Of a stretch of 64,000 bases of DNA, positions 1 to 64,000 are shown in pieces. The position numbers and the translations under genes are program-made. The stretch is taken from positions 2,048,001-2,112,000 of the forward strand of contig CBDCOX010000002.1 of assembly GCA_965219995.1 (NCBI GenBank), read 5' to 3'. Source of the DNA: Candidatus Latescibacterota bacterium. GTDB taxonomy: Bacteria; Latescibacterota; UBA2968; GCA-2709665. How positions within the stretch are numbered: the stretch's first letter is position 1; each line of letters opens with the position of its first letter. Below the pieces are notes generated by a model that saw nothing but the letters and a program-made list of their open reading frames with translations, searched no databases and was not told the DNA's origin.

Positions 1-1
1 C

Positions 2-1687
<1,686 letters not shown>

Positions 1688-1738
1688 GAAACGCGATGGC
1701 GCCAAACGCGGACACCAAAGCCCCAACAGGAGGTTGTG

Positions 1739-2284
1739 ATGGCATCGGTACTGGTGGTAGGAGATGGTCCCGGCGGCCTGAGTGCGGCCCTGTTTCTGGC
1801 CAAAAACGGCATGGACGTGATGGTGTTCGGGCAGGACACGACGCCCATGCATAAGGCCATGCTCTACAATTATCTGGGCATTCCGGAGTTGACCGGGAGC
1901 GAATTTCAACGCGTATCACGAGATCAGGTGAAAGCGCAGGGGGCTCGCATCGAAGACGTGCAGGTCTCCGGAATCGAAAAAACCGGGAACGGATTCACGC
2001 TGACCACCGAGGGCGGGGTCACCCACGAAGGGGACTACCTGATCCTGGCGGCGGGAACCAACGTGAAACTGGGCGTGAGTATGGGTCTGGAGAGAGGACC
2101 GGACGGGCTGATATGCGACCGGGACGGCCGCACGGCGGAGGACGGCCTGTACGTCGTGGGATGGAGTACGCGTCTGCGGAAGACACAGGCGATCATTTCC
2201 GCCGGTCAGGGAGCCTCCGCCGCGCTCGACATTCTATCCGCCGAAGCTGGAGAGGACGTACACGATTTCGACGTTGTGTCGTGA
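1739..2284 (+). CDS. Short FAD-binding thioredoxin-reductase-like oxidoreductase (lacks NADPH domain and CxxC)
   Basis: VLVVGDGPGGLSAA Rossmann motif, LILAAG, QAIISAGQG; AGGAGG RBS at 1728-1733. Confidence 0.85.
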   Translation: MASVLVVGDGPGGLSAALFLAKNGMDVMVFGQDTTPMHKAMLYNYLGIPELTGSEFQRVSRDQVKAQGARIEDVQVSGIEKTGNGFTLTTEGGVTHEGDYLILAAGTNVKLGVSMGLERGPDGLICDRDGRTAEDGLYVVGWSTRLRKTQAIISAGQGASAALDILSAEAGEDVHDFDVVS

Positions 2285-2307
2285 TGCATCCGGGAAGCTT
2301 CGATGGA

Positions 2308-2877
2308 TCAAAAGTACCTGGGCGACTTGCGGGGCGCGGCCGGCCGGGGAGGCGCTTCCTTTTCCGGGATGCCGTGGCTGTCAACGATGCCGCGTACCAC
2401 GTGGACCGGAAGCCCCATCCGGACGGCCAATGCCATCGAATCACTTGGACGCGCGTCCATTTTGAACGTCGTTCCATCCGGACTCTGCAGGGTGAGAACG
2501 GCGAAATACGTACTCCTCAGGCCTCCTTCTTCCAGCGGGCGAAGTTCGTCGATCACGATGGACCGAAGACGGACGCCGGCCTCCTTCATGACATTGTGAA
2601 ACAGGTCGTGGGTGAACGGACGTGGAAACGCCTCGTCGTTCAGCTTGCGCCAGATTGCCATCGCTTCGCACGGGCCGATCCAGATGGGCAGAAGTCTGCC
2701 GGTCTCGCTGTCTCGCAGAAAAACGACATACTGGTCGTCCGAATCCCGCCCGACCTGATGGACCTCTGCTTTGACCAGGTCCTTTCCCCCTGGCTCCGCA
2801 GGCGGCGCGAGGACGGGGCTCGGACACATCCAGAACGCGCAGAGAAACAACACGGAAATTCGGCATCTATCGTGCAT
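2308..2877 (-). CDS. Bifunctional nuclease family (DUF151/BFN) protein with signal-peptide-like N-terminus
   Basis: LPIWIGPCEAMAI, PRPFTHDL and DARPSDSMALA motifs. Confidence 0.85.
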   Translation of the reverse strand: MHDRCRISVLFLCAFWMCPSPVLAPPAEPGGKDLVKAEVHQVGRDSDDQYVVFLRDSETGRLLPIWIGPCEAMAIWRKLNDEAFPRPFTHDLFHNVMKEAGVRLRSIVIDELRPLEEGGLRSTYFAVLTLQSPDGTTFKMDARPSDSMALAVRMGLPVHVVRGIVDSHGIPEKEAPPRPAAPRKSPRYF

Positions 2878-3003
2878 CTTGATTCCTTTCAGTGCGTGAG
2901 AGACCGCCGCTGGCTTGCATGAATTCTGTGCCTTTGCCGAATATACGCCGGCGCTTTTCCGGTAGCAATTCGAAATTTCCGCAGTGGCGCCGCGGTTCGC
3001 CGG

Positions 3004-3032
3004 TTGACAAGCACTATCCGATATGCTATCTT
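3004..3032 (+). promoter_or_regulatory. Sigma70-type promoter for the yicC-gmk operon
   Basis: TTGACA-17 bp-TATCTT with extended -10 TG, 52 nt upstream of the yicC ATG. Confidence 0.65.
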
Positions 3033-3084
3033 TATAAGTTTCAGAATTTTACACCCTCTGTGCTGCGCAGAGACAGGAGAACGC

Positions 3085-3963
3085 ATGGTTGCCAGCATGA
3101 CGGGTTTCGGGAGGGGCGAAACCGAAACCAACGGATATCGTGCTACGGTCGAGGTAAAATCGGTTAACGGTCGTTACGGCGAAGTGGACGTCCATCTGCC
3201 CCGGCAACTGTCTGCCCTGGAACCCCGGATTAAAGACCTGGTGCTTGCGGTTTTTTCGCGCGGCCGCATCCGCGTCTCGCTGAACCTGGACGGCGACGCG
3301 CTTGAACAGGGTATTCCGGTTCTGAACGAGCGGGTCTTCGAGGGATATCGGGACGGGTTCGTTCGGCTTCAAACACGCCTGGGGCTTTCAGAAGCGCCCG
3401 ACCCCATGCAGGTGGCGCTGATGCCGAATGTATTTGAAATCGAATACAGGGCGCCGGATCTGGACGCCGTCTGGAAGGTGATCGCGCCGGCCTGCGAACA
3501 GGCGGTAGTGCAATGTCAGTCGATGAGAACCAGAGAAGGAGGACGGCTGGCGGAAGACTTCGTGCGGCGGGTTCACCACCTCGAGGATGTGATCACGCAG
3601 ATCCGGAAGCAGGCGCCCCAACAGATCGAGTCCGCCCGCAGACGGCTCGATGGAAAACTCAGGGAACTGATCGCCCCGGAACAGATCGACCGGAACCGTC
3701 TGATTACGGAAATCGCCCTGCTTGCCGAGCGAGTGGACATTACCGAGGAAACCGTCCGTTTCCATAGCCACAACGAGCAGTTTCTGAAAACGCTCGACCG
3801 TGACGAGCCGATCGGCAGGCGTCTGAATTTTCTGCTCCAGGAGATGCTCCGTGAAGCGAATACGATCGGGTCCAAAACAACCGACGTGGAAATCGCGCAT
3901 CTGGTGGTCGATGTCAAGGAAGAAATCGAGAAGCTCAAGGAGCAGGTGCAGAATATAGAATAA
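3085..3963 (+). CDS. yicC: YicC/YloC family endoribonuclease
   Basis: SMTGFG, EVKSVNGRY, DITEETVRFHSH, GRRLNFLLQEMLREANTIGSK, KEQVQNIE; RBS AGGAGA; canonical position upstream of gmk. Confidence 0.95.
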   Translation: MVASMTGFGRGETETNGYRATVEVKSVNGRYGEVDVHLPRQLSALEPRIKDLVLAVFSRGRIRVSLNLDGDALEQGIPVLNERVFEGYRDGFVRLQTRLGLSEAPDPMQVALMPNVFEIEYRAPDLDAVWKVIAPACEQAVVQCQSMRTREGGRLAEDFVRRVHHLEDVITQIRKQAPQQIESARRRLDGKLRELIAPEQIDRNRLITEIALLAERVDITEETVRFHSHNEQFLKTLDRDEPIGRRLNFLLQEMLREANTIGSKTTDVEIAHLVVDVKEEIEKLKEQVQNIE

Positions 3964-4123
3964 CAGTCCGTTGAAAAAGTCGCTCTGCAGGCGAGGCCGA
4001 GACATTGTGGCCGAAGACAAGGCGCGCGACCGACGCGCATCCCTGGATTCGGGGAGGGAGCGCAACGCCGTAGCTCGGTCACAAGGGCCGGACGCAGACC
4101 GGATGGACTTTATCAACGGGCTG
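3964..4123 (+). mobile_element. 160-bp MITE (non-autonomous IS-derived element), copy 1
   Basis: Terminal IRs CAGTCCGTTGAAAAAGTC / GACTTTATCAACGGGCTG; 7 mismatches to the copy at 22372-22531. Confidence 0.85.
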
Positions 4124-4147
4124 ATTTCGGCGGGACCGGTTTCGAAG

Positions 4148-4813
4148 ATGGAAGATACGTTTGGAATTGACGTCCTCCAGGACCGACTCGAATGCAATCC
4201 CGGTTCGTTCGCCTTGGTGCTTTCAGGCCCTGCCGGGGCGGGCAAGACGTCAATCGGCCGGGGACTCCTCGCGCGAGACGACTCCCTGCGGAAATGCGTG
4301 ACCACCACCACCCGCACGAAGCGTCCCAATGAGACCGACGGCGTCGACTACCATTTCGTTTCGGAAGAGGCGTTTCGTTCAAGCTTGAAACAGGGGTGTT
4401 TTCTCGAATGGGCCGAGGTCTATGGCTGTCTCTATGGGGCGACCTTCGATTCGGCCGCGCGCGCAATCGGAAACGGCGGGGTATTGCTGCTCGTGGTAGA
4501 CGTACAGGGCGCGGCGGCATGGAAGCGCGTGCTGAATGAACGTTGCGTTAGCGTGTTCGTGCTGCCTCCTTCGGCCAGCGTGCTGGAAGCGCGCCTGCGA
4601 GGACGGCAGTCGGAAGGTGCCGGGGCCCTTGCCCTGAGGCTGAGAAACGCACGAACGGAACTTGCCAGGGCCGAGGAGTTCGATTATCTCGTCGTCAATA
4701 CGGAACTGGATCGCGCCATCGCCGACGTTGAGGGCATGATTCGCGTCGAACGACGCAGGCCGCGCCGCAGCCCCGATCTTCTCGCCGAATTGGAGCGTGG
4801 GTTCGCGCCCTGA
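4148..4813 (+). CDS. gmk: Guanylate kinase
   Basis: SGPAGAGKT P-loop, TTRTKRPNETDGVDYHF, FLEWAEVYG, VFVLPPS. Start codon uncertain. Confidence 0.93.
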   Translation: MEDTFGIDVLQDRLECNPGSFALVLSGPAGAGKTSIGRGLLARDDSLRKCVTTTTRTKRPNETDGVDYHFVSEEAFRSSLKQGCFLEWAEVYGCLYGATFDSAARAIGNGGVLLLVVDVQGAAAWKRVLNERCVSVFVLPPSASVLEARLRGRQSEGAGALALRLRNARTELARAEEFDYLVVNTELDRAIADVEGMIRVERRRPRRSPDLLAELERGFAP

Positions 4814-4908
4814 CGCCGGGTCACGCAAGACAGCAATAACATATTGAATATAAAGAAATTATAATTTCAAAAAAGTTGCGGCATTCACAAAGGGAGGATC
4901 GTGCACGC

Positions 4909-5169
4909 ATGTCAAGGATATTCTTTCTGGAAGAGATCAGCAACGACGAAATGAACCCGTACGAGGCGGTCAGCGCCGCGTCGAGGGAGTCCCGCAGGAT
5001 CAACCAGGCCCGGATGGCCAGGGACGTCTCAGGAGAGGTGGAAAAACCCACAACGCTGTCGCTCGATCGCCTTTCGACGGGCAAAGTGCAGGTTTTGTAC
5101 GAGGGCGACGCGGAGATGGAAGCGGAACATGACAACGCCGGCGAAGCTGAGGGTCCTTCTGGGAATTAG
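4909..5169 (+). CDS. rpoZ: RNA polymerase omega subunit
   Basis: NPYEAVSAASRESRRIN...EKPTTLSL pattern; sits between gmk and coaBC; GGAGG RBS. Confidence 0.82.
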   Translation: MSRIFFLEEISNDEMNPYEAVSAASRESRRINQARMARDVSGEVEKPTTLSLDRLSTGKVQVLYEGDAEMEAEHDNAGEAEGPSGN

Positions 5170-6328
5170 CGGCGGGATTGCCGCTTACAAGGGTGTTGAC
5201 GTGCTTCGCGGCCTGCAGCGCGAGGGCGCCGAAGTGCGGGTGGTAATGACCGCGGCCGCACAGAAGTTCGTTCAGCCGCTGACGTTTGAAGTGCTTTCCG
5301 GCCATCGGGTCTACACCCATCTCTTTCCTGAGACCGGTGATCCTGACGTCATCCACGTCACACTGGGCGAATGGCCGGACCTGATCCTGATTGCGCCGGC
5401 AACGGCCAATGTCATCGGCAAGATGGCGAACGGGCTGGCGGACGACCTGCTTACGTGCACCGTGCTGTCGAGTGAGGCGCCGGTGATGGTTGCGCCCGCA
5501 ATGGAAACGGCAATGTACCGCCATCCTGCTTCACAGCGCAATCTTCAGCGACTTGCCGATATCGGGTATCGCCTGATCGGTCCCGAAGACGGCGTGCTTG
5601 CTTCGGGACGCATCGGACTGGGACGGCTATCGGATCCTGAGCGTATCGTCTCCGAAGCCGTTTCCACCGTAGCGGCTTCCGGGGATCTTTCGGGCCGCAG
5701 GATTGTGGTTACCGGTGGACGGACGGAAGAAGACATCGATCCGGTTCGCTTTATCACAAACCGGTCCACGGGAAAGATGGGGTATGCAGTAGCCCGCCGC
5801 GCCAGACAGCGCGGTGCGGAAGTGGTACTGGTAAGCGGCCCGGGCAATCTGGACCCGCCCACAGGCGTCGACCTGATTCCGGTAAGAACCGTGTCTGAAA
5901 TGCGCACGGCGACGGAATCGGCATTCGACGGCGCGGATGCGCTGGTCATGACGGCCGCCGTACTGGATTTCAGGCCTCGCGTAGTCTCCGAGGGAAAAAT
6001 CAAAAAAAGCGTCAACGGACTGACCCTGGATCTGGTCGCGAACGAGGATTTTCTGGTGGAACTTGGAGCCCGGAAACAAGGCCGTGTGGTGGTCGGGTTC
6101 GCGATGGAAACGGAAAATGGCCTGTCCAATGCACGCAAGAAACTGACGGAGAAACATCTGGATCTGATTGTCTTGAACAATTTGAAGGAGGCGGGCGCGG
6201 GATTCGGTGTGGACACCAACGTGGTCACGCTGATCGACGCGGAGAGTGCGCCGGAACCGTTGCCGAAAATGGCCAAGCTCGAGGTTGCCGACCGAATTCT
6301 GGACAGGATAAGAGACCGGTGGACGTAG
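5129..6328 (+). CDS. coaBC: Phosphopantothenoylcysteine decarboxylase/ligase
   Basis: GISGGIAAYK, APATAN, APAM, IDPVRFITNRSTGKMG, GFAMET, GFGVDTN. Confidence 0.96.
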   Translation: MTTPAKLRVLLGISGGIAAYKGVDVLRGLQREGAEVRVVMTAAAQKFVQPLTFEVLSGHRVYTHLFPETGDPDVIHVTLGEWPDLILIAPATANVIGKMANGLADDLLTCTVLSSEAPVMVAPAMETAMYRHPASQRNLQRLADIGYRLIGPEDGVLASGRIGLGRLSDPERIVSEAVSTVAASGDLSGRRIVVTGGRTEEDIDPVRFITNRSTGKMGYAVARRARQRGAEVVLVSGPGNLDPPTGVDLIPVRTVSEMRTATESAFDGADALVMTAAVLDFRPRVVSEGKIKKSVNGLTLDLVANEDFLVELGARKQGRVVVGFAMETENGLSNARKKLTEKHLDLIVLNNLKEAGAGFGVDTNVVTLIDAESAPEPLPKMAKLEVADRILDRIRDRWT

Positions 6329-6984
6329 ACGTCGAGGCGAGAGAGACGCTGGAAGCCGTGCGGACATTCATTAAGGCCCAGGCGGAATTTGGCCTGACCG
6401 AATTCAGACTCGCGCGGACGGACGCAGGGGCGCAGCTTGCCGATTTTCACGAGTCGATCCGCGACTGCCGGATGTGCGGGCTTTCCGAGGGGCGGCGCAC
6501 CGTGGTCTTCGGCAGCGGAAGTCCGAATGCGGGCCTGTTGTTTGTCGGCGAGGCGCCCGGAGCGGACGAAGACAGGACGGGGCTGCCGTTCGTCGGATCC
6601 GCCGGCGCATTGCTGACCCGCATGATCGAGGCCATCGGTTTTCAACGCGAAGACGTCTATATTGCCAATGTCATCAAATGCAGGCCGCCTGCGAACCGGG
6701 ACCCTTTGCCGGCAGAATTGGAGACGTGCCGGCCCTATCTCGAACGGCAGATCGCGCTCATACAGCCGGTAGCCATCTGCGCGCTCGGTCGTTTCGCCGC
6801 GCAGACGCTGCTGAAGACCGATGAACCGTTGGGCGAACTGCGGGGGCAGCTCTTTACGTACCGGGGCATTCCTCTCATAGCGACGTATCATCCTGCCGCA
6901 CTGTTGCGAAACCGGCAATGGAAACGCCCCGCCTGGCAGGACCTGCAGCTTCTCAGGCGGGTGTACGACGGCGCGTCCGGTTAG
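6319..6984 (+). CDS. Uracil-DNA glycosylase family 4 (4Fe-4S)
   Basis: [34 protein letters not shown]. Confidence 0.93.
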
Positions 6985-7043
6985 AGACACCCGCGCGACC
7001 CCCTGTCGGTAGACGGAACGCGACCGTCTTCAATTGGTATCCA

Positions 7044-8426
7044 ATGGCTTCCCAACCCACCACACAGACACCCGCCGATCGTCCGCATCCCCAGGCACTG
7101 GAGGTGGAACGGGCGGTACTGGGCGCCATGTTCATTGACAACGCGGCCATCAGCCGGGTGATCGAGGTCCTGGGCGACGAGACGGCGTTTTACCACACCG
7201 CAAACCGCCGGGCCTACGCTGCCGTCCTCGCGCTGTACGAGCGGGGCCTTCCCGTGGATGAAGTCACGGTTGCGGAGGAATTGAAGCGCCGCGGGCAATT
7301 CGAAGACGTGGGCGGGTACGCCTATGTTGCGGGTCTGGGCGGCGAAATGGCAACCGGCGCCAACGCGGAATACCATGCCAGAATCGTGCTCGAACGCGCG
7401 CAGCGCCGCAGGTTGATCGACGCGTCCACACAGACGATTGCCGAGTGTTACGACGATGGGAAAGAGGTCCGCGAGGTGATCGACAGCGCCGAACAGCGGG
7501 TATTCCGAATCGCTGAGGGTGAACTCGGACAGGGCGTCGTTTCGCTTGAGGCCAAGCTGCACGAGACACTGGAACTCATTGAAAGGGCACAGAGACAGGC
7601 TGGCGTCCTGTCCGGCGTTACCACCGGGTATACTGATCTCGATGGAATAACGGCCGGGATGCAACCATCGGATTTGATTATCATTGCCTCTCGTCCGTCA
7701 ATGGGCAAAACGGCGCTGACACTGTGCATGGCGCGCAATGCCGCCCTGGACGAAGAGATCAGGACACCGGTGCTGTATTTCTCCCTTGAAATGAGTATGC
7801 AGCAACTCGCAATGCGTCTGCTATGCGCCGAGGCAAGCGTGTCTTCGCACGGATTGCGCACGGGAAGGCTGGCCGCCGAGGACTGGCAGCGACTGGCGGC
7901 CCAGGCGGAAAAACTCTCGGAGGCCCCTATCTTCATTGATGACACGCCGGGCATCTCCGCACTGGAACTTCGGGCGAAAGCCCGGCGCGCGAAGATGGAG
8001 CACAAGATCGGCCTGATCTTCGTGGATTACATGCAACTGATGACCACTTCGGCGCGAGTGGATAACCGCGAACAGGAAATCGCGAGCATTTCGCGCTCGC
8101 TCAAGGCGCTGGCCAAAGAACTGGATCTTCCGGTTGTGGCCTGTGCGCAGTTGTCGCGCGCTGTCGAGTCCAGGACGGACAAGCGACCGCAGCTTTCCGA
8201 CTTGCGCGAAAGCGGCAGTATCGAGCAGGACGCCGACTTGGTCGCATTTCTCTATCGTCCGGGTCACTACGGCCTGTTAGACGACGAAGGTCAGCCTATT
8301 CCTGAGGGAAAGGCTGAGATCATTATCGGCAAGCACCGGAACGGCCCGACGGACAGCGTTCCTCTTACATTCTTACCCGAAACTTTGCGTTTTGAAAGTA
8401 GCCGCATACATGACGATCCTTTCTGA
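7044..8426 (+). CDS. dnaB: Replicative DNA helicase
   Basis: SRPSMGKT, FSLEM, DYMQL, QLSRAVE, DLRESGSIEQDAD, KHRNGP. Confidence 0.97.
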   Translation: MASQPTTQTPADRPHPQALEVERAVLGAMFIDNAAISRVIEVLGDETAFYHTANRRAYAAVLALYERGLPVDEVTVAEELKRRGQFEDVGGYAYVAGLGGEMATGANAEYHARIVLERAQRRRLIDASTQTIAECYDDGKEVREVIDSAEQRVFRIAEGELGQGVVSLEAKLHETLELIERAQRQAGVLSGVTTGYTDLDGITAGMQPSDLIIIASRPSMGKTALTLCMARNAALDEEIRTPVLYFSLEMSMQQLAMRLLCAEASVSSHGLRTGRLAAEDWQRLAAQAEKLSEAPIFIDDTPGISALELRAKARRAKMEHKIGLIFVDYMQLMTTSARVDNREQEIASISRSLKALAKELDLPVVACAQLSRAVESRTDKRPQLSDLRESGSIEQDADLVAFLYRPGHYGLLDDEGQPIPEGKAEIIIGKHRNGPTDSVPLTFLPETLRFESSRIHDDPF

Positions 8427-8540
8427 CGCCACACCTGCAGCACGTTGCGGCGGGCAGGCAAGCGGCCGGCCGCCCCACGAGCGATTGGCGGAGACTACGG
8501 GTCGATTCAAACCACCGGAATTGTCTTACAGAGGATGAAT

Positions 8541-9191
8541 ATGGAAAGTCAACGATCTCACCACCGTTCAACCGTAAGGGTATCCAAGCTGCTGTCTCTC
8601 ATGCTCCGCCATCGGCCGGACGAGTTCGGCATTGAGGTCGATGGGTACGGCTATGCGGATTTCGACGCCGTGATATCCGCGTTGAAGAAACAAGACGCGA
8701 GTATTGAAACCGAAGACGTTGAAGCTCTGGTCTACCGGGCCGCCAAGAAACGGTTTGAGATTGTCGACGGCCGAATCCGGGCGCGCTACGGGCACAGCAT
8801 TTCCATGGAATTGGGAACCGATCCCGTGGAACCTCCGGAACACCTGTACAAGGGCTCGGGTGCATCGGAGGTGGAAGACATCCTGAAATCCGGCTTGAAG
8901 CCCATCGACCGGCAGTATGTTCACCTCTCTTTCGAGGCTGCCGTGGCGCGCAGGCTGGCGGAACACAGGCGGGAGCCCGGCGCCGTGATACGGGTGGATG
9001 CGCGCAGGGCCGCCGCGGACGGTATTCAATTCTTCGACTGCGGACCCACGATCCTCGCACGGGAGATTCCGTCCGAGTTTCTGTCTGTCGACGACGCGCC
9101 GGCACCGGCGCCGGATGACGGGTTGACGGTGAAACAAAGCGAGGGGCCGGTGACGTACGGCAGAAAACGCCGATTTGGGTCCCGGAGATAG
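8541..9191 (+). CDS. kptA: RNA 2'-phosphotransferase (Tpt1/KptA)
   Basis: SKLLSLMLRH, KKRF, RIRARYGHS, GLKPIDRQYVHLS. Confidence 0.88.
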   Translation: MESQRSHHRSTVRVSKLLSLMLRHRPDEFGIEVDGYGYADFDAVISALKKQDASIETEDVEALVYRAAKKRFEIVDGRIRARYGHSISMELGTDPVEPPEHLYKGSGASEVEDILKSGLKPIDRQYVHLSFEAAVARRLAEHRREPGAVIRVDARRAAADGIQFFDCGPTILAREIPSEFLSVDDAPAPAPDDGLTVKQSEGPVTYGRKRRFGSRR

Positions 9192-9215
9192 CGCACGGCG
9201 GGAGATTTTGAACCG

Positions 9216-10106
9216 ATGGCGAAACAAGATCGGTCCGGAGCATACGCGTTATTGAATGCAGCCGCCAATCTCTCCGGTGAGATTGGCGCCGATCTCGTGT
9301 TGCTCGTGGCGGATTCCGGCGTGAGCCGGACGGCGGTACAATCCCTGAACGATGCCTGCCCGGTCCTGCTGGTCACCCGGCGCGATCGATTTCTTCAGGG
9401 CATCGAGGACAACGGGATCCGCCGGTTGAGGCTGGACCATGACGAGGTCTCCCATCTGGAACGGGTGCGGCATGGGATCTCTCTGGGCATGGAAGCCGGC
9501 CACATCAAGAAGGGCAGCCGGCTGATCTGCCTGGCGAGCGCCCTGGAACACGGCGGCGTGGACACCCTGATGACCGTGGACACGCGCAGGGAGTTGGAGG
9601 ACTTCGATCCGGAGAGCCTGGCCGCTCTCGCCGGAGAACTGCCCGTTGAAGTGGTCAAGTCGGTGCTGGATATTGCCCTCGACATCGGGCGTGAAGGCCG
9701 GGAAGGGGAACAGCTCGGCACGCTCTTCGTGCTTGGCGACTCGGACCGTGTCCTGGCCAATTCCCGCGTGATGACGTATGATCCGTTCCGAGGGTATTCA
9801 AAACGTGAGCGGAATATCTGTGATCCCGACAACCGCGAAGGCGTAAAGGAAGTCGCCCTGATGGACGGCGCATTCATCATCCAGGAGGATGGCGTAATAC
9901 GCTCAGGTTGTCGTTATATTACCTCTTATGTGAGGGGTCTCACCCTGCCCAAGGGACTGGGCGCACGGCATGTCGCCGCTGCGGCGGTCACCAAGAACAC
10001 GAACGCCATCGCGGTGGCGGTTTCGGAGTCGACCGGAACGGTAAGGGCATTCAAAAAGGGAGAGATTGTCCTCCGGCGAGATCCGGGCCGACGCATCGCC
10101 CGTTGA
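9216..10106 (+). CDS. Diadenylate cyclase, DacZ-like architecture (N-terminal PK_C-like domain plus DAC domain)
   Basis: EGREG..GTLF, MDGAF and GLGARHVAAA catalytic motifs, VSESTG. Confidence 0.87.
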   Translation: MAKQDRSGAYALLNAAANLSGEIGADLVLLVADSGVSRTAVQSLNDACPVLLVTRRDRFLQGIEDNGIRRLRLDHDEVSHLERVRHGISLGMEAGHIKKGSRLICLASALEHGGVDTLMTVDTRRELEDFDPESLAALAGELPVEVVKSVLDIALDIGREGREGEQLGTLFVLGDSDRVLANSRVMTYDPFRGYSKRERNICDPDNREGVKEVALMDGAFIIQEDGVIRSGCRYITSYVRGLTLPKGLGARHVAAAAVTKNTNAIAVAVSESTGTVRAFKKGEIVLRRDPGRRIAR

Positions 10107-10155
10107 GCGGTCCGTTCCCGCTGATGGTATTCTGTCCCGTCGGAATGATGACGTG

Positions 10156-10662
10156 ATGAAGATTCGGCTGATCCGGTGCAAGGACGGTATCAAGGCGGTC
10201 GTTGGGGATCATGTTCAATCCGTGGCCCGGGTCGCCAGGGCGTTCCCCAGAAGCAATCCGGACCACTTCGTGGGCCTGTTGGGAGAAGACGGTCACGAGA
10301 TCTGTCTCGTCGAAGATCCAGTCACACTGGATTCGAAATCCCGCGAAGTATTGAATGCCGCGTTGAAGGAGGCCTACTTCATTCCCAGGATTCGGGAGAT
10401 CCTGTCGGTGACACCTCGAGGAACGGGCAGCGAGTGGACGGTTGTCGCGGAAGACGGTGAACACGGGTTCCGAACGCAGGATCGCGAGGCACTGGACGGT
10501 TCGGAACCCCCGTCGATCACGATAACCGACCAAAGCGGCAGGCGTTATCTGATTGAGGACTACTGGGCGTTGGACCGGGAGAGTCGAAATACAATCCGCG
10601 ATCTCGTCCCGGATGAGGTCTTGGGGCGCCGGTCCAGGATCGTTTCGCTCCGCCGCCGGTGA
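10156..10662 (+). CDS. DUF1854 domain protein
   Basis: RAFPRSNPDHFVGLL, EICLV, YFIPRIREI, W.V, D..GRRYLI...LD..S pattern. Confidence 0.75.
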   Translation: MKIRLIRCKDGIKAVVGDHVQSVARVARAFPRSNPDHFVGLLGEDGHEICLVEDPVTLDSKSREVLNAALKEAYFIPRIREILSVTPRGTGSEWTVVAEDGEHGFRTQDREALDGSEPPSITITDQSGRRYLIEDYWALDRESRNTIRDLVPDEVLGRRSRIVSLRRR

Positions 10663-10673
10663 AGTGGTGCAAT

Positions 10674-11984
10674 ATGGAGGAAAGGCAACGCAGGTTCTTG
10701 ATTGCAGGAATCCTGATCGGACTGTGCGCGATCGGCATGCTGGCACTGGGCGAAGCCCGGTACCGGATGCCGCTTTTTTTTGTGCTGTTCGGCCTCTGGA
10801 CGGGTTTCTACCTGGCGGCCGTATGGCATTGTACTGCCGCCGCACTCAAGACTGTCGTGCTGTTTGGCGTACTGTTCCGGGTCATCATGCTGTTTTCCCC
10901 GCCCGGTCTGTCCGATGACGTGTACAGATACCTGTGGGACGGGCGCGTCCAGGCCGCAGGGATAAACCCGTACGCCTACCCGCCGGCTTCGGAAGAACTC
11001 GCCGATCTCAGAGACGATACGGTGTTCCCCGAGGTAAACCATCCTCACGTGCCGACCATCTATCCGCCGCTGGCTCAGGCTTTGTTCAGGGTCTGCAATC
11101 TCGTCCATCCGTCGATCTGGACCGTAAAGGCGGTGCTGGTTCTCTTCGATTTGCTGACGGCATGGTTTCTGCTGGGTCTGATCCGGCTTTACGATCAGCA
11201 TCCGGGACAGTTGCTCATCTACCTCTGGCATCCCCTGCTGCTTGTCGAGGTGGCCGGCAACGCCCACGTCGACGCGATGGGCGTCTCGTTCATGGTACTT
11301 GCATTCCTGTATCTTCAAATCGGTGGGTACACGCGGGCTTTCGCCGCACTGGCCCTCTCCGTTCTGAGCAAGTTCTTTGCCATTTGCCTGGTTCCGGTCT
11401 TCTGGCGCTGGATCAGCGAAAGGATCTCCGAACGGTCCGAGAGGCGGCTGCCGGCAGCCCTTAGGCCGCAGGCCGTGGCGCCTGTACTGGTTTTCACCGC
11501 GCTGATAGCGGCCGGGTACATGCCCTTCCGGGAGGCAGGAGGAAATCTGTTCGCAGGCTTCCTGACCTATGCCGAACACTGGAGTTTCAACGCGCCGGTC
11601 TTTGGCATCCTGAGTTATCTGCTGGATAGCCCGCTTTGGGCTCGCATCGTCATCGCGGTCGGGTTTGGGGGGGCGGTTATTCTGTTCACGTTCAGCCGTA
11701 TGCCGCCGATTCAGGCGGGGTTCTTCCTTGTTGGGACCTTTCTGTTACTCACGCCGACGTTACACCCCTGGTATGCGATCTGGATCTTACCCTTCATGGT
11801 ATTTTACAGACAGCCGGCATGGCTGGTCTTTACCGGGCTTATCGCAATCTCGTATCACGTGCTGATAAAATACGCGAGCCAGGGAATATGGGAGGAGGCG
11901 GTCTGGGTGAAGTTCGTGTTATTCGGCGGATTTGCGCTTGTCTGGGGATTCGAACGGATTAAGCGGAGACGCGGTCACACTTGA
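10674..11984 (+). CDS. GT-C (GT87-like) polytopic membrane glycosyltransferase
   Basis: SDDVYRYLWDG, NPY, TIYPP, W.PL...E..GNAH.D, HPWY; many TM segments. Confidence 0.82.
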   Translation: MEERQRRFLIAGILIGLCAIGMLALGEARYRMPLFFVLFGLWTGFYLAAVWHCTAAALKTVVLFGVLFRVIMLFSPPGLSDDVYRYLWDGRVQAAGINPYAYPPASEELADLRDDTVFPEVNHPHVPTIYPPLAQALFRVCNLVHPSIWTVKAVLVLFDLLTAWFLLGLIRLYDQHPGQLLIYLWHPLLLVEVAGNAHVDAMGVSFMVLAFLYLQIGGYTRAFAALALSVLSKFFAICLVPVFWRWISERISERSERRLPAALRPQAVAPVLVFTALIAAGYMPFREAGGNLFAGFLTYAEHWSFNAPVFGILSYLLDSPLWARIVIAVGFGGAVILFTFSRMPPIQAGFFLVGTFLLLTPTLHPWYAIWILPFMVFYRQPAWLVFTGLIAISYHVLIKYASQGIWEEAVWVKFVLFGGFALVWGFERIKRRRGHT

Positions 11985-12102
11985 AACTCGTCGGAAGACG
12001 CCGTTCAGATTGGACGACGTTTCTTTGACATGGAGGTTTGGGACCCATTGGCAAGGTTCTTGAAAGCACCAACTGCCGGCCCGGTCGACTGACTGGAGCA
12101 GT

Positions 12103-15100
12103 CTAAACCGCCTTGCCGAAAAAGAGAGCAAACCGTACGAAGTCGGAAAATGCAACGAGCCCGTCGTCGTCCAGGTCGAACCGGGGATCGGATGAACCGA
12201 AGGCGCGGGCAAAGAGCAGAAAGTCAGAAAAATCAACCACGCCGCTTCTGTCGAAGTCCGCGACTGCCGCCGCAGGAAAGATGGTCTGATCGGCGGTAAA
12301 CATAATGTTTCTGTTACCGGAGGCAAGGGGCACACCTGACGAGTCGGCCGCCATGGAAAGGGTTATGGTGTAGGCGAGACCGGCTTCAAAGGGCATCGCA
12401 AACGTCAAGAGGGCACGTTGGCTCCCGCGGTCCAGGACCACTGAGGTCGGGCGTCCGAGGACCGGAGTAACCGAGTAGCCATGAGGATCGGCCGTTTCTG
12501 CGGCCATCGGTTCGCTGAACGTGAGAGAAAGCCTGCTGTCGCGCAGGACTTCGACGCGGTAAAGTTCCGGAGCCGGGTTGGGGCGAAGGGCGTGTGGCGC
12601 GGAGCGAATCTCGTCGCCACCGGGAAGCACGGCGACCACCACGTAACGGTAGACCCTGTTTTCGGCCAGGCCGGTATCCGTGTAGGTATTGGATTCCAGG
12701 TTATCCCTGATGACCGCAAGTGTGTTTCCGTCGACGCCGCGAAGGATTTTATAGGTGGCGCCGCCATCCGCAGGCGCCCATGTGAGCCTGGCGCTGTCGG
12801 CTCCCAGCGGATGGGCGTGCACAACTTGCAGGACCCTCGTGAAACCTGCCTCGGTACGTTCCATTATACGCACGGCGCCATCCCGGTTGTACAGAAGCTC
12901 GGCGTACCCATCCTTATCCAGATCCGCGATGAGCGGACGGGACGTCAATGAAACGGTCCCGTGCCAGAAGGGCTCGTATGTATTCGGGCCGATGGAGCGG
13001 ACCAGGTAAAGGTCCGGACGCAGACAGACCGCCAGGTCGGGTATGCCATTGCCGTCCACGTCGCCCGTTGCAATGCCGTTTCCCGTTGAAAGCACACCCG
13101 AAATCCGAATCGACCACTCCATCGCGTAGGAGGACGGCCCGTCCGTGCTGTAGATTTCCAGGGTCCAGAACCCGTTAAGCGCGTCGTTACGGTCTTCGGC
13201 AGCGCGGGCGACCGCGAATTCCACGTCACCGTCATCGTCAATATCCGCGCCTCCGCCGATCCATTGGGTGTTGGTGCTGTCACTTCCCGCCAGTTTCCAG
13301 GTCTGTACGAAGCCGCGCCCCTGCAGGGCTTCGTACATCCACAGGTCCCCGTCGTAGTCGCCCGAAAGAATCTCCTTCCTGCCGTTGTCGTTCAGATCCG
13401 CGATGACAAACCTGAGGCCGGGCAGGTTGAACCCCTCGGTGGGGTTCGCGAGCCGGGCGGTTTCCACGAATGCGCCTTCCGGCGTACTCCTCAGAATCAG
13501 GATGCCCCCCGCTTCAGCCGATCGGGTTACGATCTCGTTTCGGCCGTCGCCGTCGATATCGGCGATTTCTCCGCCCTCGACTTGCGTCAGATCCAGAAGG
13601 GTCTCGAATGGAAACGGCGTCCCTCCGATGAGCAGGAGATGCGGGAACCGCGTGCCGAGCAGGTCGGTACTGCCATCGTTGTTCGCGTCGCCCAATGCCC
13701 ATGGAAGGAATGCCTCGGCGGTCCGGAAGACGGTTGTAAAGCTTCCGTCGTCCCCACGTTCCATGATCAGGTTCGTGTTGTAGGGACGGCCGCGAGCGTA
13801 CGGCATCAGGACGATTTCGGGGCGCCCGTCCATATCGAAATCGGTGGCCTCACTGGCGAGGAACCCGTCGGGCAGCGTGCCGCGTTGAACAAATCCGCGG
13901 GACGGGATTCGCATCGGGTTGACCGCAACCGTCCCCGGTTCGGAAACCTCCACCTGTCCGGCGGCGTCCTGCGCCACAACGCGGTACTCCAGGGATCCGG
14001 GGTCGAGGTCCGGGGGCAGGGTGATGCGGTGGCGGGTGTAGACAATGTCCGAAAAGAGACTGTCTTCCCGCGCGGCTGCAGACGAGCGATAGAGCAGGGC
14101 GCCGCGTGTCGGAAATCTGGTGTGCCATTCGGCCTGGTAGGCCTGGCGGTTTCCAACGAGCATGGGTGAGATCGACGCACTCGATATAACGGGCGGAGCC
14201 CGCCGAATGCCGATTCGGACCCGATCTTCAAGGGTCGTGCCGTCGGTCATCCGAACCGTCAACCGCACGATGGCGGCGGCGCCGGCGTGGGTGCCCGGTG
14301 TCCATGAATGCCGGATGTCAGATCGCGGCGGTCCCCCGGTGAGTCGCACCCAGGATTGCGGATCCGTTCCCGGGCCCCAGGAGAGCTCGTAGCCGGCAAC
14401 GTCCGGACCGTCGGCCCGCCCGATGATATCCACGTTCCGCCGGACGCCGTCGTCCGTTTGAGGCCGGTCGATCCGTACGACGGGGGGATCGGGCCATCGG
14501 ATGAATTTTTCGAGCAATGTGCCGGCATCGACTCTGCCGGCGCCGTAGCTGCTGTCCCAACCCCCCGGTCCGAGATCGATCGCGGACGCGATGAGCAGCG
14601 AGCGAACCTGCTCGGCGGAAAGACCGGGACGGCGTGAGAGCAGAAGCGACGCCAGTCCGGAAATATGGGGCGCGGCGAAGGACGTGCCCGAGGCGCGCCG
14701 GTACCCGTTCCCCGGCATCGTTGTGATCGTGCCGGCCCCCGGCGCCACCAGATCCAGCGGTACGCCTGTGCTGCTGAACGCGGCAATGCGGTCCAGGGGC
14801 GCCGTGGCGCCCACGGCAATGGTCTCATCCATGGCCGCCGGGTAGGACAGGCCGGATCCGCCGGTGTTACCGGCGGAACTGACGAGAACAACGCCACTCG
14901 CAGCCGCGTAACGCACCACGTCCCGGATGAGCAATGCGCTTTCCGGCCCCCCCCAGCTCATATTGAGGATATGGGCGCCGTTTTCCACGGCATAGAGTAT
15001 GGCGGCGGCCAGGTCGTCTTCCTCCAGAAAGGTGAAATCGGACTGCAGCGTCACGCCGGCGCGGAGGGACATCAGCGCAGCGTCGGGGGCGACGCCGGCA

Positions 15101-15837
15101 ATGCCCACGCCGTTGTCCGCCACCGCCGCGGCGATGCCCGCTACGCGGGTGCCGTGGCTGGACTCGTCCATGGGATCGTTGTCGGGCGAAAGGTAGTCAC
15201 CCTTCGCCGGAAGCGTCGGGGTGTGGGTGAAGTCCCATCCGCGTATGTCGTCCACGTACCCGTTGTTGTCGTCGTCAACACCCGGCCTGCCGGATGCTTC
15301 GACAGTGTTGATCCAGATATTTTCAGCCAGATCTTCGTGGGTATAGTCCACGCCGGAATCGATGATGGCGATGACGACGCCCTGTTCGGCCGGCGGAAGG
15401 CCGTCCAGCAGGATCTGCCATCTGATCTGGTTCAGGCCGTACTGATCGCTCAGGCGGGGATCGTCGGGCACATCGTGGTGTGAAAACAGGTGAACCGGCT
15501 GCGCGTATTGGACACCGGCGTGCTCCGAATAGGCGGCCGCGGCTTCCACGGGACTCGCTTCCTCGTCTATTTCGAGTCGGTACACCTGCGAGAATCCACT
15601 CGCCCGTTTGGAAAGGACCGTGGTTGGCTTGAAAACCGGTTCGGGGGTGCCGGCGCCAAAACGCGCGTGCAGGGTCTCGAGACTTCCGGCAGCTGTTTTG
15701 GAGGCCGACGTCTTGAACTTGATGAGAATCTGTCCGGGAGAGTGAGCAGGTTGAGCAACGACGGAACGGAAAGCCAGCAAAGATACCAGAAGTTGAAATG
15801 TGACGGATATCGCGCGTGTCCGGTTGATATGGCTCAA
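12103..15837 (-). CDS. Secreted S8 subtilisin-like protease with FG-GAP/VCBS repeats, FN3, Ig-like domain and C-terminal double EF-hand dockerin-like domain
   Basis: Signal peptide; triad IIDSG, HGTRVAG, GTSFAAP; repeated D.D.DG..E/D motifs; C-terminus ADFDRSGVVDFSDFLLFARAFG...FDLDDDGLVAFSDFVRFALFFGK. Confidence 0.9.
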   Translation of the reverse strand: MSHINRTRAISVTFQLLVSLLAFRSVVAQPAHSPGQILIKFKTSASKTAAGSLETLHARFGAGTPEPVFKPTTVLSKRASGFSQVYRLEIDEEASPVEAAAAYSEHAGVQYAQPVHLFSHHDVPDDPRLSDQYGLNQIRWQILLDGLPPAEQGVVIAIIDSGVDYTHEDLAENIWINTVEASGRPGVDDDNNGYVDDIRGWDFTHTPTLPAKGDYLSPDNDPMDESSHGTRVAGIAAAVADNGVGIAGVAPDAALMSLRAGVTLQSDFTFLEEDDLAAAILYAVENGAHILNMSWGGPESALLIRDVVRYAAASGVVLVSSAGNTGGSGLSYPAAMDETIAVGATAPLDRIAAFSSTGVPLDLVAPGAGTITTMPGNGYRRASGTSFAAPHISGLASLLLSRRPGLSAEQVRSLLIASAIDLGPGGWDSSYGAGRVDAGTLLEKFIRWPDPPVVRIDRPQTDDGVRRNVDIIGRADGPDVAGYELSWGPGTDPQSWVRLTGGPPRSDIRHSWTPGTHAGAAAIVRLTVRMTDGTTLEDRVRIGIRRAPPVISSASISPMLVGNRQAYQAEWHTRFPTRGALLYRSSAAAREDSLFSDIVYTRHRITLPPDLDPGSLEYRVVAQDAAGQVEVSEPGTVAVNPMRIPSRGFVQRGTLPDGFLASEATDFDMDGRPEIVLMPYARGRPYNTNLIMERGDDGSFTTVFRTAEAFLPWALGDANNDGSTDLLGTRFPHLLLIGGTPFPFETLLDLTQVEGGEIADIDGDGRNEIVTRSAEAGGILILRSTPEGAFVETARLANPTEGFNLPGLRFVIADLNDNGRKEILSGDYDGDLWMYEALQGRGFVQTWKLAGSDSTNTQWIGGGADIDDDGDVEFAVARAAEDRNDALNGFWTLEIYSTDGPSSYAMEWSIRISGVLSTGNGIATGDVDGNGIPDLAVCLRPDLYLVRSIGPNTYEPFWHGTVSLTSRPLIADLDKDGYAELLYNRDGAVRIMERTEAGFTRVLQVVHAHPLGADSARLTWAPADGGATYKILRGVDGNTLAVIRDNLESNTYTDTGLAENRVYRYVVVAVLPGGDEIRSAPHALRPNPAPELYRVEVLRDSRLSLTFSEPMAAETADPHGYSVTPVLGRPTSVVLDRGSQRALLTFAMPFEAGLAYTITLSMAADSSGVPLASGNRNIMFTADQTIFPAAAVADFDRSGVVDFSDFLLFARAFGSSDPRFDLDDDGLVAFSDFVRFALFFGKAV

Positions 15838-15940
15838 TGTCCGGCTCCCGGGTTGTGAACTTTCGGCACCCTGAAATTTCTATTCATCCTGATTCATTCG
15901 TCTTTTCGTTATGGACGGGATATCCGCCGGGAGGTTCCGT

Positions 15941-17137
15941 TTATGTCGATGGCCGGTCGGGAAGCGTGCCCGCGCTTTGCGGTTCCGGCGTGCGGGGAAG
16001 CGCTGCCACAAGCGCGGCGGAAGGGAGCAGAATGAGGGAGACGCAAGCCAGCGCAAATGCCATGGAAGTGATGTCTGCAAGGAGACCGATGCCCGGCAGC
16101 ATGAGGCCCGAGACACCCCACGCAAATCCCATCACCAGTCCGGTGGCCGTGCTGGCGTGTTGGGGCAGGATGCGCTGTGCCAGCACGATATTGGTGGTGG
16201 CGCCGAGGTCGAAGATGAATCCGGCAGCCAGGAAACAAACCAGCGAGATGGGACCGGAGGTGAAGCAAAAAGCAAGGTAGAAGACGGTTGAGCACGCACA
16301 GGACCACCCCAGAAGCTTGCGGGGAGCCACACGGTCGCCGAGATAACCGCCGGCCAGCCGCCCCAGTGTGGCCGCGATCAGATAGGCGGACAACACCCAG
16401 CCGATCCTGGAGATATCCCACATTCTCTCGTGACCGAGAATGGAGATGAAGCTCACGCAGGCTGCGTGGACCAGCGATCGAAATACAGCGATCGCGTACA
16501 GGATCCAGAGCGGACGCATGGCCGCCGTCCCCAGAAACGCGTAGCTGATGCGCGCCGATGCCCTGGTACTTTCGGCCCGGGTGGCGGTCCTGGACAAGCG
16601 CATAAGCACCGCCGCAGCCGCAAGACAGGGAAAAACAACGATCCAGAGTGACTCCAGCCCGTAGCGTGAGATCAACTGAGTTCCCGTCACCGGCGCAATC
16701 GCCATGCCCAAAGGACCGCCGGTCAGGAAGACCGCCATGGCAATGTTGGATCGTCCGGGTAACGACGTCGTCACCAGACCGCCGGCAGTCGGATGAAAGA
16801 GTGACGAACCGAGAGAGGCCAGAATCAGGAATCCGGCGAGCACGGCGGCCGTGGGCAGCATTCCGATAACCGAAACGCAGAGGCCGCACGCAAGTACGCC
16901 GAGCGCAGCGAGACGCACCCGATTGGACCGGTCGCCGATGTAGCCCATGAACGGTTGCGGGATATTGCCAAAAAGAGAGACGACCATCGGGAGGAGGGAC
17001 GCTTCCACGAGCGTAAGCCCGAACTTGTCCTTGAAGAGGGCAAGCAACGGTGGAAACAGGGTCATGTAGAAGTCTACGGTAGTGTGCGCATAGGTGATCA
17101 GACAGACCCGGAGCAATGGTCGTTTCGTCAGGGGCAT
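15941..17137 (-). CDS. MFS transporter (Fsr-like)
   Basis: H..VDFY, QPFMGYIGDR, GSSLFHP, GGYLGDR; about 12 TM segments. Confidence 0.88.
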   Translation of the reverse strand: MPLTKRPLLRVCLITYAHTTVDFYMTLFPPLLALFKDKFGLTLVEASLLPMVVSLFGNIPQPFMGYIGDRSNRVRLAALGVLACGLCVSVIGMLPTAAVLAGFLILASLGSSLFHPTAGGLVTTSLPGRSNIAMAVFLTGGPLGMAIAPVTGTQLISRYGLESLWIVVFPCLAAAAVLMRLSRTATRAESTRASARISYAFLGTAAMRPLWILYAIAVFRSLVHAACVSFISILGHERMWDISRIGWVLSAYLIAATLGRLAGGYLGDRVAPRKLLGWSCACSTVFYLAFCFTSGPISLVCFLAAGFIFDLGATTNIVLAQRILPQHASTATGLVMGFAWGVSGLMLPGIGLLADITSMAFALACVSLILLPSAALVAALPRTPEPQSAGTLPDRPST

Positions 17138-17212
17138 CGGTGTTCCTGTCGTTCGGAAACGGCGCAACTGTGACATGGAGCTGTCGACCCGTTGACGCGC
17201 GACCCCGCAGAT

Positions 17213-17575
17213 TTACGCGAGACCGGCGCGCTCGATAACGACTTCTCCGAGTTTGTCATGGATGCCCAGCGGGCCGGTGACGCGGAAGGTGACGCGCCGA
17301 TAACGTACCGCGGCCCGTTCAACCATGGCAGGGATGTCGTGGGTGGCGTGGCGGCCGGGTGAGAGCATGTAGGGGTGGACGATGACCTCGGTTGCGCCGT
17401 CGCGAACACAGGCTTCAACGCCCTCTTCCAGGGTGGGACGGGCGAGTTCCATATGGGCGATGTGCACGAGAAGCCCCGGCCGTTTTCGCCGCACGACTTC
17501 CGCAACGGCTTCCAGCATGCGATTGGCTTCGTCCCGGGTAGAACCGTGATCGACAATCAGAAGGGCTTTGGGCAT
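17213..17575 (-). CDS. Short-form CbiX/SirB sirohydrochlorin chelatase family protein
   Basis: DHGS, AHMELARP, PYMLSPGRH..DIP, PLG.H. Confidence 0.87.
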   Translation of the reverse strand: MPKALLIVDHGSTRDEANRMLEAVAEVVRRKRPGLLVHIAHMELARPTLEEGVEACVRDGATEVIVHPYMLSPGRHATHDIPAMVERAAVRYRRVTFRVTGPLGIHDKLGEVVIERAGLA

Positions 17576-17650
17576 GGCAAATTTACGCTCAGAAGTAGAA
17601 GGAACAATCTTCGGATCGTTCCGCTGGCAACGTCTACTCGACGATTCGAT

Positions 17651-20614
17651 TCAATCGTCCCAGCGTCTGAATCCGACGTGGACAACCTTAAACGCGTCGC
17701 CTGGTTCAAAGTCGTAGCGGAACCCTTTCGAATAATCCAGGTCGTCCACCATACCGCGGATAAAATCTTCATCGCCAACTCGGATGAATGTCGTATTGTT
17801 TTTACGCTCGACGCTTCGGATCCGATAGCAGGCATCGCGTTCATTTTCGTTCCGGATGGAAATGTAAGCGCCTGAGAGCGGTCCGTTTGGTGGCGGTTCG
17901 GTTGTGTGGATGACCCCGGGCTCGCGGGTGGAGACGATGCCGGTCCAGGCGGCTTCGTCCAGCCGGATGCCGTGTGAATCGGTACCTAAGACAGTCCCGC
18001 CAACGAGCGTGGCCCATTGCGGACCGTTTTTCGATTCCGCAAAGATTCCGAACCTGCCGTTGAAGCAGATGCGGCCGTCTATGTTGATGCAGCTGTGTCC
18101 GTCGCCGAAAATGATCGTGTGGGTATGTTCGTCCTGCAGGCGGACTCTTAGTGCACGGAAAGCAGGGCCGCCAGGGAGGTCGATCTCTTCAATTTGCACG
18201 ATATTCCGGTTTTTCCTGAACGCTTCGATGATGCTCAAATAGCCCGAGTCGAGAGGTTGTTCGCCCTCATGGGCGGCAATACCGTAGGTCAGACGCCGGG
18301 GGTTGCCGGGTTTGTTGCGTGGTGGATCGCCGTGACAGAGGGCAATCTCCCCAGGGGAGTTTATCAGGTTCCATCGCAGGTGAATGTCGGTCGCAGCACC
18401 GGGCACCGGTGAGGCGGGGAGCACCTGCCACGTGTCCGCAATGGTCCAGTCGACGGAAACCGTGTCCGCCGGTGCTGCACACCGCTTTACGTCGTAAAGG
18501 TACTGGAAGCCGCTGCCACCATAATTACGAACTTCGCCATCGTAAAATTCCCCAAACTTCACGTCTTCACCCGCGTAGGTGCCTTTATCCTGCGGGTTCA
18601 ACTCGAGACCCTCAGTCCTGACGATCCCGTCGGCCGCGTGGAAGAGAAAGTGGTGGGAAGATCCGCCGGAGACCTGGAAAAAATCTGCCACATAGAATTC
18701 CGTATCGGAGATTCGAACCAGCGCGCTGGTGCGACGGTAGATCGAGCACTGCGGGTAGACGTCAGTCGACGACACGGAGACCACCTGAGCTTCCCCGGTG
18801 GTGGCATAGAAGTCGACTTTTCCGGAGTAGCCGCCAATCTGTTTGCTGCGATCGACAAGGACCGTGTTGTGGGAGACGGTGTGGCTGGTCCAGCCTGAGC
18901 GTTTCGGCCATACGCGCGCGTGTTCCGGATAGCCCAGGTCAGGCAGCAGGTCCAGTCCGTAGGCATAGAGGCCCAGATTCAATCGGTCCGCATGCCCGTG
19001 GCCGGTGTTGCGGCCGTAGTAAAGCCAGAGGGTGCGTTCGGTTTCATCCGCGCCGTCTCTGAGAAGTGCCAGACCATACCCCGACATCAGATCAGAAACG
19101 AGACGGAAGGGTCCCTCTCGCGCTGTCGTCTCTGCCACACGATGCCGGATGGCTTCGGGATCCTCGTTGAAGATGCTGCCGTGAATCCGTGTCAGGTCTC
19201 CACCTGCGAGGTGGTGTGCAGCCCTGGCGAAAATGGGATCGCCAAACAGCTCGAGGCCCTCCAGACACTGCTCGACGGTGAGACCGCAAAGGTTAGGGTT
19301 ACCCGTCTGGCCGGTGTCGCCAATGTTCGGGATGTATCTGCCCAGACAGATCATGCGGATGTGCCCCAGGAACATCTGCTTGTAACGCAGATACCCCCGG
19401 ACGTTGTGACGGGTGTACGAGCGCCGGCATCTGAGAACACGGTCCAGGTCGTTCATGCCCTGCGATTTGTGGAGCCAGCCCAGGCTGTAGGAGGGCGCGG
19501 CTTCGGAACCGATACCGTCCCGGTCGATTTCTCCCGCGAAAAGTCTCGGGATGTGTCCACCGCTCGGTTTTCGACCGCGCAGTTCGCCGGCTTTGAAGAC
19601 CCAGTCCAGCCACTGGTCGGTATCTTCAGCATCCAGGGCGACGGAGAGGACGGCCATCGTGACCTGGTCGCCGGGTTCGTTTCGGGCGACGTCGCCCGCG
19701 AGGATGGCGGCAATGCCCTCGCGGATGATACGATCCTCAATGTGGCGGCACAGTTCGTCCACGGTGTTCTGAGACGACAAACCGTGGTCGATCTGTTTGC
19801 GTGAGAGGAATGTGAAGAGCGGGTCGTCATCCCGCCACGCCGATCTCACGGCGTCATAACATTCCGTGAACGTGATGAGCAGGCCCGGTTCCCAGATGCG
19901 GCCGTAGATACGTCCCCGGCCGCTCAATCCGTCCGAGTTGAAGAATCCGAGTCCAGCCCAGCAGGACCAGTGCATATCGGGATAGACGTCGGCGATCCTG
20001 GCCAGCAGGATGCCGGCTTTGTGGGCGTACATGGGGTTGCCCGTGAGCACGTATGCCCGCTTCAATCCCTGGCAGGCGGTCCGTATTTCGTTCCAGATGC
20101 CATGGTGTCCGTACACACCAATGAGTTTGAATGATTCTCCGGTGTCGTCGGTCCAGCCGGTACCGTCGTCAACACACCAGGCGTGAAGGGGGTCGTTTCT
20201 GTCCGGATGTTGGGTGTTGAAGAGCAGGCTGCGGTCGGCTTTGTCGGGATGGAAGAGTCCGTCACGTCCGATGCCGCTCTTGTAGAAAGCGGCATAGTCG
20301 TTGCTGGGGAAACGGCCGCTGCAGTTGGGGCAGATGATCTTCCAGGGGTCGCGGAGAACATCCACTTTGAAGGCACCCCCGTAACGATTTATGCCGTCGC
20401 CGCATCTCGGACACCCTTTGGTGACGCTCGCGTTGGTGCTCCGACCGGTGGTTTGCCCGGCAACCAGGGACCACAGGGCGTCATCGTTGAGATCAAGCCA
20501 GCGCCGGGCACAGTCGACGGCAGCGTCCCGCTCGGCGGCAGCCCAGTTCGCCTGTTCAATGTTGCGGCGTGCGTTGGCGATCCGTTCGGAGGCGATAAAT
20601 CGTCCACCGGGCAT
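17651..20614 (-). CDS. Heparinase II/III-family polysaccharide-lyase-like protein
   Basis: GHGHADRLNLGLYA, DLGYP, HTVSHNTVLVD; N-terminal CxxC...CxxC. Confidence 0.8.
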   Translation of the reverse strand: MPGGRFIASERIANARRNIEQANWAAAERDAAVDCARRWLDLNDDALWSLVAGQTTGRSTNASVTKGCPRCGDGINRYGGAFKVDVLRDPWKIICPNCSGRFPSNDYAAFYKSGIGRDGLFHPDKADRSLLFNTQHPDRNDPLHAWCVDDGTGWTDDTGESFKLIGVYGHHGIWNEIRTACQGLKRAYVLTGNPMYAHKAGILLARIADVYPDMHWSCWAGLGFFNSDGLSGRGRIYGRIWEPGLLITFTECYDAVRSAWRDDDPLFTFLSRKQIDHGLSSQNTVDELCRHIEDRIIREGIAAILAGDVARNEPGDQVTMAVLSVALDAEDTDQWLDWVFKAGELRGRKPSGGHIPRLFAGEIDRDGIGSEAAPSYSLGWLHKSQGMNDLDRVLRCRRSYTRHNVRGYLRYKQMFLGHIRMICLGRYIPNIGDTGQTGNPNLCGLTVEQCLEGLELFGDPIFARAAHHLAGGDLTRIHGSIFNEDPEAIRHRVAETTAREGPFRLVSDLMSGYGLALLRDGADETERTLWLYYGRNTGHGHADRLNLGLYAYGLDLLPDLGYPEHARVWPKRSGWTSHTVSHNTVLVDRSKQIGGYSGKVDFYATTGEAQVVSVSSTDVYPQCSIYRRTSALVRISDTEFYVADFFQVSGGSSHHFLFHAADGIVRTEGLELNPQDKGTYAGEDVKFGEFYDGEVRNYGGSGFQYLYDVKRCAAPADTVSVDWTIADTWQVLPASPVPGAATDIHLRWNLINSPGEIALCHGDPPRNKPGNPRRLTYGIAAHEGEQPLDSGYLSIIEAFRKNRNIVQIEEIDLPGGPAFRALRVRLQDEHTHTIIFGDGHSCINIDGRICFNGRFGIFAESKNGPQWATLVGGTVLGTDSHGIRLDEAAWTGIVSTREPGVIHTTEPPPNGPLSGAYISIRNENERDACYRIRSVERKNNTTFIRVGDEDFIRGMVDDLDYSKGFRYDFEPGDAFKVVHVGFRRWDD

Positions 20615-20748
20615 CGGGCACCCCAAAAGACGAAGACTTGAGGTTGTTACTCGAGATGAAGCTCAAGTGATGGCATGACGCGCCGTCACTCTCCCGGCGG
20701 GATAGTACAGGGCCAACGGGCGAGGCTTTGGTCCGGTCGATTCGAGCG

Positions 20749-22284
20749 TCAGGCCATATCCCTGAGGACTTCCTGCGCGGCGTTGTGACCTGGAATGCCG
20801 CTCACCTCGCCGCCGGGATGCTGTCCGGCGCCGCAGAGGTACAGGCCTTTATGCGGCGCCCGATATTGCGAGAGTTCCGGAAGCGGCCGATTCCAGAAAA
20901 GATGCTCGCCCGCGTGTTGCACATGCCAGATACACCCGTCCGTCAGGCCGTTCTCCCGTTCGATGTCCAGGGGCGTCCGGAAGACGTGGTTTCGGATGGA
21001 AGATCTGAAGTTGGGCGCGAACTCCGTGATCTGATCGATGATGCCTTCGGCGATCTCCTCCCGGACGCCGTCCCAGGATCCGGTACGGAGCGTCGCGGGC
21101 GCGGGGTAGATCCACACGGAGGCGGTGTGATAACCCGGCTGCGTGAGCGTGGGGTCCGCGAACGAGGGCATCGAAAAACTGATCACGGGTTTCCGAACGG
21201 GCAGGCCCGCTTCCAGTTCATCGTAGGCCGCATCGATTTCCGGCCTCGACGCGTGAAGGGTGATCGCACCGCGGTAAGGTTGTTCCGGGTCGCCGTCCCA
21301 GTACTTCCATTGCGGCGCTTCGCTGACAACGGCGAGCAGTTTGTAACAGCTGACGTGGGTGATCAGCCCCTCGAGGCGCTTGCGCAGCCTGCCGTCGACC
21401 GATTCGGACGGCATGAGCCTGAGGAACGTGCACTTGGGGTCCAGGTTTGAAACCGTGACGCGGCTCCGGACTTCTTTCCCATTTTCCAGACGGACGCCAA
21501 TAACCGCGTTGTCTTCCACGAGCAACCCCTGCACGCCCGTGTCGAGGTGGATGGTCACGCCGGCCTCCCGCGCCGCGTGGGCGATCGCGTCGCTGACGGC
21601 GCCCATTCCGCCTTCAACGTAGCCATAGGGATGGGCTTCCCCGGTCTCGGTGTCGGGACGGTTGATGGAACCGTAGGCGAAGTGCAGACCCAGGGGATTC
21701 CGACCCACGGCGGCGCCTTCGGAGGCGTGCAGATCCTTCAGGCGGTCGGTGGAGAGAAATTCGTCCTGCAGTTCCAGGATCCGGGTGGAAACGGCCCGGT
21801 CGAGCACGCTCGCCGCGGGGGTACCGGCGATCCGGGAACGTACTTCGTCCAGGGGTGGGGGCGCCTGGAATCGGAACGGGGTCACGATATCGGAGAGAAT
21901 CCGCTTGAATTCGCCATATCGGCGAACGTCCTCTCGTTCGGCGCCGGTAAGGCGGCTGCTGTGGGTCCGGTTTCTGGGAGAATCGTGATCCGAGGGTCCA
22001 TGATAGGTGCCGTCGGGGCGGAGGCGGATGTACCCTTCGCGGGGAAGCATTTTCATTCCGCGTTCGTAGAGTTCCAGATCCCGGATGATTCTTGGGGGCA
22101 GGCCGTGGATCATGTGGGCGCAGGTCGAAAAGTGAAACCCCGGCCAGAGTTCTTCGGTGATTGACGCGCCGCCGACGAAGGAGCGGCGTTCAAACACATT
22201 GACGTCGAGTCCGGCTCCTGCCAGATAGGCAGCCGCGGTGAGGCCATTGTGGCCGGCGCCGACCACGATAACATCCGTATCCAT
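20749..22284 (-). CDS. Phytoene-desaturase-family FAD-dependent oxidoreductase
   Basis: GAGHNGL.AAAYLA, GGA..TEE, GGMGAV, LYLCGAGQHPGGEVSG.PG.NAA. Confidence 0.88.
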   Translation of the reverse strand: MDTDVIVVGAGHNGLTAAAYLAGAGLDVNVFERRSFVGGASITEELWPGFHFSTCAHMIHGLPPRIIRDLELYERGMKMLPREGYIRLRPDGTYHGPSDHDSPRNRTHSSRLTGAEREDVRRYGEFKRILSDIVTPFRFQAPPPLDEVRSRIAGTPAASVLDRAVSTRILELQDEFLSTDRLKDLHASEGAAVGRNPLGLHFAYGSINRPDTETGEAHPYGYVEGGMGAVSDAIAHAAREAGVTIHLDTGVQGLLVEDNAVIGVRLENGKEVRSRVTVSNLDPKCTFLRLMPSESVDGRLRKRLEGLITHVSCYKLLAVVSEAPQWKYWDGDPEQPYRGAITLHASRPEIDAAYDELEAGLPVRKPVISFSMPSFADPTLTQPGYHTASVWIYPAPATLRTGSWDGVREEIAEGIIDQITEFAPNFRSSIRNHVFRTPLDIERENGLTDGCIWHVQHAGEHLFWNRPLPELSQYRAPHKGLYLCGAGQHPGGEVSGIPGHNAAQEVLRDMA

Positions 22285-22371
22285 AAAAGACGTTCCCTTC
22301 GATTCGCTACGACCCCGCCCTCGGGGCCGTCACGGGATGGAAATAAGCGTTGTCCGCGGCCGTGACCTTAC

Positions 22372-22531
22372 CAGCCCGTTGAAAAAGTCCATCCGGGCTA
22401 CGTCCGGCCCTTGTGACCGAAATACGGCGTTGCGCTCCCTCCCCGAATCCAGGGATTCGCGTCGGTCGCGCGCCTTGTCTTCGGCCACAATGACTCGGCC
22501 TCGCCTGCAGAGCGACTTTTTCAACGGACTG
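22372..22531 (-). mobile_element. 160-bp MITE copy 2 with 4-bp target-site duplication (TTAC on +)
   Basis: Reverse-complement match to 3964-4123; TTAC at 22368-22371 and 22532-22535. Confidence 0.88.
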
Positions 22532-23984
22532 TTACACGTGCGGCTTCTCCGGATGCTTCGACGTAAGCGGTCAGGTGCGCCGCGGCGCGTCCGCTTTCGA
22601 TGGCGTCTTCGGCACGCTCGACGGCCGTTGTCGGATCCACGTCAAATCCGAGCAGATGATCCTTGATTGCGACGTTGAGCACGATCTGGTCGTAGGCCGG
22701 ACCTCTTTGCCCCGCAAGTGCGGCCCAACCCGCTTTTGCAAACGCTTCGGCGGAAACGGATTCGGGTCTGGGATGCCGGTTGTAACGGAATCCGGCGGCC
22801 GCCGGGTCGACGTCGCGATCGTACGTTTCGATCCGTCCGCCTCGGGTCCGGAAGCCCCTTACATTGTTGATGGCTTTTCGATCCCCGTCGGAGGGCTTGG
22901 CCAGCCGCAGGCCGAAGGAACCGGCGCCTTCCATGCCCTTCACGACCAGGCCGGAGTGAAGGCCGCGGTCCATCGCCAGCTGAAGAAACATGTCTTCGTA
23001 ACCCGGATGGTAATAGCCGATGACCATGTGGTTCTCGCCGACGCACGAAAAGAGCTGCTGGGCTTTTTCCGTTGCCGCCCAGGGCGGCCGCTTTCCAATA
23101 TGCGCACGGAGGTCCCTGGCAGCGTAGGCGGACGGCGAAAAGCTGCGCTGGCTGACGTAGGCGAAACCAACCCGCGGGTCCTCAATCAGACCGCCGGCCT
23201 GTTCCAGCGTGAGATTCACGTTTGCCCCCAGCACCTTCAGGATCTGTTCGTCGTTGACCCCCCATTTCGGCGGCATTCCGTCGACGCCGTGCAAAACGGA
23301 CGGGCGTCCCAGTGCGGCCCTGACCGCCGCGACGAAGAGGGTCGGACGGAAATATTTGCTCGATCCGTCGTACGGTTCCCCGAAATGGGTGAGTGAACCG
23401 ACGTCGAGCTTCACGACGTTGGACGGGTCAAACCCGGCATCCAGGTATCCCCGTGCCTCGTCGTATGTCTCGCGATTCATCCTCTGGCCGATCAGCGCCG
23501 CGCCCTTGAGCGCGTCTCGCACCTGCCCGTTCAGGATCGCGCCGCACATCCGGCGGGTCTCCCGGTAGCCGAGGTGCCGTCCCGCGAGGATTTTTTCCAG
23601 CGCCGCGATGAGAACGGCTTCCTGCTCGTTCCGCGCTTCCGGTTTCGCGCGCGTATCCAGCAGATACAGAATTTCGGGCGGCAGATCGCGGCGAAGGGCG
23701 GCACGATTTCTATCGAAAGCATCGGTTTCCGCGACACTCCACCGCGTCCCGGACGGAAAGCGGCGTCGGAGGGCCATGGCCACGAAGAACGCGCCCATCT
23801 GGACGGACGACACCCGCTGCGTTTCGGTCAATTCGCCCCTGGCCGAGCCAAGTATCAGATCCAGAATACGGTCGGGTTGGGGGTCCGCGGGCTTTACACC
23901 CAGGGGGCGGGACTGATGCGGTCCGGTGCAGACCCGGGCCTGGGCTTCCAGCACTTCGGGATTCGGGTGAACGTCGGTCGGCAT
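22521..23984 (-). CDS. Anthranilate-phosphoribosyltransferase-like (TrpD2/YbiB-related) protein, plant-type long form
   Basis: EAQARVCTGP, GAFF, IGQRMNRET, HFGEPYDG, LHGV..MPPK.GV, IGKRPP.ATEK; promoter just upstream supports the ATG at 23984. Confidence 0.75.
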   Translation of the reverse strand: MPTDVHPNPEVLEAQARVCTGPHQSRPLGVKPADPQPDRILDLILGSARGELTETQRVSSVQMGAFFVAMALRRRFPSGTRWSVAETDAFDRNRAALRRDLPPEILYLLDTRAKPEARNEQEAVLIAALEKILAGRHLGYRETRRMCGAILNGQVRDALKGAALIGQRMNRETYDEARGYLDAGFDPSNVVKLDVGSLTHFGEPYDGSSKYFRPTLFVAAVRAALGRPSVLHGVDGMPPKWGVNDEQILKVLGANVNLTLEQAGGLIEDPRVGFAYVSQRSFSPSAYAARDLRAHIGKRPPWAATEKAQQLFSCVGENHMVIGYYHPGYEDMFLQLAMDRGLHSGLVVKGMEGAGSFGLRLAKPSDGDRKAINNVRGFRTRGGRIETYDRDVDPAAAGFRYNRHPRPESVSAEAFAKAGWAALAGQRGPAYDQIVLNVAIKDHLLGFDVDPTTAVERAEDAIESGRAAAHLTAYVEASGEAARVTVR

Positions 23985-24020
23985 GGCATTGATATCCGTC
24001 GGTGAAGTGGCGTCGGCGAT

Positions 24021-24049
24021 AGTATACGTGAATTCGAGTGTGTCATCAA
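24021..24049 (-). promoter_or_regulatory. Sigma70-type promoter
   Basis: TTGATG-17 bp-TATACT on the minus strand, upstream of the ATG at 23984. Confidence 0.55.
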
Positions 24050-24215
24050 GCGAGGCGGGCTGTGCCTCGGATCTCAAGACATGAGCGACGAGGCATTTTC
24101 GACCTGCCGTTTCAGGGCGTTTCGGGATTGAAAAAACGGTTTGCACGAAAGGTGTTTTTTGTTAAATAAGACGTGATTGAAGCAATAAATATCCAGGCCG
24201 TACTCGAGATTGGCG

Positions 24216-25007
24216 ATGACGGTATACCGTTTGGCATGGTGCCTTGTCATATTGGGTTGGATGAGTACCCGGCTTCAGGCCGAACCTGTCCGGGTTTATG
24301 CCGCGGTCAGTCTGATCGGTTCAATGAAGCAGATTGAGGGGATGTTCGAAACGGAAACCGACGTGGAAGTCCGGTTCTCGTTCGCGGCGTCGTCCACGCT
24401 GGCCAGGCAGATCGAGCGCGGGGCGCCGGCCGGGGTTTTCATTTCCGCGAACCCCGCGTGGATGGATTATCTGGAGTCGAGGGGAATGATTCACCCTGAC
24501 AGCAGGGCAGACCTGCTCGGCAATGCGCTGGTTGTGGTTACGCCGGCGGGAGAGGGCTTTGACGTCAAATGGGAACAGGCGTTCGATTTCGCCGGGGCGT
24601 TTGAAGGACCGCTGGCGGTTGCGGACCCCGATCTCGTTCCTGCCGGCATATATGCCAGACAGGCGCTCGTCAACCTGGGATGGTGGGCGGATTTGAGCCA
24701 GCGCCTCGCCGTGGGTCAGGATGTGCGTTCCGCGCTCGCATTCGTGGAACAGGGCGCCTGCGCAGCGGGAATTGTGTACGCAACCGATGCCGCCTCGAGC
24801 GACCGTGTGGACGCGCTTGGCGTGCTACCGTCAGGGACGCATGATGAGATTGTCTATGCCGTCGCGATCGTAAAGGGTCGGGTTACGGTGACGACGCGAA
24901 GATTCGTGGACTTCCTGAAGTCCGAGCAGGCCCACGACGTATTCAGGAGTGACGGCTTTCGCGTTTCCGTTTCACGGCGAGAGCACGAACAAGCGGGACG
25001 AAACTGA
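24216..25007 (+). CDS. modA: Molybdate ABC transporter substrate-binding protein
   Basis: AAVSL, FAASSTLARQI..GAPA, ISAN, VPAG.YA, DVRSAL, GIVYATDA; signal peptide. Confidence 0.9.
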   Translation: MTVYRLAWCLVILGWMSTRLQAEPVRVYAAVSLIGSMKQIEGMFETETDVEVRFSFAASSTLARQIERGAPAGVFISANPAWMDYLESRGMIHPDSRADLLGNALVVVTPAGEGFDVKWEQAFDFAGAFEGPLAVADPDLVPAGIYARQALVNLGWWADLSQRLAVGQDVRSALAFVEQGACAAGIVYATDAASSDRVDALGVLPSGTHDEIVYAVAIVKGRVTVTTRRFVDFLKSEQAHDVFRSDGFRVSVSRREHEQAGRN

Positions 25008-25025
25008 CGCGCAGGAGCAGAGAAC

Positions 25026-26147
25026 ATGGCCATTCTGGAGCGGTTGAACGTTGGCGTTGCGGGCGCGGCGGGCAGAGGCGGGAGTTTTCGTGCTGCCTTC
25101 GACGCCCATCCCGTGGCCCGCCTGCATGCCGTCTGCGATATCCGGGAAGACATGCTGGATGCGGCGGCCGAAAAGCTCGGCGCCACGGAGACCTATTCGG
25201 ACTACGAGGAAATGCTGGCGAGGTCCGAGCTGGATGCCGTGGTCATCGGCACCCCCATGCAGTTTCACGCGCCTCAGGCGATCGCCGCCCTGGAGTCGAA
25301 CGTCCACGTTCTGAGCGAGGTGACAGCCGCGGTTTCCGTCGACGAGTGCAGACGCCTCGTCGCTGCTGCCGCCGCAACCCCCGCGATATACATGATGGCC
25401 GAGAACTTCACGTATATGAAACCCAATGTGCTCGTGAAAGCGCTGGTGCGGCGCGGGCTGTTCGGGGAGGTCTATTACGCGGAGGGCGAGTACGTCCACG
25501 AGTTGAAGGGATTGAACGAGATAACGACCTGGCGCCGGAAATGGCAGACGGGTATCGACGGCGTCACCTATGGCACGCACAGCCTGGGACCGATTCTTCA
25601 GTGGATGGAGGGCGATCGTGTGGCGCGGGTGTGCTGCGAGGGCAGCGGCCATCACTACGTAGATCCCAGAGGGAACCGATATGAGAATCAGGACTCCTGC
25701 GTGATGCTGTGCAAGACGGCTGAAGGCGCGCTGATCAAAATACGGGTCGACATGCTGTCGGAGCGCCCGCATTCAATGGCGAACTACGCCCTTCAGGGCA
25801 CCACCGGATGTTATGAGTCCGCCCGCGCGAAGGGGGAGGCGAACCGGATCTGGCTCGCGGACTTGTGCGAAGACAGGAGTACATGGTTGGACCTTACGGA
25901 ACTGGAAGGAGAATATCTTCCGGAGATGTGGCGCGACCCTTCCGAAGACGCGCTGAAGGCGGGGCACGGGGGCGGGGACTATTTCGAGATTCTGGATTTC
26001 GTGAACGCCATTGTGGGAACGGCGCCCTGTCCGATCGGAATTCACGAGGCCATGGACATGACGCTTCCGGGCCTGGTCAGCCAGGCATCCGTCGCCAATG
26101 GCGGCGCGTGGCTGGACGTTCCCGATTCGAGGGCTTGGGTCCAGTGA
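25026..26147 (+). CDS. Gfo/Idh/MocA family oxidoreductase
   Basis: GTP..FH, HVLSEV, AEN..Y, EGEYVH, GHGGGD. Confidence 0.88.
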   Translation: MAILERLNVGVAGAAGRGGSFRAAFDAHPVARLHAVCDIREDMLDAAAEKLGATETYSDYEEMLARSELDAVVIGTPMQFHAPQAIAALESNVHVLSEVTAAVSVDECRRLVAAAAATPAIYMMAENFTYMKPNVLVKALVRRGLFGEVYYAEGEYVHELKGLNEITTWRRKWQTGIDGVTYGTHSLGPILQWMEGDRVARVCCEGSGHHYVDPRGNRYENQDSCVMLCKTAEGALIKIRVDMLSERPHSMANYALQGTTGCYESARAKGEANRIWLADLCEDRSTWLDLTELEGEYLPEMWRDPSEDALKAGHGGGDYFEILDFVNAIVGTAPCPIGIHEAMDMTLPGLVSQASVANGGAWLDVPDSRAWVQ

Positions 26148-26256
26148 CCTTTCCCAACGATATCTCACCGTTCGGCCGATTTCAGGCTGCCTGTTCCGGG
26201 GCAGAACACCAGCGACCCCGTCGCCGGGATGATGGAGGGGCCGCCGTCGGGCAACC

Positions 26257-27045
26257 TCAGACAACCGTTGGCTTCAACGCACTCTCGCCGAATATTACCG
26301 GGAAGGGTTGACCGCGTTTGGATCGGGTAGCCGCGTGCATGTAACAGGTGCTGAATGCCCTGCGGGGAACGTCGGTACGATTTGTACCGGAGCTGTGTAA
26401 CAGCCAGTTGTGCAGGAGGACGACTTCGCCGGCATCGAGCTCCAGATTGACGTGTTCGGCGTGTTGCGTCCGCTCCTCGATCTGCTCGGAACTCAGGAAA
26501 CCGCTGGCGTTTTCAGGGTTGACCAGCCCCCATTTGTGAGACCCGGGGATGATTTTGACGCAGCCGTTGTCGACCGTGGACGGATCCAACGCGGTCCAGA
26601 CGGTAACGAGCGGATCGCGGTCGAGATCGGTCCAGCGGTCCTGGTGCCACGTGAGGTCGTGGCCGTGTCCTGCCGGTTTGTTCATGAACATCGCGCGAAA
26701 ACTGGCCACCGGGGCGTCCTGACCGTATGCCCAGGAACAGATATTCCGGAACAGCGGGTGCTGCATGTACGCGAGGAAGAGGTCGTCGTATTCCAGATCC
26801 TGAATCTTCCGGTAGTTCAGGGTTGCGCCCTTGTGGCCTTTGGTCTGGGGTCCCGGACCCTCCCTGCCGTCGACGACGTCCAGTTGCATCAGCGTACGAC
26901 TGTAGTCCAGCGGGGCCGTGCCCAGCATGATCTCGTTGATACGCCGCCTGAGGGCTTTCAGGGACGCCGAGGTCGCGACCTTGCCGAGGTGAAGATATCC
27001 CCCGGTTTGAAACCGTTCCCACTGTTCGTCAGTCAGAAAGTTCAT
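26257..27045 (-). CDS. Phytanoyl-CoA dioxygenase (PhyH) family Fe/2OG enzyme
   Basis: WHQD, TVWTALD..T.DNGC, IPGSH, LLHSSG.N...RRA. Confidence 0.9.
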   Translation of the reverse strand: MNFLTDEQWERFQTGGYLHLGKVATSASLKALRRRINEIMLGTAPLDYSRTLMQLDVVDGREGPGPQTKGHKGATLNYRKIQDLEYDDLFLAYMQHPLFRNICSWAYGQDAPVASFRAMFMNKPAGHGHDLTWHQDRWTDLDRDPLVTVWTALDPSTVDNGCVKIIPGSHKWGLVNPENASGFLSSEQIEERTQHAEHVNLELDAGEVVLLHNWLLHSSGTNRTDVPRRAFSTCYMHAATRSKRGQPFPVIFGESALKPTVV

Positions 27046-27200
27046 AGGCTTCACTCAACAGCGTACCCGCAAGCCCGGCGTCCGCCACAACCGGTCCGCA
27101 GGATCCGGGTCGGACACATCCCGATTCCGCCAGAGCGGGATACTCGTTGAAAGATAATAAAGTCGGGATCGCGCATCAAGATTCCAGCGAGGAGCGCCCA

Positions 27201-28172
27201 ATGTCGGAGACGGTATTGTATCTCTCGAAGGACGACGTGGAGGCGGTGAATCTGTCGATGAGGGAAATCATCGACGGGCTGGACCGGATGTTTGTGGAAA
27301 AGGGAGAAGGCAAAGTGGAGATGCCTCCCAAGCCGGGCATCCACACACAGCCGGACGCATTCATTCACGCAATGCCGGCGTATATACCGAGCCTTGAATC
27401 CGCGGGCATGAAATGGGTATCGGGATATCCGGCGAACCAGGCAAAAGGGTTGCCGTACATCAGCGGACTGTTGATTCTGAACGATCCGGAAACCGGCATT
27501 CCCACGTGCGTTATGGACTGCACGTGGATCACGGCGATGCGGACGGGCGCGGCGACCGCGGTTGCAGCGAAATATCTGGCGCGAAAGGACAGTTCGACGG
27601 TCGGCATTGTCGCCTGCGGCGTCCAGGGCCGCGGCAATCTGGAGGCCCTGTCGTGCGTTTTTGACATCAGCGAAGTAAAGGCGTACGATCTGTATCCTGA
27701 GGTCGCGGACCGCTTCGCCGCGGAAATGGGGCCCCGAATCGGGGTGCGCGTCGAGCCGGTTCGCGAGGTTTCGCAGGCCGTCAGGGAACTGGACCTTGTT
27801 GTAACGAGCGGGCCCATCAGGGAACGGCCGGAACCCGTTGTGGGGGCCGGCTGGCTCGCGGAGGGATCTTTTGCCTGTCCGCTGGATTTCGACGCCTACT
27901 TTACCGCCGAGGCATTCCGTGAAGCGGACAAGCTGGCAAGCGACGATTCGGATCAGCTGGAATATTACCGGCAGACCGGTTTTTTCGATGATACACCGGA
28001 GCCTTATGCAGACCTGGGTGAAATCGCGGCGGGGCTGAAGCCGGGACGGGAGTCGGACCGGGAACGCGCGATTGCGATCAATCTGGGCCTCGGTCTGGAA
28101 GACATGGCCACCGCGATTCTGGTTTACCGCCGCGCGGTGGAGCTGGAAATCGGGACGGTGTTGCCGCTGTAA
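27201..28172 (+). CDS. Ornithine cyclodeaminase/mu-crystallin family protein
   Basis: MPPK, HAMPA, KWVSGYP.N, TAMRTGAA, G.GLED; GAGGAG RBS. Confidence 0.9.
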   Translation: MSETVLYLSKDDVEAVNLSMREIIDGLDRMFVEKGEGKVEMPPKPGIHTQPDAFIHAMPAYIPSLESAGMKWVSGYPANQAKGLPYISGLLILNDPETGIPTCVMDCTWITAMRTGAATAVAAKYLARKDSSTVGIVACGVQGRGNLEALSCVFDISEVKAYDLYPEVADRFAAEMGPRIGVRVEPVREVSQAVRELDLVVTSGPIRERPEPVVGAGWLAEGSFACPLDFDAYFTAEAFREADKLASDDSDQLEYYRQTGFFDDTPEPYADLGEIAAGLKPGRESDRERAIAINLGLGLEDMATAILVYRRAVELEIGTVLPL

Positions 28173-28208
28173 TCGGGCCCCATCAGATGAAACCGCCAAG
28201 GAGGCGCA

Positions 28209-29330
28209 ATGACACGACAGGCTGACAATCCGGAACAGATCGGGATTTCCGTTGAAGGCCTGCAAACGGCGAACGGAATCCTCGAGGAGGCGGTGATTCG
28301 GGGCGAGTTGATGGGCGCGGCGCTCCAGGTTACCCGGGGCGGCTTCACCCTTCCGCCGGCGTGTTTCGGACGCCGCACCCTGGACCCCGCGGGACCTCCT
28401 GTTGAGCCGGATACGATCTTCCTGATCGCATCCATCACCAAGCCGATCGTGGCGGCGGCCGTCATGTTGCTCGTGGAGCAGGGCAAGGTCTGCCTGGACG
28501 ACCCGGTGACGGCGTTCGTGCCGGAGTTCGGTCAGGCGGGCAAGGAAGGCGTCCAGGTGCGGCATCTCCTGACCCACACATCCGGGCTGCCGGATATGCT
28601 GCCCGAGAACCTGGCATTGCGCGCCGAACACGCGCCGATGGATGTCTTTATTCAACACATCTGTAAGGGTAAACTGCTATTCAGACCAGGCACGAGAATC
28701 TCGTACCAGAGCTGTGGGATCGCGATGCTGGGCGAGATCGTTCAACGGATCGAGGCGGTGCCGGTGCGGGAATTCCTCAGGCGGGCGTTTTTTGAACCGC
28801 TGAACCTGGTGGATACCTCGCTGGGACGTCCGGACCGGAACCCGCGGGATTCCGACGTAAAAATACACGGCGGGGAGTACGGCGCAGCGGACGCCGTGTC
28901 GTGGAACTGGAATTCGGACTACTGGAGAGGGTTCGGCGCCCCCTGGGGCGGGCTGTTGACCACCACGGCAGAGATGACGGCGCTCTGTCAGGCTTTTCTG
29001 TACGACGGCGCACTGAACGGAACGCGCATCCTAAGCCCCGCAACGGTTTCCGCAATGACGGCGGACCAGACGTCGGCGATGCCCGACCTGAACCGGGCCG
29101 ACCGGCTCAGACAGCGTTGGGGGCTGGGATGGCGCGTGCGCGACCGGGTGTGTTCAATCTTCGGAGATCTGACTTCGGACGCCACCTTCGGACACGAGGG
29201 GGCGACGGGGACCGTGGCCTGGGTGGACCCGGAGACTGAGACGACGTGCGTACTGTTCACCAACGACCCGCACGGCGCGGCTTCTCTGCGTCCACGGGTA
29301 GGCAACGCTGTTGCCGCCGCCGTCATGTAG
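28209..29330 (+). CDS. Serine hydrolase (beta-lactamase class C-like esterase)
   Basis: ASITK (SxxK), HLLTHTSGL, FGHEGATGT. Confidence 0.88.
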   Translation: MTRQADNPEQIGISVEGLQTANGILEEAVIRGELMGAALQVTRGGFTLPPACFGRRTLDPAGPPVEPDTIFLIASITKPIVAAAVMLLVEQGKVCLDDPVTAFVPEFGQAGKEGVQVRHLLTHTSGLPDMLPENLALRAEHAPMDVFIQHICKGKLLFRPGTRISYQSCGIAMLGEIVQRIEAVPVREFLRRAFFEPLNLVDTSLGRPDRNPRDSDVKIHGGEYGAADAVSWNWNSDYWRGFGAPWGGLLTTTAEMTALCQAFLYDGALNGTRILSPATVSAMTADQTSAMPDLNRADRLRQRWGLGWRVRDRVCSIFGDLTSDATFGHEGATGTVAWVDPETETTCVLFTNDPHGAASLRPRVGNAVAAAVM

Positions 29331-29679
29331 GAAGCATTCCCGGCAAGGTCTCGTAAGGATCGTATCCCGCACTTTGTCGTGCATCCCTGTTGCTCCCGCC
29401 AACACGGACCGGCGGAAACCCGGGACGTTACCCTCAATGTGAAAAAAGAACACCGAAAAATTGGCAACAAAAAGCACAAAAAGCATCCGTGCAAAGCGGC
29501 GTTTGTCATAACGCGGTGACCCTGCAGTTCATTCCTCACCGGACCGAAAAGGTCGTCCGGAAGCACATTTTTTCCGTTCACGTCCAGTGACCTGAAGGTT
29601 CCTGGTAATCAGATGTTTAATCGCCTTTATCAACTTGCGTTTATTCAAATTAACGTCCTCGAAAAATGACGAATCAAGG

Positions 29680-30648
29680 TTAACCTTCGACGTGAACGTT
29701 GCCGAAGAGTGTGCTGACTGACTCGTCGTTGTGGATTCGACGGATGGCTTCTGCCAGAATGGAAGCAACGGAAAGTACCTTGATTTTCCCGTTCTGCACG
29801 GTTTCAGGTACGGGAATGGAATTCGAGACGACCAATTCGGTCAGGACGGAGTTCTCAACGCGTTCCACGGCGGGGCCGGCCAGCACCGGGTGTACGATTA
29901 CGGCGCTGATATCCAGTGCCCCATGTTCTCTCAGGACCGTCGCGGCCTCGACGAGCGACCCGCCGGTGGAAATGAGATCATCGATGATCACGACGTTCTT
30001 ACCTTCCACGTCGCCAATTATGTTCAGAACTTCCGTTTGTGTACCGCTCGAACGTCGTTTGTCCACGATGGCCAGTGGAGCGTCCAGCAACTCGGAATAG
30101 GCGCGTGTCATCTTGATGTTGCCCACGTCGGGAGTGACAGTGACCAGGTTTTCCATGCGCTTTTCCATCAGGTAGCTTCCGAAGACATTGATGGAGTACA
30201 GGTGGTCCATGGGGATGTCGAAGAATCCCTGGATCTGGTTGGAATGCAAATCCAGCGAAAGGACCCGCCTTGCGCCGGCGGTGACGATGAGGTTCCCGAT
30301 CAGTTTGGCGGTAATTGGCACCCGCGGCCTGTCTTTTCGGTCCTGCCGGGCATATCCGTAATAGGGCAGTACGGCGGTAATCCGCCGGGCGGAGGCGCGA
30401 CGGGCGGCGTCGATGAGAATGAGGATTTCCATCAGGGCGTCGTTTGGCGTAAACACACCATTGCCGCAGATTGGCTGAACGATGTAGACGTCGTTGCCGC
30501 GCACGTTCTCGCGAATCTGAACGCCTGTCTCTCCTCCCGGAAAACTCTCGACTTCGGCATCTCCCAGGCTGATATTGAGGTGTTGGCAGATCTCCTCGGC
30601 CAGAGGCCTGTTGATGTTGCCTGTGAAAACCTGAAAGTCGTAAGCCAA
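29680..30648 (-). CDS. prs: Ribose-phosphate pyrophosphokinase
   Basis: PYYGYARQDRK, DLH..QIQGFF, VDKRR, IDDLISTGGS; AAGGAGG RBS before the TTG start. Confidence 0.95.
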   Translation of the reverse strand: MAYDFQVFTGNINRPLAEEICQHLNISLGDAEVESFPGGETGVQIRENVRGNDVYIVQPICGNGVFTPNDALMEILILIDAARRASARRITAVLPYYGYARQDRKDRPRVPITAKLIGNLIVTAGARRVLSLDLHSNQIQGFFDIPMDHLYSINVFGSYLMEKRMENLVTVTPDVGNIKMTRAYSELLDAPLAIVDKRRSSGTQTEVLNIIGDVEGKNVVIIDDLISTGGSLVEAATVLREHGALDISAVIVHPVLAGPAVERVENSVLTELVVSNSIPVPETVQNGKIKVLSVASILAEAIRRIHNDESVSTLFGNVHVEG

Positions 30649-30785
30649 AACGTCAGCCTCCTTGGGAGTTCGAATCGAGGGGTTGAGAGTTCGTCTCGGG
30701 ACTGCGAGTGAAATATATGCCCGGTCTGGCGGCGGAGCAATTGAATTCAAAAAGAGCTGGACACACAGTCGGGATAGTTCATCCT

Positions 30786-31487
30786 TTGAGTGCCGAATTC
30801 AACATCCTCTACCAGGACGACCATTACGTGGCCGTTGACAAACCGAGCGGCGTCTTCGTACACCCCACCCGCCTCGGACCACGGGAACCCGACTGCATGT
30901 CCCGCCTGGGCAGGCAACTGGGTCGTCCCGTCTACACCATTCACAGGCTGGACCGCGCCACCTCGGGCGTGCTTCTCTTCGCCCTGAGTTCCGAGGCGGC
31001 CAGGGAGATGTGCGTCCTGTTCGAAGAGCGCCGCATCCAGAAGGAATACCTGGCCGTGGTTCGGGGATTTGCGCCCGAAACCGGACGGATCGATCATCCT
31101 CTGCGTAATCAACGAAAGAAATCAGCGGTAGAAGCGGTTACCGACTTCGACCGCGTGGGAACGGCCGAACTTCAGGAGCCCGTCGGCAGACACGAGACAG
31201 CGCGTTTTTCGTTGATACGGGCCGTGCCTCAAACCGGTCGCATGCATCAGATCCGAAGACACATGGCCCATATCTCGCATCCCGTACTGGGCGACACCAG
31301 GTACGGTGACGGCGCGCAAAATCGGTTCTTTCGCGCCAGATTCGGGTTGTATCGCCTCGCGCTCATGGCCGCCCGGCTGGCGTTTCTGCACCCGTATACC
31401 GGGGAAGGCGTTGCCGTCGTCGCGACGCCGTCGGAAGATCTCCGGACGACGTTCGCCGGGTTGGGATGGGACGAGGCCCCGGTTTAA
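30786..31487 (+). CDS. truC: RluA-family pseudouridine synthase (TruC-like)
   Basis: DKPSG.FVH, HRLDRATSG, TGRMHQIRRHMAHISHPVLGD.RYGD. Start uncertain. Confidence 0.8.
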   Translation: MSAEFNILYQDDHYVAVDKPSGVFVHPTRLGPREPDCMSRLGRQLGRPVYTIHRLDRATSGVLLFALSSEAAREMCVLFEERRIQKEYLAVVRGFAPETGRIDHPLRNQRKKSAVEAVTDFDRVGTAELQEPVGRHETARFSLIRAVPQTGRMHQIRRHMAHISHPVLGDTRYGDGAQNRFFRARFGLYRLALMAARLAFLHPYTGEGVAVVATPSEDLRTTFAGLGWDEAPV

Positions 31488-31491
31488 TTGT

Positions 31492-32445
31492 ATGTCCGGC
31501 AACCCTGAACACATTACGATTATCCGAAGCGGCGCCATTGGAGATTTCGTACTGACGCTTCCCGCGGTGAACGCGCTGCAACTGGCTTACCCGCGCTCGC
31601 GCCTTCGGCTTATCGGCAACCCGTCGATCCTGCGCCTTGGGCCACTGGAAGACCTCATTGACATCAACAGCGCCGAAATCGCCGGCCTTTACAATCCCGA
31701 AGGCGTCGTTCCCGAACGCACCCGGGCCCTCTTCGCTCACGTCGACCTGCTCCTGGCCTACGCCGTCGACCCGGACCGGCGGCTTCAAACGCGCCTCTCG
31801 GAGATTGTCCGCGGCCGGGCGATCGTATTCGATCCCCGCCCGAAACGGGACTCCCACATTACAGATCACCTGCTGGCGCCGCTCCACAGGATATCCGTAC
31901 CCGTGTCCGACCCGATCCCCAGGATCCGGTTGAACGAAGCTGAACTGGATCAATCCCGCGGTATCCTTCAAAAACAACGTCTGCCATCACCCGTTGTCGC
32001 CATCCACCCGGGCAGCGGCGGCCGGGAAAAATGCTGGCCGCAACCGTCCTTCCTGAAGCTCGCCCGGGAACTCCGCGCCCTGGGCGCGGGAGTCTTCGTG
32101 CTATGCGGGCCCGTGGAACAATACATGGTCGATACGCTGCGGGTTCACGTCCCATCCCTGATTCCCGGGGACCTTCGCGACCTCGCCGGCCTGCTGCACG
32201 GCGCCGACCTCTTCATTGGCAACGATTCCGGCCCGGGACACATCGCCGCGGCGGTCGGCACCCCCACGCTCACCCTGTTCGGGCCCACGGACGCGGAAAC
32301 GTGGGCCCCCCGTAACCCGCTCGCCCGCGTTTTAAAGGCCCCGGACGGACACCTCCCGTCCCTTTCGGTCGAATCCGTCCTGCGGGCCGCGCTCGGAATG
32401 TTCGCGTCCGTACCGTCACGGCCACCCGATTCACAGCTGACGTGA
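31492..32445 (+). CDS. Glycosyltransferase family 9 (heptosyltransferase-like)
   Basis: GAIGDFVL, HPGSG..KCW, GNDSGPGHIAAA, LFGPT...W.P. Confidence 0.88.
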   Translation: MSGNPEHITIIRSGAIGDFVLTLPAVNALQLAYPRSRLRLIGNPSILRLGPLEDLIDINSAEIAGLYNPEGVVPERTRALFAHVDLLLAYAVDPDRRLQTRLSEIVRGRAIVFDPRPKRDSHITDHLLAPLHRISVPVSDPIPRIRLNEAELDQSRGILQKQRLPSPVVAIHPGSGGREKCWPQPSFLKLARELRALGAGVFVLCGPVEQYMVDTLRVHVPSLIPGDLRDLAGLLHGADLFIGNDSGPGHIAAAVGTPTLTLFGPTDAETWAPRNPLARVLKAPDGHLPSLSVESVLRAALGMFASVPSRPPDSQLT

Positions 32446-32488
32446 TCCTGTGTCGTCATGACGCTTTTGCATGTTCATCGTATTGAAT

Positions 32489-32517
32489 TTGACAGCCCGG
32501 GACGAATGTGGGATATT
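32489..32517 (+). promoter_or_regulatory. Putative sigma70 promoter
   Basis: TTGACA-17 bp-GATATT upstream of the PhyH gene. Confidence 0.4.
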
Positions 32518-32588
32518 ACGAACGGGCATCGAAGGCGCGTTGAGCCCGTCCTGTACGCAGGAAGGCTACCGAAAACAAGGAGAACCGC

Positions 32589-33551
32589 ATGAGCGCCCTG
32601 CTCGACCTGACCTTTCGCGGGAATCGCCTGGCAGGATGCGTCGACGACGCCGGCGAACTGAGGCGTTCCGACGACATTTCACACGATCCCGCGGCGCTGC
32701 ACGCCCGAATGGCGGACGACGGCTACCTCTACCTGCCCGGGCTCCTCGATCCGGAAGAAGCGCTGGCAGCGCGCCTTGAAGTGATGAAGCGCCTCGCCGG
32801 TCTGGGTTCGGTGGATGAATCGCTTCCGCTGATCGAAGGGAAATACAAACCGGGCGGCGGTCTCGGCGCCATGTTCGACTTCACTCTCGATAATCCGGCC
32901 CTGATGAAAGTCCTCTACGACGGACCCATGATCCGGTTCTATGAACGATTCCTGGGCGGTCCCGTCACCCATTTCGATTATACATGGTTCCGGGTCAAGG
33001 CGCCGGGTACCACGTCTCCCACTCAGCCCCACTACGACGTGGTCTATATGGGCCGCGGGACTCCCCGGCTCTATACCTCCTGGACGCCGCTGGGGGACGT
33101 ACCGTTTGAAATGGGCGGCCTGATCATTCTGGAGAATTCCCATAAGAGCGAACGCCTCCGGCATACGTATGCCCGCACCGACGTGGACAAATACTGCGAG
33201 AACGAAAACGAAGCCGGACGGATCGTCGAATCCGCCAGGGCGCAGGAGCGCGAGCTCACCGGCGAGGAACAGTCCCGGATCCGCTGGAATTCCACCGGGT
33301 CTTATGCGTCCGACGCCATTCAGGCCGGAAAGGAAATTGGCGGCCGATGGCTGACGGCGGACTACAAGCTGGGTGACGTGCTCGTCTTCTCCATGCGCAC
33401 GATGCATGCCAGTTCCGACAACCACACCGACCGGATCCGCATCTCGTCGGACTCCCGCTATCAACTCGCCTCAGAACCGCAGGACGAACGCTGGATAGGA
33501 ACCAGCCCGCCGGCGCATGGCATACGAGCGAAACAGGGCATGATCTGCTGA
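32589..33551 (+). CDS. PhyH-family Fe/2OG dioxygenase
   Basis: PHYDVVYMGRGT, WTPLGD....GGL, H.S.DN...RISSDSRYQ. Confidence 0.85.
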   Translation: MSALLDLTFRGNRLAGCVDDAGELRRSDDISHDPAALHARMADDGYLYLPGLLDPEEALAARLEVMKRLAGLGSVDESLPLIEGKYKPGGGLGAMFDFTLDNPALMKVLYDGPMIRFYERFLGGPVTHFDYTWFRVKAPGTTSPTQPHYDVVYMGRGTPRLYTSWTPLGDVPFEMGGLIILENSHKSERLRHTYARTDVDKYCENENEAGRIVESARAQERELTGEEQSRIRWNSTGSYASDAIQAGKEIGGRWLTADYKLGDVLVFSMRTMHASSDNHTDRIRISSDSRYQLASEPQDERWIGTSPPAHGIRAKQGMIC

Positions 33552-33634
33552 CGCCGCGGCCCGATGGCAGCCTGTTTCCGCGAAACGCGACCGCCAACGG
33601 ATCGGTTGAGACGTGCGACGGCAGACTCTCCGGA

Positions 33635-35557
33635 TCAGGACGTGGTTTCCTTCCCGCGTTCGCGCATCTGCCGCACGAACGAATTCCCCGAAAAATCGCC
33701 GCGGACGGCCAGGAAATCGGCCGCCGCGTCGTCTTCCCCGCCATCCGCGCCGTAGCCGATCGTCGCGGCGCCGGCAAATTCCTTTTCCGCGTCCGCCAGC
33801 ACCTTTTTGGTGGTCGAGGCGTGCGCCTTCCGGTGCGTCGCCTTCATTTCCTCGACGTCCTCCGCCGTCAGCGCCTCCACACATGCGCCGGTACGGTCCC
33901 TGTACGCCCGCCGCACCCATGCCCATTCGTCCCTGTCGTACTTCCTGCCGGCCGTTTCGAACGCCGCATTGAACGCCGCCACCGTGTCGATGCTTCCGGA
34001 CACAATATCCTCTTCAATCTGCGCCAGCCGCGCCCCGGAAAGCAGAAGGCCGCCCACGTCCGCCCAGTGCTCGCTGTACACCTCGCCTTCATCCGGCGCC
34101 AGCGACTTCCCGCCGGAAACTCGCTGAAGAACCTTTCCAATGAGGTACATATCGATCGCCGCGGCGTAATTCCTGATGCCGTGGCGCAATACCAGGCGGC
34201 GGATCCTTACCCCGTTGTGACGCACCTGCGCCACCTCGCGCGGCGTCTTTTCGTACAGATCCTTCAACAGGGCCTCTCCCCGCGTCATCCGCTCGACCGT
34301 ATAGGGACTGAACACCTCGTACCGGATCTGGTCCCGTTTGACGGAAGCCGTTCGCCGGTCCCGGTTCGGCCATTTTTCACCGTCACGTACGGTGCCGACC
34401 GTGTGGAGGTTCATCGCGGGCGTGAGAAAACTGGCGCCCTGCTCTTCGACGACGTAGGAAAACGGCAAGTCCCGGGTGTCCAGATTCGTCATGTGTTTAC
34501 CGATAACAACGGTAAACGGCCCCACGGCGCTCGGCAGCAGCAGATAGGAAGACGATCCCGTCTTGCTGCCGCGTTCCAGCACGCCCTGGTGCACGGGACC
34601 CAGCTTATACATATGGTTGCTCTGGTTGGTCCCGCTGCCGGCGTTATAAAACGAAAAGAGCCCGGCGATCAGCAGCGTACTCTTGTGGTGCGTTACCGTG
34701 TAGGGGCCGCCGAATACGGAACAGGCTTCGCCGTTGAAGCATTCCGAATTGGCGAAGAAGAGAGAATTCTCGGCCGAAAACTGTTTCCCGATCTCTGCTG
34801 CCTGTCCGACAAAGCATCTGTTGATGATGGCGCCGCTATCCACACGGGAGCCTTCGCAGATGATGAAATCCTCGGCCACGACGGATGCGCCAACCCGTGT
34901 CCGCGCGCCCGCCTCGCTCAGGACGGTTCCGTTCTTCAGCATGGCCGCCCCCGCAACCACCGCGCAGGAACCGATATTCACGTCGACAATCTCATTCACG
35001 TGCGCAACGACGGCGCGCTTGCCGATGGTGCCCAGATCCGACGTCATCCCGGCGACGAATGCGTCTGCCATCGCCTGAAGTCGCGCAGTCATCTCCGACC
35101 GGTAACGGTGCATACACATCAGGTATGCAAACTGGCAGGACATCCCGTTGAAAATGGGCACCTCACGCCCGCCTCCCTCGTTAACCGGTTCCACGACCAC
35201 GCCGTTCCCGAACGTCGCACCGGCGCGCGTCGTCATCTGCCCCACGTCCGTTACGACCGCGCCATCCCCGATCCGGTAGTTCGCAAGATGACTCCGCACC
35301 CGCGTCACCCTTACATTGTCTCCCAGTTCGCAGTTGATCAGCGTGGCGTCGGAAATCTCCGCCGGCAATTCCACGCCTGCGAACGATACGGCGCCTTCCA
35401 GGACGCCCATTCTTACCCGTCCACCAAAAACCGCATCCTTCACGCGACGCGGATCGAATCCGTGCTTCACCTCCACCATCGACCAATCCGCGGCCGTGCA
35501 TCCGTTTCGTTGCAGCGCCGCGATCTCAGCCCGGGAAAGCGAACGATAGCCGGCCAT
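33635..35557 (-). CDS. DUF4954 family protein (left-handed beta-helix-like)
   Basis: L..NGC.A.DWS, NEGGGREV, FSAENSLFFAN, GEAC..F.GPYTVTHHKSTLLIAG, GSGTNQSNHMYKLGP.HQG. Confidence 0.85.
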   Translation of the reverse strand: MAGYRSLSRAEIAALQRNGCTAADWSMVEVKHGFDPRRVKDAVFGGRVRMGVLEGAVSFAGVELPAEISDATLINCELGDNVRVTRVRSHLANYRIGDGAVVTDVGQMTTRAGATFGNGVVVEPVNEGGGREVPIFNGMSCQFAYLMCMHRYRSEMTARLQAMADAFVAGMTSDLGTIGKRAVVAHVNEIVDVNIGSCAVVAGAAMLKNGTVLSEAGARTRVGASVVAEDFIICEGSRVDSGAIINRCFVGQAAEIGKQFSAENSLFFANSECFNGEACSVFGGPYTVTHHKSTLLIAGLFSFYNAGSGTNQSNHMYKLGPVHQGVLERGSKTGSSSYLLLPSAVGPFTVVIGKHMTNLDTRDLPFSYVVEEQGASFLTPAMNLHTVGTVRDGEKWPNRDRRTASVKRDQIRYEVFSPYTVERMTRGEALLKDLYEKTPREVAQVRHNGVRIRRLVLRHGIRNYAAAIDMYLIGKVLQRVSGGKSLAPDEGEVYSEHWADVGGLLLSGARLAQIEEDIVSGSIDTVAAFNAAFETAGRKYDRDEWAWVRRAYRDRTGACVEALTAEDVEEMKATHRKAHASTTKKVLADAEKEFAGAATIGYGADGGEDDAAADFLAVRGDFSGNSFVRQMRERGKETTS

Positions 35558-35801
35558 TTGTGGATTTCCTCCTCTTGCAATCCGATACCTATCTCACTGA
35601 AAAACCGGTTATTACTGAGATTTACAGGCGGGTAAGATATCCTGCTCCGTGCCCGACGGCAAGCGTTTTCCAAGGGATTCCCGGTGCGTTCACCCTCTTC
35701 ATGTCGACGGGCAAAACACTTTACTTCAATCCTGCCCTTTGGTATATTGGCTGTCCTCAATACTCCATATGTCGGGACAATCATCCGGCGAAAGGACGGC
35801 A

Positions 35802-36560
35802 ATGGCCGGCGGCATCAAACTCAGAATATGCGAGACCAGCGCCGAGGTCGCGGTGGAAGCGTCGGAAATCATCGCGGATCTGGTCCGCGTCAGGTCAAAT
35901 GCCGTGATCGGACTGGCGACCGGATCGACGCCGGAACAGACCTACGCCAGACTCGCAAAGCTGCACCACAGCGAGGGCCTCGAATTCCGCAGGGTGACCT
36001 CGTTCAACCTGGACGAATACTGGGGCCTGGACGGCGATCACGACCAGAGCTACCGGTATTTCATGAACGACCGTCTGTTCCGGAAGATCGACATCCGTCC
36101 CTGGAACACGCATGTACTGAACGGTACCGCCGCCAATCCCGACCTGGAATGCCGGGCCTTCGAAACCGGTATCCTCGCGGCGGGCGGGATCGACCTCTGG
36201 CTGCTCGGCATCGGCACCAACGGTCATGTCGCGTTCAACGAACCCGGCAGCCCGGTGGACAGCCGGACACGCCTCGTGAACCTGGCTCCAAGCACAATCG
36301 AGGCGAACAGCGACGGCCGTTTCTTCAAAGATGCCGCAAGCGTCCCGCGATTCGCCCTTTCGGCCGGAATCGGCACGATCCGCGAGGCCCGGCGCATTCT
36401 CCTGCTGGCCACAGGCGACCAGAAGGCCGTCGCCGTCGCACGGGCCGTGGAAGGGCCACCCACAACGGACTGCCCCGCCAGCCTGCTGCAGAGCCATCCG
36501 GACTGTACGTTTATCGTGGACCGTGAAGCGGCATCAGAGCTCGCATCCGGACAGGTCTGA
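35802..36560 (+). CDS. nagB: Glucosamine-6-phosphate deaminase
   Basis: GLATGSTP, FNLDEY, QSYRYFM, LGIGTNGHVAFNEPG, PASLLQ.H. Confidence 0.95.
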   Translation: MAGGIKLRICETSAEVAVEASEIIADLVRVRSNAVIGLATGSTPEQTYARLAKLHHSEGLEFRRVTSFNLDEYWGLDGDHDQSYRYFMNDRLFRKIDIRPWNTHVLNGTAANPDLECRAFETGILAAGGIDLWLLGIGTNGHVAFNEPGSPVDSRTRLVNLAPSTIEANSDGRFFKDAASVPRFALSAGIGTIREARRILLLATGDQKAVAVARAVEGPPTTDCPASLLQSHPDCTFIVDREAASELASGQV

Positions 36561-36635
36561 TCAAAGTGTACATCCGTCGCACCGCACCGCGATGGGGAAT
36601 CCTACCAACTTTTCTGCAATTTCACGGAGCGTCAA

Positions 36636-36881
36636 ATGGATCGCGAAGAGATCAAGGAAGGCGTGTACCGGGTCATATCCGGCGTTCTCGGAATCGATAC
36701 GGCCGAGGTCTCGGAAGACCAGAGCTTCACGGCCGACCTCGGCGCCGAGTCGGTACAATCCGTAGAGCTCATGGCCGGATTCGAAGAGGAATTCGAGATT
36801 GAAATGGACGAAGATGAAGCCCTGGCCGTACAGACGGTAGGCGGCGCCATCGACTTCATCGCAAAGTACGTAAACAGCTGA
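36636..36881 (+). CDS. acpP: Acyl carrier protein
   Basis: DLGAES(V) phosphopantetheine site, EEEFEIE, TVG. Confidence 0.88.
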   Translation: MDREEIKEGVYRVISGVLGIDTAEVSEDQSFTADLGAESVQSVELMAGFEEEFEIEMDEDEALAVQTVGGAIDFIAKYVNS

Positions 36882-36921
36882 TTCCGAAACACTTGCCCCC
36901 GACCATGCAGGAGCGAACCCC

Positions 36922-38313
36922 ATGAATACAGCAGACCTGATCGAAGTCGAAGAGCCCAATCTCCTCGACGAGCAATTCGACTATAATCTGCCGCCCAGGA
37001 TTCTGTTCGACGGCCCGCTGTACGAAGAAATTGGCGACCGGATCGTCAGATTCGATCCGGAAGAAGCCCTCGCAAGGGACCTCGTCATCACCGACACCAC
37101 GTTTCGGGACGGGCAGCAGGCCCGGCCTCCGTATACGGTGGAACAGCAGGTCAGACTCTACGATATGATGGCCAGGCTCGGCGGGCCGAACGGCGTGATC
37201 CGCCAGACCGAGTTCTTCCTCTACACGAAAAACGACCGGCGCACGCTGGAAGAGTGCCGTGCGCTCGGGCACCGTTTCCCCGAAATCACTTCCTGGATTC
37301 GCGCGGACAAGGGTGACTTCCGGCTGGTCAAAGAAGCCGGTGTCCGGGAGACCGGGATGCTTACGCCCAGTTCCGACTATCATATCTTTTACAAGTTGAA
37401 AAAGGACCGCAGGAAAGCGTTCAACGACTACCTGGAGGTGGTCGAAGCCGCCTGGGAAGCCGGCATCCGGCCGCGCTGCCACCTGGAGGACGTGACGCGC
37501 GCGGACGTCGAAGGCTACGTTCTGCCCTTTGTCCAGGAACTGATGCGCCGTTCCGAGCAGGTGCCGCCGGAACTCCGCGCGAAAATCCGTCTCTGCGACA
37601 CCATGGGTTTCGGGTTAAGCTATCCGGGCGCAAGCCTACCCCGTTCAATTCCGAAGCTCGTCTACCTCATGACCAGCGACGGCGGGGTACCGCACGATTG
37701 CCTCGAATGGCACGGGCACAACGACTTCCACAAGGTCCATGTCAACGGGGCGACCGCGTGGCTGTACGGATGCAATGCGCTCAACACCACGTTGTTCGGT
37801 TTCGGCGAGCGGACCGGCAACCCGCCCCTCGAAGGGGCGATACTCGAATACATCGGCCTTCACGGCAGCCTTTGCGGTATCGATACCATGATGATCCAGG
37901 AAATGGCCGATTACATGCGCTCCATCGGGGTGGACATCGCGCCGAACTACCCGTTTGTCGGCAGGGACTTCAACACCACGAGGGCCGGTATCCACGCAGG
38001 CGGCCTGCGGTCCGATGAACGCATCTACAACATATTCGATACCACCGCCCTGTTCGGCCGCCCGCCCCGGGTGGCCATTACGGACAAGACCGGCGTGGAC
38101 GGGGTCGCCCTCTGGGTCAACGAGTTCCTGGGTCTCAAGGGCAATGACCGGCTCAGCAAAATCAGGGTGCACAAAATCGCCCGCTGGGTTATGGATCAGT
38201 ACGAAGTGCACGGCCGAATGAGCGCGATCACCGACGAGGAACTGGAAGAACAGGTCAAGATCAACCTGCCGGACCGGTACGCGACCTATCAGGCCGGCCG
38301 CAAGGCGGGCTGA
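36922..38313 (+). CDS. Re-citrate synthase-like DRE-TIM metallolyase (HMGL/IPMS family)
   Basis: EEPNL, ITDTTFRDGQQARPPY, GGPNG.IRQ.EFFLY, RCHLED.TRAD, WHGHNDF, GERTGN. Confidence 0.8.
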   Translation: MNTADLIEVEEPNLLDEQFDYNLPPRILFDGPLYEEIGDRIVRFDPEEALARDLVITDTTFRDGQQARPPYTVEQQVRLYDMMARLGGPNGVIRQTEFFLYTKNDRRTLEECRALGHRFPEITSWIRADKGDFRLVKEAGVRETGMLTPSSDYHIFYKLKKDRRKAFNDYLEVVEAAWEAGIRPRCHLEDVTRADVEGYVLPFVQELMRRSEQVPPELRAKIRLCDTMGFGLSYPGASLPRSIPKLVYLMTSDGGVPHDCLEWHGHNDFHKVHVNGATAWLYGCNALNTTLFGFGERTGNPPLEGAILEYIGLHGSLCGIDTMMIQEMADYMRSIGVDIAPNYPFVGRDFNTTRAGIHAGGLRSDERIYNIFDTTALFGRPPRVAITDKTGVDGVALWVNEFLGLKGNDRLSKIRVHKIARWVMDQYEVHGRMSAITDEELEEQVKINLPDRYATYQAGRKAG

Positions 38314-38355
38314 TCGTCCGTTTCACCTCAAATCGCCGGCTTCCGGCGGCTTATC

Positions 38356-39375
38356 GTGACAACCCGCACCGTCTCCCACACCGATCTCGGCGCCTGTTGC
38401 GTTGACCTCCTCTTAGCGGCGGGTGTGCCCGAACCCGACGCCCGAATCACGGCCCGCATCCAGGTTGAAGCGGACCTCCGCGGCGTGCACTCCCATGGTG
38501 CGCGCGGCATTGCGGGCTATATCCGCCAGATCCTGAAAGGCGAGATCAACCCCAACGCCCGTCCCCGCGTCCTGAGCGAGGAGGCCGCGTACGTTCACAT
38601 CGACGCGGACAACGCCCTCGGACAGGTGGCCGCGTACCGAGCGATGAACCGCGCCATCGGGAAAGCCGAAGGCGCGGGCATCGGGATGGCCGCCGTCCGC
38701 AATACCAACCACTATGGCGCCGCGGCATTCTACGCCAACATGGCCGCCGAGGCCCGCATGGTGGGCTTCAACACGACCGGTGGACGCAAGAACCGGGGCA
38801 ACATGGCGCCGTACGGGAGCGTCGAACCCGCCATTGGAAACGCGCCGTTCGCCTACGGCATCCCCGCGGGACGCGAACGCCCCATCATCCTCGACATGGC
38901 CACCGGCGTGGTTGCCGCCGGTAAAATCGCCGTAGCCCGGGACCGCGGCCGGAGAATCCCCCCGGGTTGGGCACTCGACGCCTCGGGAAGGCCGACCGAC
39001 GACCCGGCGGAGGCGCGGATTGTCCTGCCCCTCGGACCGAAGGGGTCGGGCCTCGCCATCGTGATGCAATGCATCGGCGGCATCCTGGCCGGCGCCGCAT
39101 TTCCGGACGTGGAAAAATTCGGTTATCTGTTCATCGCGATCAAAATATCCACGTTCGCCGATCCGGAAATCTTCGCGACGGAAGTCGACGCACGGATCCA
39201 ATCCATCCGTGAGGCCAGACCCGCCGAGGGGGTTGACCGCGTCTACTACCCAGGAGAACCCGAGTGGATCACTCGCGGGCGAAACCTCGAAAACGGCATC
39301 CCCATGCTGCTTCCGCATCTGAACGACCTGGACGCCGTTGCGGCCGAACTGGGCGTTTCGAAGCGATTCGGATGA
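38356..39375 (+). CDS. Ldh_2 (malate/L-lactate dehydrogenase type 2) family oxidoreductase
   Basis: ADLRGVHSHG, NHYGA, GNAP, LDMAT, KGSGL, PGEPE. Confidence 0.88.
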   Translation: MTTRTVSHTDLGACCVDLLLAAGVPEPDARITARIQVEADLRGVHSHGARGIAGYIRQILKGEINPNARPRVLSEEAAYVHIDADNALGQVAAYRAMNRAIGKAEGAGIGMAAVRNTNHYGAAAFYANMAAEARMVGFNTTGGRKNRGNMAPYGSVEPAIGNAPFAYGIPAGRERPIILDMATGVVAAGKIAVARDRGRRIPPGWALDASGRPTDDPAEARIVLPLGPKGSGLAIVMQCIGGILAGAAFPDVEKFGYLFIAIKISTFADPEIFATEVDARIQSIREARPAEGVDRVYYPGEPEWITRGRNLENGIPMLLPHLNDLDAVAAELGVSKRFG

Positions 39376-39455
39376 CGCTCCCGATGGCAGTCCCGCCCTG
39401 AAGCCACGTCGTCCCGGGCCGTCGTCGATGCCTCTTCCCCCGTTGCGAACAACGC

Positions 39456-40190
39456 ATGGACATCCTCGTCCTGACAGCCACCGCTCTCGAGCAGGAAACC
39501 CTCCGCAGCCGCATTCGGAATCCGGCCACGCGGACGTTCGCCCACCGCGCGCGCGCAGAGGGCCGGCTGGGGAACCGCCGCGTCGCCCTGATCGAAACCG
39601 GTATCGGCGCCGTCAACACGGCCCAGGCGCTGACCGCCGCCCTTGAATCCGGCCGACCGCAATTCGTTCTGCAGATCGGCGTTGGCGGCGCTTACGCCGG
39701 GGCACAACTGAACGTGGGCGACATTGCCCTGGCCACGGAAGAGAACGACGGGGAACTGGGGATTCTCGCCCCCGGCGGATGGCTTCCGGCGGATACCATC
39801 GGCATCCCCGTCCTGGAGAAGCACCGAAACCTCTACAATACCTTTCCGCTCGACACGGCCCTCGCCCGGCGCGCGACAGCCCTGATCCTCGATGCCGCGT
39901 GGCCGCGTGGCGCCCCCGCCGTGCGCTCCGGTCCTTTTGTCACCGTACAGCAATGCAGCGGCCTCGCCGCCAGGGGCGCCGAACTCGCGGCGCGGTACGA
40001 CGCGATCTGCGAGAATATGGAGGGCGCGGCCGCGGCGCAACTCTGCACGCTGTACGAGGTTCCGTTCGTCGAGCTTCGAGGCATCAGCAACCTCGTCGAA
40101 GACCGGAACACAGGCGCCTGGAATCTCTCTCTGGCCTCCCGGAACGCACAGCAGGCTGCCAGAGTACTGATAGAAGACCTGGACCTGTGA
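39456..40190 (+). CDS. mqnB: Futalosine hydrolase
   Basis: GIGAVN.A, GVGGAY, FVTVQQCSG, ENMEGAAAA, ELRGISNLVEDR...W; adjacent to mqnD. Confidence 0.88.
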   Translation: MDILVLTATALEQETLRSRIRNPATRTFAHRARAEGRLGNRRVALIETGIGAVNTAQALTAALESGRPQFVLQIGVGGAYAGAQLNVGDIALATEENDGELGILAPGGWLPADTIGIPVLEKHRNLYNTFPLDTALARRATALILDAAWPRGAPAVRSGPFVTVQQCSGLAARGAELAARYDAICENMEGAAAAQLCTLYEVPFVELRGISNLVEDRNTGAWNLSLASRNAQQAARVLIEDLDL

Positions 40191-40299
40191 GCCGCAATTC
40201 GCATACCGGCAAGGCACACCCCGTCCGCCGGGATACCCAGAAACGTCTGCGGTCCCATTGTCCCGGCCGCCGTTCGGTTTCGCGCATCTCGAGGAACTC

Positions 40300-41133
40300 A
40301 TGGCTTCCGTTTCGCTCGGCTACTCACCCAGCCCGAACGATACCTGCATCTTCTTCGGCCTTCAGCATGGCAAGATCCCCGGCGCGCCCCGGTTCGAGAC
40401 GAGCCTCGAAGACATAGAAACCCTCAACCGGCTGGCCACGGATGGGAGTTTGGACGTTACCAAGGTCTCCTTTCATGCTCTCGGCCACCTTCGGGGCCGG
40501 TACTGCCTCCTCCATTCGGGCGGCGCCATGGGCCGCGGCTGCGGTCCGCTCGTCGTGGCCTCCAGACCGCTGAACCCATCGGAGCTGACCGGCGAGAAAA
40601 TCGCGATTCCCGGAAAACTGACCACCGCGTCGCTGCTGCTGCGCATGTTCGAACCCGCCCTGGAGAATCTCGTCGTTCTGCCTTATCACCGCATCATGGA
40701 CGCCGTCCGAAGGGGCGAAGCCGGCGCCGGGCTCATCATACACGAGAGCCGGTTTACCTTTCCGGAATTCGGACTGCACGAAGTCGTCGACCTGGGCGAA
40801 TGGTGGGAACGCACCACGCGCCACCCCATTCCACTGGGTGGCATCCTCGCCCGCCGGGACCTGGGCGCCGGAAGGATCCGGGCCATTGATCATGCAGTAC
40901 GAGCCAGCGTGGAATACGCTCGCACCCATGCCAGCGAGGTCCGGAAACACATCCTGCGGCAGATCCCGGACATGGATGCGCCCGTCGTCCAGAGATTCAT
41001 CGACCTGTACGTCAACGCGCATACCCTGGACTACGGTCCGGACGGGGAGGCCGCCATTGCCGATCTCCTCGCCAGCGCCGAAACCGCGGGCATCATTCCC
41101 GCATCGGACAAAACACTCTTTGTCGACCGGTAA
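40300..41133 (+). CDS. mqnD: 1,4-dihydroxy-6-naphthoate synthase
   Basis: SP.PNDT, DIETLN, G.GCGP, IIHESRFT, DLGEWW, PIPLG, IDLYVN. Confidence 0.92.
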   Translation: MASVSLGYSPSPNDTCIFFGLQHGKIPGAPRFETSLEDIETLNRLATDGSLDVTKVSFHALGHLRGRYCLLHSGGAMGRGCGPLVVASRPLNPSELTGEKIAIPGKLTTASLLLRMFEPALENLVVLPYHRIMDAVRRGEAGAGLIIHESRFTFPEFGLHEVVDLGEWWERTTRHPIPLGGILARRDLGAGRIRAIDHAVRASVEYARTHASEVRKHILRQIPDMDAPVVQRFIDLYVNAHTLDYGPDGEAAIADLLASAETAGIIPASDKTLFVDR

Positions 41134-41151
41134 GAGAAAGGAGCCGCACCC

Positions 41152-42057
41152 ATGTCAAAACCCAGAATCGGATTCATCGGACTCGGGATTATGGGAAAAC
41201 CCATGTCCAATCACCTGCTCCAGGCCGGATACGCCGTCATTGTACACAACCGCAGCCGGGAACCCGTGGCCGAACTGGTTGAGGCGGGCGCCGGGGAAGC
41301 CCACTCCCCCGGAGAGGTGGCCGAAAACAGCGACGTGATCATTACCATGTTGCCAGACTCGCCGGACGTTCAGGAAGTCGCCCTCGGACCGGGCGGCATC
41401 ATCGAAGGGGTAAGCCGGGACGACGTCTACATTGACATGAGTACCATCGCGCCCAGCGTTGCCCTCGAGGTTGGCTGGGCGATGGCGGAAAAAGGCGTTC
41501 GATGCCTGGATGCGCCCGTGAGCGGAGGCGACGTGGGCGCACGGAGTGCCACCCTTTCCATCATGGTGGGCGGCGAGGAGGAGGTATTCGATTCAGTACG
41601 ACCGATCTTCGCTGCAATGGGTCAGAATATCGTGCTGTGCGGGCCTCTGGGCGCGGGGCAGACCGTGAAGGCCTGCAACCAGGTTCTGGTTGCCGTCACC
41701 ATCGCCGGCGTGTCGGAAGCGTTGACACTCGGCGCCAGGGCGGGCGTGGACCCGGCAAACATCGTACAGGTTCTGAGCGGGGGCCTCGCCCGCTGCGGCG
41801 TACTCGAGAACCGGGGCGAGCGCATGGTCAACGGCGACTTCGACCCGGGCTTCCGCATCCGGCTTCATTACAAGGACCTCAACATCATCATGAAAACCGG
41901 CAGCGACTACAATGTGCCGCTGCCGGTAACGAGCATCGTTCACGAACTGTTCAATCTGGCGATAGCCAAAGACCGGGGCGAACTGGATCATTCCGGTCTG
42001 CTGACCGTGGTCGAAGACCTGGCCGGTGTGAAGGCGCGAACGCCCGGGGCGCGTTGA
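41152..42057 (+). CDS. 2-hydroxy-3-oxopropionate reductase (GarR/GlxR family)
   Basis: GFIGLGIMGKPM, DAPVSGG, GAGQTVKACNQ, PGFRI.LHYKDL. Confidence 0.88.
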   Translation: MSKPRIGFIGLGIMGKPMSNHLLQAGYAVIVHNRSREPVAELVEAGAGEAHSPGEVAENSDVIITMLPDSPDVQEVALGPGGIIEGVSRDDVYIDMSTIAPSVALEVGWAMAEKGVRCLDAPVSGGDVGARSATLSIMVGGEEEVFDSVRPIFAAMGQNIVLCGPLGAGQTVKACNQVLVAVTIAGVSEALTLGARAGVDPANIVQVLSGGLARCGVLENRGERMVNGDFDPGFRIRLHYKDLNIIMKTGSDYNVPLPVTSIVHELFNLAIAKDRGELDHSGLLTVVEDLAGVKARTPGAR

Positions 42058-42064
42058 CCCGACC

Positions 42065-42634
42065 TCACGCGGTCCAGCGCATGACGTCGTCGAGCGGTTT
42101 TCGGCGGGGCGACGGAATCTCGCTCGGATACCCGGTATAGAAGAATCCGATGATATACTCCCGGTCCGGGTCCATGCCGAGCAATTCGTACGTTTCCTTC
42201 TGCATGGTTATCGGCCCCGTGCTCCACTGCATGCCCACGCCCAGTTCCCAGGCCGCGAGCTGTACGTTCTGCATGGCGCAACAGACCGCCGCGTAGTCCT
42301 CCCGCCGCCGCTGTTCGTCACCATCCTGCACGCAGGAGACCGCGACGATCGTGGGTTTGGACATAAACTTGTCATAACCCGCCTGCCAGAGCTTTTTCCT
42401 GGCATCTTCGCCGGCCTTATCGGACGCCTTGCCCTGCTGGATGTCGCCGTACCTCCGCGCCAGCGTCTTCTTCGTCGTTTCGCCCAGAACGACAAACCGC
42501 CAGGGCTCCGTCACGTGGTGATTCGGCGCCCACAGGCCGAACCCGAAGATGCGCTTCAGCATCTCGTCAGATACGGGCCTGGCGTTGAACTTGAAGATCG
42601 TCCGCCGCGCCTTCAGCACATCGAGTACGTCCAT
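42065..42634 (-). CDS. Nitroreductase family protein
   Basis: RRTI..F, APNHH.TEPWRF, QN..LAA..LG.G..W.TG. Confidence 0.88.
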   Translation of the reverse strand: MDVLDVLKARRTIFKFNARPVSDEMLKRIFGFGLWAPNHHVTEPWRFVVLGETTKKTLARRYGDIQQGKASDKAGEDARKKLWQAGYDKFMSKPTIVAVSCVQDGDEQRRREDYAAVCCAMQNVQLAAWELGVGMQWSTGPITMQKETYELLGMDPDREYIIGFFYTGYPSEIPSPRRKPLDDVMRWTA

Positions 42635-42703
42635 CCCGATCCTCCGAAAAATGAACAGGAGCCCCGGTTAACGTTTCTCCCTGGGGACCTCACAGCCGTT
42701 GAA

Positions 42704-43957
42704 TCATTCCCGCTCTCCCAGCAACCCCTCCGTAACCTTCGTTACCGCACGGGCAGCGGCGTTCGCCTCGGCCACGGTATTGTGCTGGGTCATCCGTATC
42801 GCCCCCACCCGTTCCCCATAGGTCCTGGCATTGGGACACGCCTCGAGCGGATACGCTCCCTTTTCCAGCCGGCCGGGCCTGTAGCTGTTGAACGCCGCGG
42901 GGTCCCGGTGCAGCCTCCGGAATACCTGCCAGCCCACCACGTACTGCTGGGGGTTCCCGAATGCCGGTATCCCTTCCGCGGCGACCATCCGGCAGAAATC
43001 CGGCGCATTCACCCCAAGCACATCCGTGTCGACGGAGAACAGCGCCCACCAGTAACTGGGCTTCGCCCCCGTCGGCTGGGGATGCGGTTTCACCCCCGGC
43101 AGCCCGGAAATCCCCCTGTCGAACGCCTCGCCGAACCCCTGGCGCCTGGCAATCCACTTCGGAACCCGCTTCAGCTGCACCGACGCCAGCGCCGCGTTAA
43201 CGTCGCTGAGCCGCACGTTCAACGCCGGGAAAGCGGGCGTCGCCGGCGCTCCCGGGAACCTGGGATAGCACTTGTCGGAAAAGAGGTCCGCCGTTTCGGC
43301 CAGTTTCCGCCGCCGCGTAAGGACAAACCCGCCCTCGCCCGACTTCATGTGTTTGCTCTCGTTCGTGCTCCACGCGCCGAGTTGTCCGAACGTGCCGAGA
43401 TACCTGCCCTTGATGGAAGCGAGATGCGCTTGGGCGCAATCCTCGATCACCATCAGCCGGTGGCGGCGGGCGACCCGCATGACCGCGGGCATATCCACGG
43501 CGTACCCCCCGTTATGGATCGGCATGATCGCACGGGTATGAGGTGTGATCGCCGCTTCCATCGCCCCCACGTCCATCAGCAGCCCGTCCGGCTGCACGTC
43601 GGCGAAAACCGGGATCGCGTTCAACTGAAAGATCCCCATAATGCTGCCGTAGTCGGTCAGGGGGCTCAATATCACCTCATCCCCCGCGCCGATGCCCGCG
43701 GCAGCCAAAGCCACGTGGATGGCCGCGCTCCCGGAGCTGGTGGGCACGGCATACGGCAGCCCGTAAAGCTTCTGCAGCCCGTCTCGATAGGCCATCACGG
43801 CCCTGCCGCGCGCCAGCGGCAGCGCCGGACCGGAAAGCAGCTTCTCCAGCGCGGCCAGTTCCTCCCTGAAATGGAACGCTCCCGAACGCCACGGTCTGCT
43901 GTGTACCGGCCTGCCGCCGTGGGCCGCCAGATCGGACTTCCTCGAGCCTTTTGCCAA
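42704..43957 (-). CDS. DegT/DnrJ/EryC1/StrS PLP-dependent aminotransferase
   Basis: SSG.AAIH, GIGAGDEVI, IEDCAQAH, S.NESKH..SGEGG. Confidence 0.9.
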   Translation of the reverse strand: MAKGSRKSDLAAHGGRPVHSRPWRSGAFHFREELAALEKLLSGPALPLARGRAVMAYRDGLQKLYGLPYAVPTSSGSAAIHVALAAAGIGAGDEVILSPLTDYGSIMGIFQLNAIPVFADVQPDGLLMDVGAMEAAITPHTRAIMPIHNGGYAVDMPAVMRVARRHRLMVIEDCAQAHLASIKGRYLGTFGQLGAWSTNESKHMKSGEGGFVLTRRRKLAETADLFSDKCYPRFPGAPATPAFPALNVRLSDVNAALASVQLKRVPKWIARRQGFGEAFDRGISGLPGVKPHPQPTGAKPSYWWALFSVDTDVLGVNAPDFCRMVAAEGIPAFGNPQQYVVGWQVFRRLHRDPAAFNSYRPGRLEKGAYPLEACPNARTYGERVGAIRMTQHNTVAEANAAARAVTKVTEGLLGERE

Positions 43958-43988
43958 ACCACCCTCCTCCGGTTTCCCGTCTGCTGAA

Positions 43989-45083
43989 TTATATCGTATA
44001 TGCTTCCAACACCTCTCTGTCGATCTCGATACCCAGACCCGGACGCTGAATCACCGGTACGTACCCGTCCACGGCCAGGATCGGCTCCATGGCGAGTCCG
44101 GTTCGGAGACGATTTTCCGTCATGTCGAATTCAAACAACGACGGGAACGGATTCAACGATTCGGGCGCGTCCGGCAGTGTCGCCTGCCAGTGTATCGTGG
44201 CGGCAAGGCGTATGCTGGTTCCCCACATGTGGGGCAGCACCCGCACGTGGTTGGCGCTTGCCATCGCGGCGACTTTCCGGCATTCCGTAAAACCGCCGGC
44301 GTCGCTGATGTCCGGCTGCACGATATCCAGCCCGCGTTTCTGGATGAGATCACGGAACGCCCACCTCCCCTGGAGCGCCTCGCCCCCTGCAACGCGCACC
44401 CCCAGCGCCTGTCTTATCTCGCGGTAGCCGGCCACGTCGTCGGTCGAGACCGGTTCCTCGTACCACAACAGATCGTTCTCGAGCAACCGACGCCCAACGT
44501 GAATGGCCGTGCCGGTATCGTACCCGCAGTTGGCATCCACCGCAAGGAGAACCGAATCGCCGATCGCACCGCGCACCGCAGCCACGTTCTTAACATCGTA
44601 GTCCACGCCGAAACCGATCTTCATCTTCACGGCCGGGAACCCCAGATCCGCGTAGGACGCCGCCTCGTCGATCAACGACCGGGCCACATCGGCCTTCCGC
44701 CGGCAGAACAGTCCGCTGGCGTATGCCGGAATGCGTTCCCGGAACGCGCCGCCCAGGAGCCGGTACACGGGCCGCTCGAGGACTCTGCCCACGATATCCC
44801 AGAGCGCGATGTCCACCGCGCTCAACTCCGAAAAACCGACCCCGCCGCGCAGATGCAGGTCGTTCCAGATGACTTCGATGTCAAATGGATCGCGGCCCAG
44901 CAGCCGGGCCCGCAGCGCCGCTTCGTTCAGATCCGCGACCCCTTCGCCCCATCCCGTAACGCCCGCGTCCGTGATGACCTCGATCACACCCGCGGTCCGT
45001 GCCGTATTCCAGGCAATCGAGTTTGCAAACGGCTCCTCAAGCGGATACCGGAGATTGTAGACCCTGATGTCGGTGATCTTCAT
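43989..45083 (-). CDS. Mandelate racemase/muconate lactonizing (enolase superfamily) enzyme
   Basis: GWGE, DIALWDI.G, KMKIG, VDAN, WYEEP, GE, QPD, PGLGIE. Confidence 0.9.
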   Translation of the reverse strand: MKITDIRVYNLRYPLEEPFANSIAWNTARTAGVIEVITDAGVTGWGEGVADLNEAALRARLLGRDPFDIEVIWNDLHLRGGVGFSELSAVDIALWDIVGRVLERPVYRLLGGAFRERIPAYASGLFCRRKADVARSLIDEAASYADLGFPAVKMKIGFGVDYDVKNVAAVRGAIGDSVLLAVDANCGYDTGTAIHVGRRLLENDLLWYEEPVSTDDVAGYREIRQALGVRVAGGEALQGRWAFRDLIQKRGLDIVQPDISDAGGFTECRKVAAMASANHVRVLPHMWGTSIRLAATIHWQATLPDAPESLNPFPSLFEFDMTENRLRTGLAMEPILAVDGYVPVIQRPGLGIEIDREVLEAYTI

Positions 45084-45102
45084 TTCGATTCGCAATTCCG
45101 CT

Positions 45103-45903
45103 TCAAACCGCAGTCCGTCGCCGGTTGTATTCCACCGCCTCAGGAAACCGGCTATTCAGGTGGCTCAGCGATTCGGCGATTTCACACTCGCAAGCCGAGC
45201 AGGGGAAAGGCAACGTACCTGTGGCGCGAAATCGTCTCCCGTTTTCGACATGAAAGTCGCCGCATCGGTCCATGAACTGCCCCCAATGCCCCATTGTATA
45301 GCCGATACGGGGATTCACGACTTCGCTCTCCGCCCAGCGAGTCGGAAACAGAGACCGGAAACGCGGCGTGGAATTCATCCAGCTGCTGCAACGAACCATT
45401 GTGACGTCGGGGCGCCGCGCCTGCGAATCCACAAGCATCCGGACCAGCGACGCCGCGAAAGGCGAGAACATCTCGCTCAACGGAGAATCGGGCCTGTAGA
45501 CATTATCGATGTGGATGTTCAATCGACCCGACGACGTATAATCGTAAGACCAGCATTCGTACGGCCGTTCGCCCGACACACCGTCGCCGGCCACCCTCAA
45601 GCGGGCCTCGAGACAGGGCCACAACAATGCCAGCCCCGCGCTTTCAAAGCCCACGGACGAGGAATCACTCTTGCGGCTCACGAAGAGGGACGCCAGCCGG
45701 TCGACCATGCCCCTCCATTCCGGCCCCACGTCCTCGCCGGAGGGGTGGCGCTTCCCGTCGTAGAACGCGGTGTTCCGGTAAATGTTCACCCGCTTGTTCA
45801 CCACGTCGGCGAAGGGTTCCTCGCCTTTCCTCGCCCTGCGCCAGACGTACCACAGGGATAGCTTCGTGAACCCCTTCACATAGCTGAGGCGAATCGGATC
45901 CAT
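45103..45903 (-). CDS. Hypothetical protein, possibly GNAT-like acyltransferase
   Basis: ATG start and co-oriented inside the operon; C-S-W motif (RCSSWMN) and LNIHI resemble GNAT-like acyltransferase domains. Confidence 0.6.
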   Translation of the reverse strand: MDPIRLSYVKGFTKLSLWYVWRRARKGEEPFADVVNKRVNIYRNTAFYDGKRHPSGEDVGPEWRGMVDRLASLFVSRKSDSSSVGFESAGLALLWPCLEARLRVAGDGVSGERPYECWSYDYTSSGRLNIHIDNVYRPDSPLSEMFSPFAASLVRMLVDSQARRPDVTMVRCSSWMNSTPRFRSLFPTRWAESEVVNPRIGYTMGHWGQFMDRCGDFHVENGRRFRATGTLPFPCSACECEIAESLSHLNSRFPEAVEYNRRRTAV

Positions 45904-45960
45904 ACCCGGTTTCGAAATCCAGTGCCCTTCAGACGGGAACGCGCGACATGTCGAGGGAGA

Positions 45961-46851
45961 CTATCCTCTCCCCGGAAACGTCAATTCGGCAACACCCGAC
46001 TTGTCCAGTTCGCCCTTGCCGATTTCGATCATACGGTCGTACTGGCGTTTGGTGGCATCCGCGAGCGGCAGTTGCAACCCGGCGTCGCTTGCCAGGTCCA
46101 GGGCGATGCCTGAATCCTTTGCCGCGTGGGCCGATGAGAAGTAACACTCGTGGTCCCGGGCCACCATGTCCTCCCCGTCGGTTTCCAGCACCCGGGAATT
46201 GGCGCCCGTCTGCGAAAACACCTGCTGGAGCATTTCCAGGTCGAGGCCCATCGCCGCTCCAAGCCCCAACCCTTCCGCCAGTCCCGCCGTATTGATGTTC
46301 ATCACCATATTCACGAGCGCCTTGACCTGCGCCGCCTGTCCGGCCGTTCCGATATACTTCAGGTCCGTACTCATCGAGTCCAGGATCGGCCGCACGTCGT
46401 CGAATACCTCCCGCTTGCCGCCGCACATCAGATAAAGCGTGCCTTCCCGGGCCTGGGTGATGCTGCTTGCCATACACCCTTCAAGGCTCTTCGCGCCTGC
46501 CTGTTCCGCCAGCGTTTCGACGTCGACGTGTACCTGTGGGGTGATGGTTGCGCAATTGATGAAGACTTTCCCGTCCGCACCGTTCAGCAGACTATCGCCT
46601 CCGGTTGAAAAAACCGCACGCATCGCGTCGTCGTCGGTAACGACCGTAATGATCCGGTCCGCCGCCGAGGTGACGCCCGCCAACGTTGCGGATGCCTCGC
46701 ACCCGAGTTCCCGCGCGAGTTCGGAAGCGGCGTCGGACCGGACGTCGTAAACCGAAGTCACCGTAAAGCCGTCGTCCTTCAGATGCCTTGCAATATTCGC
46801 GCCCATTCGCCCGACACCCACCACACCGATTCTGAAATCAGAAGTCGCCAT
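45961..46851 (-). CDS. 3-hydroxyisobutyrate-dehydrogenase-family NAD(P)-dependent oxidoreductase
   Basis: GVGRMG, TVVTDD, KALVNMVMN, HAAKD.GIA. Confidence 0.88.
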   Translation of the reverse strand: MATSDFRIGVVGVGRMGANIARHLKDDGFTVTSVYDVRSDAASELARELGCEASATLAGVTSAADRIITVVTDDDAMRAVFSTGGDSLLNGADGKVFINCATITPQVHVDVETLAEQAGAKSLEGCMASSITQAREGTLYLMCGGKREVFDDVRPILDSMSTDLKYIGTAGQAAQVKALVNMVMNINTAGLAEGLGLGAAMGLDLEMLQQVFSQTGANSRVLETDGEDMVARDHECYFSSAHAAKDSGIALDLASDAGLQLPLADATKRQYDRMIEIGKGELDKSGVAELTFPGRG

Positions 46852-46935
46852 CTTTCCCTCCGGCATACAAAGAGCGTTCAACTGCCGGCACAAAAACAGA
46901 TGCAGCCAACGGTCGAACGCTCCGGTCGGAACCTT

Positions 46936-47370
46936 CTACAGACTATTGTGGAATTCCGTCCAATCGTCCAGATTGTTCAGGTTTACCGCGTCCAGAATCG
47001 ACCCGTCGTCGGCCACACCGGCGGCGGACAGGATCGCACCGCGGGTCTCGTCGTCGTGGTGATATCCGTTAATGGCCGCATTGGAAGCGTCGATTTCATC
47101 CTGAGGAATGCTGCCGCCGCGCTGATCCACCACCCAGTTCTCGAACTCGATATACGTGGGAAGGTTGCTCTTCACGTAGTCCACCGCGGCGTCACGATCG
47201 ACTTTCAATCCGTCCAGCACCATCTGGTCATAACCGGCGCCGCATTCGGGATAGTCGTCCGCCAGCTGACCTTTGGCGGAGAGCGTCAACTTCAACCACA
47301 GCCTGGGGAGGTGGATGGCGCCCAGAGGCCCTGCGACGCCGGAACTGATAAGGGGAATCGTGCCTGCCAT
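46936..47370 (-). CDS. DUF5069 family protein
   Basis: PLISSGVAGPLG..HLPRLW.K, GYD.M, PTY..FE.WV, LNNLDDW..FH; GAAGGAG RBS. Confidence 0.72.
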   Translation of the reverse strand: MAGTIPLISSGVAGPLGAIHLPRLWLKLTLSAKGQLADDYPECGAGYDQMVLDGLKVDRDAAVDYVKSNLPTYIEFENWVVDQRGGSIPQDEIDASNAAINGYHHDDETRGAILSAAGVADDGSILDAVNLNNLDDWTEFHNSL

Positions 47371-47578
47371 AGTGCGTCTCCTTCTGAAGTTGGGGAGTTG
47401 GAGGGAAACCGCGTTATGGACACCGCGGCCAATGCACCCCGTTCATCGGCCCGAGTGACTCATAGATGTACAGGATGAAATCCCTGTCAAGCTGAAAAAC
47501 ACCGGACTTGCGGTACGGCCCGTTCCCGAGACCTCCGGACCCGCGCGCGGCCCCGCAAGTCACTTTCTGAATGCGGTA

Positions 47579-47623
47579 CACAAAACGAGCGGATGAGATC
47601 GACGCTCATCCGCTCGTTTTGTG
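47579..47623. terminator. Strong intrinsic terminator (bidirectional-type hairpin)
   Basis: Perfect 19-bp stem CACAAAACGAGCGGATGAG / CTCATCCGCTCGTTTTGTG with 7-nt loop, just past the stop of the DUF151-UVR gene. Confidence 0.8.
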
Positions 47624-47633
47624 CCGGGTATTC

Positions 47634-48305
47634 TCATGCTTCCCGGCTGTTTTTCAACCGGTCTATTTCGTCCCTGAGTCTGCCCGCTTCTTCGTAACGC
47701 TCCTGCCGGCTGGCCTGCTCCATCTTTCGACGGAGATCGTTGATCCGTACCTCGACGGGATCTCCGGCATCGGCCGATCCGCTCTTAGGGACTTCCGCCA
47801 CCGTCATCAGCGCTTCTTCCTTTTCCTCAGATCGCTTGGGCGGGGTCCAGGCTTCGATGGTCTCGGGTTCCTCGTCTCCCTCACCGGGCGGGTCCTCGTG
47901 TCCGGCTTCGGCGACGACGGCCTCCGATACATAGATCGGCGCTTCGTAACGCAAAGCCAGGGCAACGCAATCGCTCGGACGGGCATCGACACGCCAGCGC
48001 TTCGCGCCGCGGGCCAGCGCCAGTTCCGCGTAAAAGATGCCTTCCTTCAACGTGACAATATAGACGCCTTCGATTGTGGTGTCGAGTTGCCCCAGAATCG
48101 ACCGTACCAGGTCGTGTGTCAGCGGGCGCGGCGGGCGTTCGTTCGTGAGTTCGGCGTAGATGGCGCTGGCCTCCATCAGCCCGATTACGATCGGCAGCAG
48201 CACCTGTTGCTCGCGGTTGCACAGCCAGATCATGCGCGGTTGGGAAACCTGGACGGGTCGTAACGCGTTCAGCGTGCGATCAATGTCGATCTTGACTTCA
48301 ACCAT
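47634..48305 (-). CDS. Bifunctional nuclease (DUF151) with C-terminal UVR domain
   Basis: LPIVIG..EA.AI, RPLTHDL, FYA.L, DARPSD..ALA; C-terminal ERYEEAGRLRDEI. Confidence 0.9.
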   Translation of the reverse strand: MVEVKIDIDRTLNALRPVQVSQPRMIWLCNREQQVLLPIVIGLMEASAIYAELTNERPPRPLTHDLVRSILGQLDTTIEGVYIVTLKEGIFYAELALARGAKRWRVDARPSDCVALALRYEAPIYVSEAVVAEAGHEDPPGEGDEEPETIEAWTPPKRSEEKEEALMTVAEVPKSGSADAGDPVEVRINDLRRKMEQASRQERYEEAGRLRDEIDRLKNSREA

Positions 48306-48404
48306 CGCCTTCCTCAGGGTTTTCATCGCCGGAAACGCGAACCGCAATATACGAAAGCCAGATTCCCCGACAAGGGTAATTTTCGCACTTTTTAAAGCTG
48401 CTTC

Positions 48405-49706
48405 TTAGACGCATTGCGGCGCAAACCGTTCCAACAGGCGAATGCACGCCGCCTCCAGCCGTTCCGCGCTTCCCGGTGCGACTCGCGACCAGGGCCCGGG
48501 CACGACCTCGTATCCGCCCTCTGCATAGGCGCGGTGGATGGGAAAATATCCGATCCATCCATTCGCGTTGCCCGTAACGAACCACGCGCCCGCCCGTTTG
48601 ATCGCAAGCCCCGTCTCCACAAACACCTCCCCCGGAAGTGCGACCCAGCGCAGCCGTCCCAGAGCGATGGCCTGAATCTCGACATGAAGCGGTCCCTCGG
48701 CGAGCTTGCGCGCGAGGCGCAACGCCAGGCGGTCTTGCGAGGACGGATCCCGAACCGCGTTTTTCTCTGCCTCTTCCAACGGCGGACAGGGCCTCGCGTC
48801 CAGTTCCAGTCGATCCGTTATGTACGCAATTCCGGCGGACGGGAGCGGATCCCCCGTCTTCAGCCGGACGATTTCGTCCAGCGCGGCTCGACCCAGCGTT
48901 CGTCCGATCCGGGACACGTCGTCGAAATTGGTCGTTACGCAACTCGAGTTCACATTTCCGCACGCGCCGTTGAGAAAGAGACAGGGCGCGCCGTTGAGCC
49001 CATCTTCCACCGAGGCCGCCAGGGCCCCGGGATAGTCGGCGGACACCGGCGGGAGCAGCATGGCCACGACCGGATGCGCGGCATAGTTCACCATCACGGC
49101 CTGCGGCTGGCCGGTCAGGGCCTCCAGATAAAGAACCGACAGCGCCTCGTCCACGGCCCAGGGTACGGCAGCCTCCCCGCGCGGAGGCAGCGGACCGGCG
49201 CGGTTCAGCGTACCGTCTTTCAGGAGAATTCGCCGATGGCGGGCGACGCCCTGAACCTGCGTCGCCCCTGCATACGCCCGGACCGCGGTCCGCCCTTCCC
49301 ACGCTTCGGTAACCGTTGATGCCAGCGCATCCAGGTGTGCCTCCAGCCAATCCTGAATCCCTTCGGTTTCCCTGAATGGCGTCAGGCCAATGGTTTCAGG
49401 GGTAGAGTGGGAATGGGTGGCCGATAGCATCACGCCTTCTGCAGTCAGACCGGTCCGTTCGGAAATCCGCGAGCGCAGTTCATCGGTGAAATTCCGCCCG
49501 GGCCCCAGAATCGCATTGTCGTAACCGACCGAGTCCACCGCCAGTATCGCGACCGACGCGCAGCCGTCGTCGAGTACCAGAGCCCTGGCGTACAGGTCGT
49601 CGTGGACGCCCTCGAACGGGGCGCAAGTCCCGTTTCCGGAAGACGTCAGATAAGGTACCCACGTGGGCGGGGTCACACACCGCTTTGCCGCGCCGGCCAT
49701 CAGCAA
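48405..49706 (-). CDS. Neutral/alkaline ceramidase-like metallohydrolase
   Basis: GVHDDLYARALV, SATHSHSTP, NYAAHP, SADYPG, NGACGNVN, PGE.F, GY.P...Y..GGYE. Confidence 0.82.
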   Translation of the reverse strand: MLMAGAAKRCVTPPTWVPYLTSSGNGTCAPFEGVHDDLYARALVLDDGCASVAILAVDSVGYDNAILGPGRNFTDELRSRISERTGLTAEGVMLSATHSHSTPETIGLTPFRETEGIQDWLEAHLDALASTVTEAWEGRTAVRAYAGATQVQGVARHRRILLKDGTLNRAGPLPPRGEAAVPWAVDEALSVLYLEALTGQPQAVMVNYAAHPVVAMLLPPVSADYPGALAASVEDGLNGAPCLFLNGACGNVNSSCVTTNFDDVSRIGRTLGRAALDEIVRLKTGDPLPSAGIAYITDRLELDARPCPPLEEAEKNAVRDPSSQDRLALRLARKLAEGPLHVEIQAIALGRLRWVALPGEVFVETGLAIKRAGAWFVTGNANGWIGYFPIHRAYAEGGYEVVPGPWSRVAPGSAERLEAACIRLLERFAPQCV

Positions 49707-49805
49707 CTTCGCGTTCCTCCATTCACCGCTGGCGCCGGGCGCCGCACGAAGTTGGCTCGTGGCCGCGCGATGCGCTCGACTGCCAGCTTGCCATCCGATC
49801 CCGGG

Positions 49806-49834
49806 TTGACACGACCGGTCCGAACGGATAAATT
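49806..49834 (+). promoter_or_regulatory. Putative sigma70 promoter
   Basis: TTGACA-17 bp-TAAATT followed by AGGAG RBS and the ATG at 49863. Confidence 0.55.
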
Positions 49835-49862
49835 ACGCGCATTCGTCAGGAGAGGAGAATCA

Positions 49863-50687
49863 ATGGATCTTTCGCTTTCCGTCCGGGTTGCCGAGAGCTT
49901 CAGCAACAAACGGGTCGTGGACATCGCGCTGCCCGATCTTGCGGGCATTGCAGGAAGGGCCGGATATGCCGCGCTGTGCATGCGCGCATCGGTTGTGGGT
50001 GTCCGGAGCGCCCCCGAAACCGTGGCGTCCGCCCGCGCACTGCTGAGGCGGGAAGGCCTTGCGGTCTCCATGGTGACCGGTGACTTCGCCGTTCCCGAAA
50101 ACGGTGACGACGGCCCGGGCTGCCTGCGGAAAATCACCCCGCACCTGGACCTGGCTCAGGCTCTGGGATGCGATCTCATTCGCGTCTGCATCAAAACGGA
50201 AGCCGACATCCCGTTCGCGCAAAAGTCCGCCGACGAAGCCGCCGACCGGAACATCCGCCTCGCCCACCAGAGCCATACGCTCAGCCTGTTCGAGACCGTG
50301 GAGGGCTCCCTGGACGTCCTCAGAAAAATAGGACGGGCCAACTTCGGACTGATCTACGAGCCGGCCAACCTCGCCCTCTGCGGCGAAGACTACGGGCCCG
50401 ACGCGCTACGAAGATTTCAACCGTACCTGTTCAACGTCTACCTGCAGAACCACGCGCCCGACCCGGAAGGCGATCGGCCGATGACCACCTGGACAAGAGG
50501 TACCGTGATGTCGATTCTACGTCCTCTGGATGCACCCGGAGGCATCGACTTCGGCAGCGTCTTCGAGGGACTGCACGCAATTTCCTACTGCGGCTGCGTC
50601 ACCGTACACCAGGCATTCGGCGGGCGTCTGGCCCCGGACGAAGCCGCCGCCCGATCCGCAAGATACCTCAATTCGTTCATCGATTAG
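49863..50687 (+). CDS. Sugar phosphate isomerase/epimerase (xylose-isomerase-like TIM barrel)
   Basis: LA..LGC..IRV, NFGLIYEPANL, G.IDF..VF..L....Y.G; metal ligands atypical (HQSH, VHQ). Confidence 0.75.
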   Translation: MDLSLSVRVAESFSNKRVVDIALPDLAGIAGRAGYAALCMRASVVGVRSAPETVASARALLRREGLAVSMVTGDFAVPENGDDGPGCLRKITPHLDLAQALGCDLIRVCIKTEADIPFAQKSADEAADRNIRLAHQSHTLSLFETVEGSLDVLRKIGRANFGLIYEPANLALCGEDYGPDALRRFQPYLFNVYLQNHAPDPEGDRPMTTWTRGTVMSILRPLDAPGGIDFGSVFEGLHAISYCGCVTVHQAFGGRLAPDEAAARSARYLNSFID

Positions 50688-51091
50688 TGGCGGCGTCGGG
50701 AGCCGGCTGTCGCTTTCCGCTGCTTCTCAAGTGCCCCCTTCCGCACGTATTCGGCGGTGATTTCGTGTTCGATTCCGCCCCTGACGTTGAACCGGCCGAC
50801 CACCGCCATTTCCACCGGCGCACAGACCTGAACCAGATCGTCCAGAATCCTGTTTGTCACGTCTTCGAAAAATACGCCCCTGTCGCGAAACGACCTGAAA
50901 TAGTACTTGAGCGACTTGAGCTCCACGCAATGCTCGTCCGGAACGTAACGGACCGATATGGTGGCAAAGTCGGGCTGCCCCGTCAGGGGACACAACGACG
51001 TGAATTCCCGGCACGTGAATTCGATCGTGTACTGCCGGCCCGGACGCGGATTTTCGAACACGTCCAGGATTTCGCCAGCCTCATCCTGCAA
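50684..51091 (-). CDS. queF: NADPH-dependent preQ0 reductase (unimodular QueF)
   Basis: EFTSLCPLTGQPDFA with catalytic Cys/Asp, VELKSLKYY QueF motif, F.VRGGI. Confidence 0.92.
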   Translation of the reverse strand: MQDEAGEILDVFENPRPGRQYTIEFTCREFTSLCPLTGQPDFATISVRYVPDEHCVELKSLKYYFRSFRDRGVFFEDVTNRILDDLVQVCAPVEMAVVGRFNVRGGIEHEITAEYVRKGALEKQRKATAGSRRRH

Positions 51092-51461
51092 TCCCGCCCC
51101 CTCCTGAAATCGGCCGCGCCCGCGGCCAGGCCGAATCCGCGGTCACGGTTGCCGCGATTCCTCCCCGTACCGCGAACTCGCCAACCACCTTCATCGTCAC
51201 GGGGTGGCACGCCGCGACCAGATCATCCAGAATCTCATTGACCGCGGCCTCGTTCGACACCGCCTGATTCCTGTATGTTCCCAGATACCGCTTGAGCGAC
51301 ACGGTCTCAAGACACCGGGCGCCCGGCACGTAGCGGATCGTGACCGTAGCGAACACCGGTTCACTGGTCTCCCGATACACGGCCGTGAATTCGGGGAAGA
51401 CGAACTCGATCGTATACGGTCTTTCGGGCCGGGGGTTTTCCACCGTCTTCAAATCCACCAC
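51081..51461 (-). CDS. QueF-like T-fold paralog lacking catalytic Cys/Asp
   Basis: ENP.P.R.YTIEF...EFT, FAT..IRYVP...CLE..SLK.Y and F.VRGGI are retained, but CPxTGQPD is replaced by YRETSEPV. Confidence 0.82.
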   Translation of the reverse strand: MVDLKTVENPRPERPYTIEFVFPEFTAVYRETSEPVFATVTIRYVPGARCLETVSLKRYLGTYRNQAVSNEAAVNEILDDLVAACHPVTMKVVGEFAVRGGIAATVTADSAWPRARPISGGGGIAG

Positions 51462-51527
51462 GACTCTCCATGATCGCGATGCGAACCGCTTCGCGGCCGA
51501 TGCAACGGACCCGATCCGCCGTCGACA

Positions 51528-52529
51528 TCAGAACCTGGGCACGGCCACGGGTTTGCCCGAGCGCACCGATTCGAAGAGCGCCACGCAGATTCCGGCCGTC
51601 CGCACGGACTGCTCCAGATCCACCTGCGGTTCCGTGCCGTTTTCTATCGCCTGAAGCAGGTCTTCGATCAGCTTCCGCCGGCTGTCGCGGCCGTCGTCCA
51701 CGACATCAATGGGCGCCCATTTTCGGGTGTGCAGATCCGACACCAGGCGGGCGGGAGGCGCCTGGGCGGTGAGAAACGTCCTGCGCGTACCGTATATCTG
51801 CACGTTGCGAAAACCGGGCCGGGCCGACCCCATGGTCGTCAACGTCTTGGCCACACATCCGTTCTCGAACCGGATGATTCCCACCACGCAATCGGTCACG
51901 TCCAGGCCATGCGATCCGGCGGATATGGCGTTTCCGTAAGCGGACACCTCTGCCGCCGGGGAGTCGATAATCCACTGGATCACGTCCACGGGGTGGATGC
52001 TGCCGCCGGCCGCCGCGTTATAGTTCGGCCCCAGTCCGCCTCGCCATCCCTCCTGGAACAGATCCAGGTGGTTCGAGATATAGTCCGCTTCGGCGTAGAA
52101 CACCTGCCCGAACGCCTGCGCCGCAACCTGGCGTTTCAACTCCTGAAACGTCTCGTCGAACCGGATCTGGCATCCGTGCGACACCTTCCGTCCCGCTTGG
52201 CGGGACGTCCGGACGATTCTCTCGATATCCTCGAAGGAGGTGGCCAGCGGCTTCTCCACGAGCACGTGCTTCCCGGAGGCCAGCATCTCAACGGCCGGGT
52301 CGGCGTGCAAATGGTCGGGAGTACAGATCGAGACCACGTCGACGTCGTCCAGACCGGCGAGGTCGCGGTAATCCGTATACCGCCGCTCCACGCCGTACTC
52401 CTCCCCGATCTGATCGAGCAACTTCCCGTTGAGGTCGCAAATCGCCGTTACCGCCGCCCCGGCTTCGCGGTACGCAACGATATGCCCCGTGCCCACGCCC
52501 AGTCCGATTACCGCCGCGCTCATTGCCAC
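51528..52529 (-). CDS. Gfo/Idh/MocA family oxidoreductase
   Basis: VIGLGVG, CTPDHLH, GKHVLVEKPLA, IHPVD. Confidence 0.88.
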   Translation of the reverse strand: MAMSAAVIGLGVGTGHIVAYREAGAAVTAICDLNGKLLDQIGEEYGVERRYTDYRDLAGLDDVDVVSICTPDHLHADPAVEMLASGKHVLVEKPLATSFEDIERIVRTSRQAGRKVSHGCQIRFDETFQELKRQVAAQAFGQVFYAEADYISNHLDLFQEGWRGGLGPNYNAAAGGSIHPVDVIQWIIDSPAAEVSAYGNAISAGSHGLDVTDCVVGIIRFENGCVAKTLTTMGSARPGFRNVQIYGTRRTFLTAQAPPARLVSDLHTRKWAPIDVVDDGRDSRRKLIEDLLQAIENGTEPQVDLEQSVRTAGICVALFESVRSGKPVAVPRF

Positions 52530-52611
52530 GCGTCAGACCTCCACATGGAAATTCGTCGCGCCATTCTCGCGACGCAACGCACCTGCAGTACGGATATTCC
52601 GCCGTCAATCT

Positions 52612-53796
52612 TCAGCTTCGCCCCGGCACAATCGGCACGAGACTGGCCCCCGATGGCCTCGGCCCACGGGGCCTGATCGGCAGGCGCTCGTACGAACGGT
52701 ACCGGACGTCGAGATGCGGTGTCTCCACCCTTACGTGGCCTTTGTGGCGGGAGTCCATCAGCGCATCCAGGGCTCCGCTCACCAGGAGCGTGCGCTCTAC
52801 CGGGTACGGCGGGTTGCCGGTAAGGAAGAGTTCGTGGATGTTTCTGCCGAGATAGCTGAAATGGGCATGGGGATCGTCAGGCAAAAATACTTCCATTGCC
52901 CGTACGCCGTTCTGCTCGCGTCCGGCGTACCCGAACCCTTGCGTGTATCCGTTCAACATAAGCGTGGCGGCCTTCAACCCGTCGGCGTATTCCAGCAGAA
53001 AAACCGCCGGGTCCGGGCAGTGGGGTTCCATTGCTCCCGCGGCTTTCGCCTCGATGGGTTCGCGCGCGGCATCGGCCAGCTCGCGGGACCACCGCCCCTC
53101 GTCTCCCGCCCGCCAGACGTCATCGCCCTCGAGGCACTGCACAGCGACGATACCGGTCTCGCCACCCCGTCTGCGTTCGGTCATACACTGCAACAGCTCG
53201 AGCGCGTGGAACCCGTACGAGTCGAGGCCCGAATACCCGATTGACAGCGCTTCAGACAGCGGCGTATCCAGATCGTATTCGAGATACGGATTCCTCCACG
53301 CCAGCGGCACGGACGAACCGGCCAGATAAGGTACTTCCAGCACCTGCGCCCGGTCGTACATCCACTTCGAATTCGCCCAGTCATAGGCCAGGTGTTTGTC
53401 GTTGAACACGGGTACGGACCGGCCGGACGTGGCGAACACCCCGCATACCTGCTCGAAAAAGAACCGGCGCGGGTACATGTGCTGCTGCTTTTCGTTCCAG
53501 GCGTAGTCCCCGTGCTCGCCGATCATCAGCACGCCGTCAACCGCCAGTTCCCCTCCGCCCAGCGTCAATGCCTTCGGAATGCTGTTGTAGACCGGCACCC
53601 CGTGTTCCTTCGCGAGTTCGAGGCCGACATCTTTCTCATGAACCTGGTCCATGTACATCGACGCGACCTCCACCTGCGGCGGTATCAACCCGTCGTCGGA
53701 TGGGAACCCCTTCAGAAACTTCGTTACGATGACATCCGCATGGGACCGCGCATACCAGGTTGTCACGATTGCCGCGATCTTCTTTGTCCGGGACAC
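52612..53796 (-). CDS. Conserved hypothetical protein (Gfo/Idh/MocA-like fold)
   Basis: SHADVI, LAVDGVL.IGEHGDY, PVFNDKHL, AGSS.P, YGFHALE, PYPVERTLL; GTG start inferred. Confidence 0.7.
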   Translation of the reverse strand: MSRTKKIAAIVTTWYARSHADVIVTKFLKGFPSDDGLIPPQVEVASMYMDQVHEKDVGLELAKEHGVPVYNSIPKALTLGGGELAVDGVLMIGEHGDYAWNEKQQHMYPRRFFFEQVCGVFATSGRSVPVFNDKHLAYDWANSKWMYDRAQVLEVPYLAGSSVPLAWRNPYLEYDLDTPLSEALSIGYSGLDSYGFHALELLQCMTERRRGGETGIVAVQCLEGDDVWRAGDEGRWSRELADAAREPIEAKAAGAMEPHCPDPAVFLLEYADGLKAATLMLNGYTQGFGYAGREQNGVRAMEVFLPDDPHAHFSYLGRNIHELFLTGNPPYPVERTLLVSGALDALMDSRHKGHVRVETPHLDVRYRSYERLPIRPRGPRPSGASLVPIVPGRS

Positions 53797-54085
53797 GGGA
53801 CACCCGCCTTTCTGCCCGTCAGTCGAACACGATGGCCGCCTGTAGAATAACTCTTCCAAGGGGTGCGTGGGACGTCCGAACGTAGTTGATGGGGAAAGAA
53901 CATCCCGGTCCGTCGTCCGATCCGCGAGGCAAATATGGGAATCACCAAAATCGATGTCAAGGTGAAATCAACTTCTCAGGCAGGCGGCAACTCCCGCGAC
54001 TTGCGGCTTGATTTTCGGGCATGGATCGTCTATTTTGGTGGCGCAGGAAGGCGTGCCCCATACAGACCCCCTCGGGATGCTCAAT

Positions 54086-55273
54086 ATGGCCTACGGCGGC
54101 ATCAAATCCTGGTTGGAGGACGAACTGGAATCCATCCGGGAGAACGGCCTCTACAAGACAGAAACGCGGATCGCTACGCCCCAGAACACGCTGATCAGGA
54201 CCCCGGACGGCGAAGCGATCAATTTCTGCGCCAACAACTACCTGGGGCTTGCCAACCATCCGGAGATCGCGGAAGCCGCGGCGGAGGGATTGGATGCATA
54301 CGGATACGGCATGGCGTCGGTACGCTTCATCTGCGGTACGCAGGACCTGCACACGTCCCTGGAACGCCGCATCTCGGAGTTTCTCGATACGGAAGACACC
54401 ATCCTCTACACGTCCTGCTTCGACGCCAACGCCGGGCTGTTCGAGACCCTCTTCGGACCCGAAGACGCTGTGATCAGCGACGCACTGAACCATGCCAGCA
54501 TCATCGACGGCATCCGGCTCTGCAAGGCGCGGCGAAGCATCTATCGCCACGCCGACATGCCGGATCTGGAAGACCGGCTCAAGGACGCGGCGGACGCGCG
54601 TTTCCGGGTGGTCGCCACCGACGGCGTGTTTTCCATGCACGGCGACGTCGCGCCGCTCAAGGAGATCTGCCGCCTCGCGGACGCCCACGACGCGCTGGTG
54701 ATGGTGGACGATTCCCATGCGACCGGATTCCTGGGCGAGAACGGCCGCGGCACCCCTGAGTTCTGTGGCGTTGAGAACCGGATCGATATCCTGACCAGCA
54801 CGCTGGGAAAGGCCCTTGGAGGCGCCTCGGGCGGATTTACGACGGGGCGGAGAGAAATCGTCGAGTACCTGCGGCAGCGCTCCCGCCCCTACCTGTTTTC
54901 CAATACGCTGGCGCCCCCGATCGTCGCGGGCGGATCGAAAGCGCTGGAACTCGTGCAGACGCGTCCGGAATTCCGGCTGGCCCTGATGAAAAACACCCGA
55001 TACTTCAGGAAGACCATGGGGGTACGGGGATTCCTCATTCCGGAGGGCGTCCACCCCATCGTCCCGATCATGCTCGGCGATGAGCAGAAGACGGTGCGCA
55101 TGGCCCGGGCCATGAACCGGCGCGGCATCTTCGTGGTGGGATTCAGCTATCCCGTGGTGCCCAAAGGCGAAGCCCGCATCCGCGTACAGATCTCCGCGGC
55201 CCACACGCGAAATCAGCTGGACCGCGCCATCGATACGTTCGTGGACGTCGGCACCGCCCTCGGCGTCATATGA
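54086..55273 (+). CDS. kbl: Glycine C-acetyltransferase (2-amino-3-ketobutyrate CoA ligase)
   Basis: [67 protein letters not shown]. Confidence 0.95.
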
Positions 55274-55353
55274 CCCATCAGGTCATTACTTTTTTAAAAT
55301 ACTTGAAAATAAAGTGGTTGCGACGCCAACCGTAACGTCAGGAGGACACGCTA

Positions 55354-56121
55354 ATGGACACGCCCCAGCAGCAACCCCTCCGTGACCGCATCGCCATCGT
55401 GACCGGGGCGGGACAGGGGATCGGCCGGGCCGTCGCCCAGACTCTGGCCAGACACGGCGCCCACCTCGTCGTGAACGACCTCGACGAATCCAACGCCAAA
55501 CGGACGGCCGACGAGCTGGGATCGGCGTTCACCAGGGCCTTCCACTTTCAGGCCGACGTCACGGACGCCCCCGGGGTGCAGGCCATGGTGGACTGGACGG
55601 CGGATACCTTCGGCGCGGTCCACATCCTGGTCAACAACGCGGGCATTCTCTTTCCGACCAGCGTCATCGACATCGACGAAGACGAATGGGACCGCGTCAT
55701 CGACGTCAACCTCAAGGGCGCTTTTCTCTGCTCGAAGGCCGTCCTCCCGCAAATGCGCGACGCGGGATGGGGCCGCATCGTCAATTTCTCCTCTACGGCC
55801 GGCAAGAACGTCAGCACCGTGGGCGGCGCGCATTACACGGCCGCAAAGGCCGGCGTGCTGGGGTTCACGCGCCACCTCGCCAGGGAAGTCGCGCCTTACA
55901 ACATTACGGTCAATGCGGTCTGTCCGGGACTGATCGATACCGAAATGGTCCGCGGTACCATCGACGAAGAACGGACACGCGCCTACGCGCGCAGCTTCCC
56001 GGTCCCCCGCCTGGGCAGACCGGAGGAAGTCGCCGACCTGGTGGCCTTTCTCGCCTCGGACCAGGCCGCCTATATCACCGGCGCATCGCTGGACATCAAC
56101 GGCGGCGACCTGATGATATAG
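55354..56121 (+). CDS. SDR family oxidoreductase (FabG-like)
   Basis: TGAGQGIG, NNAG, YTAAK, VCPG; AGGAGG RBS. Confidence 0.9.
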   Translation: MDTPQQQPLRDRIAIVTGAGQGIGRAVAQTLARHGAHLVVNDLDESNAKRTADELGSAFTRAFHFQADVTDAPGVQAMVDWTADTFGAVHILVNNAGILFPTSVIDIDEDEWDRVIDVNLKGAFLCSKAVLPQMRDAGWGRIVNFSSTAGKNVSTVGGAHYTAAKAGVLGFTRHLAREVAPYNITVNAVCPGLIDTEMVRGTIDEERTRAYARSFPVPRLGRPEEVADLVAFLASDQAAYITGASLDINGGDLMI

Positions 56122-56171
56122 GCCGCCATTGCCGCAAGTTGTCTCGTACGGCTTCCTGGAGTATCCGGACA

Positions 56172-57332
56172 ATGCAGGTTGCGAGCGTAAAAGCCTTCCT
56201 GGTTCATCCGGGCAGCGCGAAGAACTGGCTGTTTGTCAAGGTGGTGACGGACACCGGCATCCACGGATGGGGCGAGGCCTACACCCAGCACGACAGGGAC
56301 CGGAGCGTCCAGGTCCACGTGGAAGAACTGGGTCGGTACCTGATTGGACGGTCGCCGTTCGATATCCGGCATTTCACGTACGTGGCATACACGGACTTCG
56401 CAAGCAAGAGGGGCGCGATGGACCTCTACGCCGCTATCAGCGCCATCGAACAGGCCCTGTGGGATATCGTCGGCAAGTCCCTGAACCAGCCGGTCTACAA
56501 CCTGCTCGGCGGCGCGTGCAGGACCCGAATCAAGGTCTATGCCAATGGATGGGGAAGCTGGTACGATCCCGGAAAGGAACTGGAACAACTCGCCGAACGG
56601 GCCGCGGCGGTGGTGTCGAAAGGGTTCACCGCGCTCAAGTTCGACCCCTTTCCCGGTCCCTGGCGCAGCATCATCGACGTGAGGGACGAGCAAACCGCAG
56701 TGGACCGTGTGGGAGCCGTCCGCGAGGCCGTGGGCCCCGACGTGGATATCCTGGTGGAAGTGCACCGGAGGCTTTCTCCGGCGCATGCCATCCGCGTAGC
56801 CCGTCGCATGGAGGCATTCAACCCCTTCTGGTACGAGGAACCCGTTTCCTCCCGCGACCTCGACGGGCTGGCGGAAGCCAGACGGAACATCAACATCCCG
56901 GTTGTCACAGGCGAAGAACTCTATACGAAGGTTGAGTTCCGCGACGTGTTCGAGAAACGCGCCGCCGACGTCATCAACCCGGACGTCTGCAACTGCGGCG
57001 GGATTCTGGAGCTTCGCGAAATCGCGGCCATGGCCGAGCCCTGCCACGTCGCGGTCTCGCCCCACAATTACAACAGTACGACGGTAGGGCTGGCCGCCAC
57101 GATGCAGGCGGCCGCCGGCATGCCCAACTTCCTGATTACCGAATACTTCGTGAATTTCGAAACCGCGGGCAACGACATCGCCGTCGACCCCTTCGTCGTT
57201 GAAGACGGTTACATCACCCTACCCACGGCGCCCGGCCTGGGCATCGACCTGGACGAGGACGCGCTCGCCGGCTATCCTTTCCAACCGTTCCCTGCAAGAA
57301 AACTGCGGCATCCGTGTGACGAAGGACCGTAG
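56172..57332 (+). CDS. Galactonate-dehydratase-like enolase superfamily enzyme
   Basis: GWGEA, ALWDI.GK....PVY.LLGG, KFDPF, EVH, WYEEP, TGE, PHN, PGLGIDL. Confidence 0.88.
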   Translation: MQVASVKAFLVHPGSAKNWLFVKVVTDTGIHGWGEAYTQHDRDRSVQVHVEELGRYLIGRSPFDIRHFTYVAYTDFASKRGAMDLYAAISAIEQALWDIVGKSLNQPVYNLLGGACRTRIKVYANGWGSWYDPGKELEQLAERAAAVVSKGFTALKFDPFPGPWRSIIDVRDEQTAVDRVGAVREAVGPDVDILVEVHRRLSPAHAIRVARRMEAFNPFWYEEPVSSRDLDGLAEARRNINIPVVTGEELYTKVEFRDVFEKRAADVINPDVCNCGGILELREIAAMAEPCHVAVSPHNYNSTTVGLAATMQAAAGMPNFLITEYFVNFETAGNDIAVDPFVVEDGYITLPTAPGLGIDLDEDALAGYPFQPFPARKLRHPCDEGP

Positions 57333-57429
57333 CGATCGCATTCTCCCCGCAACGTACAGCGGGTGTTGTTCGCGATCGATTCAACCCGGATTCAAGGCAA
57401 ACCTGTTATTTGTGCGAAGGAGGCAGACA

Positions 57430-58632
57430 ATGGACCGTGACGACGTGCGGCAGAGACTGGAAAAACTGGAAGGCAAACTACGCTGGCAGAAACGGGCGAT
57501 TGCAGGATTGCTGATTGTATTCCTCTTTAGCGCGTCCCCGGCGTTGACCCGGGCGTCGAAATGGTTCGGGAGCATGCTCCCGCCAAAGCTGGCCTCGCTG
57601 AGCCTTCAACACGGTACGACAACCGGCGACGTGCGGTTTGGCGATCTCTCGCCCAACCGGGCCGACCTCCCGTTGCCGGAGGCCGGTAACGCCGTACCTG
57701 GCAAAATCGCTCCGGAGCAGATCATCGATGCAGGCGACACCTTGCGGGTCGGTACCCTTCACGTCGTCAATGCGAGCGGGGAGGTCGTTGCAGCCCTCGG
57801 GTCGGACGAGGCGGGAGACGGTTCGCTGGTGATCACGAACAGAAACGGTTCGGTGGTTTCCGTTGTGGGCGTTGACGCAAACGGACACGGAACCCTGGGG
57901 GTCCTCAACGCGGCGGGTCGGGTCGCGGCCGCCATGGGCGCCGACCCGTCGGAACAGGCAAATGGATGGGTCGACGCCAGGAGCGCGACGGGTTCCGCGG
58001 CCGCACTCGCCTTCGATAGCGCCGGAGACGGCACTGTGCTGGTGTTCAGCTCGGATGACAAGCTGGTCGCCGGATTCGGAGTGGACGAAAACGGCAACGG
58101 CGCCCTTCGCATCTCGAATGCGGCCGGCGGGATCGTTGCCGCGATCGGCGCGGACGAGACGGAAGACGCCAATGGATGGATGGACGTCAGGAACAAGTCC
58201 GGACCGGCGGCGGGCTTCTCCGTTGACCGCGACGGAGACGGCCTGGCAATCGTGGGAAATCGGGACAACAAGGCCATTGGGATACTGGGCGCGAATGAGA
58301 ATGGACACGGTCTCATCGGATTCATGAATGCGTCCGAGCGGGTTGTGGCCGGCATGGGCGCCGATTCGACCGGCATTGGGGGAATGAGCATCGAAGGGGG
58401 CAGATTCAGGGCCTTTGTCGACGGGAACGCCAACGGCGTGGCGGAAACCCGGGGCAACGACCGGGAGGTTCGCTGGTCCTCGGAAGCGGCCCCCGCAGGG
58501 GACGGCGACGACGACGGTGACAGTGACACCGGCACGACGAGCGGCCTGATCGGGGATTTCGACGGGGACGGCGACGTGGATTTCAACGACTTCCTCACCT
58601 TCGCCCGGAATTTCGGCAAAACCAGCGGGTAG
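57430..58632 (+). CDS. Membrane-anchored beta-repeat protein (~10 x 22-25 aa) with C-terminal single EF-hand/half-dockerin
   Basis: N-terminal coiled coil RLEKLE plus hydrophobic segment; repeats like VVAALGSDEAGDGSLVITNRNGS; ends GDFDGDGDVDFNDFLTFARNFGK; GGAGG RBS. Confidence 0.8.
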   Translation: MDRDDVRQRLEKLEGKLRWQKRAIAGLLIVFLFSASPALTRASKWFGSMLPPKLASLSLQHGTTTGDVRFGDLSPNRADLPLPEAGNAVPGKIAPEQIIDAGDTLRVGTLHVVNASGEVVAALGSDEAGDGSLVITNRNGSVVSVVGVDANGHGTLGVLNAAGRVAAAMGADPSEQANGWVDARSATGSAAALAFDSAGDGTVLVFSSDDKLVAGFGVDENGNGALRISNAAGGIVAAIGADETEDANGWMDVRNKSGPAAGFSVDRDGDGLAIVGNRDNKAIGILGANENGHGLIGFMNASERVVAGMGADSTGIGGMSIEGGRFRAFVDGNANGVAETRGNDREVRWSSEAAPAGDGDDDGDSDTGTTSGLIGDFDGDGDVDFNDFLTFARNFGKTSG

Positions 58633-58642
58633 CGGAACGCGA

Positions 58643-58669
58643 TTTGACAAGCTCACTTCGACGGGCTCG
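58643..58669 (+). repeat. Degenerate REP-like motifs (TTTGACAAGCTCA / CTTCGACGGGCTC)
   Basis: Similar to the CTTCGACAAGCT motif at 60445-60456. Confidence 0.4.
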
Positions 58670-58798
58670 CAGCCAGACCGCGCCCCTTGCCAAGGGGATG
58701 GCCGGCGTAACGTCAACTACCTCGTGAATTCAGATGTTCCGATACGCGGCCGCGGTGTTACCAACCAAGGATCGGTTCGACACAAAGGAGTCTTACCA

Positions 58799-60286
58799 AT
58801 GCTCTCGTACAATGCCCTGGTGTTGACTATTGCCATCATCGTCGGCGTGTTTGCCGGAACGGAGAACGCTTCGGCAGCCGAGGAAGACCATTCCGCAACT
58901 TCGGCCGACGGCCGTAATCTGCCGCCCGTGCTTGGCGACGTGGGTAGAAATGGCGCCTACGGATACTCGCAATCAGTTGGATCGGGCATTTCCTTCTCTT
59001 CCAGCAAGACATTGGCTGAGGAAAAGATGGAAGAAGGACTTGCGGAATTCCGTTCCGGCAAGGACGTTGTCTGGCTTTATTACCGCGCGGAGGCCAGCGA
59101 CCCGGACGGGGACGAAGTGCGGTATATCTGGTCTCAGGTATCTTCTGAAGAGCCGGCTGCGATCATAGAACAGGATGATTCCTTCGTTCCCAGCGGACAG
59201 GGGGTCGACGTGAAAGTCTGCACGCCGCCCTCAGGAGCCGAAATCACACTTCAAGTCGTAGCCATGGACAAGAACGGCGCAATAAGCGAACCCAGGACGG
59301 TCGTCGTGAACGCCGCCGGATGCGCATCGGAAGCGCGCTGGGTGCGGTTGTCAAGATTTGCCCGGTTGCGCCAGGCCGCCAATCAGGGAGACCATAAATC
59401 TCAAAGAGACCTGGCGTTAGCATATATCAACGGCGACGGTGTATTCAAGAATAAGAAAAAAGGAACGCAACTCATGCAAACGCATGCCCAGGCCGGAAAT
59501 GCCGAAGCGCAGGCTCAATGGGCCTATTTTCTCGACACGGGAAAGCATCGGATTAAAAAAGATAAAGAGGAAGCGCTCAAGTGGTATCGTGCCGCGGCTC
59601 AGCAGGGTCACGCCCATGCGCAATATGCCGTGGGATTCTACGAGAAGGACAAGCGAGAGGCACTGAGGTGGTACAAATTGGCGGCCGAACAGAACAACAC
59701 CTCTGCCCAGTTCAACCTGGCGAAGATGCTGGCTGAGGGTGACGGCGTACCGAAGGATCTGGCTGTGGCGAAGGAATGGATGAAAAAATCGGCGGATCTG
59801 GGGCACAAACGCGCCAGAACCTGGATTGATAACTGGGAGGCGGCTACGGCATTCGATGCATCCGGAAACAGGCCTCCGCAATTGATTTCGGTAACGTATG
59901 CGGGAGATCATAGACCGACTTCGGTTTCCTATTCCGCCAACAAGATGACGTATAAAGACGGAAAGCTGGTCACTGAGGGTGGTCAGACAAGCGTCAACAC
60001 AATTGTCTGGCGTAAAGTAAACGTCCGTGCTGAAGATTTCGATGGTGAGGCGATTCGATATCTCGTCACACAAAAATCTCCAGTTACTCCTGAAGTCACA
60101 ATTGGCGGCCAGCGAAACGTATTCAAATATCATGCCTCCGGCAAGGAGGTTATGTTTGCCATGTGCTTTCCGGATATTTCGGGCGGAGAATTCACGTTTC
60201 AAGTGATCGCGGAGGATAAACGTGGAGGAAAAAGCGCTCCGAAGACCATCGTGCTTGAGGCCATCAGGTCGGACAAATGCCAGTGA
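58799..60286 (+). CDS. Secreted Sel1-like repeat protein flanked by duplicated Ig/PKD-like domains
   Basis: Signal peptide; Sel1 repeats (A..WY..AA.QG...AQ..LA.....G.GV.KD); N- and C-terminal domains share N.PP.L, A.D.DG..RY, QV.A.DK.G..S.P.T; AAAGGAG RBS. Confidence 0.85.
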   Translation: MLSYNALVLTIAIIVGVFAGTENASAAEEDHSATSADGRNLPPVLGDVGRNGAYGYSQSVGSGISFSSSKTLAEEKMEEGLAEFRSGKDVVWLYYRAEASDPDGDEVRYIWSQVSSEEPAAIIEQDDSFVPSGQGVDVKVCTPPSGAEITLQVVAMDKNGAISEPRTVVVNAAGCASEARWVRLSRFARLRQAANQGDHKSQRDLALAYINGDGVFKNKKKGTQLMQTHAQAGNAEAQAQWAYFLDTGKHRIKKDKEEALKWYRAAAQQGHAHAQYAVGFYEKDKREALRWYKLAAEQNNTSAQFNLAKMLAEGDGVPKDLAVAKEWMKKSADLGHKRARTWIDNWEAATAFDASGNRPPQLISVTYAGDHRPTSVSYSANKMTYKDGKLVTEGGQTSVNTIVWRKVNVRAEDFDGEAIRYLVTQKSPVTPEVTIGGQRNVFKYHASGKEVMFAMCFPDISGGEFTFQVIAEDKRGGKSAPKTIVLEAIRSDKCQ

Positions 60287-60375
60287 GCTTGCACACGAGA
60301 AATGCATTGGTTCATTAATGCTTGTTATTGCAGAAAGCACTCTACAGTTTACAAAATCACACACCATTGACCTGG

Positions 60376-60474
60376 CACCCTGAGCCGCGCCCTGAGCTTG
60401 TCGAAGGGTCGGCGAAGGGTCAAAAAGGCACCGAAACGGGGGCGCTTCGACAAGCTTAGCGTCCCCGTTCGTGC
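60376..60474. repeat. REP-like palindromic cluster (CCCTGAGCTTGTCGAAGGG and complementary CTTCGACAAGCTTAG)
   Basis: Nested CCCTGAGC...CGAAGGG units at 60376-60421 and hairpin AACGGGGGCGCT...AGCGTCCCCGTT at 60435-60469. Confidence 0.65.
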
Positions 60475-60832
60475 AAGTCCCTTTCCACGTCTTGGCAGGA
60501 GCTTAAGACGTCACCTATTTACTGCTGCTGGTGATAATTGTCGGTTCCTATGACGAGCGAAGTCTTCTGCTGCCGGGCGATTTCCCGTGGACTTTTGATA
60601 CACTCGATCTCAGAGATGCTGTCGTTGCTCTGGATTTGAGAGAGAATACGTTCCATCTTTCCTTTGAATAGCTCACGTGGCACGTGCCAAAGAGACCAGT
60701 GAATGACATTGAAATCACGACTTACCTGCCAACACAAACCATGCCAAGGAGTGAAGTAAATAATCGCCTGGCGTGCAGACTACGTATGTATATCGATGCC
60801 CATGTCGACATATACAATCCCGGAGGGAATAA

Positions 60833-61966
60833 ATGAATCCACTTGAAGAAAGACTGAGTCGATTGGAGACGCGCGTAACGTGGTATCGCAATTTCAACGT
60901 CCTGCTGTGTCTCCTGCTGATAGCGGTCGTTACGGTAGCCGCAAAAGAGGGCGTATCGCCGTTTCAGACAAAAACAGTGACGGAAACCACAGCAATGGCC
61001 CAAGGCGAATACGGTGTGCAGGAATCGCCTGACAGAAACGTGCCAGAGTTGCTGTATCCGGATGAGACCTTCGCTGGCAAGGTTCCCGCGCAGGTTGAAG
61101 GGACGATTCGAACGAGGCGATTGGAGATTGTGAATGGGGATGGACAGACGGTTATCTTGCTGGCGACCAGTACCGACGGTGACGGCCTGATCTTCGTGAA
61201 TTCACCAGAGGACAATAACCTCGTCTATATCGGACCGTCAGCCTTGAACGGCAATGGCTTGGTGCATATCAACTCAGCACAAGGCAAGAACCTTATAGGT
61301 CTCGGATCAAATCCCGAGACGAATGATGGATTTATCCATATTAGAAACAGGAATGAAGAGGGTTTAATAAGTCTACAGACCGGTCAAAGCAACGGTTGGA
61401 TAAGAGTCGACAAGACCGGAAATGAAAATCTGGCGTATCTGGGCGCGAACACTTCGGGGCACGGTTTCTTAAGTCTGAGCAACAAATCGGGAAAAGGCCT
61501 GGTGGCAATGTTCGCCGATGAGACGTCTGGTGGCCTGGAACTGTCCAACAAGGACGATAAGAGGATTGCATTTCTGGGGACCGACATCGGTGGGGAAGGT
61601 TTATTGAAAATCAACTCAAAAACGGGTACGGAACTCATTACGGCAGGATCAAACGTCGAAGATAATGGACTGTTCAGGGTAAGCAATCGCTATGGCACCC
61701 TCGGGTTTTTCGTCATTGGTTCTGACGCACATGGCTATGCGGCAATTCAGGATAACCAGGAGAGGTTGCTTGCAGATCTGACGGCGACTGCATCCGGCAA
61801 CGGGCTTGTTCGCACGTTGTCCAGGCAGGGTATCACGACGTGGTCCAGCGCATCTGTTCAAGGCACCACAGTTTCAACGTCCTTGAGGGGTGATATGGAC
61901 GACGATGGCGACATTGATGGGGATGATTTCCTTATCTTTTCCGAAAACTTCGGCAAGAAAAAGTAA
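60833..61966 (+). CDS. Membrane-anchored beta-repeat protein, paralog of 57430-58632, with C-terminal half-dockerin
   Basis: LEERLSRLE coiled coil plus TM; TIRTRRLEIVN; ~10 repeats like NLAYLGANTSGHGFLSLSNKSGK; ends GDMDDDGDIDGDDFLIFSENFGK; GGAGGG RBS. Confidence 0.82.
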   Translation: MNPLEERLSRLETRVTWYRNFNVLLCLLLIAVVTVAAKEGVSPFQTKTVTETTAMAQGEYGVQESPDRNVPELLYPDETFAGKVPAQVEGTIRTRRLEIVNGDGQTVILLATSTDGDGLIFVNSPEDNNLVYIGPSALNGNGLVHINSAQGKNLIGLGSNPETNDGFIHIRNRNEEGLISLQTGQSNGWIRVDKTGNENLAYLGANTSGHGFLSLSNKSGKGLVAMFADETSGGLELSNKDDKRIAFLGTDIGGEGLLKINSKTGTELITAGSNVEDNGLFRVSNRYGTLGFFVIGSDAHGYAAIQDNQERLLADLTATASGNGLVRTLSRQGITTWSSASVQGTTVSTSLRGDMDDDGDIDGDDFLIFSENFGKKK

Positions 61967-61969
61967 GCC

Positions 61970-64000
61970 ATGATTCTCTTGTCAAGATCTCCCGGAAGCC
62001 GTTTTGTGATCCCTGCGTTCGTCTTGCTTTATTACGGCGGCTTGGCTTATGGATCGCCACCGATTGAGTACGTCAAGGAACACCACCCGCCGAAGCTGGA
62101 AGGCGTGCTGGCACGGATTCGAAAACACTGGACGGCACAAAAGCGGGCGCTGGCCAAGGCGACGGCGAGACAATATGGGGCTGCAAAAATCGTTGGTGAA
62201 AACATCACTGTCGTATTGGTGCCTCGCCATGGGAGACTTTCAGTTAGCATAGATTTCGCGGCTCTTTCCGACATCGGCGTTAGCATTGTCGCCCAATCGC
62301 GGCATCTATTGAAGGTGTCTACACCCATAGCAGCACTCGAGAGTTTGACACATGTGGACGGCGTTCAATTCGTGCGGTTGCCCATAGAACCCAACTTACG
62401 CATCGTTGAAAGCGAGGGCGTGGAACGCATCGGAGCGCAATTTTACTTAAGTGAGGGATTTTCGGGTCGGGAAGTCAAAGTCGGGGTTATCGATGTCGGT
62501 TTTGTCGGGGTACCTTCACTGCAGAATCGCGGCGAATTGCCGGCTTTGTCTTATCGGGATTTCACTGGCGAAGGGATTTTTACCGAAACAGAGCATGGAT
62601 CGGCCTGTGCTGAAATTGTATACGACATTGCTCCAAACGCTGAAATTGTCCTATATAAGGTGAGCGGCATGGTGAGTTTGGAGAACGCTAAGGATGCTGC
62701 AATCCAGGACGGCATGGATATTGTCACTGTTTCTTTGGGATGGGATTTCGCAAGGGGTTTTGGTGACGGTACAGGTATTGCGTGCGAAATTGTAGATGAC
62801 GCGTTTCAGAATAATGTTCTGTGGGTCAATGCTGCCGGAAACGAGGCACAGAGCAAGATCATTGCAGAATTAAACCCGGATGGCGATGGATTTCACAACT
62901 TTGATGCAGACGACCGGATCGTCAAATTAAAAAATCGTCAAACAGGTGATTTGTATTTGTCAACAGGAGATAAAGTAACAGCGGTGTTGACATGGAACGA
63001 ATGGCCGCTTACGTCTCACGACTACGATCTTCTGCTCGCAAAGATCAGGACAGACGGCACATCCGAGGTAGTTGCACTCGCAGACACCAAACAACGTCAG
63101 TCAGAGCCCTTCGAAGGTCTTGAATATGAGATTCGAGACTCGGGAACCTACGGTTTGGCGATTTGGAGGGCACCGGACGCGAAAGTTACCGAGTTCAAGT
63201 TGCTCAGCACAACCCATGATCTCGACGGGCCTGTATCCACTTCGGGCTCATTGAGTATACCGGGCGACGCGCGGGGCGCGCTGACCGTGGGGGCGATGCA
63301 TCACCGGGAATGGAGGACAGGACCGATTGCGGCGTACAGTTCTCGCGGTCCAACTGTTGATGGACGAACCAAGCCGGACCTCGTTGGTCCTGCTGGCGTT
63401 CTCACGATAAGCTATGGAGAATCAGGATACCACGGTACATCAGCGGCGACGCCGCACGTAGCCGGGGCCGCGGCGCTCCTGAAATCCTCCGATCCGGTGC
63501 ACTATAACGCCCAGAATCTATATGACGCGCTGGTGCAATCGACGGTCGATATGGGAGATCGGGGCCCCGATAACGTCTATGGCCACGGGCGATTGGATCT
63601 GTCGTTGGTTCCTCCCATTGGCAAGCCCGCTATGGAACTTTCACGTGACGTGCTGGATTTCGGCGCGGTTCTGTTGGGGTCGTCGCACACCCGGAACCTG
63701 AATATTGTCAACCCCGGTCGTGCGTCTCTTGTGATCACAAATATCCAGTTGCCGACCAGTGAGTACCGCATCTCAGAACCGACCTTTACCGTCGCGCCAG
63801 GGCGCAGCAATCGGATTGCCGTCACGTTTTCGCCCCAAAGCGAGGGTGATCAGTCTGGCAGCATGACCATTCTGAGCAATTTGCCACGGACCACCGTAAC
63901 GCTCCGGGCGCGAGGCGTGCGGCAAGCCGTTGTTCCGGTTCCTCGGATTGCGGTCGATGGGTCAGCGCGCAGTTTTGGCGTTGTCGACGTCGGCGGTTCG
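61970..64000 (+). CDS. Secreted S8 protease with C-terminal ASH/choice-of-anchor-D-like Ig domains, 3'-truncated by the window edge
   Basis: My translation from ATG 61970 stays open to the window end: VGVIDVG, EHGSACAE, NAAGN, YSSRGP...KPD, GTSAATPHVAG, then LDFG.V.......I.N.G...L.I. Confidence 0.88.
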   Translation, partial: MILLSRSPGSRFVIPAFVLLYYGGLAYGSPPIEYVKEHHPPKLEGVLARIRKHWTAQKRALAKATARQYGAAKIVGENITVVLVPRHGRLSVSIDFAALSDIGVSIVAQSRHLLKVSTPIAALESLTHVDGVQFVRLPIEPNLRIVESEGVERIGAQFYLSEGFSGREVKVGVIDVGFVGVPSLQNRGELPALSYRDFTGEGIFTETEHGSACAEIVYDIAPNAEIVLYKVSGMVSLENAKDAAIQDGMDIVTVSLGWDFARGFGDGTGIACEIVDDAFQNNVLWVNAAGNEAQSKIIAELNPDGDGFHNFDADDRIVKLKNRQTGDLYLSTGDKVTAVLTWNEWPLTSHDYDLLLAKIRTDGTSEVVALADTKQRQSEPFEGLEYEIRDSGTYGLAIWRAPDAKVTEFKLLSTTHDLDGPVSTSGSLSIPGDARGALTVGAMHHREWRTGPIAAYSSRGPTVDGRTKPDLVGPAGVLTISYGESGYHGTSAATPHVAGAAALLKSSDPVHYNAQNLYDALVQSTVDMGDRGPDNVYGHGRLDLSLVPPIGKPAMELSRDVLDFGAVLLGSSHTRNLNIVNPGRASLVITNIQLPTSEYRISEPTFTVAPGRSNRIAVTFSPQSEGDQSGSMTILSNLPRTTVTLRARGVRQAVVPVPRIAVDGSARSFGVVDVGGS

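What the first reader, a model, noticed from the sequence alone, without database searches (positions are those of the whole stretch)
57430..64000. Candidate surface-display system: paralogous beta-repeat 'fibre' proteins with half-dockerin tails plus a coupled S8 protease and a Sel1 protein
Seen: two divergent paralogs (57430-58632, 60833-61966) share one architecture: short coiled coil (RLEKLE/RLSRLE), one hydrophobic anchor, Pro-containing linker, TLRV..LHVVN/TIRT..LEIVN motif, ~10 beta-hairpin-like repeats of 22-25 aa, WSS, a low-complexity linker, and ONE EF-hand motif (GD.D.DGD.D..DFL.F..NFGK). The second paralog stops 3 nt before the ATG of an S8 protease carrying Ig/ASH-like domains, and a Sel1 protein sits between the paralogs. 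Established: dockerins normally have two such Ca-binding repeats and bind cohesins. Inference: these could be oligomeric (for example trimeric, fibre-like) beta-sheet proteins whose single EF-hands pair in trans to rebuild a docking module, forming a non-cellulosomal adhesin/protease complex.
Basis: partly seen in the sequence, partly recalled or inferred. Interest (0 to 1): 0.8.

Follow-up and report, generated by a model that had tools for sequence, protein, structure and literature searches.

The report
Membrane-tethered beta-ribbon proteins with half-dockerin tails
Two related membrane-anchored proteins are built as a long ribbon of beta-hairpins ending in half of a calcium-binding docking module, and one is always encoded next to a secreted protease carrying the likely matching socket, which suggests a tethering system outside cellulose-degrading bacteria.

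Summary
A (57430-58632) and B (60833-61966) are real paralogs. Each has an N-terminal helix (coiled-coil segment plus membrane anchor), a disordered linker, 11 beta-hairpin units of about 23 residues, a WSS motif, and exactly one dockerin-type Ca-loop plus helix at the C-terminus.

They belong to a large family with no Pfam or NCBIfam model. The single-repeat tail is an add-on in a clade labelled Gemmatimonadota/Latescibacterota: 231 of 241 listed relatives carry one repeat and none carries two.

The AlphaFold2 monomer model of B (pLDDT 92-97 over the repeats) is a 22-strand hairpin meander. Its best structural matches are engineered OspA single-layer sheets and MORN-repeat proteins, not phage fibres.

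B is adjacent to the S8 protease in all 6 copies in 5 genomes. The Sel1 gene lies nearby in only 2 of 5. The full-length protease ends in a divergent cohesin-like module plus a normal two-repeat dockerin, so a candidate socket lies in the next gene.

Best reading: B is a membrane-tethered stalk whose half-dockerin plugs into the protease's cohesin-like module. The Ruminococcus flavefaciens group-2 truncated dockerins are an experimental precedent. Binding, oligomeric state and cellular location are untested. I rate it a new variant of a known kind.

The parts
57430..58632 (+). Paralog A, 400 aa: anchored beta-hairpin-repeat protein with an A-type single dockerin repeat
   Evidence: ORF. A profile built only from tail-less relatives hits it at E 1.8e-37. 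136 relatives found.
57454..57549 (+). A: cytoplasmic RLEKLE heptad segment (57454-57471) running into the hydrophobic anchor (57493-57549)
   Evidence: Weak XhlA match, E 7.7e-5, below the curated cut-off. L and E of the LE motif are invariant in 73 aligned sequences.
57739..58482 (+). A: beta-hairpin repeat domain, from the first strand TLRVGTLHVVN to WSS, 11 units
58546..58620 (+). A: single dockerin repeat LIGDFDGDGDVDFNDFLTFARNFGK, followed by TSG and the stop
   Evidence: Dockerin_1 E 0.04 (profile positions 2-23 of 57) and EF-hand_1 E 0.013, both below cut-off. Aligned to the dockerin of P0440.
58724..60286 (+). Sel1-repeat protein with a hydrophobic N-terminus and flanking PKD-like regions. 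It is a neighbour, not a conserved part of the module.
   Evidence: Pfam Sel1 E 2.8e-26. PDB Sel1 proteins E 4e-39. Found next to B only in the window and L001.
60833..61966 (+). Paralog B, 377 aa: anchored beta-hairpin-repeat protein with a B-type single dockerin repeat
   Evidence: ORF. 131 relatives. Tail-less profile E 6e-56. AF2 model mean pLDDT 81.3, 92-97 over residues 90-340.
60851..60943 (+). B: RLSRLE heptad segment (60851-60868) and hydrophobic anchor (60893-60943). The model shows one continuous helix, residues 3-38.
61103..61849 (+). B: beta-hairpin repeat domain, 11 hairpins / 22 strands, from TIRTRRLEIVN to WSS
   Evidence: Foldseek best matches are engineered OspA (E 1.3e-8) and MORN-repeat proteins.
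61883..61957 (+). B: single dockerin repeat LRGDMDDDGDIDGDDFLIFSENFGK. The model shows a helix at residues 363-372.
   Evidence: This is the most conserved part of the protein: mean column identity 0.96.
61970..64000 (+). S8 subtilase, cut by the window end. The full protein is 952 aa (P0440): signal/propeptide, S8 domain with an insert, two choice-of-anchor-D Ig domains, a cohesin-like module and a two-repeat dockerin.
   Evidence: Catalytic D/H/N/S motifs at 62483-62500, 62591-62611, 62825-62842 and 63434-63454, kept in 100 of 100 orthologs. The cohesin-like module and the dockerin lie beyond the window end.

Best explanation
A and B are bitopic envelope proteins. Each has a short cytoplasmic heptad segment continuous with one transmembrane helix, then a flexible linker of about 50 residues. 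Next comes a ribbon of 11 beta-hairpins, an antiparallel meander of the OspA single-layer-sheet / MORN kind, roughly 10 nm long if flat (my estimate from 22 strands at 4.8 A each). A short flexible linker then leads to one dockerin repeat: a Ca-binding loop plus one helix.

B is co-transcribed, and probably translationally coupled, with a secreted and catalytically intact S8 protease. The C-terminus of that protease is a cohesin-like module followed by a normal two-repeat dockerin.

Proposed mechanism (inferred): the B ribbon is the cell-bound stalk. Its half-dockerin docks in a Ca-dependent way onto the protease's cohesin-like module. One or two tails may bind per module, as shown for the truncated group-2 dockerins of Ruminococcus flavefaciens. 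This tethers the protease to the envelope. The protease's own dockerin stays free to bind other proteins that carry the same cohesin-like + dockerin cassette (LRR, YWTD/NHL propeller and CARDB proteins).

A has different residues at the predicted recognition positions and would anchor a different client.

Shown here: the architecture, the fold class of the monomer, the single-repeat nature of the tail, the gene linkage, and the domain content of the protease.
Inferred: the binding, its stoichiometry, and the cellular location.
For: Tail is one dockerin repeat:
- The B-family profile hits only the dockerin 2y3n_B in the PDB and aligns to each of its two repeats (E 1.9e-5; E 4.7e-7 with A4).
- BLASTP of the B tail against both repeats of the neighbouring protease's dockerin gives 42% and 48% identity.
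- Ca ligands at positions 1, 3, 5, 9 and 12 are all Asp.

Always single:
- 117 of 120 B-list and 114 of 121 A-list proteins have one copy. None of the 241 has two. The proteins with no copy that I inspected were truncated.
- Among the 150 best family representatives, 34 have one copy, 116 have none and 0 have two.

Selection on the tail:
- Mean column identity is 0.96 for the tail, 0.75 for the repeats and 0.67 for the linker.
- In 117 B tails, positions 10, 11 and 18 (G, D, E) are invariant. Position 17 is S in 115 and position 22 is K in 111.

Linkage:
- B is followed by S8 in the window and in L001-L004, 6 of 6 B copies. There are 3 nt between the stop and the ATG in 4 of 6 junctions, 6-15 nt in L001 and about 392 nt in L002.
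- 44 contig lengths are shared between 119 B hits and 108 protease hits, 11 of them under 20 kb. This is only a proxy for co-residence.

Socket:
- The full-length protease has a 142-residue module before its dockerin.
- Its profile's best PDB hit is a cohesin, 4uyp_A, E 0.067.
- Pfam Cohesin matches 4 of 9 such modules, best E 3e-6. In whole-protein context it scores 23.0 bits against a cut-off of 24.1.
- The module is as conserved as the catalytic domain, 0.84 against 0.85.
- The protease's dockerin aligns over 56 residues to 2y3n_B, E 3.5e-6.

Stalk:
- AF2 gives pLDDT 92-97 over 22 strands.
- Foldseek matches engineered OspA at E 1.3e-8 (best TM 0.47/0.49 for 2fkj_A) and MORN-repeat proteins.
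- A sequence profile of tail-less relatives hits OspA hairpin-repeat chains at E 3e-9.

Precedent:
- Single-loop dockerins bind a cohesin, two per cohesin, in an arrangement that mimics a full dockerin. Truncated halves of BcDocCel48 and CtDocCel48S still bind (PMC12270676: abstract and sections 4, 6 and 11 read).
- One enzyme can carry both a cohesin and a dockerin, and dockerins occur on membrane proteins (PMC4611034, passages).
Against: - No binding test was possible.
- The cohesin-like assignment is below curated thresholds. The protease-type modules themselves give no Pfam Cohesin hit. Their fold was not modelled.
- The protease's own dockerin lies only a few residues after the cohesin-like module and could occupy it in cis.
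- The tail lacks the extra C-terminal helix of the R. flavefaciens group-2 dockerins. The protein ends 5 residues after the single helix.
- Most of the wider family, 116 of 150 representatives, has no tail, so the core function of the ribbon does not depend on docking.
- The organism appears diderm: an LPS heptosyltransferase gene in the window and an OMP beta-barrel gene in L002. A protein anchored in the inner membrane and a secreted protease would therefore meet only in the periplasm.
- A has no protease directly downstream.
- In L002 the B-S8 spacer is about 392 nt.
Confidence: 0.45

Rival explanations
1. Oligomeric fibre with in-trans dockerin. B forms a dimer or trimer through its N-terminal heptad/TM helix and the faces of the ribbon. 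Only the paired tails form a functional docking module or a Ca-dependent tip.
For: - Both faces of each hairpin carry hydrophobic positions: 2, 3, 5, 13, 14 and 16 of the unit, measured on 454 units.
- The N-terminal LE heptad motif is invariant across 73 sequences.
- Two truncated dockerins do pair on one cohesin in the crystal structure of RfDoc2-CohScaE (PMC12270676, section 6).
- Some OspA-based hairpin-repeat constructs with hydrophobic ladders dimerise (PMC9523718, passage).
- Four of the 9 long relatives (over 600 aa) scanned weakly match the N-domain of Bdellovibrio trimeric MAT fibres: E 1.9e-6 to 8.5e-3, all below the cut-off of 60 bits.
Against: - The monomer model is confident without a partner.
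- The best structural matches are OspA variants, Rhs/teneurin shells and MORN proteins, not trimeric fibres. The first phage S74 protein ranks 44th, with TM 0.12.
- A and B themselves do not match the MAT N-domain.
- The heptad segment has only about two heptads.
Confidence: 0.2
2. Substrate or regulator pair. The protease acts on B, for example by cutting the disordered linker to shed the ribbon, or B holds, inhibits or chaperones the protease. In this reading the tail is not a docking device for the cohesin-like module.
For: - Strict gene coupling.
- A disordered linker of 47 residues (pLDDT about 30) lies between anchor and ribbon. It contains an invariant Lys, K83 of B, in 49 of 49 aligned sequences.
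- The protease is catalytically intact in 100 of 100 orthologs.
Against: - This does not explain why the tail is the most conserved part, or why it is a dockerin repeat of the same kind as the protease's own.
- The protease has its own N-terminal region upstream of the catalytic domain (residues 1-135), so it needs no external chaperone on the face of it.
Confidence: 0.15
3. The tail is only a Ca-binding cap or stabiliser of the ribbon end, or it binds a non-protein ligand. The adjacency to a dockerin-bearing protease reflects shared regulation of envelope proteins.
For: - The motif also matches generic EF-hand models at similar weak scores.
- EF-hand proteins fill the lower ranks of the PDB search.
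- The tail is separated from the ribbon by a low-confidence linker, residues 343-350.
Against: - A separate flexible tail is poorly placed to cap the sheet.
- Non-ligand positions on the helix are invariant: F13, L14, F16, E18 and F20 in all 117 B tails, and S17 in 115 of 117. That suggests a protein interface.
- The best solved match is a dockerin, not an EF-hand protein.
Confidence: 0.1

Closest known systems
Group-2 truncated dockerins of Ruminococcus flavefaciens (RfDoc2 bound to CohScaE; PMC12270676)
   Same: Natural dockerins with a single Ca-binding loop and one cohesin-binding helix. They direct their carrier to a cell-bound partner. Two copies can sit antiparallel on one cohesin and mimic a full dockerin.
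   Different: - Those are 5 sequences in a Firmicute cellulosome and have an extra C-terminal helix. Here the protein ends 5 residues after the single helix.
- Here the half-dockerin is on the membrane-anchored partner and the cohesin-like module is on the enzyme, which reverses the polarity.
- Hundreds of members in another phylum, with no link to cellulose degradation.
- Binding has not been shown here.
Canonical type I dockerin (for example Bacteroides cellulosolvens Cel48 dockerin, PDB 2y3n_B)
   Same: Same loop-helix repeat: Asp ligands at positions 1, 3, 5, 9 and 12, followed by a helix ending in FGK. It is the best and only significant PDB sequence match.
   Different: One repeat instead of two. 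Below the Pfam Dockerin_1 threshold.
Enzymes and adaptor scaffoldins with one cohesin plus one dockerin (Ruminococcus bromii Amy4, PMC4611034; 'monovalent adaptor scaffoldins', PMC11557425)
   Same: The S8 protease and many LRR, propeller and CARDB proteins here carry one cohesin-like module directly followed by a dockerin. Such an arrangement allows chaining or self-association.
   Different: The module is a divergent, sub-threshold cohesin relative. The cassette is compact (about 200 residues), portable to either end of a protein, and sits on non-glycosidase proteins of a diderm phylum.
OspA central single-layer beta-sheet and its engineered hairpin-repeat variants (PSAMs); MORN-repeat proteins
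   Same: Hairpin units of 23 residues with an N-x-x-G type turn, forming a long antiparallel meander. These are the top Foldseek hits and a profile hit at E 3e-9.
   Different: - No OspA globular end domains.
- No Pfam MORN match at E up to 1.
- TM-scores are only 0.3-0.5.
- The resemblance is in fold class and does not show homology.
Bdellovibrio mosaic adhesive trimer (MAT) fibres (PMC10769870)
   Same: Same design logic: a constant cell-proximal N-terminus, a repetitive beta stalk and an exchangeable C-terminal tip. Long relatives of this family weakly match the MAT N-domain.
   Different: A and B lack that N-domain and have a TM helix instead. Trimerisation is not shown, and the stalk fold differs from the MAT beta-helix/prism.

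Membership tests
Dockerin type I (Pfam PF00404) | Ca-binding loop with acidic ligands at positions 1, 3, 5, 9, 12, followed by a helix | tested here: met
   D at positions 1, 3, 5, 9 and 12 in 117 of 117 B tails. In 114 A tails, D at positions 1, 9 and 12 in all, D/N at 3 and 5. Helix at residues 363-372 in the model. Aligned to both repeats of 2y3n_B.
Dockerin type I (Pfam PF00404) | Two tandem loop-helix repeats | tested here: not met
   0 of 241 listed A/B relatives and 0 of 150 representatives have two copies. By contrast, 99 of 108 neighbouring-type proteases have two.
Dockerin type I (Pfam PF00404) | Score at or above the Pfam gathering cut-off | tested here: not met
   A tail alone scores 14.6 bits against 22.9. 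B tail gives no hit.
Dockerin type I (Pfam PF00404) | Binds a cohesin | not testable with these tools
A bench test is needed.
Naturally truncated (group-2 type) dockerin | Single Ca loop plus one cohesin-binding helix at a protein terminus | tested here: met
   Definition taken from PMC12270676, section 6.
Naturally truncated (group-2 type) dockerin | Additional C-terminal helix (helix 4 of group-4/group-2 dockerins) | tested here: not met
   B ends at residue 377 and the only tail helix is 363-372.
Cohesin (Pfam PF00963), for the 142-residue module of the S8 protease | Sequence match to cohesin models or solved cohesins | tested here: inconclusive
   The profile's best PDB hit is cohesin 4uyp_A, E 0.067 over 92 of 142 positions. 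Pfam Cohesin matches 4 of 9 modules, best E 3e-6, but none of the protease-type ones. Score of 23.0 bits against a cut-off of 24.1 in P0512. The protease module is 42% identical over 204 residues (with the dockerin) to the module of P0515.
Cohesin (Pfam PF00963), for the 142-residue module of the S8 protease | Nine-stranded jelly-roll fold | not tested
Peptidase S8 (subtilase) | Asp-His-Ser triad and oxyanion Asn in S8 order | tested here: met
   Pfam E 1.4e-24. D163, H197, N279 and S479 of P0440 are kept in 100 of 100 orthologs.
Sel1 repeat protein | Tandem Sel1 repeats | tested here: met
   4 repeats, E 2.8e-26. PDB Sel1 proteins E 4e-39.
MORN repeat (Pfam PF02493) | Sequence match to the MORN model | tested here: not met
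   No MORN hit for A or B at E up to 1. The similarity is at fold level only.
Phage tail fibre / spike proteins | Sequence or fold relationship to phage fibre families | tested here: not met
   PHROGs: none for A or B. tblastn against 50,697 phage records: none. Top BFVD hits are MORN-repeat proteins of giant viruses; the first S74 phage protein ranks 44th with TM 0.12.
Bdellovibrio MAT fibre family (NCBIfam NF053851 N-domain) | Conserved MAT N-terminal domain | tested here: not met
   Not among the NCBIfam hits of A or B at E up to 1. Only long relatives match, and below the cut-off.

The most novel reading that the evidence does not exclude
A phylum-wide, non-cellulosomal cohesin-dockerin network with reversed polarity. 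Membrane-tethered beta-ribbon stalks form a new family, a natural counterpart of the OspA single-layer sheet. They carry minimal one-repeat dockerins in at least two specificity classes. These capture secreted enzymes and repeat proteins (S8 proteases, LRR, YWTD/NHL, CARDB) through a compact cohesin-like + dockerin cassette. The cassette can also chain its carriers together. This would be the second natural group of functional single-repeat dockerins, by far the largest, and the first outside Firmicute cellulosomes.
Probability: 0.3. Interest if true: 0.75.

Novelty: new variant of a known kind. Interest (0 to 1): 0.6.

Why it matters
The authors of the 2025 structure state that the five R. 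flavefaciens group-2 dockerins are the only known functional natural truncated dockerins (PMC12270676, section 11). A family with hundreds of strictly single-repeat tails would matter in four ways.

- It would show that minimal dockerins are a recurrent natural solution. These tails are under stronger conservation than the rest of the protein and sit in an unrelated diderm lineage.
- It would supply new, very short (about 25-residue) Ca-dependent tags and matching sockets for protein engineering.
- It would extend cohesin-dockerin assembly from polysaccharide degradation to proteases and repeat proteins.
- Separately, the anchored hairpin-ribbon family has no Pfam or NCBIfam model (653 cluster representatives at E up to 1e-10). 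It appears to be a natural long single-layer beta-sheet, which is of interest for beta-sheet folding and design.

My literature searches listed no paper that links dockerins with Gemmatimonadota, Latescibacteria or Poribacteria:
- 2 papers, unrelated by title and abstract;
- 0 papers;
- none of the 15 listed of 374.

Tried and rejected
Tools that gave no result:
- Complex prediction of the B tail with the cohesin-like module was asked for once.
It accepted one job (B, alignment A4).
- The protein Atlas held none of the five sequences tried.
Length, curvature and tail packing could not be measured.

Analyses that were inconclusive:
- Covariation on 984 consecutive hairpin pairs (Neff 224) supports hairpin closure: positions 6-12 score 0.232. 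Inter-hairpin signals (maximum 0.174) were no higher than the k+2 and k+3 controls (0.147-0.174). This analysis therefore says nothing about sheet versus solenoid.
- A FastTree of 64 anchored members with the tail removed needs 7 changes of tail state, against a shuffled mean of 15 (0 of 500 shuffles as low). At least two of the tail-less rows inside the tailed clades are truncated sequences, so the count is inflated.

Readings rejected:
- Phage or plasmid origin: tblastn found nothing.
- Anti-phage defence system: PADLOC gave nothing for A, B or Sel1 and only generic subtilase hits for S8.
- Lipoprotein signal in B: the conserved Cys26 has only about five hydrophobic residues before it and no lipobox (read from the sequence).
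- RNA elements: no Rfam or tRNA hits in the window.
- Promoter scan: 0 sites found.

Limits on data:
- Cluster look-up of 10 distant relatives returned no informative names, only 'hypothetical protein'.
Gene neighbourhoods of the tail-less relatives and of most A-type genes stayed unchecked.

Full report
**What is there**

The last 6.6 kb of the window hold four genes on the + strand:
- A (57430-58632, 400 aa)
- a Sel1-repeat protein (58724-60286)
- B (60833-61966, 377 aa)
- an S8 subtilase that runs off the window (61970-64000)

A and B align over their whole length: 25% identity, E 4e-17.
- an N-terminal R-L-x-x-L-E heptad segment running into one hydrophobic segment;
- a linker with prolines;
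- a first-strand motif (TLRVGTLHVVN in A, TIRTRRLEIVN in B);
- 11 units of 22-26 residues;
- WSS;
- a short low-complexity linker;
- one EF-hand-like motif 10-12 residues from the stop.

The repeats are more than chance. An HMM built from nine B units scores 15.2 bits on A, while the best of 300 shuffles scored 7.5. Neither protein reaches any Pfam or NCBIfam cut-off. B stops at TAA and the protease ATG follows after GCC.

**The family**

Word-indexed searches found 131 relatives of B and 136 of A. Almost all are unnamed. The few names given are 'hypothetical protein' from MAGs labelled Gemmatimonadota. Several contig lengths recur for different paralogs, which suggests several copies per genome.

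A profile of both subfamilies, run against 1.84 billion cluster representatives, found 5169 proteins at E up to 1e-3, 653 at 1e-10 and 56 at 1e-30. Many of these match only the repeat part. Of 51 I scanned, 48 have no Pfam family.

The shorter relatives keep the same N-terminal heptad plus anchor and the same first-strand motif, but have no tail. A profile built only from 38 such tail-less proteins matches the B family with hhalign probability 100%, E 5.8e-42 over 326 columns. The same profile hits window B at E 6e-56 and A at E 1.8e-37, and nothing else in the window.

Among the 150 best representatives, 116 have no EF-hand motif, 34 have one and none has two. The core of the family is therefore anchor plus hairpin ribbon, and the tail is a clade-specific addition.

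On a quick tree made without the tail columns, tail-bearing rows cluster: 7 changes against a shuffled mean of 15, with 0 of 500 shuffles as low. At least two 'tail-less' rows inside the tailed clades are truncated sequences.

Some relatives of 1,000-1,800 residues put the same repeats between two other domains. The N-terminal one weakly resembles the N-domain of the Bdellovibrio MAT fibres (E 1.9e-6 at best, below cut-off). The C-terminal one matches PHROG families of unknown function.

**The fold**

Structure prediction became available late, for one job only. AlphaFold2 on a 73-sequence alignment gave mean pLDDT 81.3 and pTM 0.61. The model has these parts:
- one helix, residues 3-38 (heptad segment continuous with the anchor);
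- a disordered stretch, 39-85;
- 22 strands in 11 hairpins between 96 and 338, with pLDDT 92-97;
- a disordered 343-350;
- a helix at 363-372 in the tail.

Foldseek against the PDB puts engineered OspA hairpin-repeat proteins first. 3cka_A has E 1.3e-8, and 2fkj_A has TM 0.47/0.49 over 247 columns. Rhs, teneurin and Tc-type shells follow, and native OspA is lower down. Against predicted viral structures, the hits are MORN-repeat proteins of giant viruses. The first phage S74 protein is at rank 44 with TM 0.12.

Independently, the sequence profile of the tail-less relatives hits the OspA hairpin-repeat chains at E 3e-9. Those chains have a 23-residue unit that aligns with the family's unit.

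The unit consensus, from 454 units, is G-h-h-x-h-x-N/S-x-x-G-K-x-h-h-x-h-G-A/S-N/D-x-x-G (h = hydrophobic). Hydrophobic residues fall on both faces of the hairpin.

Covariation supports closure of the hairpin (positions 6-12). It was at noise level for contacts between hairpins.

The fold class is therefore an extended antiparallel meander, like the OspA single-layer sheet. TM-scores are modest and I claim no homology.

**The tail**

The B-family profile has one significant match in the PDB, the dockerin of Bacteroides cellulosolvens Cel48 (2y3n_B). It aligns to each of that dockerin's two repeats (E 1.9e-5; E 4.7e-7 with the wider alignment).

Against Pfam, the A tail alone gives Dockerin_1 at E 0.04 (first half of the model only) and EF-hand models at similar values. 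The B tail gives nothing.

The tail is the best-conserved part of the B family: mean column identity 0.96, against 0.87 for the N-terminus, 0.75 for the repeats and 0.67 for the linker.

In 117 of 120 B-list proteins there is exactly one copy. D1, D3, D5, D7, D9, G10, D11, D12, F13, L14, F16, E18, F20 and G21 are invariant, S17 is present in 115 and K22 in 111. In 114 of 121 A-list proteins there is one copy, with F10, N/A/S at 11, T/A at 17 and S/A/R at 18. No protein has two.

Positions 10, 11, 17, 18 and 22 are the ones named as cohesin-recognition positions in PMC4582956 (passage). The two subfamilies therefore look like two specificity classes. That is an inference.

**The protease and the socket**

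One scan of species-representative genomes returned four true loci: three MAGs labelled Latescibacterota/Latescibacteria and one labelled Gemmatimonadota. It also returned two tail-only hits in other phyla.

In all four true loci, B is followed by the ortholog of the S8 gene. L004 has a tandem duplicate of the pair, with one protease copy split into two ORFs. The junctions are:
- TAA GCC ATG in the window;
- TGA GCG ATG, twice, in L004;
- TGA GTG ATG in L003;
- 6-15 nt in L001;
- about 392 nt in L002.

A and the Sel1 gene are present only in L001, which is syntenic with the window. The other neighbourhoods differ.

As a proxy for linkage in unnamed contigs, 44 contig lengths are shared between 119 B hits and 108 protease hits. 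Eleven of them are below 20 kb.

The full-length protease is P0440, 952 aa, which the database holds for the window's own genome. With its orthologs it consists of:
- an S8 domain with an insert;
- two choice-of-anchor-D / ASH Ig domains;
- a 142-residue module;
- a two-repeat dockerin, aligned over 56-57 residues to 2y3n_B (E 3.5e-6 and 1.6e-5).

The catalytic residues are kept in 100 of 100 orthologs.

The 142-residue module plus dockerin is a portable cassette. 676 proteins match it at E up to 1e-3. In LRR/internalin-like, YWTD/NHL-propeller, CARDB and FGE-domain proteins it sits right after the signal peptide.

A profile of nine such modules has a cohesin (4uyp_A) as its best PDB hit, E 0.067. 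Pfam Cohesin matches 4 of the 9, best E 3e-6, but not the protease-type ones. In whole-protein context it reaches 23.0 bits against a cut-off of 24.1. The protease-type module is clearly homologous to the others: 42% identity over 204 residues including the dockerin, E 2e-41. It is as conserved as the catalytic domain (0.84 against 0.85).

I therefore call it cohesin-like. The fold is still to be confirmed.

No cohesin-like module lies inside the window itself, because the window ends before that part of the protease.

**How it most likely works**

Published work shows four relevant things:
- Dockerins with a single Ca loop are functional.
- Two of them can occupy one cohesin antiparallel and mimic a full dockerin.
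- Isolated halves of BcDocCel48 and CtDocCel48S can keep wild-type affinity (PMC12270676).
- An enzyme can carry both a cohesin and a dockerin, and its cohesin can bind several dockerins including its own (PMC4611034).

On this basis, the best-supported reading is that B is a membrane-tethered stalk whose half-dockerin docks onto the cohesin-like module of the co-expressed protease. The protease's own dockerin would link it to other cassette proteins. The NCBIfam name 'choice-of-anchor D' for the protease's Ig domains marks domains that precede alternative anchoring devices (the family's name; the meaning is recalled). That fits the cassette being the protease's anchor.

I put this reading at 0.45.

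The weak points are:
- binding is untested;
- the cohesin call is below threshold;
- the protease's own dockerin may occupy the socket in cis;
- topology. The window has an LPS heptosyltransferase gene and L002 has an OMP beta-barrel gene, so the cell is probably diderm. An inner-membrane anchor would then keep the ribbon in the periplasm, unless the hydrophobic segment is a cleaved signal. Small residues at VAA|K in B and TRA|S in A make cleavage conceivable. No tool was at hand to test this.

**Rivals**

Both hairpin faces are hydrophobic, and the LE heptad motif is invariant. But the monomer folds confidently alone and resembles monomeric or dimeric sheet proteins rather than trimeric fibres. 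I give it 0.2.

A protease-substrate or regulator relation would use the disordered linker with its invariant Lys. It does not explain the conservation of the tail. I give it 0.15.

A purely structural Ca cap gets 0.1.

**Novelty**

Cohesin-dockerin assembly, enzymes carrying both modules, and truncated dockerins are all known. Three things are new here:
- an unmodelled, widespread family of anchored hairpin ribbons;
- a large clade of it with a strictly single, minimal dockerin repeat;
- the fixed pairing of one subfamily with a protease that carries a compact cohesin-like + dockerin cassette, in a lineage where my searches listed no paper on dockerins.

I file it as a new variant of a known kind, with interest 0.6.

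Noticed in passing
window 12103-15837 (-): A second subtilase of 1244 aa: Peptidase_S8 (E 7.3e-55), FG-GAP repeats and a C-terminal two-repeat dockerin with a short inter-repeat linker. It has no cohesin-like module. Dockerin-tagged proteases are therefore a theme in this genome.
   Followed up: partly
window 58724-64000; L001-L004 B and S8 genes: Sel1, B and S8 have lower G+C (0.50-0.57) than their flanks (0.54-0.61) in all five genomes, whereas A is at 0.64. This may reflect amino-acid composition (B is rich in Asn, Ser, Lys and Ile) or an old transfer of the module.
   Followed up: partly
L001 9887-10132 (+): An 82-codon open frame that overlaps the end of the Sel1 gene and the spacer. It encodes a relic A-type C-terminus (RWSSE...GDTGTSTGL...DGDGDVDFNDFLTFTANFGKTSG). 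A further family gene seems to have decayed there.
   Followed up: partly
L004 9935-19048: Tandem duplication of the B-S8 pair. The first protease copy is split into two ORFs (11132-12391 and 13022-14671) and so is possibly inactivated.
   Followed up: no
proteins P0506-P0517 (unnamed contigs); L002 1069-2625 (-) and 15651-17432 (-): The cohesin-like + dockerin cassette, or the dockerin alone, sits directly after the signal peptide of LRR/internalin-like, YWTD (LDL-receptor class B), NHL, CARDB and FGE-sulfatase-type proteins. Many of these are repeat families better known from eukaryotes.
   Followed up: partly
proteins P0253, P0262, P0264, P0271, P0281: Relatives of 686-1816 aa use the same hairpin repeats as a stalk. 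In P0253, P0262, P0264 and P0281 the N-terminal domain weakly resembles the Bdellovibrio MAT N-domain. In P0253, P0262, P0264 and P0271 the C-terminal domain matches phrog_17490 and phrog_28536, both of unknown function.
   Followed up: partly
window 61079-61081 (Lys83 of B); equivalent Lys in A: A Lys in a small G/S-K motif, 8-20 residues before the first strand in the otherwise variable disordered linker, is invariant in 49 of 49 aligned A/B-family sequences. Its role is unknown; it could be a cleavage or attachment site.
   Followed up: no
window 60908-60910 (Cys26 of B): A Cys inside the membrane helix is conserved in at least 90% of 61 B-family sequences and is absent from A.
   Followed up: no
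window 60287-60832: A 546-nt spacer between Sel1 and B with G+C 0.495. It has no ORF of 80 codons on the + strand, no Rfam hit and no promoter-consensus match. B has a GGAGG 7 nt before its ATG.
   Followed up: partly
L005 (Pirellulales MAG) and L006 (delta-proteobacterial MAG): Unrelated proteins in these loci end in similar loop-helix motifs. L006 has a single one flanked by Cys residues, and other ORFs have double ones. Short dockerin-like tails also occur in other phyla and other protein contexts.
   Followed up: no
window 61970 versus 62006: The database version of the protease (P0440) starts at the GTG at 62006. The ATG at 61970 adds an 11-residue n-region with two Arg, which makes a more typical signal peptide and gives the 3-nt coupling to B.
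   Followed up: partly
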